Shown here: piece by piece, positions 1 through 64,000 of the stretch
Layout: each line of letters opens with the position of its first letter
How positions within the stretch are numbered: the first letter of the stretch is position 1
NCBI GenBank assembly: GCA_964036045.1
Contig: OZ038378.1
Span: 13,144,001-13,208,000 of the forward strand
Reading direction: 5' to 3'
DNA length: 64,000 bases
DNA from: Eutreptiella sp. 'Long Island Sound 2002'
Taxonomy: Eukaryota > Protista > Euglenida
The notes under the pieces: model-generated
The model's input: only the letters and a program-made list of their open reading frames with translations
Told to the model about the DNA's origin: nothing
Databases searched by the model: none
Made by a program: the position numbers and the translations under genes

Positions 1-480
1 CCCCCCCTTGGTTGACCCAAACCTTGGGGGTCGGCGGGTCGGGCGGTCAGCCGCCGGGCCCCCCGGGGGGGGGGTCGGTGGGTACCCCAACATACATACC
101 TCAAAATGATCCCCATGACACGCTGATCATTTTGAATATGCACATGTGAGGTAAAATTTTTTTTCAAAAAAAATTTGCCCATCAACTCAGGCTCCCATCA
201 GCCAAGGTCCGACCCGGAGGCCGGGTCGGGGTCAAAATCCTTTTTTGTGCTTTTTAGCCATTTTTGAATTCTCCACGAAATTCTGAGTATTTTGAGTACA
301 GACACATAGGGTCGAACAAAAAAATTTCCCCCTGCCCTATGCCTAAAACAAAATCTCCGGCGCCTCTGGCGCCGACAAAGCACATTGTTCCGTACGACAA
401 TTTTGGGGTCCGTAGAGGGGGGGGGGGGGGTCCCCCCCCTCCCTTTGGGGTCGGGTCCCGGCCAGGGCCAGCCCCCGTGA
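1..480. repeat. MITE-like dispersed repeat, cut by the left window edge
   Basis: Its internal segment 265-340 (attctccacgaaattctgagtattttgagtacagacacatag) recurs at about 8160-8200. It has G/C homopolymer blocks and a GGCGCC-N3-GGCGCC palindrome at 359-373. Boundaries are approximate. Confidence 0.5.
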
Positions 481-554
481 TCCCATGTACCTTTGACTAC
501 ATGGCCATTCCATTGTCTATCGCCATAGCTTTGATAGAAAACGGAAATGGTGAA

Positions 555-2251
555 TCACATATAATTAGCAATTGCCGTTAGTACGTGTGGGACGGAAGAT
601 CCTTCGTGCACACCTAGATGATGAGCAACATCTGCACTGTTGAAGTGCATTGTAATGTTGCCGCGGTGTACAGTTCTTTGTTGCACGTCATGGAGAACTG
701 CGCGGTGGAAAATCAGCATCTCATCATCCACCAGTGGTACTATGACTTGTTGGCTATCGTGCCGCATGCGACTTTGGCCAACCCCTCCAATGGTCACAGA
801 GCAAATCAAATCTCCCAGTGCTTCCTGATCCTTGTGATCTGCAATATACAATGGCATAGTGAGTAAATCTTATTAACGTGCAATGCAAATGTAAACATAT
901 TTGGTATGCAAACGAGGGTACATGGAAAATGAGGTAGTGTACATGCAACAATACCGGGAAGAGGGTGGAAGTCATAGTACTCTTGGTCCATGAGATTCAT
1001 CGGTGTTGCTTTGATCGCAATGTTTGCCACGGAAAACAAGTGCTGAATCATTACCTAGAGAAACATATGCCATTTGATGCACTGTAAACGACTCAATTGC
1101 AACCACCAAGCCACTCTATTTGATTTTCACGGCGGAAAAACAAACAACGGCCTACCTGTATGTCTGGGTGGTTGCTGAAATGTGCTCGCTCCGGGGCTCG
1201 GATTGTGCCATGCCTCTGATTGTAGAATCGTTCTCCCAGTTGTATGACAAACCGTCTATGAGTCGGAATAAGAAATGAGTATCATTACCAACAGAATACA
1301 GAACGTCATACTTCGACACAAAAATCATACCCACGGCCAATTTGGTGCCACTCAAACTTGGAGGATAAGTGGTTGGCCAATTGGAAACAGACCAATTGTG
1401 CTGCACTTGACAATTTGATACAAAGCAAATTCGGACCGTGATGATCAAACAACAACCTGCACACATCAAAGTGTCACAGCTTACCGTCAAAAAACTACCC
1501 GGTCGCACCATGCCGTTCCAACACACAAAGGCAACAAATTGGAGTTGTAAAGAGCTATTCCTATGATAACACTGTCACATACCTTTCAATGTCACCATTT
1601 TGGTGATGGTTGGCACTTCTCATGCCTTCATCGGTTGTCGAATCCCTAAAAACGCACACAAAGGCTTTGGCATGCCTATAAATGGTGCTCAATAATCATA
1701 ACCATGATACCAAAACAACAATGACGAAAAGGCAGAGCATGAAATTCCTACAATCTACGTTCACGCATACCTTTCAACCTCGCGATGTTGCTCATGGTTT
1801 GTGATTCCCATTCCTTCATTAGTTGTTGAATCCCTAACAAATCACATGAGTACTGGCGAACCCATCGATGGTGTTCAATAACCACGACAATGATACAGAA
1901 CCAACAACAAACAACACACAACATTGCAACCACCATGCATCAAACCTAATGTTACGGCATCACAAAGAGCAACTACCATGCCCAAGCAAAGAAGCAATTC
2001 TATTCACATACCATGATATAATCCTTCGGCTCAGCACACGGTCATGAACTGCCAGATGAAATCCGGCCCGTGTTTGTTGATTGACTCGGTTTGCATACTT
2101 GCGGTGTTTGTTATGCCACATTTTTGTCATGGTAGAGACTGAAAAACAAGCAAAACACGCCCAAGTCTGAAAATCCAACACAATTCGGTGGGGTACCCTG
2201 CAATTTGCTACTGCAGCTACTTGGAGTCTCTTGAACGTTGATGTCTACATC
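555..2251 (-). pseudogene. Multi-exon gene or TE-gene relic of unknown product with conventional GT-AG introns
   Basis: Phase-compatible splice junctions found by hand. Exons: ~2251-2197, 2138-2012, 1833-1771, 1645-1583, ~1356-1156, 1054-955, 838-555. Introns 2196-2139, 2011-1834, 1770-1646 and 954-839 are all GT..AG and join in frame (e.g. ...DFHPLP|DHKDQEALGDL...). The 1156/1054 junction needs a frameshift, so the gene is probably degenerate. Confidence 0.55.
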
Positions 2252-2950
2252 TATATCACAGTGTCTACATCTACATCACATCACCAAAAAAATTACCGCA
2301 CTCACCACAAAACTTCAATACCAATCCACGTCACACAATGACGTTCCAAACTTTGAGAAAACATGAAGATCCCAGCTAGCTCAACCGATGGAGGTTGCAA
2401 ATCAAGATCCAAGAGGGCCAGTTCATACAAATGAGATATACGTAATGGCAATCCAATCCATTCAACCCAATGGACAATCTAGTGCACTTTTCAGCCATTT
2501 TTGGTATGTTGGCGGTTTTGGCAGCCTAGGTGACCCCGGGGTACCCACTCTGAGGGGTGTGAGTGGGGATGTTGTGACAATATATGCCTACTAGGATACG
2601 GAAGGACGTTTTTTGCATTCTCTAGCCTTGCTTAGAGCCGGTCACAACCCGTGCCAAAGACGCGAAATGACTTTTTTCACCAATAATGGCCTAGTGAATG
2701 GGCCGGTACACAACCTGCTAATGCAAGTTTTTCACCCTGGGCAGCTCAAAAATCGAAGTTTTCGAAACTTCTTTTTATGATATTGTGACCACACAATGTG
2801 ACCATCCAAGCTATGTAAAGCATGTTTCAGGCCGTATTTATGTGTTTTTCACCCTATTTGGGTATTAGGTCGCGGGGGGGGGGGGGGGGCTCCAAGGGGA
2901 TTGGTACACAACCTGCTAATGCAGTTTTTCACCCTGGGCAAAAATCGAAG

Positions 2951-3741
2951 TTGTCAAATGCAATCGTCAGCCCGCGGACAAGGGGCCCCTGGCGCGGGCC
3001 GCCGCCACCCACATTGAGCATTGTGTCCGATCCATCTACTCCCCAAGCGGAGCCGCTAGCCTTGCTACGCTAGTGGTGCCCCACTGAGCAATGAGTGTGG
3101 GCGAAGCGTGGACCCGCGTGGCCACCAGCGTTTGGTGGTCGTGTGGCAACCCGGGAGTGGAATTGCGGTACACAATGTGAAAGGTGGGGTGTTCCACTTG
3201 TTTGTTTGTTTTTTTCACAACCCCATATTGGTCGGTGTTGTTCCGCAACACACAAGGCGGGCAACCAATGGGGACCTCGAGAAAGCATTGGTTATGTTAC
3301 GGGGCCTCAACCTTGGGGCAGGGGTTAGGTAGCCACTATGCCCACATGTGGGCCATTTCTGATTTTGTCCCCGTGCTAAGCATTGGGAGCCATTGATTTC
3401 TCACCAGTAGCGGGGGACACTTGTTAAATGCAATCGTCAGCCCGCGGACAAGGGGCCCCTGGCGCGGGCCGCCGCCACCCACATTGAGCATTGTGTTCGA
3501 TCCATCTACTCCCCAAGCGGAGCCGCTAGCCTTGCTACGCTAGTGGTGCCCCACTCAGCAATGAGTGTGGGCGAAGCGTGGACCCGCGTGACCACCAGCG
3601 TTTGGTGGTCGTGTGGCAACCCGGGAGTGGAATTGCGGTACACAATGTGAAATGTGGGGTGTTCCACTTGTTTGTTTGTTTTTTTCACAACCCCATATTG
3701 GTCGGTGTTGTTCCGCAACACACAAGGCAGGCAACCAATGG
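2951..3741 (+). repeat. Pair of ~321-bp direct repeats (2951-3271 and 3421-3741) around a 149-bp core
   Basis: About 6 mismatches counted by eye (~98% identity), offset 470 bp. The ORF track shows duplicated translations. Confidence 0.9.
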
Positions 3742-3899
3742 AGGGGTACACAACCTGCCTATCCAGTTTTTGGCCATGTACACCTCTGTTGCATTGGAAT
3801 CCGACAACATTTACGCATTGTGGGAACCGCATCTCGATTATGTAAACATCTCCATTGTCTAATGTCGTTTGGATTTTTGTTGTGCAAACAGGCTTGCAT

Positions 3900-4273
3900 T
3901 GCCATTCGGCTTGGCATTAGCGCTTGTCCCACTCCGCCCCATACAAACCCCATGGAGTCGGGACCCGGAAACACTTTTTCGGCTCAAAATCGAAAAAAAA
4001 AACCAAAAGATTCATGATTTTCGGCCCAAAAAAAGGGGGGTCGATTTTTGACCCCCCCCTCAAAAGCTCAAAAAAGTGGGTTTCAAGTGGGGGGGGGGGG
4101 GTTCTGGGGGGGTCCGGACCTAAAACTCATTGGGGGATGTGTTTATTGGACAAAATAATCATTTTACAAGGGGTTAAATAACAATTCAACCCCTTGGGGT
4201 AAGGTACGCGAATAGGCCCAAAAAGGCCCAAAATGGGGGGGTACGTGGTGTTTTCCCTTATATATGCCTACTG
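3900..4273. repeat. Dispersed MITE-like repeat; related inverted copy at about 42720-43000
   Basis: atcattttacaaggggttaaata (~4158-4180) matches the reverse complement of ctaaccccttgtaaaatcatgat (~42783-42805). Both have the same G/C-run architecture. Confidence 0.5.
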
Positions 4274-4356
4274 GGCTTTGATCTAACAACCTCTGCGAGG
4301 TGATTTCTTTGGCAAGGACACTACCCCCCCCCCCCCCTTGTATAAGCTACACCAAA

Positions 4357-4690
4357 GTCCCAAATTAATACGGTCCCTACGCCTACTGTAGCTTGGACAC
4401 GGGCGTAGCTTGCGCGCGACACATACAACGACCAACGTCGGGCACCCACGTTCAAAAAGAGAGGATTGCATGGTGAGCTGGTGCAAGAAAGGGGCATATA
4501 ATGCACAAACATCCCCAAAATCAGAGCTATTTGTGTCAAGTGGGCAAACACTCACGACAAATGTGTCCCTGACTCCATGTGACTCGCAAATCCGTCACCA
4601 AACCCATGTCTTATGTGGCTGCACTACGTTTGGTACCGAATTAAAATCAGGTCCCAAATTAATATGGTCCCTACGCCTACTGTAGCTTGG
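4357..4690 (+). repeat. 40-bp direct repeat (4357-4396 and 4651-4690)
   Basis: gtcccaaattaata(c/t)ggtccctacgcctactgtagcttgg occurs twice with one mismatch. Confidence 0.85.
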
Positions 4691-4880
4691 CCATAAACAG
4701 TGGAAAGTTCAGCGATAGGTCCCCACCGACAGACCTATGCCCTGTCATTCAGTGCATCGTCACAGGAACGGCGGCAAAGCCGCCGCCACAGTTCATCCAC
4801 GAATACGGCGCCGGAGGCACCGCCACAGATTGTCCATACGGGCTCTCGGCGTCTGGGTAGTTCAGTGCCATCCGCGGATG

Positions 4881-5340
4881 TCAAGCCTCCCTCCAAAGTC
4901 CTCGGCGTCTCTTCCGATATGGATTGTCACTCACTTCTTTACTGCACCTAGACCCCCGTGACTGGCATGAGCCTGTGTCAAACATGGACCCTCCTGACGT
5001 GGACCCAAACTCTTCCGAACTACACGAAGTGGTTTCCAACTTGGAACCCGTTCCCCCTTCCAACTCACTGAGATCGGCACTTGAGGCACCCGATGACGAC
5101 ACTTCACTGGGCATCTCCTCCAACCCCAGGTCAGCCCACATGGGTTCCACTCGCGGCCTCTTACGCAATCCCTGTTGGTTGTGTGGGTGCATCCGGCGCC
5201 CCTCCTCCGCCAGCGCATCCGCTTGGTGATTTCCGTGCACTCCCAAATGGGATGGTACCCAGTGCACTTGTAGGTCATCCCTAGCCCTCTCTCTTTCCCA
5301 TAAAAACTGTTGCCACAAATCTCTATGGCCCACCTCCCCA
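4881..5340 (-). mobile_element. 5'-truncated non-LTR retrotransposon (LINE) 3' fragment encoding an RNase H C-terminus
   Basis: HRDLWQQFLWERERARDDLQVHWVPSHLGVHGNHQADALAEEG matches the RNase HI DLW...WVPSHxGxxGNxxADxLA motif. It is followed by an acidic/Ser tail and a basic RKRRR end. Confidence 0.8.
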
Positions 5341-6218
5341 CTCGCTGCGCGCCATCCATGCCGGCGCCATGCCGGCGGGCGGCATCCATGCCGGCGGGAC
5401 AAGGGCGTAGCGAATACAAGGGGGGGGGGGCGTGCATTGGAAAATGTGCTGTAGTTCAGAATGGAAGTATCCTGTGCTCACCTTGAAGCCCCCCCCACCT
5501 TTCCCCAGACAGAGGCCGGGTGCACCTCATAGGAGGTGTAGGTGTGGAGGTCCAAGGTCCCCACCGGGAACAACACCCCCAACACACACTACGGAAGGAC
5601 ACAACGAGAGGGGACAAAGGGGGGAGCGGGCCACCGCCGCCAATGGGCCGTGGTCACAGGGGCGCACATCCACCTCCCCCAAACACCCCAAGAGAGGCAC
5701 CCCGGCCTCCCGAGAGACACCACAAAAAGACGCCACGACACAACACATACGAGTGCTCACACGGGCGTGCCTACTGCACGCCTTCTCGCCGTTCAGTATT
5801 TCCTAATCCCTGTGATGGGTATTTTGTGGGCGTTCATGGCCTATTGTGAGGTGTGTTGTTGCGGTAAAGCCCGTTTCCACATCAGGTGATAGCGCTCTGC
5901 TGATCACGTCTACCTGGGGATCGCACAGTCCAGAGCGGCGGCAACCCGTGCGGACGTGTGGGAGGGTGCAGCACTGCTCGGCATTTTTTTTTGTGAAATC
6001 AAGCCTAGACCACGGGGGGGGGGGGGGGGGCTACAACCGGTCTTGATGCGACCCACCCCCCAACTATCTTTCAAAACTTGGGGGGGCAGTTGGGGGGGGG
6101 TCCACCCGGGGGTCGGGGGTGTTCCTGCCGGGGGTCGAGGGGGGGGGGTGTTCCTGCCAGGGGTCGGGGGGGCGTCTGGCCGGGGGTCACGGGGGCGTCC
6201 AACCAGGGGTGAGGGGGG

Positions 6219-6236
6219 TTAGGGTTAGGGTTAGGG
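6219..6236 (+). repeat. Interstitial telomere-like tract (TTAGGG)3
   Basis: Three perfect TTAGGG units. Confidence 0.85.
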
Positions 6237-6239
6237 TCA

Positions 6240-7120
6240 CCGAGCTGGTGGAACCAGTCTTGGTTTTATAACCCTTTTTAGTGTCTAGGGTGGACCTACC
6301 AGGTTTAGCGGCAAGCAAGCAAGCAGCAAGCAGCAAGCAAGCAAGCAAGCAGCAACACACGCGGAATGGGGAAAAATCAGAAGTCCGTCGTGGTGCTTCA
6401 GTTTCTGGTGAAATTTTGGTGGATGATACCTATGGGTGTGAAGTACAATCACACAAAGTTTGAGCGAGGAACTCAACGGTGGCGGCAAGGAATGGGATTC
6501 GCAAGTGGCGGACCTCAATTTCAAAAACTGCAGTTCACGGCCAAAAACAGCCATTTTTGGGCCAAAAAAGCCTTGGAACACATTCAAAACGTCCAAACGA
6601 AGGGAAACGGTGGGTACACTCCACGTGCGGCTTGACTTCCCCGTGTCAACGAGCTCTTTGCGGCCCTCTAACTCCATGAAATGTCCCGGAAACGGCCCAA
6701 AAAGGCCCCTAGAAGCTCCAAATGCCGACAGCCACAAACCAAGAATAGGCCATATCTTTGGCTACATGGCTCAAAATGCGATTCCGAGGGCACCTACTCC
6801 ACCCGCAACCCCCCCACTTTTTGTGGTTTCCACCCCTCAGATATGCCCAAACGGACGCCTAGACCCCCATACCTAGGCCCACTAGGCTGCGGCAAGCTGC
6901 AAGCTCAAGCCCAAACAGGTGGGTGCCCAAATGGGTCAACAGGGTCCAGTGGGGGCAAGAAGATGACTTTTCTCAAAAATGATCCTAGACCATGTGCGAC
7001 GCTAAAACAAGTGTTTTTGGACCGTTTTGAGCTTGTGGTGGCCCATTTTGGTCCTCTGAAAATCCCAAAATGCCTTGAAAATGGGCTGTTTTGGGGGATC
7101 AATGGTCGGTTCCGATAGAC
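6240..7120. repeat. Abundant non-autonomous repeat family; related segments at 7720-7890, 31180-31640 (inverted) and 31900-32090
   Basis: Shared strings such as gagggcaccta(c/g)tccacccgca-acccccac-tttttgtggtttcc (6787-6830 vs 32031-32075) and atcctagacca (6983, 7793; inverted at ~31428). Confidence 0.7.
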
Positions 7121-8033
7121 TGAATGTCCCCGCCATAGACAATTCCAGCCATTAGTCCAGCAGTACTGTGTAGCTCAATCAATGCACGTGTCCCCTTCTT
7201 GGTTGGGGTGCTCCACTATGTAAGGTACAGCGAGGCGTTTCTTGCGGTTAGCTCTGTGGGTCACTTGTGTGCTTGTCCTGTCTGCCGACTCCAGTGAACA
7301 ACCAGGATCAATAAAAAAGCAGTCGTCCTTAAGGTGTGGACTGCATTCACTTGTTTACGTGCGAACTGACTGGGCTGCAAAGCATGGCACTCACTCGGCC
7401 TTTCCCCGTCAGTTGCTGTTTAGTTTCAAGAAGAGCAGGGGGTAACATACAGATTCAGCAGGGGGGGGGGGGTACATACAGAAGTGAGAGAATAAGATAC
7501 AGTGGATAAAGTATAAGAGCAGGTGTGACGTGTAAGCCGAGTGCAGTCTGTACTGTAAGAAGGGTGTGGCGTCATGTGTTGGAGTCCTCGTCCACAAAGG
7601 CCTGCACCACATGCTGGTAAGCAGTGACCAGGCGGGGCAGCCCCATGCACCACAGCCGCATTGTACCCTTGGGTACACCGGAAATGCGTTGTGTTGTGAT
7701 GCCGGTTTTCAGCGACCTATTGGTGTCCACGGGCTGTTTTGGGACCAAAAATGGGTCAAAAATGGGTCAAAAACGCATTTTTCCAAACCTCATCCTAGAC
7801 CATTTGGGGTGCACAAACGGGTGAAATGAGCCCATTTTGAGCCCATTTTGGGGTATTTTGGCCCCTCAGAAGTCCAAAAAGCCTTGAAAGTGGGCCTCGT
7901 GGTGATGGGGTTCACTTGCAAGCTGACTTCACTTTGTCAAGAGCCATCAATGTGTGAATCATTCTTGATGTCCCTCACCAGTCATAGCTTATGTTCCCTG
8001 CCCCACCATCTCGGTCCCAATATTCAGTCTTGA

Positions 8034-8093
8034 TTAGGGTTAGGGGCAGGGCTAGGGTTAGGGTAAGGGCTAGGGTTAGGGTTGCTGTTAGGG
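8034..8093 (+). repeat. Degenerate interstitial telomere-like tract (TTAGGG/CTAGGG/TAAGGG)
   Basis: About 9 six-base units, several of them perfect TTAGGG. Confidence 0.8.
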
Positions 8094-8583
8094 CCTGCAG
8101 CCCTCCTGTAGCCCTTCTTCAGGTCAAATTTTCATCTTGTTGTTTTAACACAAATATGAATTCTCTACAAAATTTTGAGTATTTTGAGTATAAACACATA
8201 GTATGAAAAAAAAAATTGGCGCCTTCGGTGCCAGACAGTTTTCTCTAGGGACACTTGTTGGTGGCCAACCCGGCACCACTATCTTTCAAAACCCGGGGGG
8301 GCAGGGGGGCTGGGGGGGGGTCGCATACAAAGACCCGGCCCGGCCGCCCCCCCCGTGGCTTGGACTCAACAGTGGTCCTGTCACTTTTCCCCATGAACAT
8401 TGCACTCAGATCGGCACCAACCCGTGCGAGGCAACCCGTGCGAGGGACTGGCATCCTAGGGTCGTTTGACCACATGTGGTCTTGTGCAACTCTTACGTAT
8501 CACACTGTTTGCTATGGCCAGTGATTGCTCAACCTGGGAGACACTTTCTGGCATTTTCTCAAAATAAATGTTTTCCTGCAACC

Positions 8584-10520
8584 ATGTCCTCTATTGAAAA
8601 TCATGATGACATTCGCAACGTGTTTGCCGCCCTCCTACGGCAGTCACAGGATCCCAGATTGCAAGCAATCTATCAAGACATGGAGGAACCAGTCCAATTG
8701 GCTGTAATATAGGAGGTACAGCATGCCGTAGCATCCATACAAGGCCTGCCACCGTCCCATCCCTGTGATGCCTGGCATTGGGCCCCGACGGCTGGCAGTG
8801 TTCTCACGGTGTCGGATGTGCAACCGATACTGGTTCCTCATGGGGTTCTCTTGAATGGTACTGTGGACATGAAACCCCTACCAGGATCTGAGTGGTACAA
8901 TACGCTCCCACTGCTGTGCTACCTCCAGTTTGCTGACGAACTGGCCCAGCGGCTGGTATCAGCTTGGAGTCCCCTGTTTTGACCAGTATCACAAACTGTG
9001 GTGCAACAGGGTTTAACACGTGCGTTGGGCCTCACTCAGGCAGTGGTTCCTGTGGCCATGTCTGCAAAATTTCGGGAAGACATAGCTGATGTGGTTCGCA
9101 ACAGGCTTCCAGAACAATTTTGTGCGCCTTGGGATATGTGGGTTCACGAAAAACCGCCCAACGTGGTTTTGTGCTTCTGGTACATGCCGCAGTCCCTATG
9201 CTGTTGGGAGCCCTCCATTGGACAGGAGCAAGTGGCGGTTTTCTGCTCATTTATGTTGTCGTGGTTGGCGGTAATTACAGCACAACCTCATCAGCAGCCA
9301 GTCCCATCTCAATTCACCAGTGCCCCTCTCATGACTGTAACTGCAGTGGATCTCGTGCCTAAGGCCCTTTATGCATCTACTTTGTCCATCCACACCTCTG
9401 GAGTGGCAGAAAATTACTGGATGACCCTCTTCTGCGTTGGGCGACAGCTCCCACCTTCGCAGGATTTCTCAGCGATCCCTCAGCCAACACACACACACAG
9501 CGCAGTCATGGATTCGGTCGCAGTCTAAAACAGGTCGCTCTGCAGCTGAACTGGTCACAGCTCTGCAAGGAGACGAGGTGTCTCCCCTGGTAACTCGAGC
9601 CACGGCAGATAAAACCTCCGCCATCGATCTAGTAGACGATGCCATCAACTTGCTTTCCCAACTAGATGGGGATGATGGTGTTTCTTCGGGTGTGGGCCTG
9701 GACAGCCGGACGATATCGCTTTATTACGCCATGAAATCAGGTGCTACATGTCCAAAACAAAGAATTGGAGTGTGTCAGAAAGTCAGCTGAGATGGCCCAT
9801 CAAGCGTCCCCAGTACAGGCTGAACAGCAAGCACAGAAGCATAAGTCGGACTTGGCCGTTTTACGACGGCAGATGAAAGAGGCACAGGACAGCATAGCAG
9901 CTCACAAGACCAAGTCGCCTGCGGATGAGCTGCAGCCCGTGGTATACAGACACATGCAGGTGTCTGCTTCGACTCTCATGAAGCTAGCAGTATTGGTGGG
10001 CAAATATCAAGCTCCTTTCCCCTAACCAGCCAATTGCAAGCTTGACATGCCCCAGCGGCATGCCGCGAAACACGCATGCTGTAGCCAGCATGGGTACCGA
10101 GGATTGAAAAGCCTTGTGGGTGTGAGGGGGGATTTGGTATTGGGGGGGAGCCAGGCTACGAAAAAAGTGAACCAACTCAGTTTGGATGATCCTCCTCAAG
10201 AGGTCATCACAGCCAAGCTCTTAGGATCTGCCTTAAAGCCCATGTTTTCAAATATGCTTTGCTCTATTCATGATTAAATGCTTAAGCTTGGTCAGACCTA
10301 TGTCATTCTGGGGGTCAAACCCGAAAGCAGACCTTTAGTGGAACAAGGGGGGACAGTGACCTACAAAGGATTCCGTATCCAATGGAAAATGGGTACCTAC
10401 CAGCCCAGCCTGTGGGCACAATACCGGGTCTCAGTTCGCTTCTTCTTATGTTCAGTGCACCCACACGTCTATTGCCACCTGAGTGCGGGGACAAGAGGAC
10501 TGAGCTCAGTGGGCGGCTGA
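8584..10520 (+). pseudogene. Degraded coding-like run of unknown identity (possible retroelement ORF1/gag-like relic)
   Basis: Six consecutive or overlapping plus-strand ORFs with protein-like composition, including a coiled-coil-like stretch (KHKSDLAVLRRQMKEAQDSIAAHK), broken by stops and frameshifts. No family motif was recognised. Confidence 0.3.
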
Positions 10521-11129
10521 ACAAAGCCTAAAATTTGCTTCCTGTCAAGCTGATGGCCCACTGCTGCATTGTACCTGGCGGGTACCTGAATAGAAAGTTT
10601 GCCGGCCCATCAGGAGGGACATCACAGGCCTCTAGCACCGCTAATAACTCACAAAATTGACCGGAAATAGAAAGAATTTCCCGTGGATTTTGGGAGGGGG
10701 ACACTTGGGGAGGTGGGGGGTTGGTACGACCCCTCCTACCTGGTGTACCACCAGTATCAACCACATTACCAGCTCCCAGCTTCATCACACAGTTTGCTCC
10801 CGGCGACCACACCCCACCCTTTTTACTGGTTAATTCCAAAGCCCGCCACCTTCAAAAGGGAGGATCCTGACGAACAGTCAATGTGCACACCTGTTGGCTG
10901 TTGCTACAGCGCTGGAACAACAGCTTTGTGCTCCCCCCCAAACTGTGATTTCCGCAGAACAAACTTTTGCAGGTCTACAGGTTGCACTACTCCAGGTCAT
11001 GCATGTTTGAAAAGGCAAAGAACGGCCGTTACGGCAGCTTTTGTCTGATTTACGATACCCAATTCTAGTGTTGCTGCAGGAAATTGGGCCCCTTCCGCCT
11101 TTGTATTTTTTCCATGGGTTATGGTAGGG

Positions 11130-11300
11130 TTGGGGGTTCGAATTTGCACGAATTCGCAAGAATTTGAATTCGGTACGAATTCGCTCGAATTCGGAGGATA
11201 ATTTTAGAAACTCTCATTATGAATCCATTGAAATCGAATTTGCTTGAATTCGCATGATTTCAAATTCGGTATGAATTCGCTCGAATTCAAATTGAATTTG
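11130..11300. repeat. GAATTC-rich palindromic repeat cluster
   Basis: Seven GAATTC at 11150, 11166, 11177, 11187, 11246, 11273 and 11283. The 26-bp unit aattcggta(c/t)gaattcgctcgaattc occurs at 11167 and 11263. Confidence 0.85.
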
Positions 11301-11717
11301 AGGCGAATCTGCATCCCCAGGTTATGGGGGTGGAAACCTCTGCCTGCGGTGTGGCTATTTTGTGGGATGGGATCAATTACCCTCGGCTCAGTTTTTGCAG
11401 CCCGTGGAAGCTGGTTGGAGGGGCATCACTCCAGCGACAGTGTCAATTTTGACCACCTTTTTAATATGTTTGTGGCAAAAATGTTCTTCGAGCTCTCTTA
11501 TCAATTCCTTTGTGCAACCTGCTTGTCCATGCACCTGCAGCCTTGGACATTTACCTCCCCCCCTGCCTCTTTGTAAGTAGAATTAACAACAATGCACGCT
11601 AGTATGCTTGCTTACCACCACAACACTTGCACTGTCCCAGTCTGTTGTGTGATGTGTGACTTCTGATGGGCCACAGTTTGGTTTCATAATCAGCAGTGCT
11701 ATAAGGGCGGTATCAAT

Positions 11718-13400
11718 CTACACCAACCTATAACAATTTTGATCATTGTTTGAAAGAAAGGCTTGTCCTTTTTCCCAAGTATAGTTTACTGTTGACTGTT
11801 GCATATCTGACAGATTTGTTTGTTTAGTGTAAGTACCAAGGGGCACATGTCCAAGGAAAACAATATGCCAACCCTGCTGGTTGAGGAAACTTACAAAGGC
11901 GGGCGGCATCACTTGGTGCGAGCACTGATGCAGCAAACATTCAGCAGTCGACGTGTACAGAGTTCCAATCTTGGGTTTCCAAGGTGTATCCAGTGTTGAC
12001 GAGGTGGAATGGGACGTGGAGCTACTAGAGGACTGGAGCATTTTATAGTGGGAAGATCTGTTGGTAAAGGAAAGCAGTCTCTACGCCATGGCACAGACGG
12101 TAGGCATACCCAGCATGACCAAGGACAAGTTCATGGCGTCTTTTGAGCCGGGGGGGGGGGGGGGGGCGAAGGGGAAGGGAGGGAGGTTTTTGACTAGCCC
12201 CCCAGTCTTCATGGACCAAAATGCATCACAGTAGTGTTTTTTCCCTTTTTGTGCAGGGTTTTTGTTGTAAAAATGGATGGTTCGTATCCAATGGAAGGAT
12301 GTCTGCTGCCATTTCCTGGATGCTTCCTGTTGATTGTTATTGTTGGATGCTTGCTGCTTCCTGTAAATTCCTCAATGGTCCCTATTTAGTCTGGATGGCT
12401 GCTATTAATTCCTGGAATGTTGCTGTTAATTCCTGAAGGCTTCTTGTTAATTCTTGGAGCAGTGTGCAGCCCTTGCCCTAGCCCTGCACATTAAATGGTG
12501 GCCCAGAAGAGACAGAAAGAATTTGGTTGAATGCACCACATGCTGGTCAAAGCGCCCTCCTATGCTGCATTTCGCACATCCTTTTTAGCATTTCCTGACC
12601 TACCATCAAGGTTGCGGAAAAATAGAAGAGCGGGGACCAATTCCTTGCTTTCCATTGCATGGGGCGCAAGTGGAAGAAAAAAGCACTTGGCCATGAATGA
12701 GGGCTTGATCGTAAGGATGCATGGACAGACAACACCCATGAGGTGTGAGGGGGAAAATGACTGCGCACGGCCCAATGAAAGCACAATGCCCAACCGTGCC
12801 ATGAAGAAAAGAAAAAAATTGACCTCGACTCGAACCTTTTGCTTAATTGGAAAGGGGGGGAAGGGGGTTTTGTGGGAGGAGGGAGGGGGTTTTGCACACC
12901 CCCCCCCCCGGGTTTTAATTGTTCTAAAGACACCCTCGGGGGATACATAGGTAGAAAGGGGATGGTGACGGATTTGATGCTTTGGCCTTTATAGCCGTTG
13001 AGCTTGAATACGTTGCTTCCCCGACTGACAAGCACAAGCACATAGCGACCTTCGTGCAGGAAAGTCTACCAAGTACCAATGGATGTCAGTGTTGATAGGC
13101 ACCATTAAGGGAATACAACAGTAGCCTTTGAATCTGGAGGACTTGATGAATGAGTTGTTTGTGTAAAATGTCTAGGTGGCCACATGGAAATGTATCACCA
13201 AAAGGTGGCAAAGATTCAGCAAAGGCATAAGCGAGTTCACCTAGGCCGAAAGGAAAATTGCGGGGGATATTTTTTAAGTGCAAGGGTGCAAGCCATTGGG
13301 CAGCAAACAGTCCCGCGGGAAACTTGGTTGTGAGGGACGGCGTGGAGAATGCGAGGGTACATGAATTGAACTCATCTGTACAAGTGAAACAAGACAAAGC
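11718..13400 (-). pseudogene. Scattered exon-like relics of an unknown spliced gene or TE
   Basis: Protein-like segments bounded by splice-like sites, e.g. TPWKPKIGTLYTSTAECLLHQCSHQVMPPAF followed by GTAAGT, and acag|DEFNSCTLAFSTPSLTTKFPAGLFAAQWLAPLHLKNIPRNFPFGL|gt. They could not be assembled. Confidence 0.3.
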
Positions 13401-13479
13401 AACATAAAAAGTAGGTAGCAAATTAAGATCAAGTATCAGGTGTCTAACCCAGTACGTACCATTGATCATGAAACCCAAC

Positions 13480-13870
13480 CCCTATGCCCAGTACTCGTCC
13501 AAGCAAAAGCATCCAAGATAACCTCTGCCTCCTGTGCTCAGAACGGGAAAAGCGTCCAAGACAACCTGTGTCCAGTGCTCAGAACGCGGATGGGGTGGGG
13601 GGATGTATTCCCAAATTCTCAGTGCTCGGAGTTGGGGAAATTGTATCCTTCGATCAAACCCCCTGTGTTCAGTGCTCAGAGACGGGAGGTTTGCAAATTC
13701 TGGACAGAATTCGAATAGATAACCTTCGACTCATCACCGAAAAAAGCCCCACATCCGGTGCTCAGGGGGAAATTTGTATCCACCACTATGTCCCCTGGGA
13801 TTCAAATCCACCGCCTTTGATCGGTCGCCGCAAACCCTCCCACATCCAGTGCTTGGAATGGGGGAGATCG
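13480..13870. repeat. Degenerate array of ~7 CAGTGCTCAG-type motifs at ~40-90 bp spacing
   Basis: cagtactc, ctgtgctcag, cagtgctcag, cagtgctcgg, cagtgctcag, cggtgctcag and cagtgcttgg, mostly preceded by a cc/ccc-rich pyrimidine stretch. Confidence 0.6.
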
Positions 13871-14148
13871 TATCACAAATAACTTCCCCCCTTCTCAGCA
13901 GCGGCATCACAAAAGTGGGTTGTTCTATTAAGGCTGTCTGGGTAGAACAACCAGTGTCCAATACCATGTCTGTTCGGTGACCCAGGCTGATGGTTGCAGT
14001 TCCACAAATCCATAAAAGACCGGTGCAGTCCAAAATAGGTTGTAGGAAGCTGCAGTGCACCCCCAATACAACACAACGGCTCGTTGTGATGTGTGCAATA
14101 TTCGCGCGCATGATGCAACGCAATACACCGCAGCTTCGTTGCCGAACC

Positions 14149-15261
14149 TCACACTGCTGACTGCAACTCGCACTGCAGCGCCGCAAGCGCAGCTTGCAGG
14201 CTCTCAGCCGCACCTGCGTGCCCAGCCGTGACCCGCTCCACAAGCGCCTCAACTGCCTGGAATGCCTCCGTGTTCACGGAGCGCGGCACAAGCTCACCAG
14301 ACGCAACCCGAGGAAAGAGGCTTGCGGGATCCGGGCTCCTGTAGTCGGTATCCCGGAGCGCCGCCAGGCTCTGCACGTCGACCCAGCAAGCACCCACACT
14401 CTCAAAGTCCGGCACCGACTTAAGCTCCAGGGATGCCTCGTCCCGGGGCTGGGCAAGCAGCACCATGCGGGGCGTGCCCCGGGTCACCGTAAGGCGGAGC
14501 ACCCCGGTGACGATCACCGCGATTCCCGCCTCCTCCCTGCATTCCCGCTCCGCCGCCGCGACAAAGCTTTCGCCGGCATCGAGCCGGCCCGCTGGCAGCC
14601 AATACCCCGGCGTCCCACTTGCACAGAGGCCCGCGGGCTCGTTGACCAGTAGGAACTGCCCCGTGGGTGCCCGGCACACAACCCACGCAAACGCGGCGAA
14701 TCGAGGGAACGCAGGCTCTCGGAGCTCCACAGGGCCGTGCGCATGGTTCAAGTGCACCGGCAGCGGCGTCCGGTCGCCGCTGCCGCAGACGGGACACGGT
14801 GCGACGACGTTGCGCTCCGCGGCGTGCCAAAGCGACACGTGCGTGCTGAGGGCCTCTGCGGTCAACCCGGGCATACCACAGTGCGGGCACGAAAATCTGC
14901 CGCCGGAGGTGATCTGAGTCATGACCTGGAGGAGCGCCTCCCGCACGGCGTCTTCGGAACCGGTCACCATACGCGCCCCTGCGGCGAAGCACTCGAGGCG
15001 CAGCCGGACGTCTACCACAGCCGTCCGGCTCAACACAATGCTAAAGCACCGGCGCCTCCTCCCCAACTCTGCCAGCAGGGGCCAGCAGGTGTTGGCATCG
15101 GAGGTACCAAGCGACATGACCGCGGCGACCGGGACCCCTGCAGCGACAATGCCCAGCGCATGCGCAGTGGAGTCAGTCACTTCAGCTCGCCACCCCTTCG
15201 GGGCGCTCCTTGCCACGCGCGCCGCACGCTCCCCACGGTCCAGGATAAGCAGGCAGTGCAT
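14149..15261 (-). CDS. Nudix hydrolase with an N-terminal pseudo-receiver (CheY-like) domain and tandem C2H2 (Di19/KCMF1-like) zinc fingers, 370 aa, intronless
   Basis: First ATG at 15261 inside the 407-aa ORF; GC-rich and uninterrupted. Complete Nudix box G-RLDAG-E-SFVAAAE-RECREEAGI (GX5EX7REUXEEXGU). Fingers CPHC-x12-H-x4-H and CPVC-x10-H-x4-H. The N-terminus follows the receiver pattern (CLLILD...GWRAEVTDSTAHAL...WPLLAEL...FSIVLS...LECFAAGARMV). Confidence 0.9.
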   Translation of the reverse strand: MHCLLILDRGERAARVARSAPKGWRAEVTDSTAHALGIVAAGVPVAAVMSLGTSDANTCWPLLAELGRRRRCFSIVLSRTAVVDVRLRLECFAAGARMVTGSEDAVREALLQVMTQITSGGRFSCPHCGMPGLTAEALSTHVSLWHAAERNVVAPCPVCGSGDRTPLPVHLNHAHGPVELREPAFPRFAAFAWVVCRAPTGQFLLVNEPAGLCASGTPGYWLPAGRLDAGESFVAAAERECREEAGIAVIVTGVLRLTVTRGTPRMVLLAQPRDEASLELKSVPDFESVGACWVDVQSLAALRDTDYRSPDPASLFPRVASGELVPRSVNTEAFQAVEALVERVTAGHAGAAESLQAALAALQCELQSAV

Positions 15262-16639
15262 AGCTGGTGTGCTTGCACAGGAATGCTGCGGCTGGCTGGT
15301 GCCGTGACAGGCACAAGACAGGCCTGAAACAGCGGAGAACGATGTATGCAGCAGCAGTTGGTTGTAGCACACAAGCTATTTAGGGCAATGCATGCATTAG
15401 AGGGGCAGTGCAATCCTTCCAGAAATGGTGGCTGGGGTTTACGTGGTGAAAAGTGAGCCCAGGTAGGACCTATGTAGTGCAATGACCAAAGCCACATTCG
15501 GAGCAGCACTTTTGCTGAAACCTAGCGTCCCTTTAGACCCCCAGCCCCAGCAAAAAGTGGGCGCTACCCCAAAATTTGTAGAAAAAGATCGTGACTAGGA
15601 TTGCTGATGACCCAAAAACTGTGTGTGCTATCAATTGAAATCATAGCGGTGCATGCATATTTCCTGCCCAAAGGGTTGGAGCTGCAGATGCATTTGAAAA
15701 AAGATTTTTCAGCGAATCTAGTACGCCTCCATGTGCTGCAATGTGCAGACATGCCACCTTCTTGGACGTGCTAGGGTGCTGGGCTGCCGAACAGAACTTC
15801 TTTTTTCACAATGAATATTGTGATGTTTACTGTGGGAAAGGGAGGGGAGGCAGCACTGCAGGAAGCGTAGTAATGGTGCAATTTACAGGGGCACGATTCT
15901 CACTCAATTTTTCACATTGAAATCAATGCGAGTTCTAACGGCAGTGCACAGGTGCGCAGCAGACCATGGACACGTCCAAAACGGAACTGCAGGTCGACGT
16001 CAGTTTCTTTCTTTGTTTACTTGCTCGAGTACTGAAATGTTGCTGTGTGTTTGTGTGTGCACCTCTGCCTTTGTCGCGATTCTCCTTGCCTCCAGCTCAT
16101 TGTGTGCATTCCCACTTAAACAGCAAAACATTTGAGCTGCTGCTTCCATGCACGAATCCATCAATGGCCATTATTTCTTGCCTGTTTCGTGTGACGCTGT
16201 CTGACAGTTTTGCGTGGACGGTGTGCACTCATCATGCCCCACAGTCAAACCCACCGCCATCTCATCAGTCTGTGTTTTCAGCAGTTTTACGAGAAAGCTG
16301 CTATGACCAGGTACAGCCTCACCATGTACCAAAATGGGTAAGTCTGAATAGTTTGAGACACCCAAGCAGCCAATGTAATGTGGCTGGCTGGTGTGCAGGG
16401 GTTTTTGCACATACCATGGCAAAAATTGTGCGCTGTGCAGCATAGACCCATGGACAACCGGCGACCCCACCACCTGTTGGTGGCATGAATATTGAGGCTG
16501 TGTTGATGAATTGCAACTAGCTGGCGGCAGGAATGCAAGCGGTTCTCCGGAAATCCCAAAATTAGGTACCCGCAGGCAACGGTGTCCCCACTCCCCCACC
16601 GCCAGCACAGACAGCGGCACGCCACAAAGGCATGTCCAC

Positions 16640-16960
16640 GACACGCCCACACCACGTTTGTGCAATGGGTGCAGTGCAATATGACTCCCTCCCCCTACCA
16701 CCTGTGTTGGGAGTGCAGGTCTCTTGGTTGCTCACTGTCATGGTCATGGTGTCCGTACAACTACCACTCGGTGTGGGTGTGGTGGATGGTGTCAATGTGT
16801 TCGCTACACTGGCCGACGCTGTGTGGCTGGCTGTGCAACTTACTGTACATCACAGTGTGGAGTTGCGACTTCACGTCAGGTTGGGAGCTGCTGTAACTAA
16901 TGGTATCATCGATGGATGGCAAAATGGTGTGTGACGGTGTAGGGCTCACCATTGGGGTAC
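16640..16960 (-). pseudogene. Degraded Thr/Ser-alternating (mucin/surface-protein-like) coding relic
   Basis: Minus-strand frames give SPTPSHT... and CTVSCTASHTASASVANTLTPSTTPTPSGSCTDTMTMTVS, with stops. Confidence 0.25.
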
Positions 16961-19900
16961 AGGTGCAGGACAACAGGACAGCATGCCTCAGCCATGGCCT
17001 CAAGGGCAACACACCAGACAGTTACCCTACCCCCCCCCCTTGCGCAAACAACGGTAAAATTTCAAAATCCAAAAAAAATTTGATGGAAACAACACCTCGG
17101 GTTGTTTGGACAAAGGCGTTGTCTGCACGCACCCTCAGAAGACACATGCAGTGACAGGAGAAAGTACATCATTGACACAGGGACATTCATGTCCATGGAG
17201 GCCCATGCAATGCCCCCCCCACCCCCTCTTGCGCCAACAACGCCCATGTCCAAACAACGCGAGGTGCTGTTTCCGTCATTTTTGGAACCATTGATTCGGT
17301 GATTCCATTTTCTCATTTGGCGTGAAGGTCTAGGTTTCTCTGTGGTTTTGGGGCTGGGGATGTTTGTCTTTTACAGAGATTGTTTGCTGTGTTGCGTGTC
17401 ATCAGAGCTGGGTTCATCCGAACTGCATTAGGTTCCAATTTCTTGCACCTGTACCTAGCCTGCCCCCAAGCATATGCAACAGCCTCATATGTGGTATACT
17501 TTTGGCAAAGGTCTCACAGCCGAGCACTTTTAACATTTGAATGTTTTTCTGCATCCTGCAGTGCCCCAATTCTGGTCCTTGTCAACGAATTGCGAACCGT
17601 ACTTGGGAGTGCTTTTGTCACATTGTTTTACGTGTGTGTCGTCAATTGATTAAATGGGACCAGGTCCTGCAGCATTCATATCCCCATTTGATGCAAGCAG
17701 CATCAGCAATGCAGCCACGCATCACCACCTTGCCTATGCAGCTCCTAGACCCTTTGCACTCAAATGGAAACTCTGGGTGCAGGGTTGTGCAAACTGCGGA
17801 CCACTGTGGCCAAGCTGTCTCGGGACACACTGGGCAGACACACAAAGTGAGTGACAGGGCAGCATACCCAAATCCAAGCCAACCACTTCGAGGACATGAT
17901 GTTCCACCCACTCTGCGTCATTTTTGTTCAATTTTGTGTGTTTTGCATTCTGTCCACACTGTCATTGGTGTGTTGTTGACAGACGCATCTTTCTGAAATC
18001 ACTCAGTTGCAACAGTTACCACCTCCCCCTAGAAGGCCTATTGATTTGAGAGATGACACATCTTACAGGCAAGGGCACACAAACACTGGGCACCGGTGGC
18101 ATGCAAAAATGCAAGGCAGCAGGCAGCCCTGCAGGAGGGCTGATCTGTGCCTGTTAACCAAGAAATGAAATGGGGAACCAAGAGCCACATGAGCAACAGG
18201 ATCAGCTCAACTAACAAACGTAAGCTGTGCCCGTTCAGACCCTAACAAAATGTTGCAGACAAGGAGGTACTGCTAAGATCAAACTCAGGGCTTGAAGGAA
18301 CATGCAGATTAGGCATTGGAGGGGTGCTAGATGTCATAAGGTGGATTTTCTTTTGCAATGAATATTCAGAGGTGGCAAGTACAAGCCCCTGGCAGTTTTA
18401 ATCAACATCTCCAAATGTTCACTGTGAGCGTTGACCCAACATGCAACATGCCCCCATGTTCAAATGTCGCCAAAAATACATGACATGACAACTCAGAAAA
18501 ACTTCAAAAAATCAAACCCCCAACACGCAGAACAGGCACCAATTAGCACCGCAATGTGCCGTATAGCCAATCAATCGCGTGTCATGGACCACAAAGGACC
18601 TCAATGTACTTGGTTTGCCAAAAGCTGGGTCCAGGGCTTCTCAGGGTACTACCTGGGGGAAGACCCGTGTTGAACAAAACCAAAACGTTGCAAAACCACA
18701 GCCCAAATTTACATCCCTAAGATCTGGCATGCTTGGAGAGCGGATATGTCAGAACAGAGGGTGTGCCATATACATACACACAGAAAATCTTGCATGCGTG
18801 CGGCCCTGTTGAAGCCATGGCTAGTGTCTATTGCTGCACCCACATCCTCACAACCAATTTCCAGGTCATGAAACGTTGGACAACTGCTGGACTCAACATT
18901 GGAGTGGGCGGTCAAACCTTGGTTGGCCTATAGCCGTCACTGTGCCACGTCCCATTCCACTTTCTTCTTCTATATGGACCCCTATGATGGGGGGGTAGTA
19001 CGCCCCATCAACAATGTGTGTGCAAATTGCCAATTGCACCAGAGTGCACGGTTGAAAACCAGCCATTTTTGACTGCCCCCCAACGGAGCACCCCCCCAAC
19101 CTCCAGAGAGTAACCCGACCTACATCTAGCAAGCACACCCCGGCGTTGTGCATCCCTTGGAACACGGGGGAAATGAATATGCTTGGTTCCGTGCAATTCT
19201 ACATGCATGGAGGCCCATGTGTTGAGACTGCTTGAAAGCGGCCAAAATTGATCATTGCTGAAAACACTCCTACTATATTGGGTTGAAAGACTCTAAATAC
19301 AACATGGACCATTGTTTGATGCCGTTTCCATTCATATAATCCAATTTCAAATTCGAATTCATTTACTTTTTTCTGCATAAAACCGGATTGTCAGATTTCG
19401 GCCATTTCGCCAAAAAGGTCGAATATGAACCCTGTACACCTCTGTATGCTTTGCGCGGATGTACCTTTGGTTCATCTCTCTTCTCTGTGCCCGTAGTTAT
19501 CAAAATGGCAGAACCACTAACACTACTCGCTCAAAAAATCTGCCAATTTTGCAACTATGAGTGTTTTTAAACTAGCCTGCTCAAAACGTGGGTCTCCCCT
19601 GAAGTGTTACTTTTGTATCCCTAAGCTTCAATGGGTTATGAACAAAATACATCTGAGTTCCTTGGGCCCCGAGGCATGGGAAAGGGCACTTGGTTGGCAC
19701 TGTGAAGGCGCACGAGTCACTCTGTGAGGTGCTAGGCTCCTAATGGTGGGGATACGTCTCGTTTACCATCTGACGTACAACCAAGCAGATCGGCCGACAC
19801 CATTCACACGAACAATATAGGCTGTGGCATGCTCCTAAAGGCATGCCAAAGGCAGGCGATAGACCATAAGGTCCATGTATCGCAATTTGCAAGCAAGACG

Positions 19901-20214
19901 ACATGCTTTTTCCTCGCAGTTTTGTGTTTCGGCGCAGTCCACTTTGGTCCGCATTCCCAAAAATATGCAGGGTGGAGCGCACAACTGGCTCTGGAGCCCT
20001 GTGTAACTTGCCTATGCCTAGCCAAAACATCACCCCATTGAACTCCTTCCTCTTAACGCGCATGTGTAGGCAGCAAACATTTCAACTGATTGTTGGGCCA
20101 TCGTCTTTGATTTCTTGGTGGTATCTTTCCCATGCGGCATGGTTTCTTCCGACCTTTATCAAATTTTCAAGGGATGTGGTTTGCAGTTCAACGCCACCGC
20201 TTCTCAAGTAGCCC

Positions 20215-20889
20215 GTGCATGTGAAGAAATTCGCCGGAGTCAATTGTGACTCATCACCGTCAAAATGGTGTTTGTTGCCGACGTGCCATACAAGCGGGCC
20301 TTGGAAGTGGCTGTATCGGTGTGTGATGGCATCCGCTTGCGAACCTTCAAGTTTAAAGCGATCGGAGTGCACCTTGGGTCTGATGAAGTTGAGGTGGATT
20401 AATTGAAGAATGGACAGCAACTTCAATTCGTTGACTTGTTGACGTCGAACAACTCCATTGGCAATTTGGGTGCTCAGCATCTTTCGGAGTTCAAGTCCTT
20501 GGCATCCGTGTGTCACCTTCACCTTGACCTGGCGTCAAGTTTCATACAACAACATGGGGCCGTTGATGTTGCTACCTTGAAGGACTCGATTTCACTGAAG
20601 GAGCTGTATCTTGACTTGAGCGACAATGCGATCCGGGACAACGGAGCAGTGGATTTGAGTGAATTGCGAAATTCACAGAGCATCGAAAAGCTGCACCTGA
20701 ACCCGTGAAAGAACAAGATCAGTAATGTGGGCACACAGCCTCTTGCTGCAGGTTGAACTAAAACGGATGCCTGCAATTTGTCGGCTGTCATTGAACTTGC
20801 AAGCTAATATGATGACAGACATTGAAGTCACGGCGATTGTACAAGTGTAGGATGCACCAACTTTGGAAAAGTTGAATATTAATCTCAGA
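20215..20889 (+). pseudogene. Leucine-rich-repeat protein pseudogene (ribonuclease-inhibitor-like LRRs)
   Basis: Repeats such as LKELYLDLSDNAIRDNGAVDL, VCHLHLDLASSFIQQHGAVDV, IEKLHLNP*KNKISNVG and LSLNLQANMMTDIEV. In-frame stops at 20706 and ~20846, a frameshift near 20770, and truncation by an insertion at ~20890. Confidence 0.75.
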
Positions 20890-21124
20890 GGTACATACCC
20901 TAGGGGGCAGCCAGGCCCGGTCCTTGTATGCCACCCCCACCCCGCCCCCGCCGGAACACTCCTAAATAGGGTCCCACTGGCACAACCGTATCACACATGG
21001 ACTCAACAGGAGTCACTGAATACTTGGCGAGAGGCCAATTGGCGCTGCCAACCACAGACATCCAAACGCCATGGCTACATGCAACCCCCCCCCCCCCCCC
21101 AGCTGCCCCCCCCCCCGGATAGCC

Positions 21125-21201
21125 GACCCTTGGGTACCAAGCACCCCTCGCCTGGTAACAGGCGCCCCTCGACGGGTACCAAGCCCCCCTCGCCGGGTAC
21201 C
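21125..21201 (+). repeat. ~20-bp tandem repeat (gggtaccaagcncccctcgc), ~3.5 copies
   Basis: Directly visible tandem units. Confidence 0.7.
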
Positions 21202-21207
21202 TTTCAG

Positions 21208-21463
21208 CCCCACATTCAACCACTTGTGATCTATTATTTCCTTTGACCCCCACATTTAACCACTTGGGCTCTATTATTTCCTTGGACCCCCTTAGTCAAC
21301 AGCTTGTGCTCTACCTTTTCCTTCGACCCCCACATTGAACCACTTGTGCTCTGTTATTTCCTTTGACCCCCACACTCAACCACGTGTACTCTATTTTTTC
21401 CTTAGACCCCCTCATTCAACAGCTTGTGCCCCATTATTTCCTTTGACGCCCACACACAACCAC
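21208..21463 (+). repeat. 40-bp minisatellite, ~6.4 copies (ccccacattcaaccacttgtgctctattatttcctttgac)
   Basis: Strict 40-bp period (ctttga/cttgga/cttcga/cttaga at 21241, 21281, 21321, 21361, 21401, 21441). Confidence 0.9.
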
Positions 21464-22342
21464 AAGCAATGGCAGGGGTTGGGCATTTTTGCCCAAAATG
21501 GCAGTTTGACATCTTGAAATGACGAAACACATTTCCAGGCTTGGGGAAGGGATGTGTAGCACCCTGTGCCCAAGCCTAGCCAGGTCACTGAAGTTGAAAT
21601 TGACCTTGTTTGGATTTGGTGACTTGATGGCGCATGAGTAGGGCATTGAGTGATGGGCTGGGAGTGGTGGGCTGTACAAAAGTACAATGCGCAAATCGTG
21701 GTGTCGTTGCAAGCGCTAATAACGTGAGCTGATGGTCTGAGCTGATGGTGATGATGATGATGAGCTGAGATTTCCCCTTCTTCTCCAATTGTAGGAGCCC
21801 GTAGTCACACAGTTTCCATTGCTCCTCAATTGTAGGACGCCGTAAACCCCTAACAGCCCCCTTGTTGTGCCCTACCGACCCCCCTTGCCTTGTACGAAGC
21901 CACATCAACTTTTTTCACCTCCCTCTTGGCCTTTGAACCACTTGATGGCGCACCATTGTCCAGGTACGTGCAAAAAGCTGGCTTGTGTGACGCCCACCGC
22001 GATCCCCAATTGTAGCTTAAGCCACACTACCCTTTGGCACGTCTTGTGATTGGCGAGCGCGTGAGTTTTCAGCACAGCTTGTGGCCTGCTTGCAGGTACC
22101 TTGGGTGAGTGCACCATGAGATAAGCATAGACATGATGCTTGATTTCTGGCTCCCTTGAGGTGTTTTGCCATGTCATGAATGATAAGCAAATCAAGAAGA
22201 GCCAATTGGCTGGACAGTGGAGGTGCCCGAAAACCCACCCACCTGCTAGGGCCCTTTTTAAACCCCCCCACCCCCGCCGAAACTTGGCATTCCAAACATA
22301 GCCCCCGATCAGCACCACAAATTTTACCAGATGCTGCCACGG

Positions 22343-22402
22343 GAGAAAGAGACAGAGAAAAAAGAGGGAAGAGAGAGAGAGAGAGAGAGAGAGAAAAAAG
22401 AG

Positions 22403-22465
<63 letters not shown>
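22343..22465 (+). repeat. (GA)n compound microsatellite
   Basis: Long GA run with a duplicated gagaaaaaagagggaa interruption. Confidence 0.95.
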
Positions 22466-22466
<1 letters not shown>

Positions 22467-24816
22467 AGGTGCAAACCCGTTTTGGAAAATGTGGAGAAAG
22501 GAGCAGGGTGTTGCCAAGGGGGCACACAGGGGGCATACAGCAGGCATACAGTGGGCGGCACATAGAGGGCATGCATTGGGAGTTAGCAGTGCAAAGCTAC
22601 AATGACGCGGGGCACACAAAAGCACAGCAGCCAGCTAGAGCACAAAAAGTGCCGGTCTGTTCCACCCACAAAGAATTGCACAGACTGTCTGGTGTGGGCT
22701 AGAAAGGCAGGACCGGTTCCCGCACAATATCCTCAGCCCTGCTGAAGATGGAAGTGCGAGAAGAAGTGTGTCAAAGGGCAACTCCATGCAAAGAAATGGA
22801 ACAGAGGAATGCAAGGGGTTGCTCCCTGTCCACCTCAACTTTGGCCCAGGGCGGCGGCCGTTCTAGCAGCGATATTTAGGCAGCAGGGCACACAGCTTGT
22901 GTGGCATCTAATCCAACACAATGGCCGTCCCTTGCTGGATGGTGCTTGCGCCAACTTCAGGCCCTTGGAGATGCATCTCTCTCTGCCCATGCTGTCCTCT
23001 AGTCCCATCTTCAGGTCACGCCGTTGGCAAGCGGTGTTGGAAATATTCCTGTCTGGAAGATGCCTGCGTGCCGCAGAGTTGCTTGCACATGGCACCATGC
23101 GAAAAAGCGGTGTGTGCCAAACAGCGCATTGCCAATCACAAGGTTCGGGGGCCATGATCAATTATCCATCCAACGCACAACCAGCATCTGCACCAGTGGC
23201 TGTAGCACTGCGAAGCACATCTGCCTCTGCATCTGCCTGTCAACCCAAAGTCCGTGTAAATTGCCGCCCAGCACTCCAGCATTGGACAGGCGGGATGGAT
23301 TCATCAGGCTGTGCTTCGTCTGATATCGAAACTGTGAGACGCACACAAAGCGGTTATCTTGTCCATATCCACATATATCACGTGTTCGACTCGACAGGCC
23401 TGGTTGCCGGCGGTTCTACAGAGACGCCGCTCACACGTTTGGGCATGGCGGCCCATCATGTAGAGGGGCTTTTTCTGGGGTTGTCACATCCGCTCACATG
23501 GATCATTGGTCATACTCCACAAACCAGGCTGGCCAACATCCAAGCCCCAGCCGAGCTCCGGCCAGTCAGCAAAGACCACTTCAGCACGCCAAACCCCCCC
23601 TGGCGCAAATACCAGCAACAGCAGCAAAACTGACGGGAACATCAATGAGCGTACATTGGACAAAGCCCAGGGCTGCTACGCGCAGGCTTCGAGCCTTGAA
23701 AAAGACCTAATAATAAAGGAACGGCTGCCACTGTCTTGGCGAGGACATTTGGCCAACCTGACTAGTCGTTCCCCTACGCCAAGGCCTTTTTGGGTGTGAG
23801 TGTGCATACTTTGTGAAAATCCTTAACTTGGGCGTTTGAATGTGATTGGGCTCAGGCTCGACTCGAACCGCCAACCCATTTTCCAACCTAGTCCCATCTG
23901 CTGTGCTGCAGGCACCACAGATACTGCTGTTCCTTGCACCCTTTCGGTGTTGTGAGCACCCCTCCAGACGTGCATCCGATGAAGAGATCGGTTGCACATT
24001 GCTCGCAGAATCAGCAAGCAATTCCTTCCAACTTGCGAAGCATGCATGATTTGAATCAGGCCGCCAAACTTCAAGACCCTGGCAGTCTCCATGGGACATC
24101 CGGCTCACTGAGCCGTGTGTGTGGGGTGTGTGTGTGCTAAATATGTAATGGGCGCCTTTCCGTGGTCATCTTAGAGCATTGGGAAACTTTCCATGCAGCA
24201 TCCGTCGATTTCGTGCATTTTACCTCAAACTCCAATTTTTACAATGGTGGTCCTCCTGTTGGAACCACCACAAATCCCGCAGGCCTCAGCCAATAATTCG
24301 GCTACAATTCGATGTACCCCACCATCACTTTGCCCGAAGGCACTGCCTTTATCTGAATCCAAACATCAACTGGTGCACTGGCGCGCGCAGCAGGACGTGC
24401 ACTTACAGGCAGCCTACACTTCGATTTCACCCCCGACGCGATGGTGCACTACTGTACTGTCACTGCCCGCTCCATGCGACCAATGGAAACATAAGAGATA
24501 CCCTGTCGCCAAATCGCAGCGGCGCGTTTCATCCCAGACAGCCCCCATCTCTCGCCAGGCCTTCAGTCTGCCAGTGCCGGGTCTGACGACAGCCCTTCAG
24601 TGCTTTCGTGCTGTCCTGAGTGGACAATGAGGCAAACTCTCACCTCAGCACTGCCCCGAACTTGCATCTGCATTCCAAATATCCCATTCGCTGGTTTCAG
24701 TCATGGCTGAGAGATTAGGACATGATGAGGCGCTGCTACTGCACTGTCAACACCCTCCGAGCTCTGGTGCAGTCCTGCTTGGACTCTGAGTCACACCGGC
24801 CCCCCTTGTGCCCTCG

Positions 24817-27021
24817 TCACACATCATCTTGGTCTGATTCATCGGGCCCCCTATCTGAGGCCTGTTCAGCCTGCAAAGCCTCAAGGGCTTCTCGGGCAGC
24901 TTCCTGCTCGGCCAATTTCTTTCTGTTGAAGATGCGGCCTTGGAATCGCTGGGTCCCTCCGTCACTGGTCTTGATCTCCAGCGATGCCCGAAACCGCTGT
25001 GCCGACAGGCTCTCGACTTGGAATTGCACCACGACTTCGGGGTCGCGCTCCCTCAGCCATCGACAAAGGAGACCCTTCCAATTGGGCGCTAGAAGCGTCA
25101 ATGCCCTCGCTCGCGCCGCATGGCACACGGCGGATGTGTCGCTCACAGCCCTTTCTGTGGGTCGGTTGTTGCGATCCAAATACCCCAGCTTGACCATTTG
25201 GACCACAACCACGAAGATGAACCAGCGCTTCTCCTTTTCGTACGCAGGAAGCGCATTCCTCGGCATCACGTCATCCATCGCGAGGCCACCCCAATATTCC
25301 TCAACGTCACTCAAAGTCACGACTTGATCTCCGTCCGGCGATGGGTAGCCAACCTCCACCAACTTTCGGCAGATGGGTGTGGGCTTGGCGCAGGGCGCAG
25401 TCTCTTTCAGCTTAAACAACACCTTCTCGATGTCGACGGACAATTTCATGGTCTTATTATAATACTCGCAAAAAATGGTCATGCAGTTCTCGAAAGTGAC
25501 ATCGTTTCCATCCGGCTGGACGTGCGGGTATAGCTCCGTCGAGAGGACCGCAGGGGGGGCTATGGGCCCCGGTTTCACGTCGACGCCGATGTTTTGCAGG
25601 TGCTCATACAAGGCCTTCGTTACCCAAGCATCAGCAGCCGCGTAGCTTATCTGCCGACGGCTCACTTGCATGAGTGAGGCCCGTACCGCTTCCGCATCCT
25701 GACCTGCTTCACTGCAGGCCAACGTCCCTAGCGCTCCGAACGCCTGGGCACATCCCTTGTCTTTGTCAAGCGCTACACCCTTCATTTTGGATGCGAAATC
25801 CACGAGGCCATAAGGCGCCCTCCTTGCCATCAACCCCATCTCCGTCGAATAGCGCTGCACGTTCACCCAATTCCACACCGGCGCGATGGATTTGAGGACC
25901 CTCCATTCGTCGTTTCCAAAGATTACCTTGACGATTCTCCGATCGGATAAAAGTTGGGCCAATCGGCCATCCCTCACCCCTTTACGGTCGCGTGCAATGA
26001 ACACGTAAACCCTACAAGACGTGGCCACTTGCACCAACAACGGTGGCCGCACTTCAATGCACTCCGAGTCCAACGCAACAAACCCGCTTTCCTTGGCCTC
26101 ATGAAGCATCGCGCAAAAGTCCTCCTCCGATCGGATCACACAAATTTCCGGCGGTCGGAACGCAGATCGCATCAGAACGCGTGGCTCAAGGGGGGGCAGC
26201 AAGGGAAGCAATTGCTCCGCCAGGTCTCGCGTGGCTTGTCTGTAGGTTGCACCAACGCCCACGATTTCTTGAGCCTTTGATGGGATGTCAGGATGGGGTT
26301 CCTCCAACCTACAACGGCACACTCTCCCCTCCCATTCGTATTCGTAGTTGACGTGGCCCCAGCCGTCCTGTTGGAAAATCGTCGCCACCGCTCTCGTGGC
26401 ACAAATGGGTACATCGACCCGGTTTTGTGGTTCGGAGGACGGATCGAGGATGGCGGCCATCGTCCACCGCCGCGAATTCCACATCAATAACAAAACAAAC
26501 AAGAACGAACACCCGATGGCCCGCATAGTCCAGTGACCCGTGGCATAGATCGGGGTGCGACCCGTGTTCGCTTCCCATGGCCCATTGGTTTGTCTATCAG
26601 CACCCCGGTCGGCAAATGTCGAGTGTGGTGGCACAATTGGCACTGCCTTGTCTCCATGGGAAATTGTCGGCAGGGTCCGTGGGACTGAAAATGCCTCTGG
26701 TTGTGATTGTAAGGCAACATGTGGGCCGGCCCAACGTCCGGCGCGACCAAGGGCCGGCGGCAAATGACGAAGTGACGAAGGCGGCGAAAAGAGATTGAAG
26801 CTGCGCTCACCGGGTGCTTGCATGGTTCCTCGAGCCGAACTCCACGCTGCTAGCACAGCCAATGCTACCAGAGAGACCCACATCAAATGCCACTTTTGGG
26901 GAAATCGTGGATGGCGGTCATCGGCGGGATTGAGTGTGCGACATTGCGTCAAAGTGTTCATGTCGCATTCTACGAGCAACAAGGGTAGCATCGTGTTTGC
27001 AGCACGATTGACCGGCATCAT
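24817..27021 (-). CDS. Putative plastid-targeted DEDDy 3'-5' exonuclease (WRN-exo/RNase D-like) with dsRNA-binding-like domains, up to 734 aa, intronless
   Basis: ExoI FVALDSE (D318/E320), ExoII KVIFGNDE, ExoIII QISYAAADA. C-terminal dsRBM-like segment (RFRASLEIK...FQGRIFNRKKLAEQEAAREALEAL) and a degenerate one at aa ~208-275 (IVGVGATYRQATRDLAEQLL). The N-terminus has a hydrophobic segment (aa 44-60), a S/P/A/R-rich linker, a second hydrophobic segment (aa 168-181), then NSRR and MAA. The start could be the ATG at 27021, 26991 or 26961. Confidence 0.9.
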   Translation of the reverse strand: MMPVNRAANTMLPLLLVECDMNTLTQCRTLNPADDRHPRFPQKWHLMWVSLVALAVLAAWSSARGTMQAPGERSFNLFSPPSSLRHLPPALGRAGRWAGPHVALQSQPEAFSVPRTLPTISHGDKAVPIVPPHSTFADRGADRQTNGPWEANTGRTPIYATGHWTMRAIGCSFLFVLLLMWNSRRWTMAAILDPSSEPQNRVDVPICATRAVATIFQQDGWGHVNYEYEWEGRVCRCRLEEPHPDIPSKAQEIVGVGATYRQATRDLAEQLLPLLPPLEPRVLMRSAFRPPEICVIRSEEDFCAMLHEAKESGFVALDSECIEVRPPLLVQVATSCRVYVFIARDRKGVRDGRLAQLLSDRRIVKVIFGNDEWRVLKSIAPVWNWVNVQRYSTEMGLMARRAPYGLVDFASKMKGVALDKDKGCAQAFGALGTLACSEAGQDAEAVRASLMQVSRRQISYAAADAWVTKALYEHLQNIGVDVKPGPIAPPAVLSTELYPHVQPDGNDVTFENCMTIFCEYYNKTMKLSVDIEKVLFKLKETAPCAKPTPICRKLVEVGYPSPDGDQVVTLSDVEEYWGGLAMDDVMPRNALPAYEKEKRWFIFVVVVQMVKLGYLDRNNRPTERAVSDTSAVCHAARARALTLLAPNWKGLLCRWLRERDPEVVVQFQVESLSAQRFRASLEIKTSDGGTQRFQGRIFNRKKLAEQEAAREALEALQAEQASDRGPDESDQDDV

Positions 27022-28559
27022 TACAAATCAAATGGACTACATGACGTGCATCTAAACGATAAATGTGGGTGCCAATGTGACCACGGACACCACGGGGAAA
27101 CCACTTGGTCGCCACGTACGAGCCATTGCTAAGTGCAACCTCCCATTGGCTGGAGGTTGTGGGCTCGGTACTTGAAACTAGGCAGCTCGTATTTCTTCTC
27201 CGCCACATATGAGGTGTTGAATTCTAGTCACAGAAACATAGCATCAGGTGATGTCTGTAGCGTTAGCGCAATATCCTTCAACGGCGCTCTTTTGTAGTTT
27301 ATAGTGATGCACACCCGTGCCGCACTCCCACGACCTGTGAGTGCTTGAAGGGCTAGTCGTTCTTTGTTGAGTTGCTCAAGTGCCCGTCTTGTGTCGCCAT
27401 GTGCATGAGAGGACATAACCATCCTAGCCAACCTCTTTGGCGGCGAGCGGCACCTCCATCTAACGGGTAACACCCCAAATTTTGGGTCACATGTCACCTT
27501 TTCCTTGCAAAGACATGTTGGGGTTTTTTTGGGGGTGCCGGACTTGGATAATCATTTGACCACTACTGATGCACAATTGCACATTTGTCACTTTTTATGC
27601 CGTGTGTTACCGATTGGTGTTACCCACTTCTGTGGCGTCATGCTACAAAATCAACATTTTGCGCGGTAACAGGTACACATAGTAACACCCCCGGGAACAC
27701 TTGTATTAACACCATGAAACCTATCCAACGCGAAAACTTAACATTTAAAATTTTTGTCACAAATTTCTTGCACAATTATTGCGAAAGTTGCGGGTGCATA
27801 CCACCTCATTGTGTCTTTTTTTGTCTTGTTTTGCTAAGCCAAAGGGTCCCGCCACTCCATTCAAGAACTTAAAAACGCACGGGGACTTGGATTTGGGCTA
27901 TTTGCGTCATAAATGGGTTGAGGGTAACTTCACCGTGCATACTTAGCCCCCCCCTTGGGGAGGACCTATAATCAACTTTTGGGCATTTTGACCCCCTTTT
28001 CTGCCTCTGCGCCCCCCCCCTAGCTCCTTCTCGTCCATACCCCTCTCTAAAGGCACCACAAGGCACACAAACAGTAAACAAGCACAAAGCAAGGCAAGGA
28101 GGGATCAATTTGCAACTACTCACCCACTTGGGACATGAGTTGAGGCTTTTCACATTGAGTCGTATGACGTCCTGCAGCTCTGGATAGCTGTTCCGCCTAC
28201 GTCGAATCATGTGCTTAAGCACATCTACAGTTAGCTTGGAACATAGCCATGCGCATTCAGCAAAGCAAACATCCCTCTCCTTCACTCATTGCTTCGTCTC
28301 CTTTGCATGGTTCTCGGTTAGTGCCAGCGGGCAATGCAATACTGCTTATGGTTGTTGGCAACCCTCTAATCGCCTCCTACGTGAACGCCTCCAAGAGCGT
28401 ATTTCGCTGTGGGAACAAGAAGTTCTCCAAGAAAGACTCCTATCTATATGGAAGACCCACGTTATGAACTCTGAGCTGGAGGATGACTCACGTGAATGTG
28501 AGTGTCAAAAAACTTACCAGTGCACATGTGATTCCTATGAAAACCTGGAGAGTTTGTAG

Positions 28560-30700
28560 CCATGGGCATTGCTTCCTTCACCTCCTCATCACAAGGTGCC
28601 CATAAGAGCTACGCTTGCACGTTACAAGAGCAGCAATAACAAGGCAGCGTCCGTTGCCATCAGTCAAGCAGCAAGCGTATAAACCGGAAAATAGTCACAC
28701 CCCATCGCAAATCCCAAGCAACTGCACTCCCTCTAGCGAAAACATTTACCTCGGCTTGGAGCTTTGCAAGTTGGCTTAGAATCTCACCTTTCACCTCCTC
28801 TCCCTTAGTACCCCAGGTGCCCTTGGTCCGTGTTGGGATGGCGCGCCGATGTTCAGTCTATGTGTGCACCATTGCAAGGGTCACTTTGGCCGACTCCCCC
28901 CAAATGCACAGAGACGCAACATAGTCCTTAGTCAAGAGGTGCCCAAGGAGTTGCCTTTGTCAACTCAAGATTGTGTCACTCATTTGGGTGATATGTGGGA
29001 CAACATCTTCCAAAATGTGTCTTGTGATGCAACAACGTGTACGGCCAAGGGACTTAAGCGGGTTGTCCCATGCGACTAACTCCCACGACCATGATATGAA
29101 ACTGGCCACCTACAACGTCCCTTAAGTTGGCAACGTCCTTGAAGCAACCTTGGCAAACATCAACGTCACCAATGACATAGCCCAGAGCCATCACCCTCGA
29201 TCTCAGGCAGGAATCAGGATTAACATACCAGGATTCGTACGTTGTTGAAGCAAATCTGAGGCATTTGGGTGGGAGGTGTCACAGAAGATGGAGAGAATGG
29301 AGGAGGGAAAAGTTGGTTGGGCTTGTGCCTCATTTTAGGGGTGGAAGGCAGAACACTTTTACCAACCTCAGGCCAGCACTTACGGCAGCAAGGGTAAGCA
29401 CCGTTGTGGGCACTATAATGATTTTGAAATTCTTGCCTCAATTCACGGGAGTAGACTACTTGCCTTCTTGCAAACCTGCATTTGGGAGCAAGTAGGGGCA
29501 TCAAGCAAGACATGAAGCATTCTTTACCAGAACAGATTCACCGAACAGTGCCCAAATTGTTTGCCGTGCCTCACTTCCCGAGGAAACTCTCCTTGAACGC
29601 CATCAAGCTAAAAAACAAAAAATAGTTGTGCAGTTTTGGTTGCAAGAATCACAACCCGTCACAACAACAAGTGTCGAAAGTGCGAAACATACAAAAAACG
29701 ATACGACCTATCCTTTGGGCTCCAAATACAATGTGTCGACACTACCAAACCTCGCTCAACACTTGCAAAACACAATTTCCTGCGTTACATGCATCGCACC
29801 GAAATCGTACCACAGATGCAGAATGAGCGACTCATTACGTTACGTCGTCAAACAAAAGTGATATTCGGCAACAACAAAAAGGTCCATCTTGCGCATGCGG
29901 AGGAGGCTTGCGCGTGCGTCACCTACCAGGGGTGTTGGCCTACCACGTCGACTGGACCATTGCCGGAAGTTACTTTTTTTTGGTCACTTTGGGCTGTTCG
30001 CCAACACTTTCGTAAAATTTCTCCGTCGAACTGGGATCCGGAATGACCTGTGGTCATCCCCAAGTTGGTATTGTAAGTGTTGGCCCACCCACCCCGTCCT
30101 CCATGCCCAGGTTTGTTTTGTTTGCTTTGCATTGCGTTGAACGCTGCTTCTAAATGCCGAGCTAAGTTGTTGATGTCTCGCGACCACTTGATCCCAACCC
30201 TTCGAAAAGTGACCAACGCTCAGAAGCCAACGGTCCATGCCGAACGACGATCCAAAACGTTGATTATGGTGTGTGATTCGTGTGCCTTGCCATCAAGCAT
30301 CTCTTTGCTCGTACTACCCCGCTCTATTTGAAAGCGTCATCCGATTATTATGGAGTCTTTTGGTTTTGTTTGCTTTGCCTGGCGTTGAAAGCCCATGCTC
30401 CAACAACCCGCTTTCCGCGTTTCCGGCATTGCTCATAGGACGACGTGCCTTCGCGAGTGTGCACTATCCGCATTACGGGATCAGAGTGGCTCTCGGCCGA
30501 GGTGATCAACGAGGTTTTGGCGAAGAAGTTCCACTGGTTTGGTGATTTGATGGCTTGCCCTGAAGACCCAAACGCAATGGCCGTGTGTGTGGACGTGGAA
30601 TCTTTCGATGAGTTGTTCATGCACACTTCCTTCCGTGTTTACGGTAAAGTTACCGTGCACGGGTATGTTCCTTGGGCCCTCGCGTCGTCCAATGTGTGAC
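28560..30700 (-). pseudogene. Heavily degraded coding-like relic of unknown (probably transposon) origin
   Basis: Short protein-like minus-strand pieces (DNPLKSLGRTRCCITRHILEDVVPHITQMSDTIL; GTKGEEVKGEILSQLAKLQAEV; HYSAHNGAYPCCRKCW) with many stops. Confidence 0.2.
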
Positions 30701-30759
30701 GCGTTGAATTTCGCGCATATGGGAACCGAAAATGGCCCGGAAATACGTCGCGAGAGTAT

Positions 30760-30844
30760 TTCTCAAAAGACCCCTAGGGAAGGAGAAGCGAGTTGAATCT
30801 AAAATAAAGCCTAGTTTCGCCTTCCCAAGGGGTCCTTTGGAGAA
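30760..30844. repeat. Imperfect ~24-bp inverted repeat (hairpin)
   Basis: ttctcaaaagacccctagggaagg (30760-30783) vs ccttcccaaggggtcctttggagaa (30820-30844). Confidence 0.75.
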
Positions 30845-33800
30845 AGCAAAAATTTGGCTGGTTAGTTGGCTAGCAAGGGCAGCTGGGTAGCTAGTTGGGG
30901 TGACTAGCCGGCAGGGTTAAGCCCTCCACCCCCCCCCCCACTCGGACCCAATTCTTGCCCACAACATACAACATACACAACATACCCACAACAACACATA
31001 CTCACATACTATCAAAAATAGTACACCAAAAGTCACCCTTTGCCTACTTGCAAATGGTTGGCCAAAATCTTCGGATGTGTTGCTACGTCATAACATTGGG
31101 AGGCGGTCGTAGGCGATGGGCAGCCCCCAAGGGTCCTAAAGTAGGAATGGTTCATGCATTGGTGGCTCCACAGCACTCCTCTGGGTGTACCACAAGTGTA
31201 CCACTTGGTGCATGTGGCTGCGCAATTATCCCTTTTCATCAGCACCCCTAATGGTCGAGGATCAATTTTGGATTGGATCAGAAAAAACCTTTTTTGACCC
31301 ATTTTTGACCAATTTTTGGTCCCATTTTCAAGGCCCATTTTCAAGGCATTTTGGCATTTTCGGAGAGCCAAACCCGGCCACCACCGGCTCAAATCGGGCC
31401 AAAAACACTTGTTTGAGCATCCCAAGTGGTCTAGGAACAACTTTGGAAAAATCGAATCTTTTTTGCCCCGGGGACCCTGGTGGACCCATGTGGGGCCCTG
31501 GCCAGTCTGGGCCCGGGTTGCCCTCTCGCCCCACCAAGTGACCATTGGTACGGGGGTGGTGACGATGAAGGCATCTTTTGGTAATGCCTAATGTGTAGGC
31601 CTTCCGCGCCACTTTTCATTGGTGATGCAAGTGCGGTTCCGAAAGAGGGCCTAAAAATAGTGTCATGCCGATTACGCAAATTCATCCGACACCCATGGTC
31701 GAATGGATGTCATCGCTAGGTCACCTTGAAGATACGAGTGTATTACTACACCCCTCTCCCTTAAATCTAGCAAGACAAGCAAACAAGCAACAAGCTAGCA
31801 ACACTTCTCTTTTCCGTTTTGGCCATTCCTCCGTCCCAACGCATCGGGCTCTACTCTACTCTAGCCATCTTATACCTTGACACATGCCCTTCCCAGATCC
31901 AAAGTTTGAGCCCCAAACTCACCAGTGGAGCCCTAGGGTGCACACGTCAAGTTAGAAAGTGCCCTCCCAAATCTGCGTTTCAGGCCCAAAAGGGCCGTAT
32001 CTTGGGCTACGGGGCTCAAATCAGAATTCTGAGGGCACCTAGTCCACCCGCAAACCCCCACTTTTTGTGGTTTCCAACCATCGCAATCACCCACCGAGAT
32101 CGGGCCCCCCTGTGTATTTGTGGCAAGTTGGGTTCGGATCAAACATTTCATCATATTTGTGGCAAGTTAGGTTCGAACCAAATATTTCATCGGAATCCTT
32201 CAAACTGAAGAGCGCTTTGTAGCTTCCGATTGCACTCAAGCCGCGGGGTTAGCATGATGCAAACGAACATCTTCATTCATTCCACCGGTTCACTTGATAC
32301 AATAGAAAACCCGCATCACTTGAAATTGAAGCGGGAGGGCCAAACATTTGATGGAAGTAGGATGGGTGTTATGAGCAAACATGAGGCACCAGGTTTAGGG
32401 GGACACCTATTGTGAAGGGGGAGGGGTGAGGCTTAATCTAGAGCGTTTGAAGCAAACTTGTAAATTGTGTGTTGCAAACCAAATATCCTCAACCGCCACA
32501 ACTGCTGATTGGTAAACTAAGAATCATCTTTTTTTGATGCCCTGGCCGGTAGTTGGTATCAAAATTTTACGCACATCCATTACGCACACACGTGCAGCCG
32601 TTCCCATCGCAAAAGTATGCCATTGCAAAGGTGCGGTTCCCTTCTTGGACCACTTTGTAGACGGGATGCACGGACCGGCAAGCTCTTCCCGTTGGTTCCA
32701 GCCACTTGGACAAACAACCGTCCTACCCGGTCCGCGGTGCCGCGGCCTACGCCTCCTCAGCACAACACGCAGCCTCCGCCGGAACCTCCGCCTCAATCCT
32801 CATGCCCCGTGCCTCCAAGCCCAAGCTTCCACCCGGTGCCAGAAGTGCCCCGCTCTCTTTCGGAGCCATCGTTTGCGCATGCGAATGCGCGCATTCATGG
32901 TGATCACCCATTACCACATCTGAGTGCCCAAGCACAAGTCAAAGCCCGGTCAACAATCCCTTTGACGGAGGACGCACTGCGGTCATGCCACAACCAAGAG
33001 GTATCATTGATTTTGTGATTTTGTGAAATTCTCAGCTAGGATCTTTCGGTGTACATGCTTGTGTGGTGTGCCATTATGTGGCAATGTGGTGCTACTACAT
33101 GGCCGCAAATCTCATATGTTAGTACCGCCACCTCACCGCTCACCTTTGTTGCCAAAGACCGGCATGGTTGCCATTTGAGAGCCCACAACGGGCACGGGAG
33201 TTGGGCTAGAACGGGGTCGTTTTGCTACCACAGTGCCGTAGGCCTTAATAGCGACGTGGATCTTAATCGGCCCCTCCCCTCTTCGCTGTTGCAGTGTGGT
33301 CGGCCTTGTTACGGCCGTAGGCACGCATGTTGCCATCAAGCACTTGGCGTAGTTGCTATTTTAGAGCTACAGGCATCGCAAAGTGCGGAGACGTTGGGTT
33401 GGAACGCGGCGTGTTTGTGCAGGCAAGTCAATGAGGGAGGGTGGGACAGAGGGAGGGTGTTGGAGTTGGAGTTGGAGTTCGTGGGAAAATTGCACTTGAC
33501 ACGGTGTGCTCACTGCCTGCCCAGGTACCCTCACCGCGGCGATCCCTCCTCCCCCCCTCCCTTCATGCACGCACCATTACGATCCATCAACTCCCTCCGG
33601 AGCGAGGGATGGATGCGGGCATGCAGAGGCCGAAGGAAAGACGTGGTGGTAAATATTGTGCCCTTAATTAAGACTTGGGGGGAGGGGCGTTTAAACTGTT
33701 GCAGTTAGCACACCGTTTCCCACCCAATGCCGGGGCACATGTCTCGATGCATCCTTTGAAGAAAGTTTCTCCCCTTCATTTGGGGAGAGTATTACGGGCA

Positions 33801-36581
33801 TAAAGCATCAAACCGGGGTGGGCTGTTCCTGATGAATGACATTGTCGATTGAACACTGGTACGTGGTGGAATTGCATTTTCCATATGGTCCATCTTGACC
33901 TTCACGCCTTCAAGCTCCCTCCGTAGCAGGTGCACGGAACATGTATTGATTGGGCTTGTGTGCAACAGTGGACGGACCTGTGTTGGTTTTTCCCGAAAAC
34001 AATTTTCCTTGTCATGTTATTTGTTATCATCATCATCATCATCATCAAATGGCATCTTATTCATTTGAATGTGGTGCATTTTTCTAGTTTCAATTTCGTC
34101 TCCTTCTTTACTTGCTCGATATTGGTTGGTTGACGTGATCCCTACCAAATCAAATTCCAGCTGTCCCTGAGGGATTCGGGCTAAGAGTTTGTCTACTGTC
34201 GCACTGTAGGTGCTGTCGCAGGGATATTCTTGAGGGTGTTCTAGGGAGGGTGTTCTCGGGAGGCCGAGGATGTCCTGAGAAGGGCTGCGGGAGGTGCTGA
34301 CGTTTGCGTGTCGTGGGGAAAGTTGTGGAGCAGGCCTCGTTGAAAAGAATTTGCACGGGGGATGGGGGTCTGGGCGAGTGTCTCAGGGTCAACAGCAAAA
34401 TTGAGTGCACAATTGTTGGTGTTGTTGTTGTGGTGGTGGTGGTCATGTGAGTGACCAGTAATACTGTAAAACTGAGTGCACTAAGCACTCATTTTTCACA
34501 GTATTACTCGTTTTCTGCACTATGTGCACTCAATTTTACTATATGGTAATTGTTTGTTCTCAGAGACAATGTGGGAAACAGTAACAACAGCCACAACCAC
34601 AACCAGTATCCGTTTGTTTGGAGGGGGGGGGTCCATGCCCCACGCATTCCCTCCTTGTCTCCACCTCCTTCCTCCCTTGGGATCAATCCCTGACTGGGAT
34701 TGATCCCAGCAACAACGACAGCAGCAGCAGCTCCGAGGCCCAACAGGGCTGGGTCAGGTTGCCTGAGGGCATGGGCAACGGTTGAGGGAAGGCTGTGGCG
34801 AGTAATGATGTCCCCCCTCAATGTTCTGGGAAAGCGAGACATTTGATCCGCGTTGTTGCACACCGAATGCTGCAGATTGATGAACGAACAGGGCTGGTTT
34901 TTAGATTCGCTTGGCTTTTTTTTTTTTTTTTTTTCATTTTTCCAAGGTAGCCCCCTCTGTGGCAGTGACCAGCAATTGACCATGGTCAACTAGCAGCAGT
35001 ATTTAGCTGCCAGCGCTGATCAGCTGGTGGCCGGTCACCACTACGCCAACCCGTCACCCAATGGTGGTGCTTGCCGTCGATTTCTTCGTTTACAATGAGA
35101 AAACAATGAAGGCGGGAGGTCGGCGAGAAAAATTGAGGCGAAAAAGAATGTGTCGCCTGTGTGTGCTCTGATGTGTAGACATTGCAAGTGTGTCATGCAT
35201 CTGACAGTGGCATGTCCCTCTTCAGCAGAGAGGGGAAGAGGCTGGTACATGACACCAGCGTCAGCATGAGCACCGAGCACTTATGCCCATGTGCGACGTG
35301 CAAAAGCAATTACTACAGTGTTAAGACCCTTACTAAAACCCTTACTTAGGCGCAAATTGTTGCAGCTCCCCTTGCATGTGTCCGTCCGTCGTACAAGCCG
35401 AACTACGGCAATTGAGCACTGCTGACAGCCCTCTCCAAGTGGACTCCAGGTATATCTGGATGGTAGCGTACGGTTCAGGCGAGAAGAGAGACCCAAGGGC
35501 CTGCCACTGTCATTTTCCCTGGCCATGCTGTTACGCGGACAGTGACAGAGTGCGTCTCATTGATCTCTGAGAAGTGTTGCTCGTCCGCCTTCCACATACT
35601 GTTGCCCCCTGTTTATGGCATAGACTCGTCGGCCGCTGGTAAGGGCTCACTGTTTAGTGCTGCACAATATATTGCCTGTCCGAAGGGATTCGAACGCCCG
35701 TTGAGGCTGCATAGCCGGCGGCTGGTGCACCAGCATGATCAACTAACGCAGCAGTGTCTAACCGCCAGTGAACCTGCGCTACCAGCCAAAGCGGCCGCCG
35801 ACTGACCACGGTCAATCATGGGTCACCGCCAGAGTGGCACTATCTGGAAAAGCAAAAACAAAGCACAGCTGAAGACGGTCTTGTCTGTTCGACAATTTGC
35901 AATTTTCGGTCCACTAAGGTCAGAAATTTAGGTGGTGTGCGTGCCGTATTCTTTCCCCTGTCTCGTTCATTGATTGCCGGGCCCTTCAATCCGGCTTCTG
36001 ATCCTCTGACAATACTCGGCCCATCCCTGTGATCTGTCACCCACAGTGCGTGTTGGTTTTCAGCCCCTATCCGCCCTCACATGTGCTCCTGAGCCGCGAC
36101 GCATGACCAACAGTGTGCAATATTGTCTCGGCAGGTGCAAACCCTGGCACATCTGTTTGGGGATATGTTTCCCAACAGCCTTGCCGTATCACTGCTACCA
36201 GTGTTCATGAAAGGTATTGTGTGCACAGTGGCCCACCCAGATTGCGGGAGCGGTGGGTGTTATGCCGCATCTGCCAGAGTCCTCGCCCGTATCTTGTCTC
36301 TTCTCCTGTGGAAACAAAATTGGGAATTCCAAGCTGGAGTGAGTCCCCGTCAATGGTCGCCGATTTACATGCTGGGAACTGCGGATTGGACAAGTGTCAG
36401 CCCTTATGACAACGAGGACAACAGCAACAGCAGCAGCAGCAGCAGCAGCACCGAAGATTGCTGCGATAAGAAACAACCAAAGCGCAAGAAAATACGTACC
36501 TTCAATGGATAGGAGAGTGCCCAGTTAGCCCTGCACTGTAAAAATAGAAATGACCCCATGGCATTGCCGTGTGGTGATGCA

Positions 36582-38230
36582 CAGCAACCTAGTCAGCTAA
36601 GACGAATAGTCGAGCTGAATATGGTACAATGTTGCTTTGTGCAAGGCAGGGCACATACCATGGAGACTGGGTGGTGTACCACAGCGGTGCGGCTGTTCAC
36701 AACTATTCCTAACGTGGCCCATCCATTGAAGTGACCTTGGGCGCTACAGTCATTTGGATGCACTCATTTGTTTGACAGCGGCTTCAGATTGTAGTACATT
36801 GTGCAGGACCGCAACCACAGAGATCGCGCACCAGGGGGAAGTCATTCAACGGGGATTGTCTCATTGGATGAGCGGATTAGCGTTCCGATTCCGTATCTGT
36901 GCGCATTGCGTGCCATGCCAAATGATAACACCAAGGGTGAAACGTGCCGATCTGCAAAAATCATTGTATCGCCAAAATTGTCAAAACCAAAATTCATGAA
37001 AACGTTCCAGTGGAAATGCACAGGATGCCTTGACTGATAAGCAACCAGACTGCGCGGTGGAGCCTGGAGCCCGACAATGGTGGTTGCTGCCAGTTGCAGC
37101 CATTGCAGGGTGTGCATCAAATCATTCAACGCATCGTTCAATTGATGGGTGCCATCCCGTGCCAAGGGATTGTCTGAATAGATTTCAATCTTTTCCCCAA
37201 TCCAGTGATAAATTCGGTATTTTTTGTCATGTGACCCCAAATAGAGGACTAACTGCGGAATGGTGCAAAGGTGCAAAGCAGTGACAATCCAGTGCACTGG
37301 TGCAAATGATGCCAAGGGTAGGCAGTGCTAGGTTATTATGCACAGATTGCCAACAGTGTGGTGGCAATCTTGTTGGCACAGTGTGCACCACCAGGCGGAC
37401 TACACTGGCTCTTTGTGCACCATTGTATAGGATGGCTGCTGCTCCCATTTCACCATGTGCACCACCACGTGGGACCATTGTCACCCTGTTGCAGAGTTGT
37501 GATGCCGCTCTCTTGGCACTGTGTGCACCGCTGCACAGGAGTGCCATCGCTTTGGTAGCACTATGTGCATGACTGCGTGCAGGGGATACAAGGATTATGT
37601 GCTTATTACTAAAAGCAAACCAAAATAGGATAGAAATGAGATTAGCAATTTTTGGTGTAAAGGTTGCAGTGATCCCTAACCCAGATATCATGACAGACTC
37701 ACAATACATATAGGAAGAGGGTACCGGAGACATGTACAAATGGCAAAGGGTTGGGTGGTGTTTGAAGAATGGGCCGATTGCAAACTTCGATTTGGATCCA
37801 GGTGTAGACATAATGAACTGTGTACTGTTCTACTGCACTGGGTTTGGGGACTATCCCATCAAGGAGAACAGGAAATGAAAGGGTAGATGAGGTTGCTGAG
37901 CCAGGATGGCTTTTGTCACTGTTGGCAATGAAAATGGTACCATTGAGATGCACTGTTTGGGATGTGTTGTGTGGCTGTCCTTGCACACGGTCTGTGGTTG
38001 CGGTCCTGCACAATGTACTACAATCTGAAGCCGCTGTCAAACAAATGAGTGCATCCAAATGACTGTAGCGCCCAAGGTCACTTCAATGGATGGGCCACGT
38101 TAGGAATAGTTGTGAACAGCCGCACCGCTGTGGTACACCACCCGGTCTCCATGGTATGTGCCCTGCCTTGCACAAAGCAACATTGTACCACATTCAGCTC
38201 GACTATTCGTCTCAACTGACTAGGTTGCTG
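36582..38230. repeat. 240-bp inverted repeat pair (36582-36821 / 37991-38230) around a 1,169-bp spacer
   Basis: Four mismatches in 240 bp by direct comparison (~98%). Confidence 0.95.
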
Positions 38231-39860
38231 GGTCCGGTGCAGCTTGGACTGGGCATGCGCACTGCTTCTGTCTAGAAAGGGGACATTCTAGCACTAGCAC
38301 ACACTACATATGGCCTCGATTTGGGTGAGGGAACCGCACTTCGCATGGACTGCACATATGAAAGGGTGGTTACCCTCTCAATATGCGTAGAGCCCTGAGC
38401 ATGCTTATCTTTGCCAACTTGTGCTATTGGTTTGATACTGTCGAATGCACTGTGAAAATAGAAATGACCCCATAGCATTGCCGTGCACAACCTACTTCAT
38501 CCTTACAGACCCCCGTCCAAGCTGCCTACACAATGTGAAAAGAGTACGCGGCCCTCTAATTGTAGTGATGCCCTCGGCATATATTTATCTTTGCCAACTC
38601 ACAACCTTCAGAGGACAATGTGGGACAGGTCAGGAATGTTGACAATGGAGCAAAAATATGGGGCCCTACTGCTCTTCAATGGGAGGCCTCGACAGGTTCC
38701 CAAGCCACCATGGTGCAAATCAGCACCCCTTAATCCAATCCTTCTGTCTGTTCCATTCCCCCCTCCCCGCCCCCTCCCTCCGTATTTTCCTCTCCCGTTC
38801 CTCCTGACCTTCTTTTCTCTCCTTCCCTGCCTGCATTCGTCTGCTCGGAACGAGATGCACATTTGTGGCAGCCCCCCAAGATAGCCCTGTGCCCAATGTA
38901 TTTCAGGCCAAGAAGTGGCTACATTTGTGGCACAGCATGTGGTGAAGATCCTCAGCCGTGAGTTTCCAGGGCTGACATTTCGGCGGCAGGAGCTGCAACT
39001 GGATCCCGCCAAAGGTTTGTCTCTGTCGCTGTGCTGCTGCACCTGCACTTTTCCAGGCCCAGTTGCCGGGGCAGATTCCGGCGGATCTGCATATCGACGG
39101 ACTTTGCGTGTGAAAGATATTGGGGCCGGCACAGGAGAACTGTGTGCTCCTTCGGCGGAGTGGCAGTGCTGGGGCAGTGGCGCGTCGTGTGAGGGGCAAT
39201 GGGGATGGGCGGCGTTGAGACGCCTGTGCCGGATGTTGTTGTGACGGCGTGGTGCCCATGTGCTGTGGGGAAGGATTTCTGGATGATGAGTGCAAGCTGC
39301 AAGATAAGATGTGAAATGTCTGGGAAACTTGACCGCGACAGGGGGAGGGTGCTGTTCACATGGTTCAGCTGGGTAATTCATGGGCAAAATTGTGTGCCCC
39401 GTGGTAACATTCTTGTACCTGATTTACTAGTGTTCTCCCTGCTGTTTTCCTGCCTGGCAAGAGGGTACCGATCTGCAGTTTGCCGCATGCTGCAGATCGT
39501 CGTCGGCCTGCGGCAACAATCCGTTTACCGTGCAATACAATTCTTTTGGCCATGCGGCAACCGTTTCTTTTTTTCTTTGCTTGATTTGCTTGATCCTGAG
39601 CCTTCAGATCACAGGCGTACCAAAGTGTGTGTTTTCCCCTTGTCAAGAGCCACAAAGCCAAACTACATGCCAACCGTGAAAATTTTACCGCTGTTTGGCC
39701 GAGGTGGACATACCTGCACAGTTGCACTGCGGGGCTGGATGTTGAGTTGACTCCTCCATGGAGCACGACAAGGGCGCGGGATTCTCCCACGATTATGCAG
39801 CTTCTCCATAGTCACCAATATTCAGGCAAGGATGGTGCAACATGTGGCCATGGCTGCCCT

Positions 39861-39976
39861 GGAGGACAATGACAGGGCGAATTATTAGGAGAAGGATAGG
39901 GCGTGCCTCATGGGTGCGTATGTCCATGACACACGCCTTATCCTTCTCCTTGTCATTCGCCCTGTCATTGTCCTTC
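39861..39976. repeat. 53-bp-stem, 10-nt-loop hairpin
   Basis: Arms 39861-39913 and 39924-39976. 46/53 Watson-Crick pairs, and 3 of the 7 mismatches would be G-U in a plus-strand RNA. Confidence 0.9.
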
Positions 39977-40329
39977 TCGGTGTTGTCTGTGGCCTTCGTC
40001 TTTTCCCTGTTGCTGCTTTTATGCCTTTGTGCCGCTCCCGCACCCCTGCGGCAAACAACTCATGGGACGAGAGTTTGAGATGAGCCATGTTTCGCGAATG
40101 TGTTATGGCCTTGTGCTGTCTCCATTGACCTCTGAGATTGCTTATTGCAAGTCCCCTTCCCCTTTTTTTCGTGTCAGTTTGCAGCTGTTTCTGGCACGTT
40201 CAGGGTGACGCTTCAGCATCGTTCCAAACGTTGTCCGGACCACCTGGTCTGATGGGGGCAGGAAGAGGGTGTTGGGCGTAGGTGGTTGCTCCTTTTCACA
40301 GCATTTTCCCCTGCTGCCCTAGAGCAGCG

Positions 40330-41580
40330 GCCATACTCTGCAGCCCGTGCTATGCAGCCCATACTATGCAGCCAAACTGTCGAGTCCATCCAATAGTCCA
40401 TCCTGAGGATCACATTGTGCCACCCATACTCCATTCTATAAAGCCCATACTATGCAGCCCATACTATGCAGCCCATGCTATGCAGCAGCTACGTGGCAGG
40501 GGCTGCACAGTGTGCAAGGTTTGCTGCCCATTTGTACACAAATGTTTCCGAATATGTCCGAACATTTCTGCATCAGGGGAGAACCAGTAATCCAGCCAAA
40601 AAACAAGCCGATTCATCACCATACACATTGTATTGACATGTTACTTTGATTGCATTTCGAAGACATTGCATGGGATTGGAAGTGGACATTAGACACTGTG
40701 AAGCAAGAGTAATAGTATGTGGGATTTTTGCAAGTGTAGAGAGGTGGTAAATACATGTAAAGCCAGCAAAAAAAGCAACCAATGGCACAGGTGCACCAAA
40801 CAATGCAATGGAGCACCAGAGCTGAAGGTGACATCTCTAAAACAAAGGATTTTCCAAAGTTGGTTTGGGTAATTTCTTAACCTGGATTGTTTTTGATTTT
40901 CTTCCTAAGAAGAATGTTTTTCTTAAGAAAACAATTTTTGTAAGGAGAAACTACCCTCCAAGTGGACCCCAAGGTTGCACGATATCCTATGTCCACGTCC
41001 ACCAGGAAGCTGCTTTCTTGCACGACGAATATTTCCGAATATTTCCAAAAAATTTCTGACACTGGGAAGCCCTGCAGTGTGCGCTGCACAGTGTGGGCTG
41101 CACAGTAGGGCTGCATAATATGGGCTCCCCATTTTGGGCACCATCGTATGGGCGGCACAGTTGTTCACCATGATCACACACTGCGGGGCTTCACACATGA
41201 ATTTCAATGTGAAACTTGTGGGACTGATGCGAACGCACAGGAGTCTGCAGCGACTGAACCCATGGACAAAATTGAATTGGAGGTTCAATTCAATGCCAAT
41301 TTTCCACCCATGCTACCGGGTGCAAGGATTCCTCTAGAAAAGGCCAACCACCCTTCAGTACACGCCCCTCTTCAGTATGACGCATGGTGCGCATGGTTTG
41401 AGGAAGGAGTGCAACATTCAAGCAGTGATCTGCGTATATTGTGCAGCCCATACCATACAGCCCATGATTTGCGGCCATACCATGCAGCCCACAGTATGTA
41501 GCACATACTATGCAGCCCAGTATTTAGCACAAACTCTTCAGCCCTGTATTATGCAACCTGAACTATGCAGCCCATGCTGT
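40330..41580. repeat. 14-bp minisatellite (cccatactatgcag) in three blocks of alternating orientation
   Basis: Plus blocks at ~40330-40490 and ~41445-41580; reverse-complement block at ~41075-41130. Confidence 0.75.
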
Positions 41581-43589
41581 GCCGGCTGAGACCATTACGC
41601 TCATACTGTATGCTGATACAAGGATGGCAAAGGACGAGGATATGAGCGCTCCAAAGTGCAAAATACGCCAATCCTGAGCAAGGACCAGACCCTTTCGCAC
41701 TGTACTCCGTTTTGGGTGCCCCGTCAACTGCTTTGTAGACCTCTGGCTGCGTGCACCCACATCCAGGAAAACACTCCTGTTGAGGCGCTAAACCCTTAAT
41801 GTTACTTTGAGGGCAACATGACTCAGCCATAAGCTTCCAACATCATTTCACGCTGTCAGCCGCCTCGTCGTAAGCCCAAAAGTGACGGGTGCTGCAACTC
41901 CAGGACGAATTTTCTTGTGCTCCAGTAGGTGCATTGTAGTCTGGGTGTCGTCACCATTGTCTGCGACATTTTACAGTCCAGGCTCAGTAGTTGAACGTTT
42001 TGGGGCGCCCCAGGGTCCGAACCCACGGTCAAACACCCACTAGCGTCGTTTACTGGCTTCTGTCGGCTCATCTTCACCTCAGACCCCAGGCCTTTCATGC
42101 GGTAACTCGTCGAGGAGCGGCCTGAAGATGTTTGCTGTGTCCCTGTGCTGCATTGATTGTGCGTCCCACATTGATGGTTGCTGCACATGAACCTGCACAA
42201 ACGGACCATGAGCGTGCAGCATTCCCGATGGATCTAATTTTGGCTCGTATCAGCACCACTCCTGCATGTTACAGCCAAGTGCAACAAGGACAAGATCCCC
42301 GTCGTTGCAGTATGGGAGTCAGAGGATTCGCTGCTTATGCTCATCCACGTCAGCCCTGTGGGTGTCTCGACAGGTTTTTACCTTTGTGTGCCTGTTTGGA
42401 ATGCTGGCTGTGCGTGGCGGTCTGTGTCTATGAGTAGTGGCGTCCGTGTGTGGCGTGTGACGTTGTGTGCCCGTTGGTATTGGACCCCTGGTTACCCGCA
42501 CGAAGTGTGTGTGCGTTTGTGTGGTGCATTATTGCTGATATGCCTACACAGTTGCATTTTGTGTGTCTCTGGTACTGAAAGAACAATAAGAACCAACTTG
42601 GCACCAGTCAATAATGGCCCTGAACAGTGCGTGGCCCTTGGCCACCAATGACCCAGAAGCGCCCAAAGCTTTCTTGACTAGAAATCACCTCGAAGAGGGT
42701 TGTTAGATCAAGCGCAGGCACGGGCGCCATATACCCCTCATTTTTTGGGTCATTCACGTAGCATACAGCAAGGTATGGTTGTCTAACCCCTTGTAAAATC
42801 ATGATTGTGGGAGACAAAATGATCCCCCAACAAATTTTTTGATTTTGACCCCCCCCCCTTACCCCCCCCCCGTAGCTGGGTGCCCCCCTTTTTTGGGGGT
42901 TGGGGGGGTTGGTGGGGGGGTCAAGACTTCTTTGCGTATTGCGGCCGCTGTGTGTGAATTTGGACCCGGGTCCTAAGAACTTTTTTCTTGTACATGGACC
43001 CCCTAACCCATGGCGGGGGTCCCGGGTCCGAACTCCAGCTGCCCCCGGTCGCCCCCCCCCCCCATTGGGCCCTTGCCAGCAAGGACTGAACCGTTTTAAG
43101 CCGTTTCCAGGCATGTGTCGGCTGAAAATTTTCGGAAATTTGACTTTTTCTGAAACCCTTCTGTTGCCCCTTGGATGGGTTTGGGTGGTCATTTGGTGAC
43201 AATACACTGCTTAAGCACCCATAGGGACCTACGTAGTGGCCGCTAGGCCCATGTAGCCCGGGCCACCCCCGAAAGCCCCAAAAATTGCTGTTGTTTATGG
43301 ACGATAAAAGGAGTGGTACCCAAAATTGCTGTTGTGTAGGCTATTTAGTGGCACCTGAAATTTTTTCGAAAATTCGATTTTTTTCTCTCTTCGAGGTGCC
43401 GTGCCGAAGGCAATAGAATTTTGGGCACGTGTACTCCTGGAGGGGGCAGCTGGGCGTGGTCTTAGTATCCGAATCCCCCCCACCCCATGGTTCCCACCCT
43501 CACACGTTTTTTCCAGGGGCCCAGCCGGGTCCCATAACTCCTGAATACTCGGTCCAAAAGGAGGATGGGCCTTTCCTATCGTCGACCAT

Positions 43590-46570
43590 CCTCATGAAGA
43601 CCACAGCCGCCTGACACATCCCCAAGTACACCACCACGGGCTGCGTGTCGAGCATATTCCCATTTTCTCCTGCGCGTTTGAGGTTCCAAGGTGTGGATGA
43701 TGTTCCGCAACGCCCCCCAATACCACTGCGTGTTCCGTGCAGGCAAGGAAGCAGGTGTCGGGTTTCGGCACGCGGCCCTCCTGATGGGCGATCAGTCTAC
43801 CAAAAACCCGCTGGTAGTGCAGGATCTGTTGCTGAAGGACTTCGTGGACTGCAAGGTATCATGGCAGTGGTCGTGGGGGGGCTAGTGTGGGGCCTGCGTC
43901 CGTTTCCCTTACTCTCAATGTCCCTGCAGACAATTCGTGTCATTCCTCTCCCGACCCGGTAGCGGCAATGGACCACCACCGGCGCAGGGTCAGTGGACAC
44001 CGTCCCGGCTGCACCAAGAATGTCTGCCATGTTGTGGTGGGGTGGGGATGTGTGGGGGTGGGTGTGGGGTGGCGGGGTGCGGGTGTGGGGGTGTACGGGT
44101 GTACCGGATGCAGTCACCCCTGCGGCCTCACGCTTCATGTTGTGCCATTCACAGAAATGCAGAACGCGTCTGTTTGGTCTGTAGAGATGCCGTGATGGAC
44201 ATCCCGTTGCACTCTCTGTGCGAGTTGCCACCGCGGCACGTGGGTGCCTGCGAGGCACCAGCTCCGCCAATGGCCTGCCCTACACCTCGCCATACCCCCC
44301 TCCCAACAGCCCCCCCATCCCCACCCTCCTTCAGCCACATCCCGAGACCCCCCTCCCCCACATCCATGAACAGGGAGTCCAACGCTTTTCCATACCTGGG
44401 ACGCCCCCTCAGCCATTTGTTTCTTGGCGCTGTATTCAATGGTCCTGCTCCCTACCTCCCGTGATCATATGCGCCCGCGCCATCCATCCAGGATGTATTT
44501 CACGCCGTGACCTCACCGGGCCCGATAGAGAGAAAGGCGCTTTAAAATGACCCCGAATGCCCAAGTTTTTATCATTTGGCAACTTGGGATGGCTTTGAAG
44601 GCTACGCATTGCCTGTGCCACTTTCTTGGGGATGGATGAGGATGGAAAGGTCTGGTTGGTCGGCTATTCACAGCACGTACGCCTTTCGACACACTTTTGG
44701 ACCCACGAGTGGTTCTTCCGCCATCCTCATTGCTTGATATGACAAACGGTCCACATTTTTTTCTTCGGTTTTTTCCCCAGGTCATCTTGTTTGACCCGAT
44801 GTAAAACAGGCATGAATGGGCTGGCGAGTCACATGCACGTCACAGACACGGTTCCCGACTAATGTGGGGACGATTGTTCTTTTTACACAAGACGCAAGGA
44901 TCGATCTTCTCTGGTTGTTGAAAAGTGGCATTTGGTGTAACTTGGCGGGGAACGGCCATTGACGGAGGCATCGTCCCAGAAAACTGCAGGACCTGCAGGC
45001 AATGGCATTGCAGGGAACAGGGGGTCTGCCGAAAGGGGGAAGATGTGTCCGACGCAGTAGTGGTGGGCTGAAGCGTTGTGGATTTCGTTTCTTGTGCGCC
45101 ATCAAAATTTGGGTCGGAACCAAAGCACGCAGAAACCGCAGCGCCCAAAGTTTTGGGTATTTTTCGGTGTCGGGGCCATCTGCGGATTGGCGGTTGGCGG
45201 TTGGCGGGTATGCGTTGGCAGCTGCTGGTTGGGCGACCGCTGTTGGCGGTCATTGGATTTCTGTTGGTTGGTTGTTGTCCACCAAATATGATGAGATAAA
45301 ACAACTTTGGCGGTTTTTCCCAATGAGACAAAGTCTTGCGTTGGCCCTCTTCAATGCCTCCTCCCTTGTACCCGTGCCCCCCCACCCCATATGCGCCCCC
45401 TTGTGGCATTGCACGCCATTCCCCATCGGTGCCGCTCTGTCTCTGTGCCTCTCGGCCATAGCCCTCTGGTGTGGTAGTGCACATCTGTTCTTTAGGGTTG
45501 GTACATTCAAAACTGCAGCTGCACATTGTCTGACATGCAGACCAAGCAGACCTTGCCCATATGCGACCCGAGGCATGTTTCTTTGTGGTGTGCTTGTCCA
45601 GGGCAGTGCTGCAGGAAGTGGGCATCGCCTACCATCGGTGCGAAAAGATTGTTACGACCCAACACTGATTCCTGCTCTGCCGAGCGCCGAACACGGCCAC
45701 TGATACGGTGCGTCATTTCTGCCTACATCTGAGAGACAAAGCATGTTGGGGTATGGAGGTCCAACGGCGAATGTTAAGCCCCACCTCAAACCCATGGGGG
45801 CTGGTTCACCGCCCATGTGGAGGCTGACGCGAGTCTCTTTTTGGACGGCGCTCCACCAGTTCTTGGTACACTATGTCCCGAGAACACAATGCCCCAACAC
45901 TTTGATCCCGGCAACCCTAGGGATCCCGAAAATTGCAGATATGTGGGCCCAGATCAATCGCCGATGGTCATCCATGGAACATCATGCCCGACAAAGTGTG
46001 TGGGGCACGGCTCTTCATTGAGCGGTTTTGCAAAACCCGAAGACTGGCAGTTCCAGGTGACACTCAGCGGCGGGTGGGTGCAATGGTGAAGTGAACAGCG
46101 GAGGATGCAGAGGCTTAACCGGATGACACGCTCTGTTGTGCAGGAGGCATTGTCCCACAAAGGCCAGTTGGGGGGTGGGGGCTTAGCTGGGGCTTTTTTT
46201 TGTTTTGGGCATTCCGGCTCAGTGAGTACACACCACACGCACACGCGACCACACTCGCAGACTGCAACATCGGCCCGACGCTACCGAATTCAGGGATTGG
46301 GGCCCGTGGTGAGGACCGCCATCCCCATCCGAAGCCAAAGTACACCACAGCAAGCAACATGGCACATGCTGTGCGGCCGCCGTTGAGAAAGGGCAAGGGG
46401 GACCCGTCTTCCCGCTGCCCTGTCCTTGTGGACTGATGACCTGCTCTCAGGCTCATGAACTTGTACAATGCCACGATGGTCTGCAAACTGGCCATCCAGG
46501 AGCTGCTCGGCGCCACGGACACAACCATTGCCATTGAGGAGCTGTACCGGCGCTTGCGGTTGACAGACCA
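43590..46570 (+). mobile_element. Degraded, intron-containing Mutator-like (MULE) transposase relic
   Basis: 44582-44725, with one frameshift, reads TWDGFEGYALPVPLS/GMDEDGKVWLVGYSQH...FWTHEWFF, resembling the MULE D-x-T...Y..PL...G.D..G.....W.W.F block. Upstream exon VWMMFRNAPQYHCVF...DFVDCK ends at a phase-0 GT-AG intron (43856-43929). There is a CLVC...H..C finger at ~44170. Further exon-like pieces run to ~46567 (…LRLTDHE|gtatgt). No TIRs were found. Confidence 0.45.
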
Positions 46571-49500
46571 TGAGGTATGTCGTTGTGAGTGCTCGTAAAC
46601 TCCCTGCCCAGCAGACAGGAACGTACCCCGCCCCCTCGTGCACTAGCACGGCCTTCTCTAAGCAACACCGTTTGGCCGTTGTTTCTCTTTACCGCCCTTT
46701 TGAGGTCAAGAGTGCAAGATGACAGACATGTTTGTGAGCCCGTCGTAGGGGTTCACAGGCTGGGTCATGCTTGTGACGAGACATGGCTGCTCAAAGCAAC
46801 GGTTGGTTGACAGTACAACCCACTTCCATTTGTTTGGATGTCGTTTTCAGTGAATGTTGTTGTGGTGAGTCCCAAAGCCCCCCAAGAACTGCCTGCCTGT
46901 GGGTCGTCCAGAGGCACGGCCTTGTCGAATAAGCATAGGATCTTGGTACGACCTCTGTTTTCCCTGCCGAATGGGGATGGGGATGGGGATGGGGGGGAGG
47001 GTCACAGGGTTGTTGCAGTATTTCCTATGCTATTGCCTTCGGCTAATGTCACAGTGCAGGACTGTGGAGAGTTTGAACACCGCTTTTATTGGTTATTCAC
47101 AAGGCTACGCAAAGGGGCCAAACACCAATCCCCTCTAAGTTAGGGCAGTCAGCCACTAAGGCGTGTGAATCCATTTACCTCCTGGGCCGCAGTGTGTTCC
47201 AAGGGACGTTTTGTTCTGTCAAAGAGCTGCTCGAAAAATTGAAGGCGCATGAGGGGAGTCATAATGGGACTGGGGGCCATCGACATCGCCCGCGGTGCTC
47301 CCAGAGGCCCTTTCCAACAAAGGCGCGAAAAGGAGTGCGAAGCACAGGGAAAACGGGAGTAGTTGTCCTTGAGATGTGCGCATGCGCGGGGTTCCCATGG
47401 GCAGGTACCCTGTCATCACCCCAAGAAACGTCATCTTTCGGCACCAGGCATTCTGATCACCACTATCAGGACAAGAACATGTGGCCGTCATCATCAATCA
47501 TCATGATCAGGATCATGGGGAAGCATAGTCAACCATCATAGTCAACCATCATGATCATCATAAACCACAATGATACCCATGCCATGGGCTCCAGATACCA
47601 GGTCCAAGGTGATCTGCCCCTATAATCTGCAGCAGATCAGGTTCACTCCATTGCATTGTAAACACACCGTGAAATATGTCAAATATGAGATTCAGGTGTA
47701 TTGATCACCATCATTTTCATCTTTTTCTCCGAATCGTGTACATCTGGGTATTGTTCAGCTGAGGGTACCTTTCCTGTGGGTTGAAGAGCGTCAGGTATGC
47801 TTGATCTGTACCCCAGGCTCAACCGGGATGGTCATCCCTCGTTCCTTCTCCCCCACAAGATGCCCGTCTGTGTATCTTCTCTGTGTGGAGCACTGTATTT
47901 TCTCTGCACAATCTGGGCTGCTCCGCACGTATCCAGCATCTCGATAAATATATGCCAACCTCCTCACGTGAACCCCCCTACCCCATTCACCGCTTACCCC
48001 CCCCTCCCCCGCCCCACAATATGGGGATCAGGGAGGGAATGAATGGGGCCATTTTCTGTGGGGAGCGGTGTTGATAGGAGAAGTGGGCACTGAACAAGGA
48101 AGGGGCACGGGGAGAGTGACCCAGTCTACCTCCTCTCACTTCTCACACCACCCATCTGCCCCGCTAAATCATCAGGAACCTCTGCGAAAAACCATGACAC
48201 ATTCTGCCGGATCCGTCACAGCACTGCACATGCGTCCGTAACCCGCTGGCGGCCGCGCTCGGCCTGTGAGCATTGTGGGGGCGGCGCTGTATTGTGCCGC
48301 ACGAGCAGAGGACGGGACGACGGCATTGTATTGTGCCGAGGCTATCCTTTGCATCGCAGCTGTTGACCACATCAAGTGCACAGAAGGCAGAAGGATACGA
48401 CCAAGGTCGCCACAAACAGCATGCCCAGTCATTCCATGCAGATACCAACGATTTTCGTGGCCACACGCCCCTCCCCTTCGCTTTCAGCCGTGCTTCCACA
48501 TCCAGTGGCTGCTGCATGCCCTTGCCAACACTTGCAAGCGCAGCAGTCTGCCATGCGGGAGCCTGGCTATGTACGTCTAATTGCTGAACATTGCTGTGCA
48601 CCTCAGGGCTGGCCGCTGCCGTACGCTCACCAGAACCCCCAGCTCAAGCAGCTGCTACAAGTGTTCCCGCTGCTGATTGTCACCTCCGGGTGGCGCCTTC
48701 AGCTGCACTCTCAGGCATATCAAGGGGACGGTCTTACGTGGCAGCAGATGTCCAAGTATGACTTGCGATTTCGGAATACAGGACTGAGGCATACCGCACA
48801 GGGGTTGCCACCATTTTGAGGTGACTGCAGGCATTTATGGATGATGGGCAGAACGCATCAGCTGATGGTGGCGCCAGACACAGTGCTGAGAGGTTGCTTG
48901 CGGGCACACCTCCTGCCCCGCATTGATGCTAGCAGTTGCGTTGTTCATGCGCAGTTGCTGGTGATTTTGCACTGTGCATGTCAGAAAAACGTTCACTCAT
49001 TCTCCCTACCTAGCCCAGCATGCGTCCTCGATAAAAGTGCAAAAACAAAAAACTCGACACAAAACATGGATTCTCCAACCCTAACAAAGAATTTGAGGGA
49101 TATGGGGTGGGCATAGCAGTTGAGGCATTGGGAGGATGTATGATCATATGATTGCTGTGTATACATGGCTGGTGTATACAGACTCTTCCCATACACACTC
49201 TGCCTACCACACCCGTCCGACGACGTGCAAGGGCCGTCCCAGGGGCCCAAGACCGCCTAGGGACAGAAGGGAAGAAGCTCAAGGTGGCCAGCCAATGGTG
49301 AGGTGTGATGCGCCGTAAGGTTTGAGGGTCAGGGCTAACACTTGAGCCTGGCCCTGAAAGTTAGGCCCGCAAGGCGTGCAGCGCCGGAAAGAATAAGGGC
49401 CGTGGCCAACAGTTGCACCCCACCACCCCAGCCGACCCCCTTTACTGATTGGGCGATGCATTTGCACACATTATTGAAGGGAACAGAGTCAGGGATGTGA

Positions 49501-51953
49501 GCCGCAATGGGAGGTAAAGTATTAGGGTTGGGGCCACAGTTAGGCCTGTAAGGTGCAAGTTAGGCGTGTAAGGTGCAAAAGCGCCTTCAGGAATTTGAGG
49601 CAACAGTTGAGCCCCGGTTCCCTTGCGAAAAAATATTAAAATGGTCCTCGGCTTTAATTTTTGATTTTAATTTTTCAATTCATTTTTGAAATATTAGAAA
49701 TTAAAGTTTTGTCAACATTAATATTAACCTCGCAAAAATTAACTGTTTTCTGCAAAAACTAACCCTCCCTAAAAAACCCTACAAACACATGACAAGACAA
49801 CAAATACCTTTTTCATCCATTCGGGTACCATTTCTGGCCATCATAGCCAGTTTTTGTGCTGTTCCACAGGTGGTGTCACGTGTCGGACTGTGAAGTGTTC
49901 TCACATGTCTTGGGGCCCATTTTTGGGGTCCCACAATTGCTGGGTTGGGTCACGGGTTGGGTTAGGGTTGGGGCTGTTTTTTGGTTTGGGGTTAGTCGGG
50001 GGGTTAGTCTCTTCGGCGGCTCTTTACGCATCTGGTTTCCGTTGGTAAGTGTCCCGTCTTTGGGGCAAATCGAAATTCAAATTTACACCCCTCTTTTGTG
50101 GGTTTTTTTTTTGGGTCGGTGCTCGCTTTTGTGTAGCACTCACCTGCACAACCTGTAAAGCACATACGCGTGCTTGCCTCAAAAAATGGAAAACAAGGTG
50201 TTGATTCTGTAGGGTACAAGAAACAACGCGCTGCAGCGCGTTCTTTCTACAAAGGACACTTTTTTATACCCCCTGTACCATTGTTTCTACATTGATACAT
50301 GTGTGTCACCAACCTTTACTCATTTCTGTGGCCTATATGCTCGGACCGATATACGTTCGGCATTATTATTCATGAGATTTGTCACCGTTGGTCATACTGC
50401 CCTGAAGTTACGTAACATTGATTGCCAAATAAGGACCTCTCACAAACAGCCCTGTGTGTGCGATGTGTGCCATAAAAGCCCTGATGAATACATTGCTTGT
50501 ACACACTAAACCACCCCCTTCACGGGGGCTCTCCCGCGACCCAAGCCACTCTGTAAACCACATCAGGGTACAAAACTGAGTGCAAAATTCATCCCCACAT
50601 GGGGTGTGGGCCAGGAGGTCGTTCAATCGTTGGCCCCAATCCTCATTCCTTACGGCATTCCGAGCCTTGCAGGCCTACTTATGGCACACACTGCAGTGCA
50701 GTGCAGAGCCTCTCCCCTGGTGAGGGGCTTAAGTGTTGAGGACTTTCTTTCAGATATGACCTTCTGAAACCCTTGTCCATGTAGTCTTCCCCCAACGTCC
50801 ACCTGCAAAGCAAGTGCTGTCGTTGTTCGAGACATCCGTGTCTTTGATTGCCCTTTGGTGGCCCAAGTCAGAGGATGTGACCTTGGATCTTTGTGCATCA
50901 CATTGCTTTCTTGCAGGTCCCTGGAGGATGCAGCTCTTAAGCTCACGACCTTCCCCCAGCGGCCTGTCTCCTCCGCCACGTCGCAGGGTGCGGCAAGTGC
51001 CCCTTCCCCCAGGTCAGTATCTGATGCCCCGCCGCCGGCGTACACTGCACCACCACCCCGTCCCGTTGCTCGAGCGCCGGCAGTGCCCGGCTCCGGGGCC
51101 ACTGCCCCCGAGGCTTTCTTTCCGGGTGTACAAGCTCCGTCCCCAACGGGCTCCCCAGCTGTGCCGCAGAAAAAGCACAAAACCTCTGCCTACGCCAGTT
51201 GCGCACAGTCTGCAGCACCGTTGCACCAGAAATGGACCTGCCCCCCTCCGTCCGCCCGGACGGCTACCTTCCCCGCGCATGGTGTGCTGTGTGCCCCATG
51301 CATGTCCCCTGTGCCCTGCGCCTTCTGGACTGTGCCAACGAGGGCGTGGACCCCTGAGTCACCATACGTGAGCCCCCAGCCTTTCCTGGCCTTCCGCCAA
51401 ATTTCCTTACCCCAGGCAGCGCAGGAAGGGACATCTTGTCTGTGGTCCTAGCACAAATTTATCCATGATGCATCCATGTCCAGTTCCCAGGCGACACTGC
51501 TGATGTAGAATCCGGGAACATGTCCCCGAGAGCCTACCGTCACAACCTCTGGCTGTGCACAGGCCCAAGGAAGAAACAATATCCATGATGCAGGCATCCA
51601 TTACAGATGCTGGGATCAGGGGGGGGGTGGAAAAAAAATTCGCGCCTGGCCGCGAAAAAAAAACTGTCGCAGTATTTTCATAGCATATGGAATTTTTTTT
51701 GCAAGGTGTAGGAGGACAAATTTCGTGTGGCAAATTAGTGAATGTGGCCGCATTGCACTTTGTCACATTGCTCACAATGAATGATTTCATCTTGTTTTCG
51801 TGTATTTGTGGATATTTTGCATTGTTTTGTGGTGTAGAGGAGAGGTTGTTTGTAAGGGGAGGGTTATTGTAGGTGAATGTATGAGCATGTCACTATTTTA
51901 CATCCCCTTACCCCCTTTTGTGCTATTGTTCCCTTTGCCTTAGACCTCATCAC

Positions 51954-54222
51954 ATGTCATCGCCTTTGCTTTCTTCCCCATTGAACCTGGCATGGGCGAA
52001 CCGTACTTCAAGTGGGTGGCATTGTATTTGTGGGGAGAGGTTATCGATTTTGGCCGGACCCGACACCCAGAATTTCGCCATCCATTGCCAAGGCAAGAAA
52101 CACCGGGCCGGTATATACACACCTCAGAAACCCCAACGCCAATTGGCCATGGCGCAGTTTTTCTCAGCAGCACCCGCACAGGCTAGCGAGGCTAACGATC
52201 CCCCTCCTCATGACAGTGACCTGGAGAATGACATTGAAACAAGTGCCATTGAGTCGCAGAGCAGCAGTCTCCCCCTAAGTCTTGTAATGAAATGCAAAGG
52301 AGCACTCCCGCTAGGTGTTCCAAATGCCAATGCGCTGCGCGGCAAGTACCCAATTATGCGCCATGCACATGAGAAGGTCCATTGGAGGTATGTGGACGGG
52401 ATGGGGGTTCAGTCAGTGGACCCGCCTTGTACCGGAGCGGCCCGCATTGGTGACTCCGGTGAACAATTGCCCTGCGTTCCATGCGCGGCAGTGCCCAGTC
52501 ACCCGACAATGTGTGTCTGGATGCGCGAGGAACGAAATGCGGATTCTAGCACGCCACATTTCAAGCTAGGATTCTTGAACCTCACAAAGCGTGCTAATGG
52601 ATATCGTGCAGACAAGCGCAATGCTGTGCAAGTGCTGCAACGGGTGTCCGACGTTTGCCAGACCTTGGTGCAAAAGTGCGATGCACATAAGGCCCTGATT
52701 CTTGCTATTGGTGCGGACAACCGGCCCTTAGCATCTCGTCGGGCAGCCCGTCTTATTGCTTCTGGACAAAGTGCAGCGGCCGTGTGTGAGGATATGTCCA
52801 AAGCAATTCAAGTCCGCTCTTATACTGACACAGACCGCGATTTGTCGTGTCTGGTTGCCATTGGCATTGGGGGCAGCCGCGCATTGTGCGCCTTGAACCG
52901 TGCCGGTTACCTCCCCTCTGCGGATGTATCCAGAGACCGCCTGCGCTTGGACCCTCCATTGGTTCCCAACTGCCCTCCAACGGTGCAGTTCATAGTTTCA
53001 CGGCTGCCAATCGCCGATCGGCCTTTGCTGTGGGACATCTTGGTGGATGAGGTGTTTTTGGAAGCCATGGTTGGTGTAGACGGTGGCTGCAACGCGTCAG
53101 GGATATGCACCACGTGCTGTCCGCGAAAGTTTTCTCTTCGCAGCGAAGCGGACATCGATGCGTTTGCCATCAAGCTGGAGTCTGACGACAATGTCCATCT
53201 TGGTGAATATGGAACCGTGATCTCCATTGCGGCGCATGATTATGACTACTATCGGGTGATTCCTTTGTGGGAGGTCTGTGTTGTTTTTGCCATGGTTGAG
53301 CACGTGAAGGGCACAGGGAATGCACGGAATCGTTGCTGATTGTTTTTCTTGCTTTGGCTGCTACTATGGTGTTGTCATTGTGCATTTGCAGATCACGACG
53401 TGCAACCGCTTCACATATGAAGATGTGCGGGACCAGCGCAAGCATTTGGTGATGACGCTGAAGGAGGTGAACATGGCCTCCCTACGGAAGCAGTTGGTGC
53501 ATAATGAGCCGCTGCTTTGTGTTGTGCCTGGTTGTGGTCGCTGGGGGTCCAGGTACAATATGCCAGCCCATTTGGAAGTGGATGACACACACAAGGACTT
53601 CGTTTTCACGGCAAAGCAAAAGGCCAAATGGGAAGTTGTAGAGGAAGAGAAAGCGGTCCTTCAATTGGGATTGACTGCTTGGCAGAAGCAGTTGAGCAAG
53701 GAGAAGAGTGCGAAGGAGAAGAAGCGAGTGCAGGAGAAGCGGCACAAATTGAAAGGGGAGGTAGCTTTACAACGCGAGATCCTCGCAAAAGCAGCAGCCC
53801 GAAAGGACAAAAAGGCATCACGCCGCAAGCAAAAAAAGGCGGCACGGCGGGCAGCAAGAGAAGGAGACCAAGTAGCAGAAGCAGTTATGGAGGTACAAGA
53901 CCAGCGGGACGCAGACTATCAACCACACAGCAGCAGCAATAGCCAAAGCGACAGCGACAGCGGTAGTAGCGGCAACAGCAGCGACAGCAGTAGTACGAGC
54001 GGCAGCAGCAGCATCAGGAGCAGTAGCAGCGGCAGCAACAGTAGCCAAAAAGCAGCGAAAAAGAAAGGCCTAGCCAAGAAGGGCAAGAAGCGAGCAACGA
54101 GCAGCAGCAGCAGCAATAGCAGCAGCGGCAGCGACAAAAAGCCGGCCAAGAGGAAACCGGCGGGGAAGCAGGGCAAGAAGCGAGCAGCAACTTCCCAAGG
54201 TGGGAAGGCCAAGAAGCGGTAG
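51954..54222 (+). CDS. Spliced P-element/THAP9-like transposase derivative, 716 aa (exons 51954-53273 and 53392-54222), apparently lacking most of the catalytic core
   Basis: A 118-bp phase-0 GT..TTGCAG intron (53274-53391) joins the 473-aa and 300-aa ORFs in frame (...VIPLWE|ITTCNRFTYEDVRDQ). Motifs: N-terminal CxC...H..H finger, GIGGSRALCALNRAGYLPS (P-like GG...LPS) and ILVDEVFLE (first catalytic D, DE motif). The C-terminal part has a CVVPGC...H finger, a K/R coiled coil and Ser tracts. Confidence 0.8.
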
Positions 54223-54542
54223 GCGGAAAGAAGCAGCCGCGCAACCCGAAACGCGAAACGTCTCGAAACGATTACCTCCGGGGAATGGGCACCCCCTGAG
54301 GTAGGGGTAGGCAGTCCACCCTTGCACCTACCCCAAACCGAAACGCGAAACGTCTCGAAACGATTACCTCCGGGGAAGAGGCACCCCACGAGGTAAGAGG
54401 GAAGGGGGAAGGGGGCAGGCCTGCCGCCAAGGACTGGGGGAAGACGGCAAGAGTGGGTGGGACAGATGGTGGACAGGTGGTGGAATCAGAGGGAAGGGCG
54501 CAGGGCAGGGGGATTGGCGGCGGGCTGGGGGGTTGGGAACCC

Positions 54543-54658
54543 GGCGCTCCGTGAGTCGGCCCTAGGAATCGGGGGCCTGTGATTGGCCACGCCTGGCCAT
54601 GGTAGCCGGGGCAGCCTCCACAGAATGTTACTGAAGTTTTGTGGAGGCGGCGGAGCAG
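54543..54658 (+). repeat. ~115-bp module shared with 60337-60450, including an 8-bp-stem hairpin (cctccaca...tgtggagg)
   Basis: gattggccac(g/a)cct(g/a)gccatggtagccggggcagcctccaca occurs in both places. Confidence 0.75.
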
Positions 54659-56449
54659 AAAAGTAGGCAAGGACACCCCTTTGCGGCCTAGAAAGTTGGG
54701 AAATTACTCATCAACCTTGGAATCACAAATTTTCAATGATGAGCCACACATCCACCTTGAAACGGCTTCGTTTAAAGAAAATTTTTGGTAAATGTGTAAG
54801 GAAAAAATTTTCGCAGGGGGTGGGGGTCCCGGGCCTTCCCCGCGAAAATAACGCTGTAGCCCAGTATTAGGAATTTTTTTTTCTACCCCCCCCCTGGCTG
54901 GGATGATCGCACGTGTGGTTTCCTCTGGTGTATGTACATACGAACCTGCCACGGACCCCTAACTCTCACCAAGACTGAGTATTGGGATCGACCTGTTGGA
55001 CAAGGTGGAAGTTGAAAAGTTCAGCATGAGTGCCACCATGGGATGTGGCCGACTAGAAGATGAGGGGGTGCGTTTGGTCCCAGGGAAGGTAGGGGGGTTT
55101 GCGAAATGCTTATTGACTCCTCTCCGGTGCATAAGGCAGGCTTCATCGTACAGCATTTTGTCTGTATGCAGCGGCGGATACGCTGGGACCCCCCATTGGC
55201 GCTGTGGGGACCCCAATACAGCAGGGGCTAGGGACCCCTTGTGATTTCTCCCCACTTTTTTGGGACCCCGATGGCATCGCCTTTTTCGTTCCTCCCAAAA
55301 ATTTGAAACATTGTATGGTAGGGAAAAGCAACCATTTTCAGCACTTTGGGGGCTTTGATACAGCAAGGACGATGTAGCCACTTTCAGTCCTCCCCATTGT
55401 GATTCAGCAGAGGTTACACAGCCATTTCGACTCCTCCCCATTTCATGGACCCTCATACAGCAGGGGGTCAAAATGGCTGTGACCACATCGCAGTCAGTAT
55501 GCATCAAAACGGCTCCATAACCCTAACCGTATCGTGGGCTTCCAATTGGGGAGGAGTCCTAATGGCCGCGCATCCCCTGCTGTATCATAGTCCCAAAAGC
55601 GCGGAGGACTGAAAACAGCTATATAACCCCTGCTGAATCAGTGACCCCCAAAGTTGGGAGGAGTAAAAACGGCCACAATACCCCCACTATGCATCCCCCC
55701 TACATATGGCATTTGTGCAAGCATTCAAGACTTGTTGGGTGATGTTTGTCCCTTCTTGGATACTTCGGTTGTTGGCAACAGTGGGCAAAGTCTTAGATCA
55801 AGGTGAAGGAAAAGAGAGCGGCAAACAAACAAAAGATGCTGAAGCATGTGCCACCATGCTATGCAAGCAACCCTACTGCTAAACAGCTCACCTGCCTTGC
55901 AATATGGTGCTTTGGCACTGCCTCAAAGGGTGCTGAATTCCATAAATGGCCCACTCCCCTAGGGGCCTCCAACTACCACATTGAGTGGTCAATGCTGCAG
56001 TACTAATGTGCTAATAATGAGAGGTCATAAGTGCGGGGAAGTTACCATGGGCATTCGGATCCATTTTCCGTGAAAAATTTCAGTCCCCCAAAACTGGCAC
56101 CAAGTGGTCTCCCGCCTTGGTATGGCTCTGATGAGGGTAAATTTCTGAAATTGGACACCATCAATGGCCATACCCACACGATAGCTATTCATGTCTACCT
56201 CATGAATTTGAATGTATAAGCGTCGTGTGCGCGCAGTGCGACTAGTTGGGCGCCTGGCTGTACTAAAAACCCATATTTGGTGATACTTTTGGCATCATTG
56301 TTGTTTGACAACAAGTTTTGATGCTTCTTCCACATTGGGGATGCAGCAATTTTTGATTTTCACCGAGTTGCACCCATTTCCACCCCCTTTTACACGCTTT
56401 TTGCTCATTTCCATCACATCCACTCCTTTCTAGGTTGATTTTTGCCCAC

Positions 56450-56735
56450 CATGGGGACGCCGAGAAGGCAAGGGTGATGTAGCCATATTGCTCTCTCCCC
56501 ACCATGATGGGGACCCTGAGAAGGCAGGGGTGATGTAGCCATACTGATCTCTTCCCACCAAGGACCCTGAGAAGGCAGGGGTGATGTAGCCATAATGATC
56601 TCTTTCCGACCCTAAGAAGGCAGGGGTTATGTATTGATTGATGTAGCCATTCCGCCCAATTTATGGCTCCCGAGAAGGCAAGGGTTAGGTAGCCACTTCT
56701 GATTTTGTCGCTGTGTGGTGACCCCGGAGAAGGTA
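56450..56735 (+). repeat. Degenerate ~45-55-bp tandem units (gagaaggcaggggtgatgtagcca); related to 3313-3375 and 61173-61350
   Basis: Five to six recognisable units. ggggttatgtagccac...ttctgattttg recurs at the other two sites. Confidence 0.8.
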
Positions 56736-56739
56736 GGGG

Positions 56740-57160
56740 CCCTTGATCGTTCGAAAGACTTTGACTGATCGACAAAAGGAGTACAACGATGTTCATGGTT
56801 TCCATAGGGCACATATTGAGCACTTGTTTGCACGCATGTGGCATTGGGCATCGTAAGGAATGTATGGAGGGGATCCGGTACTGAGTTGCATGAGTACGTG
56901 CGTGTACTCTTGCATTTGCAACAATTTTTGATTCGAAGACAACTACGGTGCCCTCCATATGGTCCATGGGAACACGTACCTGCACATGTATGGGTCGCGC
57001 CTACACAGGAGGACAATGATGCCGAGGATGTTGTGGGTGGCGATGGGGATGTGTGTTCCTTTTGTTGCACCAAGTTTGACCCTGAGAAGATGTCCATGTA
57101 TGGCAAGTGTAGCTGCAATATTGCACGGATTGCATTGGCACACACACATGTGACAATTTG
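56740..57160 (+). mobile_element. C-terminal fragment of a PIF/Harbinger-ISL2EU-like (IS5-type DDE) transposase
   Basis: From 56761: LTDRQKEYNDVHGFHRAHIEHLFARMWHW, then after a 1-nt frameshift GIVRNVWRGSGTELHEYVRVLLHLQQF. This fits the LT..Q..YN......R..IE..F..LK.W.I....R motif around the third catalytic E. Confidence 0.72.
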
Positions 57161-59043
57161 ATTGTGCTTTAAGTCTGCAACTGTGTCATGTTGTGCACAC
57201 AAGTTGCTCATCGTGGTTTTGTACTCAGTGGACAACTGAACGGAGAAAAGGATATCTGATGTTGACGGTGGATACCCGGGGTGGTGACCATCGCTGTTCA
57301 TGGCTTTCCGCATTTTGCGCAATGCCTTATGTGGGGGGAAGGTAGTTTGCAACAGTTCTTGAGCTAGGGTAGTTGGGGTTGCCTATTTTCCGGGCCGTGT
57401 GGAAGGGGCGTGCCTAGGGGCTCTTTGGGGGGGGGGGGGGGGGGAGGAGGAGCTACCGGCGATCGGCGCGGGCTCCGTGCCAGCGGATAGACGGAAAAGG
57501 GTGCCCACTCCCCGTGTCTCCACCACACGGATAGGGATGCAAGAGCACAGACTAGACTAGCCATGTCCATCCCGGGCGTAGGATGAATTGGGCCTGGTTT
57601 AGTCTCCAAACCAACGCCCCTACTGAACCGGGATACCTCGGCGATAGACCCAACCTGGGGCTGGAACCCTGGTCGAGCGGACACATAGAGGCCCCCGCCC
57701 AGCATGGCGTCTCTAGGCGACTTGTCTGATCGTCGGACGCCGGCGGTAGGTATTTGTGGACCGGAGCTAAGCGTGCAAGGCGCAGGTGGTGTACCAAAGC
57801 GGGTCCCCTCCGGACAGGTGTTCACGGGATGCCCGCCCCACCACCCGCTTGTAGATAGAGAGCAAAACGTGCTAAGCGCAGGTGGGGGGCTATTCTAAAA
57901 GTGGCGCGCATTGCAAGGATTCCCCAATGCTTCAACAGGAACGAGAAGCCATAAGAAGGTAGTGAGTGGGTGCCTGCCTCCTGGGCTAGACCCCCCTGGG
58001 GTAGGGGTAGGACAAAAGCAGTGTGTGGCCTCAAAAAGTGCCTGCCTCCTCTACGGCGTTTGCCTTATCTTGTGCCCTGTGCTTTGTGCTGTGCCTGACG
58101 TATGTCCCTCTATTTTGCAAATGGGTTTCTGACCTGTGCTCTGTATGTTGTACACCGTGTCTTGCATATGCATTGTGTCCTGTACCCTGTGCCTTGTGCT
58201 GTGCACTTTTGTCCCCTGTGCCACTGCTCCATGCCTCACGTTGGAAGGATCATGTGGTGTACATGGTTTTGCAAGTGCTGAATACAGCATTTCTCGCGGA
58301 CCGACGCCTTGGTAGATTTCAGAGACTGTGGGAACAAATTTGCAGTGATGTGGAAAGATGCAGTGGTTGCATTTTTCGGCGTTTTCCCGTGTCCACCAAC
58401 TTCACCTTTAGTGGTACATTGCAGAGAGCCTTCCCTTGTGCAGTAGGTCAGTGCGGCAGAGCCCCTTCCCCAGGCAGCAGAGATAGAAGATGTGAGCTGA
58501 GAGTGCATCTCACCAATATCCCAGAAACCAGAGTGAATTCAGCAAGGGGTTCCTTGAAAATAAGGTGATTTGGGAACTAGCCGAAGTGTCCTGGTTGCCA
58601 TCCTTTGGTGGCGACTGTGTTTCAACTGTGTTGTGGGGCCTGGATGGTGCACTCCCCTTCCCAGCCCAAGACCTGGGTCTTGGCAAAAACCCTCAGTGGA
58701 AAACAAGGTCCAACCAGTTAAATGACAGGGACATATATCTTGTGCGACCCCCCCCCCCCCCCCAACGTCTTGACTTACTTATTTGGGGCATCGTTGATTC
58801 TGCGCATCCCGTATTTAGTGAATGCCACAAAAATTTGCCATCTTCCACTGCATTTTGTGGCGTGTGTCGTGTGTGCTGTGCCCTGTGCCCTGGGTTTGCG
58901 CCTTGCGCCCAGTGCGTTGTGCCTCATGCGTTGCGCCCACCCCCCTGTGCCCTGTGTCTTGTGCCAGGTGCTGTGTAATTCGTGCTCTGTGCCCTGTGGT
59001 TTGTGTCCAGTCTCTTGTTCCCTGTAGATGTGTGCCCTGTGTA

Positions 59044-59292
59044 CCTTATACCCCCCTTGTAATCTCCCCCCCCCCCACCTTGCAATTCCCCGCCCCCCTG
59101 GGGGGAACGGTCACTTGGCCCAAAAAGCCTAGAAAATACTAGGTGCCGAAGGCGCCAAAGAAAATTTTTACAAGGCGCTGAAGCTGATTCAAACTGTGAT
59201 AGTATGGTACAGTTTTGTGGTGCAACCCCCCCCCCCCCCGTTGGGGGGGGACCGTCACGACATTGGTGGGGAGATTACAAGGGGGTGTAAGG
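59044..59292. mobile_element. 249-bp MITE with ~26-bp TIRs and TA flanks (Tc1/mariner-type signature)
   Basis: Left TA|ccttataccccccttgtaatctcccc; right ggggagattacaagggggtgtaagg|TA. TA lies at 59042-59043 and 59293-59294. Confidence 0.85.
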
Positions 59293-59583
59293 TAGATGTG
59301 CGCGCTGGCTCTGTGCCTTGGGCCCTTGCCCTTTCCCTGTGTCCTCCACCCTGTGCCGCCTGTCGCTCATGCGGAAGTGCATGTCTCAGGGGTCATGTAG
59401 TGTGGGCGGCTGATTAGCGGTCCCTTGTTTGAGTCCCCGTGGAGGCAGGTGAACCCTGCGAGCTGGAAGGGATGCAGCTGCCTGGAGCGAGGACGTAAGA
59501 ACAGTAGTACACTGGTGCCTGCAGATCGCCTCTACCTGCACCTTGTGCTGCACATCAGCTGCCCCCTGACCCTGTTCTGTGCA

Positions 59584-60300
59584 GATGCGGATGTTCCCGC
59601 GGCCGAACAGCTCTCCCCAAGCTCTTTGGCACCGGCACCGATGCAGTCTCATGGTCCCATGTGGCCCTCTCAACCTGGCGCTGCTCGTCCCTCTGAGCCT
59701 CCTGAGTCCTCGTTCTCTATCCAATCGGCGACCAGCAGTGCTCAGGTTGCCCCTGACCCTAAACTGGTGGTCCAGTTCTGCACACCTTTGTAGGCGATCC
59801 ATCAGCATCACATCTAGCATATGGGCTAGCACAGAATATAGCTGTACCGTCTGATGCGCTGATGGTTTTTCCCACCGATTTTCCTTTTTTGGGTAGATTT
59901 GGCTGCCACATAGCATGCCATAATGAGGGTGGAAAATTTTTTGCACGGTCCCATGGAACCCGGAAATTTTTGGCTGAATAGTGTTGGTGCCAGTGACAGC
60001 AGTGCGGCATCGAAGGATAGCAGTGCTTGGACAAGCAGTGTTGTCGAGATTAGTAGTGCCGACAACCCCAGCAATTCTGAACCCGAGGCAACCCCTTCTC
60101 CCCCACCGGCCAAGACAGAGTTTCGTCAGACTGCAGTGTGTGTAGGCCAAAGCTCCACTCACCCGGTAGTCCCTGCTGCCATTGATGTGGATGCAGAATC
60201 CAGTTTAGTCCCACTACCCCATTTGTTGAGTGAGGGTGATTTCCTTCCAATGGATATGGAGGTGGCATTTCAACAAGAAAAGGAATCACGAACTAACTGA
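59584..60300 (+). pseudogene. Pro/Ser/Ala-rich exon-like relics, possibly continuing the segment at 50918-51281
   Basis: The acceptor tgtgcag at ~59583 opens DADVPAAEQLSPSSLAPAP...; the second piece 59923-60300 has similar composition. Stops lie between them. Confidence 0.3.
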
Positions 60301-61395
60301 AGTTTTGGAGGGTGGCGGGGGTGGGTGGGGGAAGCAGGCGCTCCGTGACTTGGTCTTCAGTTTGGGGACCCGAGATTGGCCACACCTAGCCATGGTAGCC
60401 GGGGCAGCCTCCACACAATTTCGCTGAAGTTGTGTGGAGGTGGCGGAGCAAGGGGGGGGAGGGGGTGCAAGGGTGAAGGGCATTTGCGGGGGTGGGGGGA
60501 GGCAGGGGAAAATCCGCCAGCCGGCCACCACTGGGACCCTGAGGCATTCTGTCAACTTGCCAGTGCATGCAGGGGATCGGGCACCCAGAGGGCCAACCTT
60601 GGGGCCGCTACAGCGCAACATCATTTTTGGCTTGCGCCCAGGGGATTGGGCGCCCAGCGGGCCACCGCTGGGCCCCTGAGGCATCCTGCCGTGCGATGTC
60701 GTTCATTGCCTGCGCCTAGGGGATCCAGCACCCAGTGGGCCACCACTGGAGCCCTTGAGGCGCACTGTGGAAAGGAGTGGTGGTCCAAGAAAGGGAAGGA
60801 ACCTACGACAAAATTGGGGTGGGCAGAACCAAGGACGACAACGCGGCCACCGTGCAGCCTAAAATCACCCGGGACATCACGCAAGCGCACACGCCACCCG
60901 CGTCAACCATAACGGAGCGCATGCCACGCGCGAAGCGCAGGCTACCCGCGACCATCAAGGAATGCATCATGCACACGCGCGACCCACGGAGTGGTGGAGC
61001 GCATGGGGTGGACGGCCGGTGCAACCCCAGGGGGGGGGGGGGCGACTCCGCGGGTCTAGGACGCCAACCCCCCCCCCCCCCCAAGGGGCCTCCAGCCAAC
61101 AGTTGATTGTTAAAGGTATGAGCCCAAGGAGCCAATCGCCCCCGTAGGCGCCCCGGCGCCAAAGGTGCCCAATGGGGTTATGTAGCCACCTTGCCCACTT
61201 GTGGGCCACTTCTGATTTTGCCCCCCGCTCTGAAGCGGTGGGGACCCCCCAGGCGGCAGGGGTTATGTAGCCACCTTGCCCACTTGTGGGCCACCTCTGA
61301 TTTTGCCCCCCGCTCTGAAGCGGTGGGGACCCCCTAGGCGGCAGGGGTTATGTAGCCACCAACCACGCACCCCAAGAGGATCAAGTCCTCCGGCT

Positions 61396-61462
61396 CCTCC
61401 TCCTCCTCCTCCTCCTCCTCCTCCTCCTCCTCCTCCTCCTCCTCCTCCTCCTCCTCCTCCTC
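61396..61462 (+). repeat. (CCT)~22 microsatellite
   Basis: Perfect trinucleotide run. Confidence 0.97.
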
Positions 61463-61655
61463 GGCATCTTCCGGGGCAGAGCGTTCTCGCCCGTTGCAGA
61501 GTGTAGGGAGGAGGAACTAGGTGTTTAGTTGGCAGCCAAAGAAGAGGTCGGCCACCACAGCATATGATTCTGATAGCTCATCAAGTGAAGGTGAGTTGTT
61601 TAAGTAAGGGATTTTTCTTGTGCCCTTGTTTGCCAGTGCCCCCCCCCTACCCCTG

Positions 61656-61830
61656 TTAGGTCGATGTGTAGAAAGTGTTCCAAGCAGCCACTCTTGGTCT
61701 TAGGCCCCTCCCCCTCTTAGGTCGATGCGTAGAAAGTGTTCCAAGGAGCCACTCTTGGTCTTAGGCCCCTCCCTCCTTAGGTCGATCCGTAGAAAGTGTT
61801 CCAAGGTGTCAATCTTGGTCTCAGGCCCTT
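61656..61830 (+). repeat. 60/61-bp tandem repeat, 3 copies (ttaggtcgatgcgtagaaagtgttccaagg...)
   Basis: Units start at 61656, 61717 and 61777. Confidence 0.92.
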
Positions 61831-61976
61831 CTTTTTCATTCCTCAAAACGTTTGGGGAGAAGGCTCGTGCAAGTGTGGTGTAAGCGGGGAGGGGTGATGT
61901 ACCATCATGGCGGTGTGGTCCGAGGCCACCGCCCCGAGTTGCTATGACCACACTTTTGCAGTTGCATTCCAACCCC

Positions 61977-61978
<2 letters not shown>

Positions 61979-62008
<30 letters not shown>
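61979..62008 (+). repeat. (CA)n microsatellite immediately upstream of the LINE ORF
   Basis: About 14 CA units. Confidence 0.9.
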
Positions 62009-62016
62009 GCCGCCGC

Positions 62017-64000
62017 ATGCGCAAAACGGCGCTGGCCTTCCGTGAGGACCTGCTGCTTCATGAATTTGTGGCCAGTGTCCCTGACCCCTCCCTCCCACTC
62101 ATACGCCCCCTGCCAACGCTGGTAGACTGTATGTCGCTGTATGACAGCCTATGCGCACTGGGGAAAAGATATGCCCGCTATGAAGAGCGCACGCGCATTG
62201 ATAAATGGAAATCCAAAATGGACCAAGCCTGGCTGGACAGGCCAAAGGAGGTTTATCAATGGATACAGAACGAATACCAACCCCCTCTGGTTATGCTCCT
62301 GGACCCGGACACAAGCCAACCAACAGCGAACATCCCCCGCATGGATGAAATTCTTCATGCCTCCTGGGACCAGGTTATGCGAAAATATGCAGACACCCCA
62401 GAGCCAGACGTGCACGCTTTTGCACAGAAGTATGATAAGTTTCTGATAAAGGGGGTGCAGATGCAGTCCACCCCTATCAGTGGATCCCGGCTCGCGAAAC
62501 GCCTTAGAAAGATGGGTGTTCACACAGCCACCGGCCTGGATGGCTGGTGTGTCTCAGACCTTTTGCTGCTGCCCACCTGTCTGCTGGACATGCTGTCAGA
62601 AATTTTATTTCTAGTTGAGGCAACAGGCACCTGGCCCAGGGTCCTGGCGAGGGGATACGTCTCACTGATCCCAAAAGGGGAAGGGATGATGCTGATGCAG
62701 CAGCGCCCACTGTCCGTATTATCCCAGATCTACAGGGTCTGGGCAGGGATCAGGTTAGAGGAGTGCATGGTGTGGCAGGAGCTGTGGATCCACCCGCACG
62801 CATACGGTTTTCGCAAGAAGCGCAGCGCCACTGATGCGGCAGCCTTTATCTCCATGCTCATTGAGCTACACAAACTGATGAAAACGGTTTTGCATGGTTT
62901 TGGATTAGATTACATAAAATGCTTTGATTTAATCCCGCAATCCATTGTACTGCATATTGCACTGACGCAGGGGATGGATTTGGGCACACACAGGGCCCTT
63001 TCCGGCATGTATCGCACCCTCACAAGGTGCTTTAAAATAATGGGCTGTTTGGCCAGTTTTTTCGATGCCACCAATGGCATCCTCCAGGGCTGCCCATTGA
63101 GTGTGATACTCATCAACCTCCTGACCTCGGTCTGGAAACGGGTGCTGGATGCACAGCAACAGGGCATCAAAGTTGCAGTACAGGCCCTCCCCCCCAGCGA
63201 TTAGCCAGCACAGGCCCTGCAATTCATCCTAACTGCCCTTGGGTATGCAGATGATACATATGGGTTTGCAGCCGGAGGCAATACCCTCACCCCCCTGCTA
63301 GACTGCACCACTGACTGGCTTGAAGACACGGGTCAAGGGGTGAACGCAAAGAAATCTGTCGGTTTTTCGTCTGACGCCCGTCACCCTGTGAAGGCAGCAC
63401 TTCCCTATCTCTTCTGAGTTTAAGTCCCTGGGCGCGGGGGTCCGCACCACGGACGCCACTTGTTCGGGACCACTCATCAAGAAAAGGATTTCCAGAGCCT
63501 GCAGCCTCCTGGACAGGGTGCATGGCGCCCAGGGCAATTTTGAAAGGAGATGCGACATCATCTCCACAATGATCACGGCCACTGGCCTACACGCAGCAGA
63601 AATAGTGCCACTTCAGCCCAAAGACCTCCTGCCCTTCGAGACCAAGGTCATGCAGACCATCTGGGGACGATCACGGCCCGGCAGGGCCAAAGAAATCTTT
63701 TTCACACTGCTGTGCAAAGGGCACCGGATTGCACCTACCTTGGTACTTAAGTATCATCACATCCTGTGGTTATCTCAACTGTGTCGCACCAGGGGTGCTG
63801 GACAGATCACTGCCCAGGCCATTTGGGAAACGACAACATTTCACAAAGGCTCCGTCCCATACGGCCGAGCCATGTCCACAGCACAGGAGTGTGGCTGGGT
63901 CGCTACGCAGGGGTGGTGGGGATGGAAAGTGCCTGGGCGCCAGGAACCCCTCCTCCTATACGGGGATAAAAACACCATCAAGCACGAGGTGCGTGAGCAG
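62017..64000 (+). mobile_element. Non-LTR retrotransposon (LINE) reverse transcriptase region, disrupted, running off the window
   Basis: RT motifs TATGLDGW, WP...VSLIPK, RPLSVLSQIYRVW, AYGFRKKRS, LDYIKCFD and GILQGCPLS. YADD is at 63244-63255 in the same frame after a TAG at 63202-63204, followed by VNAKKS. Frameshifts occur near 63390 and 63870. Confidence 0.95.

Follow-up and report, generated by a model that had tools for sequence, protein, structure and literature searches.

What kind of protein is encoded by a GC-rich reading frame in Eutreptiella sp. that appears to join a receiver-like N-terminal domain, a pair of zinc fingers and a Nudix hydrolase in one polypeptide, and what could such a combination do? 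The frame lies on the minus strand of a 64,000-nucleotide stretch of genomic DNA (hereafter the window), and a preliminary description made from the sequence alone had proposed that it encodes a signal-gated hydrolase. Here we combined protein family searches, structure prediction and profile comparisons with an alignment of 35 sequences of the family to examine each part of the protein in turn.

A single-copy gene and its protist family

The start codon of the frame is the ATG at 15261-15259 and its TGA stop is at 14151-14149, giving a protein of 370 amino acids. The ORF is nested in a GTG-started frame of 407 amino acids that contains no in-frame ATG upstream. Homologues of 366-400 amino acids align over its whole length, and because of this end-to-end alignment no intron is needed in 14149-15261. 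The ORF listing, Pfam and the alignment together confirm what had been read from the sequence, namely an intact intronless ORF with a complete Nudix box and two C2H2 fingers (Table 1). GC content is 0.60 in the 2-kb bin that holds the ORF (14001-16000) versus ~0.49 in the flanks, and the rise is confined to the ORF. Pfam matched neither the short flanking ORFs nor the antisense ORFs inside 14149-15261, which are shadows of the GC-rich frame, and Rfam found nothing over 11000-18500. The gene is single-copy in the 2.28-Gb assembly.

Table 1. Position of the gene and its encoded features in the window, with example loci of canonical receivers elsewhere in the genome.
Feature	Coordinates	Strand	Evidence
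Complete single-exon CDS, 370 codons + TGA	14149..15261	-	ORF listing, end-to-end homologue alignment, identical protein on another assembly's contig
Pseudo-receiver domain, residues 1-118, (beta-alpha)5	14908..15261	-	AlphaFold2, Foldseek, VIA, hhalign with shuffle control, column counts
Di19-type double zinc finger (DZB), residues 121-178	14728..14901	-	Pfam PF05605, KCMF1 match, ligand alignment
Finger 1, C125-H146	14824-14889	-	Zinc ligands C125, C128, H141, H146
Finger 2, C156-H175	14737-14796	-	Zinc ligands C156, C159, H170, H175
Nudix hydrolase domain, residues 186-300	14362..14706	-	Pfam PF00293, NUDT18 match, Foldseek
Nudix box, residues 225-247, GRLDAGESFVAAAERECREEAGI	14521..14589	-	Regex in 35/35 members, codons read directly
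Conserved C-terminal helical extension, residues 301-370, DYRSPDP motif	14152..14361	-	Alignment, full-length model
Example receiver loci L005/L007	C9:55978925-55979725
Example receiver loci L009/L013	C23:7583762-7584631

A word-index protein search recovered 53 relatives, ~35 of them full-length at 40-53% identity. Those with a taxon label come from dinoflagellates (MGD, Biecheleria cincta, Effrenium voratum and Symbiodinium natans, the last annotated 'ndx-1'), the haptophyte Prymnesium parvum and the telonemid Telonema subtile. Many other relatives are MMETSP or Trinity transcripts, and this wealth of transcriptome ORFs shows that other protists transcribe the family. All are uncharacterised and carry generic source names (NudJ, MutT, YjhB, hypothetical). 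Maximum-likelihood analysis groups the window protein with P0004 and P0035, two unlabelled environmental sequences (support 95/96), and this group sits within the clade to which the dinoflagellate and haptophyte members belong.

Among the Pfam-checked matches from 1.8 billion representatives, the N-terminal domain was found only in company with Di19 and Nudix domains, the exceptions being short or partial proteins and P0065. This last protein (921 amino acids, from an ENA metagenome contig) carries a GlcNAc 2-epimerase domain in addition to the receiver-like, Di19 and Nudix unit; either the fusion is genuine or gene models have been merged. Literature searches on Di19 with Nudix, and on receiver domains with Nudix, found no paper on the three-part architecture. 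This agrees with the earlier view that no characterised protein is built in this way, and the homologues that had been thought possible in other protists are those of the dinoflagellates, haptophyte and telonemid. The superfamilies are known ones, but their combination in this domain architecture is new, and it is widespread among marine protists.

The sole other record of the identical protein is a genomic contig of another assembly. When metagenome and metatranscriptome contigs were searched for exact 30-nt matches, no transcript of the window gene was returned. The contig of P0004, the nearest relative, comes from a metagenome assembly and shows no recognisable spliced leader. A live gene is indicated by the intact frame, by the local rise in GC and by the family-wide invariant residues, of which 40 of 40 are retained.

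A receiver fold that has lost its phosphorylation site

Modelled with AlphaFold2 from the alignment of 35 sequences, residues 1-122 reached a mean pLDDT of 95.8 and show the element order beta1-alpha1-beta2-alpha2-beta3-alpha3-beta4-alpha4-beta5-alpha5. When the model was compared with the PDB using Foldseek, all of the matches listed were response-regulator receivers or receiver-derived proteins (TM ~0.70-0.80, E down to 1.7e-5). VIA-align against representatives placed receivers in 49 of the top 50 positions (Z 13.8-16.5), the best match being DrrB (Z 16.5, rmsd 1.9 Å over 111 residues). The ESM Atlas yielded no usable match.

Single-protein sequence methods saw nothing in this domain. Pfam did not report PF00072 for the window protein at E≤10, no receiver model was among the 25 most-matched of 57 Pfam families for the 35 members at the same threshold, and a PDB sequence search with residues 1-122 gave no match at E≤10. 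We therefore turned to profile comparison, aligning the family N-domain alignment with 12 canonical receivers from the same genome using hhalign. The probability was 86-91%, with a score of 40.4 over 91-107 columns; 30 column shuffles scored at most 15.2 and the reversed profile 9.0. By fold and by remote homology, the latter visible only when profile is compared with profile, residues 1-118 are therefore a receiver. The preliminary description had anticipated a CheY-like receiver fold over residues ~1-115, which the mean pLDDT, the receiver matches and the hhalign score all bear out, and its placement of the strands and helices (ILD in beta1, AVMSL in beta3, FSIVLS in beta4 and CFAAGA at the end of alpha4) agrees with the DSSP assignment of the model.

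A phmmer search of 1.8 billion representatives with the N-terminal domain (window 14896-15261, minus strand) returned only its own family, plus giant repeat proteins. The latter are drawn by an Ala/Val/Thr-rich stretch, residues 26-64, with E-values down to 1e-16 and many matching stretches in each protein. We rejected them as a compositional artefact; the one that was scanned (528 amino acids) contains bacterial cadherin/Ig repeats. The stretch is thus an artefact hazard for automated annotation.

The residues on which receiver phosphorylation depends are changed in the family. The phospho-acceptor Asp (Asp57-equivalent), at the end of beta3, aligns by hhalign to Leu51, a column occupied by Leu in 24 of the 35 sequences, by Val in 4 and by Asp in 2. 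The acidic pair after beta1 corresponds to L7/D8 in the window protein, columns 7 and 8 being mostly L and A among the 35, and the Lys of beta5 aligns to Ser102, with Lys absent from the six commonest residues in columns 100-102 of the same alignment. The Thr-Ala of beta4 pairs with T80-A81, just downstream of S78, and Ser/Thr at the end of this strand is mostly kept (S78 in 22/35, T80 in 20/35). Judged from these columns, the domain is a true pseudo-receiver throughout the family. The earlier claim that both Asp and Lys are missing therefore stands (Leu51 and Ser102 by profile alignment), but its placement of a Ser at the Asp position does not, Ser50 lying one residue off; neither residue is acidic. 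Two of the 35 homologues, P0036 (which reads AAVLDAD) and one other, have an Asp in the phospho-acceptor column, perhaps left over from an ancestor that was a true receiver.

Conservation within the N-terminal domain peaks at beta4-alpha4-beta5 (F73, R88, G95, A96 and M98, with R88 and G95 invariant), the signalling face of true receivers. A further conserved motif, SCWP (residues 58-61), opens helix alpha3 next to what was once the active site, its C59 being present in 24/35.

In the same genome, at least 51 canonical receiver domains score above the Pfam cut-off. Open frames of 800-1190 amino acids enclose many of them, and some frames hold two. Near-identical receivers occur as neighbouring pairs (C25:21680247 and 21720886; C5:6915474 and 6950704; C4:25937427 and 25940655; C24:20881767 and 20909599), and the picture suggests a large, recently duplicated two-component repertoire. 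The best-scoring receivers are on small contigs (L003 on G000:C1090, L004 on C339, L006 on C568) and resemble bacterial OmpR-/NtrC-type response regulators; these three may be bacterial contigs within the assembly.

An intact Di19 finger pair joined to a complete Nudix hydrolase

Residues 122-176 match Pfam zf-Di19 (PF05605) with E 1.6e-8 and 35.1 bits against a cut-off of 27.5, and the eight zinc ligands of the two C2H2 fingers are invariant in 35 sequences. A PDB sequence search identified KCMF1 as the closest solved Di19 relative (E 1.7e-6), its F-(S/T)-C-P-x-C-G ... C-P-(V/I)-C pattern aligning with the window protein. The finger pair resembles the DZB modules of KCMF1, plant Di19 proteins and the RNF114 family in its above-cut-off zf-Di19 match and in having two C2H2 fingers at equal spacing; whereas theirs are fused to ZZ, RING or UIM modules, that of the window protein is fused to an enzyme.

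In KCMF1 the ZZ-DZB unit is a substrate receptor of the UBR4 complex. RNF166 and RNF114 bind MARylated targets via Di19 (PMC10632493). In an AlphaFold3 model of RNF114, the ADP moiety of NAD+ lies in a pocket of the Di19 domain whose contacts are W181, G182 and R198, an Arg contacts the diphosphate, and mutants designed from the model changed binding (PMC12583694). Mono-ADP-ribose binding is the sole biochemical function reported for a Di19 domain, and it implies a different substrate logic from that of a nucleotide hydrolase. In the window protein no UIM follows the fingers, the Di19 region running straight into the Nudix domain in both the Pfam matches and the full-length model and leaving no space for one, and a MARUbe-binding module of the RNF114 type is therefore unlikely. 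A conserved H-G-P-x-E-x-R-E-P segment joins finger 2 to the Nudix fold, and Arg181, after finger 2, is invariant; the residues right after the CxxC of finger 2 vary within the family. The Di19 region is acidic (net charge -1 in the window protein, family mean -3.2, pI ~6.1), which counts against binding of nucleic acid or RNA and hence against a role in decapping.

The Nudix domain is recognised by Pfam NUDIX (PF00293) over residues 193-302 (E 1.5e-12, 48.1 bits against a cut-off of 21.1). Its box, G225-x5-E231-x7-R239-E240-C-R-E243-E244-A-G246-I247, is complete and fits the consensus GX5EX7REUXEEXGU, which a regular expression recovered in 35/35 homologues; the first U position is a small residue (C, A or T). 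The best match in a PDB sequence search was human NUDT18 (E 2e-7), with W-L-P-A-G-R and ES..A.W stretches in common. Foldseek with the Nudix part gave more than 500 matches at E≤0.001, and all 50 of the 50 listed are Nudix proteins. At the top stood E. coli YmfB/NudJ, NUDT18 and Deinococcus DR1025 (E 5e-9 to 6e-8, 22-26% identity), with RppH, NUDT12 and NudC at ranks 20-45.

Among the curated NCBIfam equivalogs the best score was 21.6 bits against a cut-off of 200. Because no substrate-specific curated model was reached, the substrate class rests on the nearest neighbours. The substrates of NUDT18, NudJ and DR1025 are nucleoside di- and triphosphates, and those of NUDT18 include oxidised purine diphosphates. 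The window protein is like NUDT18 (MTH3), C. elegans NDX-1, NudJ/YmfB and DR1025 in having a complete Nudix box, and these are its best sequence or structure matches; it is unlike them in that they have no receiver or Di19 domain, and identity in the structural alignments is 24-26%.

Membership of three other Nudix subgroups was rejected. ADP-ribose pyrophosphatases are marked by a conserved Pro ~16 residues past the box; the window protein has Pro264, but the column is variable and gapped across the family. NADH diphosphatases (NudC/NUDT12) carry SQPWPFPxS after the box, where the window protein reads AVIVTGVLRLTVTRGTPRMVLLAQP. The Dcp2 decapping enzymes were set aside, with no box A domain (PF05026) matched in Pfam at E≤1. 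The Tyr of ApnA hydrolases and the CoA motif are absent or not conserved. The suggestion of a decapping or alarmone-like substrate thus found no support: the neighbours are NUDT18, NudJ/YmfB and DR1025, the Dcp2 domain and the NudC/NUDT12 motif are missing, and the Di19 region is acidic. NudC and NUDT12 do share a general layout, in which a non-catalytic N-domain precedes a zinc element and then the Nudix fold; their N-domain is a different one, however, and they have a single Cys4 zinc motif rather than two C2H2 fingers, and we read the likeness as analogy, not homology.

A second Nudix exon in the genome (L002:1504-1767, plus strand; G000:C1:143760681-143760950) is 49% identical to residues 221-302, the KSVPD-ES-GA-W motif included. 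No receiver-like or Di19 coding sequence lies within 1.5 kb of it, and it is probably a plainer NUDT18-type paralogue.

The protein ends in three helices (311-321, 332-345 and 351-369), modelled with pLDDT above 90 save for the last 10 residues, and R308 and T345 of this extension are invariant. The full-length model has a pLDDT of 95.7 and a pTM of 0.92, implying confident relative placement of all parts, and helix alpha5 (103-117) reaches finger 1 within a few residues. The three domains and the C-terminal extension are predicted to pack as one compact body. As there is no N-terminal extension ahead of the first strand, the protein is probably cytosolic. Models, profiles and Pfam thus support the architecture originally proposed, a receiver-fold N-terminal domain without Asp and Lys, an intact Di19 pair and a catalytically complete Nudix domain.

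Possible functions of the three-part protein

On balance, we favour the view that the protein works as a NUDT18/NudJ/DR1025-type Nudix pyrophosphohydrolase, in which the pseudo-receiver and fingers form a phosphorylation-independent regulatory or partner-binding unit. The Nudix part, with all of the metal-binding and catalytic residues of its box, would most likely dephosphorylate substrates of the nucleoside di-/triphosphate type, possibly damaged (oxidised) purine nucleotides. The alpha4-beta5 face, which is conserved, and the remodelled pocket may be the surfaces by which the pseudo-receiver and fingers adjust the hydrolase or determine its location, and such control would involve no His-Asp phosphorelay. 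We infer both the substrate class and the regulation of activity by the N-terminal module. Gating of the Nudix enzyme by the N-terminal domain is plausible; the pseudo-receiver could also be purely structural.

Pseudo-receivers are known from other proteins. The plant PRR/TOC1 proteins, the N-domains of cyanobacterial KaiA and CikA, HP1043 and RitR likewise have a receiver fold, have lost phospho-acceptor chemistry and act without phosphorylation, and structures of HP1043 and RitR are among the fold matches of the window domain (Foldseek, VIA). The window protein differs from them in showing no sequence kinship beyond that with receivers in general, and in having a Nudix output reached through a zinc-finger connector, an output on which we found no paper.

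A constitutive housekeeping hydrolase, with the pseudo-receiver and fingers as a structural or oligomerisation scaffold that plays no signalling role, seems to us unlikely, if well worth considering. It would suit the rigid single body that the pTM of 0.92 suggests, the loss of every phosphorylation residue from the N-terminal domain and an architecture fixed family-wide. Against this, the N-terminal domain has been kept over deep divergence, with the surface-type R88 invariant and SCWP conserved, which exceeds the needs of a scaffold, and the paralogous Nudix core in the same genome does without such a module within 1.5 kb.

More speculatively, the pseudo-receiver and Di19 fingers might sense a ligand or the redox state and so switch a Nudix enzyme that sanitises nucleotides or processes ADP-ribose, a possibility that we hold to be rather unlikely. 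In its redox version, Cys59 of SCWP, at the mouth of the dead phosphorylation pocket, would sense oxidation and turn on the removal of oxidised nucleotides. Such sensing would be likened to that of RitR, which is Cys-based, and of the pseudo-receivers of KaiA and CikA, which bind quinone. In its ADP-ribose version, the Di19 fingers would read ADP-ribose for a Nudix eraser.

The ADP-ribose idea can also be put as a reader-eraser explanation of the whole protein, attractive in the light of the Di19 papers, in which the fingers would bind an ADP-ribosyl or adenine-nucleotide moiety and hand it to the Nudix domain, which would cut the pyrophosphate much as NUDT16 acts on protein ADP-ribosylation. 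The direct fusion of fingers to a pyrophosphohydrolase and the invariant Arg181 past finger 2 would fit, as would the binding reports for the Di19 domains of RNF114 and RNF166 and the modelled ADP pocket of RNF114 with its mutants (PMC12583694). We nonetheless think this improbable, since the closest solved Di19 relative is KCMF1 rather than a member of the RNF114 family and there is no UIM. Moreover, the residues after the CxxC of finger 2 are variable, a conserved Trp-Gly loop of the RNF114 kind is not evident in the family alignment, and the Nudix domain is NUDT18/NudJ-like, with a downstream Pro264 that is not conserved.

Still more doubtful is an RNA 5'-end enzyme, with fingers that bind RNA and a Nudix domain that removes m7G, NAD or other caps. 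The acidic Di19 region, the lack of a Dcp2 box A match and the missing SQPWPFPxS all speak against it, and NUDT18-type enzymes are not known to act in decapping. In its favour are the loosely analogous layout of NudC/NUDT12, the low positions of RppH, NUDT12 and NudC in the Foldseek list, and the DNA binding reported for plant Di19 proteins. Finally, a dead or unexpressed gene copy, which would account for the lack of a transcript of the exact sequence in the collections searched, is hardly credible for a single-copy gene with an intact frame, all 40 of 40 family-invariant residues and a GC rise confined to its ORF.

In the literature that we found, no Nudix hydrolase is described as the output of a receiver-type domain, and no Di19 pair as fused to any enzyme. 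The family shows, in a compact and confidently modelled form, how eukaryotes have reused a signalling domain of bacterial type that has lost phosphorylation. With at least 51 canonical receivers retained, the genome allows live and dead versions to be set side by side. It could also be used to test whether Di19 fingers generally bind nucleotides. Marine protists of ecological importance, Symbiodiniaceae and Prymnesium among them, possess members of the family. If the sensor or reader proposal were true, it would represent an undescribed eukaryotic signalling logic common to dinoflagellates, haptophytes, telonemids and the organism of the window.

Follow-up and report, generated by a model that had tools for sequence, protein, structure and literature searches.

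The reverse strand of the 64,000-nt window from Eutreptiella, a marine euglenid alga, carries an intronless ORF (24817..27021) for a 734-aa pre-protein, in which a DEDDy 3'-5' exonuclease domain is flanked by three dsRBD-fold domains. The middle one is a DUF283-like domain of the Dicer type. Among 1.84 billion representatives searched, exonuclease and DUF283-like domain occur together only in Eutreptiella paralogues, so that DEDDy exonuclease, DUF283-like domain and dsRBDs form a new architecture. The DUF283-like domain, which Pfam does not recognise, can now be identified as the domain that follows the helicase in many Dicer-like proteins of protists; its sequence relatives link the 734-aa protein to Dicer-like RNA-silencing proteins and tie the exonuclease to the Dicer-type helicases of euglenids, an expanded and as yet undescribed family. 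The protein is probably a dsRNA-directed exonuclease, and this holds whether it is tethered at a membrane facing the cytosol or imported into the plastid.

The ORF is an expressed, nucleus-encoded and SL-trans-spliced gene. RNA contigs cover it at 25746-25906, 26298-26456 and 26586-27056 with 100% identity and no joints. Contig ends from two SL-primed cDNA libraries coincide with a junction at 27051, where the spliced leader is joined next to an AG trans-splice acceptor (27052..27053, minus strand), and continue into the reverse complement of TTTCTGAGTGTCTATTTCT, the modified Eut-SL primer (PMC3621762). The single mismatch at the junction comes from primer TTTCG against genomic tttag. The first ATG (27021) follows the junction after 30 nt, and the 5' UTR as read from the sequence (27022..27051, minus strand, 30 nt) contains an in-frame, stop-closed uORF of four codons (ATG CAC GTC ATG TAG, 27037-27051, minus strand). 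This places the ~187-aa leader, with both of its hydrophobic segments, within the mRNA. The sequence-only reading, which had proposed a nucleus-encoded plastid ribonuclease, was thus right on nuclear encoding, and the SL-mapped 5' end on which it had staked its plastid proposal falls upstream of both segments. The genomic sequence is identical at 7 of the 10 final primer bases, and mispriming is a less likely alternative origin of the contig ends at 27051; even so, the leader remains inside the transcript. As 1.8% of random 561-nt frames in the window are open, the open frame of the leader is by itself weak evidence, and its codon usage is uninformative. In the public annotation the gene model P0001 (547 aa) begins only at M188 and very probably misses 187 N-terminal residues. 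The whole protein finds zero matches among PDB sequences and only itself in a word-index search.

The exonuclease domain (aa 297-477; 25591..26133, minus strand) matches Pfam DNA_pol_A_exo1 (PF01612) with 33.9 bits against a curated cut-off of 23.6. All three Exo motifs are intact, as had been read from the sequence: D318 and E320 in LDSEC, D371 in GNDEW, and Y460 and D464 in YAAADAW. Anchored on the following W, D371 would be the counterpart of WRN D143. The full catalytic set is conserved throughout the family, as is an acidic pair at Exo II. The AF2 model (pLDDT 90) has a DnaQ-like fold, and Foldseek returns 78 matches at E <= 1e-3, the best 50 of which are all DEDDy exonuclease domains; WRN exonuclease (2.5e-6), NrnC, TbRND, RNase D, Rrp6 and Nibbler are among the matches. 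The family profile finds WRN at 1e-8, NrnC at 2e-7 and a Mut-7 homologue at 7e-6. Fold and five catalytic residues are common to the PF01612 DEDDy exonucleases (WRN, RNase D, Rrp6, Mut-7/Nibbler, EXD2, NrnC), but the protein is 15-21% identical to the solved members and has no closest subfamily. It also differs from the known enzymes in a 20-aa insertion between Exo II and Exo III, in the three flanking dsRBD-fold domains, and in lacking their HRDC, helicase and zinc-finger partners. DNA-acting structures (WRN exonuclease, EXD2, diDNase and the exonuclease domain of apicoplast DNA polymerase) match at the same Foldseek level as RNases, and the nearest bacterial relative is annotated EXD2-like. 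Both observations are consistent with a WRN/EXD2-type DNA 3'-5' exonuclease for DNA repair or organelle DNA maintenance. Its dsRBD-fold domains would then serve protein contacts, DUF283 being a known protein-interaction domain.

The C-terminal domain (aa ~645-720; 24862..25089, minus strand; NWKxLLxxW ... GxxxxRKKxAEQxAAxxAL) is, judged by its sequence profile, a true dsRBD, in agreement with the earlier reading. In the HMM search which that reading had proposed, DNA_pol_A_exo1 is above its cut-off and the C-terminal domain alone is below that of Pfam dsrm (PF00035; 17-21 bits against 23). The dsRBD is recovered through its relatives, whose profile finds solved dsRBDs with DRB4 at 2e-13 and of which 22 of 24 match dsrm. 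It retains the RNA-binding KKxAE motif, and a weak Dicer_dimer match is located on it.

The middle stretch of ~150 aa (aa ~498-644; 25090..25530, minus strand), previously left unassigned, proves to be a real domain with an AF2 model of pLDDT 89.5. In a fold search of 48,161 chains its best matches are DUF283 regions of Dicers (Z 7.5-7.9), and of the 47 entries listed after them 36 belong to dsRBDs or to RNA proteins with a dsRBD. Against fly, mouse, plant and ancestral Dicers Z is 7.3-8.2 over ~100 residues, and the Z values are moderate throughout. On this predicted structure it is a DUF283-like dsRBD-fold domain with a helical extension. Compared with the DUF283 of Dicer it has extra C-terminal helices, is joined to an exonuclease instead of a helicase or RNase III, and escapes Pfam, which finds no match on aa 498-644, Dicer_dimer (PF03368) included. 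The DUF283-like profile aligns weakly and in register with a dsRBD profile (probability 22%); its matches to PDB sequences are spurious designed repeats only and were rejected.

The family-specific N-terminal domain (aa ~205-276; 26194..26409, minus strand) is conserved in the Euglena orthologues. Its AF2 model (pLDDT ~90) has alpha-beta-beta-beta-alpha topology at aa 208-274 (H21-31, E39-44, E47-52, E68-70 and H73-87 in P0001 numbering). It gives no significant match to dsRBD profiles (hhalign probability 3%) or DUF283-like profiles and none to PDB sequences, and the canonical RNA-binding residues are absent. The weaker N-terminal dsRBM proposed from the sequence therefore stands as a predicted fold topology; the domain is dsRBD-like by topology only.

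About 100 relatives carry the DUF283-like domain directly after Helicase_C of protist Dicer-like proteins, as seen in a Cymbomonas Dicer-like protein and in dinoflagellate, Amoebophrya and Arcella helicases. This is the position that DUF283 occupies in Dicer and Dicer-related helicases, after the helicase and before the dsRBDs, whereas in the 734-aa protein the domain follows the exonuclease. The DUF283-like plus dsRBD module is 40% identical to that of an 811-aa DEAD/Helicase_C protein encoded 350 kb away (C1:13.517 Mb), which begins directly with the helicase and has no leader in the exon read. The euglenid Dicer-type helicases (window paralogues L015 and L016) carry the module in the same genome at 33-40% identity and, unlike the 734-aa protein, have a helicase and lack the exonuclease. 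Identities of the DUF283-like domain are flat, 33-45%, within and outside the genome. Proteins that share the whole module handle dsRNA, and dsrm, RNase III and Z-alpha domains are found in them. The Eutreptiella genome also contains genes for Argonaute/Piwi and RNase III. From the module and the retained KKxAE motif we infer RNA as the substrate, and a DNA exonuclease becomes very improbable.

The exonuclease family is found only in plastid-bearing euglenophytes, with too few relatives for a donor phylogeny, and the Euglena orthologues end after the exonuclease. Its nearest eukaryotic outgroup is a Pelagomonas protein of 405 aa with a Lys/Arg-rich, nuclear-looking N-terminus, which leaves an algal plastid origin through this protein unsupported. 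The sequence-only reading had looked to plastid proteomes for orthologues; look-ups of the E. gracilis orthologue, EG_transcript_21307, are negative in the plastid proteome tables searched for that species, in its mitochondrial tables (some covered in part) and in published papers. Clusters in the ESM Atlas (Chlorophyta and Nucleocytoviricota; 301-378 aa) likewise pair PF01612 with a dsRBD, as judged by language-model features. These proteins are shorter, a DUF283-like domain or leader is not known in them, and HMMER does not detect them at E <= 1e-3; their kinship to the 734-aa protein is a lead only.

The leader of ~190 aa is built as first described. A signal-peptide-like hydrophobic segment (aa 46-63, LMWVSLVALAVLAAWSSA; 26833..26886, minus strand) is followed by a spacer (aa 64-166; 26524..26832, minus strand) and by a second, stop-transfer-like hydrophobic segment (aa 167-181; 26479..26523, minus strand); both segments were located by a Kyte-Doolittle scan, and basic NSRRW and then TMAA follow. 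Euglenid class I plastid pre-proteins, reportedly described by Durnford and Gray in 2006 and by Novak Vanclova et al. (bioRxiv 573709), share this order of hydrophobic segment, transit-like spacer, hydrophobic segment and basic residues. In the 734-aa protein and in two paralogues, C21 and C5a, which have counterparts of the first segment, a transit-like spacer separates two hydrophobic domains; leader sequences are unrelated among the three, and the spacer sequence is not conserved. This arrangement, with the basic cluster as in PsbP and PsaF of the same genome, suggests a class I presequence. It would direct the protein through vesicle transport and plastid import, to trim or degrade duplex or stem-containing plastid RNA (3' ends, antisense pairs, introns). 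Such import is a serious but doubtful possibility. The SL junction upstream of the leader and the restriction of the family to euglenophytes argue for it. The spacer (rich in Pro/Ser/Thr/Arg/Ala, poor in Lys/Asp/Glu) is up in S/T/P/R/H/A and down in K/D/E, matching published E. gracilis transit peptides. However, random translation at 56% GC is calculated to give nearly the same composition, proline excepted, so it has little weight as plastid evidence and was discounted.

The geometry of the leader speaks against import. Five class I controls from the same genome, PsbP and PsaF included, have 60-75 aa between the segments and a pre-signal extension of 6-11 aa; PsbO, PsaD and PRK loci were unsuitable as controls because they have further exons upstream, consist of polyprotein repeats or lie on small contigs of foreign appearance. 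In the 734-aa protein the spacing is 103 aa and the extension 45 aa, both longer than in the controls and far from a short N-terminus with ~60 aa spacing. Across the three paralogues the values are 78-103 aa (100-103 aa in two of them) and 45-62 aa, and the closest approach is a spacing of 78 aa in one paralogue against 75 aa in one control. The published range of the E. gracilis stop-transfer segment is residues 97-130. In every family member, Euglena orthologues included, the catalytic part is immediately preceded by a hydrophobic segment that has a basic C-flank. In the full-length Euglena orthologue with an SL-verified N-terminus this segment is the only hydrophobic one. The Euglena leaders show neither signal peptide nor transit-like spacer, the first two class I parts. 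The absence of transcript 21307 from the plastid tables and the Dicer-like nature of the module relatives also count against import. The class I presequence of the earlier reading thus stands in layout and is weakened by its geometry and by the Euglena orthologue. For E. gymnastica, the rationale of an intron-rich plastid fails: 2 putative introns are recorded in its plastid, compared with 160 in that of E. gracilis (PMC3308993).

If located in the plastid, the protein would represent a new type of RNA nuclease in organelles. In a rather unlikely form of import, a silencing-derived DUF283 plus dsRBD module was grafted onto a plastid-imported, euglenophyte-specific exonuclease. That would mean Dicer-like finding and trimming of double-stranded RNA in the secondary plastids of Eutreptiella; to our knowledge, no organelle has such a system.

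Tentatively, we favor a membrane-tethered, cytosol-facing, dsRNA-guided 3'-end trimmer. The signal-like segment, the ~100-aa unconstrained spacer and the second segment with its basic C-flank would insert the protein into membranes of the ER-derived system, where it would stay and expose its ~550-aa catalytic part to the cytosol. The three dsRBD-fold modules may bind either an RNA duplex or another protein, and the DEDDy site (D318, E320, D371, Y460, D464) would remove 3'-end nucleotides by two-metal hydrolysis. dsRNA or small-RNA duplexes could be trimmed or cleared in this way, possibly jointly with the same-genome Dicer-type helicases that bear the module. The shared module, the Argonaute/Piwi and RNase III genes, the leader geometry unlike the controls, the anchor with its basic C-flank in every family member (the E. 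gracilis fragment included) and the Euglena proteins without signal peptide or transit-like spacer are all consistent with such a tether. Among DEDDy relatives, Mut-7, Nibbler and WEX have roles in RNA silencing; membrane anchoring is known from PNLDC1, which trims piRNAs. Against the tether, the order of the leader is exactly class I and recurs in three paralogues of unrelated sequence, a 100-aa disordered luminal stretch is needless for an ER-resident anchor, the exonuclease family is confined to plastid-bearing euglenophytes, and the N-terminal dsRBD-like domain lacks canonical RNA-binding residues. A cytosol-facing location would make it a membrane-tethered trimmer of dsRNA or small RNAs, in a group of organisms where RNA silencing has hardly been studied.

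The Euglena N-termini, basic and then hydrophobic, would also fit a bipartite mitochondrial sorting signal, and the structural matches include the mitochondrial RNase D of T. brucei. A mitochondrial membrane, the outermost plastid membrane, or a scaffold with little catalysis is nevertheless improbable: the orthologue is missing from the partly covered E. gracilis mitochondrial tables, and all catalytic residues are kept family-wide.

3'-5' exonucleases that act on RNA duplexes are known from other systems. TbRIF4 of a fellow euglenozoan prefers dsRNA and is a DEDDh enzyme (PMC3359990), which rules out orthology with the DEDDy protein described here. TbRIF4, QIP and ERI-1, all DEDDh, act on siRNA duplexes and are analogues of the 734-aa protein, not relatives.

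The exonuclease gene is one uninterrupted frame of 734 codons on the minus strand (24817..27021), and its sole database entry, P0001, is a 547-aa gene call starting at M188. Four public RNA runs were aligned to positions 23800-28200 (4401 nt). Estuary metatranscriptome contigs match at 100% identity and without joints at 25746-25906, 26298-26456 and 26586-27037. In two small 2013 libraries the contigs stop at 27056 and then run into AGAAATAGACACTCAGAAA (plus strand). On the opposite strand this reads TTTCTGAGTGTCTATTTCT, the modified spliced-leader (SL) primer (...TATTTCTTTTCG) used for SL-selected 454 cDNA by Kuo et al. 2013 (PMC3621762), and the one mismatch per SL contig is accounted for by primer TTTCG over genomic tttag. 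These contigs place the exon start at 27051, just past the trans-splice acceptor AG at 27053-27052 (minus strand). A four-codon uORF (ATG CAC GTC ATG TAG, 27037-27051, minus strand) comes first. Upstream, the long frame is bounded by an in-frame TAG (27039-27037). ATGATG follows the uORF at 27021, and in the long frame no AUG precedes M1/M2; a start at M188 would require skipping eight in-frame AUGs. The entire leader is within the mRNA. The genome is identical to 7 of the final 10 primer bases and mispriming on a longer transcript is conceivable, but the leader would remain inside the transcript even then. The sequence-only reading depended on a transcribed leader, and the SL-mapped 5' end does lie upstream of both hydrophobic segments.

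ATG forms the first bases past the spliced leader in both the Eutreptiella gene and its Euglena orthologue (L032/L033, positions 17-43). The uORF spans four codons in Eutreptiella; the Euglena one spans eight and overlaps the main start. This may be a translational control common to both, or chance. The genome contains 70 perfect occurrences of TTTCTGAGTGTCTATTTCT, the modified SL core with a C within the T run (e.g. L001-L005). Five of six copies read have ca before and tt after, with further T in four, and these copies could represent variant SL-RNA genes or leaders that were retroposed.

Pfam DNA_pol_A_exo1 matches the catalytic domain (aa 297-477) with a score exceeding the curated cut-off, and all DEDDy residues are present (D318/E320, D371, Y460/D464), so the exonuclease motifs are intact, as first read. 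The AF2 model for aa 188-487 reaches a pLDDT of 90. The exonuclease is about equally close to WRN exonuclease, NrnC/diDNase, T. brucei RNase D, RNase D, Rrp6, EXD2 and Nibbler (E ~1e-6 to 1e-5, identity 15-21%), and therefore it is a generic DEDDy domain without a close subfamily. In the same model, aa 208-274 adopt the dsRBD-like alpha-beta-beta-beta-alpha topology. The weaker N-terminal dsRBM noticed earlier is seen as modelled topology, but no sequence test links this domain, which is kept in the Euglena orthologues, to dsRBDs. The C-terminal dsRBM is borne out at the sequence level as a genuine dsRBD: the NWK...W and RKKxAEQxAA motifs stand out in its alignment, Pfam dsrm recognises 22 of 24 relatives, and its profile matches DRB4, RNase III, HYL1, TRBP, Loqs and PKR.

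The middle domain of ~150 aa, real but left unassigned at first, is DUF283-like; its fold (at moderate Z), its position in relatives and a weak, in-register match to the dsRBD profile are concordant. The predicted fold (80-sequence alignment) has a pLDDT of 89.5. The best three of 48,161 PDB representatives are all Dicer DUF283 regions (ancestral, mammalian and fly; Z 7.5-7.9), and dsRBDs form the majority of the other matches listed. Further structure comparison adds DUF283 of DCL4 and Dicer-1 (Z up to 8.2), and in the ESM Atlas a haptophyte helicase cluster ranks first (TM 0.64). HMMER, run exhaustively against 1.84 billion representatives, gives 129 matches, ~100 of them restricted to aa ~497-637. 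In these relatives the domain lies 50-100 residues past Helicase_C, and dsrm, RNase III or Z-alpha domains often come after it. Carriers include a Dicer-like protein of Cymbomonas tetramitiformis (1791 aa) and helicases of Polykrikos, Gymnodinium, Durusdinium, Amoebophrya and Arcella; one member of the Durusdinium cluster is annotated as a Dicer homologue. Two dinoflagellate proteins, P0012 (Polykrikos kofoidii, 1091 aa, three stretches matching Z-alpha) and P0015 (563 aa), combine a Dicer-type helicase with DUF283-like, dsRBD and Z-alpha domains, a layout that resembles, by analogy, an innate-immune nucleic-acid sensor.

Helicase proteins of 600-1000 aa in the same genome also carry the DUF283-like and dsRBD module, which is 40% identical in one encoded 350 kb from the exonuclease gene. 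The proteins of L015 3013-5448 (minus strand; G000:C1:13.516-13.519 Mb) and L016 3206-5839 (minus strand), of 811 and 877 aa, have DEAD/ResIII, Helicase_C, DUF283-like and dsRBD-like domains without RNase III. Both come from an extensive family within the genome; at least 12 further loci match the middle domain. A 990-aa dsRBD protein (L020 1660-4632, minus strand; G000:C8:29.56 Mb) has two DUF283-like domains and several dsRBDs, and ISTCLPIFLSYCWAV occurs identically within it at aa 396 and 704. Exonuclease paralogues, read exon by exon where split, are found on C21, C4 and, as two copies, C5. Domain order is unchanged in the C21 copy, with two C-terminal dsRBDs, one over the Pfam cut-off. 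The C4 copy (G000:C4:3929900-3933169, L012) is interrupted by in-frame TAA and TAG and is probably a pseudogene.

Beyond Eutreptiella, the exonuclease together with its N-terminal domain turned up only in Euglena (a cluster including E. mutabilis; E. gracilis EG_transcript_21307). Next in similarity come a bacterial protein of 216 aa and one from Pelagomonas at ~30% identity. The Euglena mRNA, complete from 5' SL to 3' poly(A), encodes 409 aa and ends just past the exonuclease, and no search, including HMMER against the 1.84 billion representatives, matched the exonuclease and DUF283-like combination outside Eutreptiella; the fusion is therefore Eutreptiella-specific as far as sampled.

Judged from its domains, the protein is likely a dsRNA-guided 3'-end exonuclease. 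Its destination is less certain. The hydrophobic segments lie at aa 46-63 and aa 167-181, the second followed by NSRRW. This class I-type layout, the basis for proposing plastid import, recurs in the C21 and C5a paralogues with unrelated leader sequences. S/T/P/R/H/A are abundant in the spacers and K/D/E scarce, a bias also published for E. gracilis transit peptides; calculated random translation at 56% GC gives the same composition except for proline, so this counts little toward plastid targeting. Five bona fide class I proteins of this genome serve as controls (PsbP, two PsbP-like proteins, two PsaF); in them, 6-11 aa precede the first segment and the spacing is 60, 62, 63, 68 and 75 aa, whereas the exonuclease leaders have 45-62 aa and 103, 100 and 78 aa. 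Euglena orthologues have a single hydrophobic segment with a basic C-flank, and the preceding 57-75 residues are unlike a signal or transit peptide. EG_transcript_21307 does not appear in the E. gracilis plastid and mitochondrial proteome tables examined, a weak negative. The suggested role in intron clearance is undercut by the E. gymnastica plastid genome, with two putative introns versus 160 in E. gracilis. The membrane anchor is common to all family members, and its basic flank would keep the catalytic part on the cytosol side, a topology identical to that of class I plastid proteins in transit. Argonaute/Piwi and RNase III genes are present in the genome. We tentatively favor, by a narrow margin over plastid import, a cytosol-facing exonuclease with a possible role in silencing or dsRNA surveillance; a DNA substrate or another compartment takes the remainder and seems unlikely.

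Intron-free, leaderless PsaD, PsaF and PRK genes lie on small contigs (G000:C413, C2091 and C888), which could stem from the plastid or be foreign DNA that entered the assembly. At G000:C5:158423078-158438875, at least six PsaD-domain units form a tandem array resembling either a euglenid polyprotein gene or a cluster of tandem genes.
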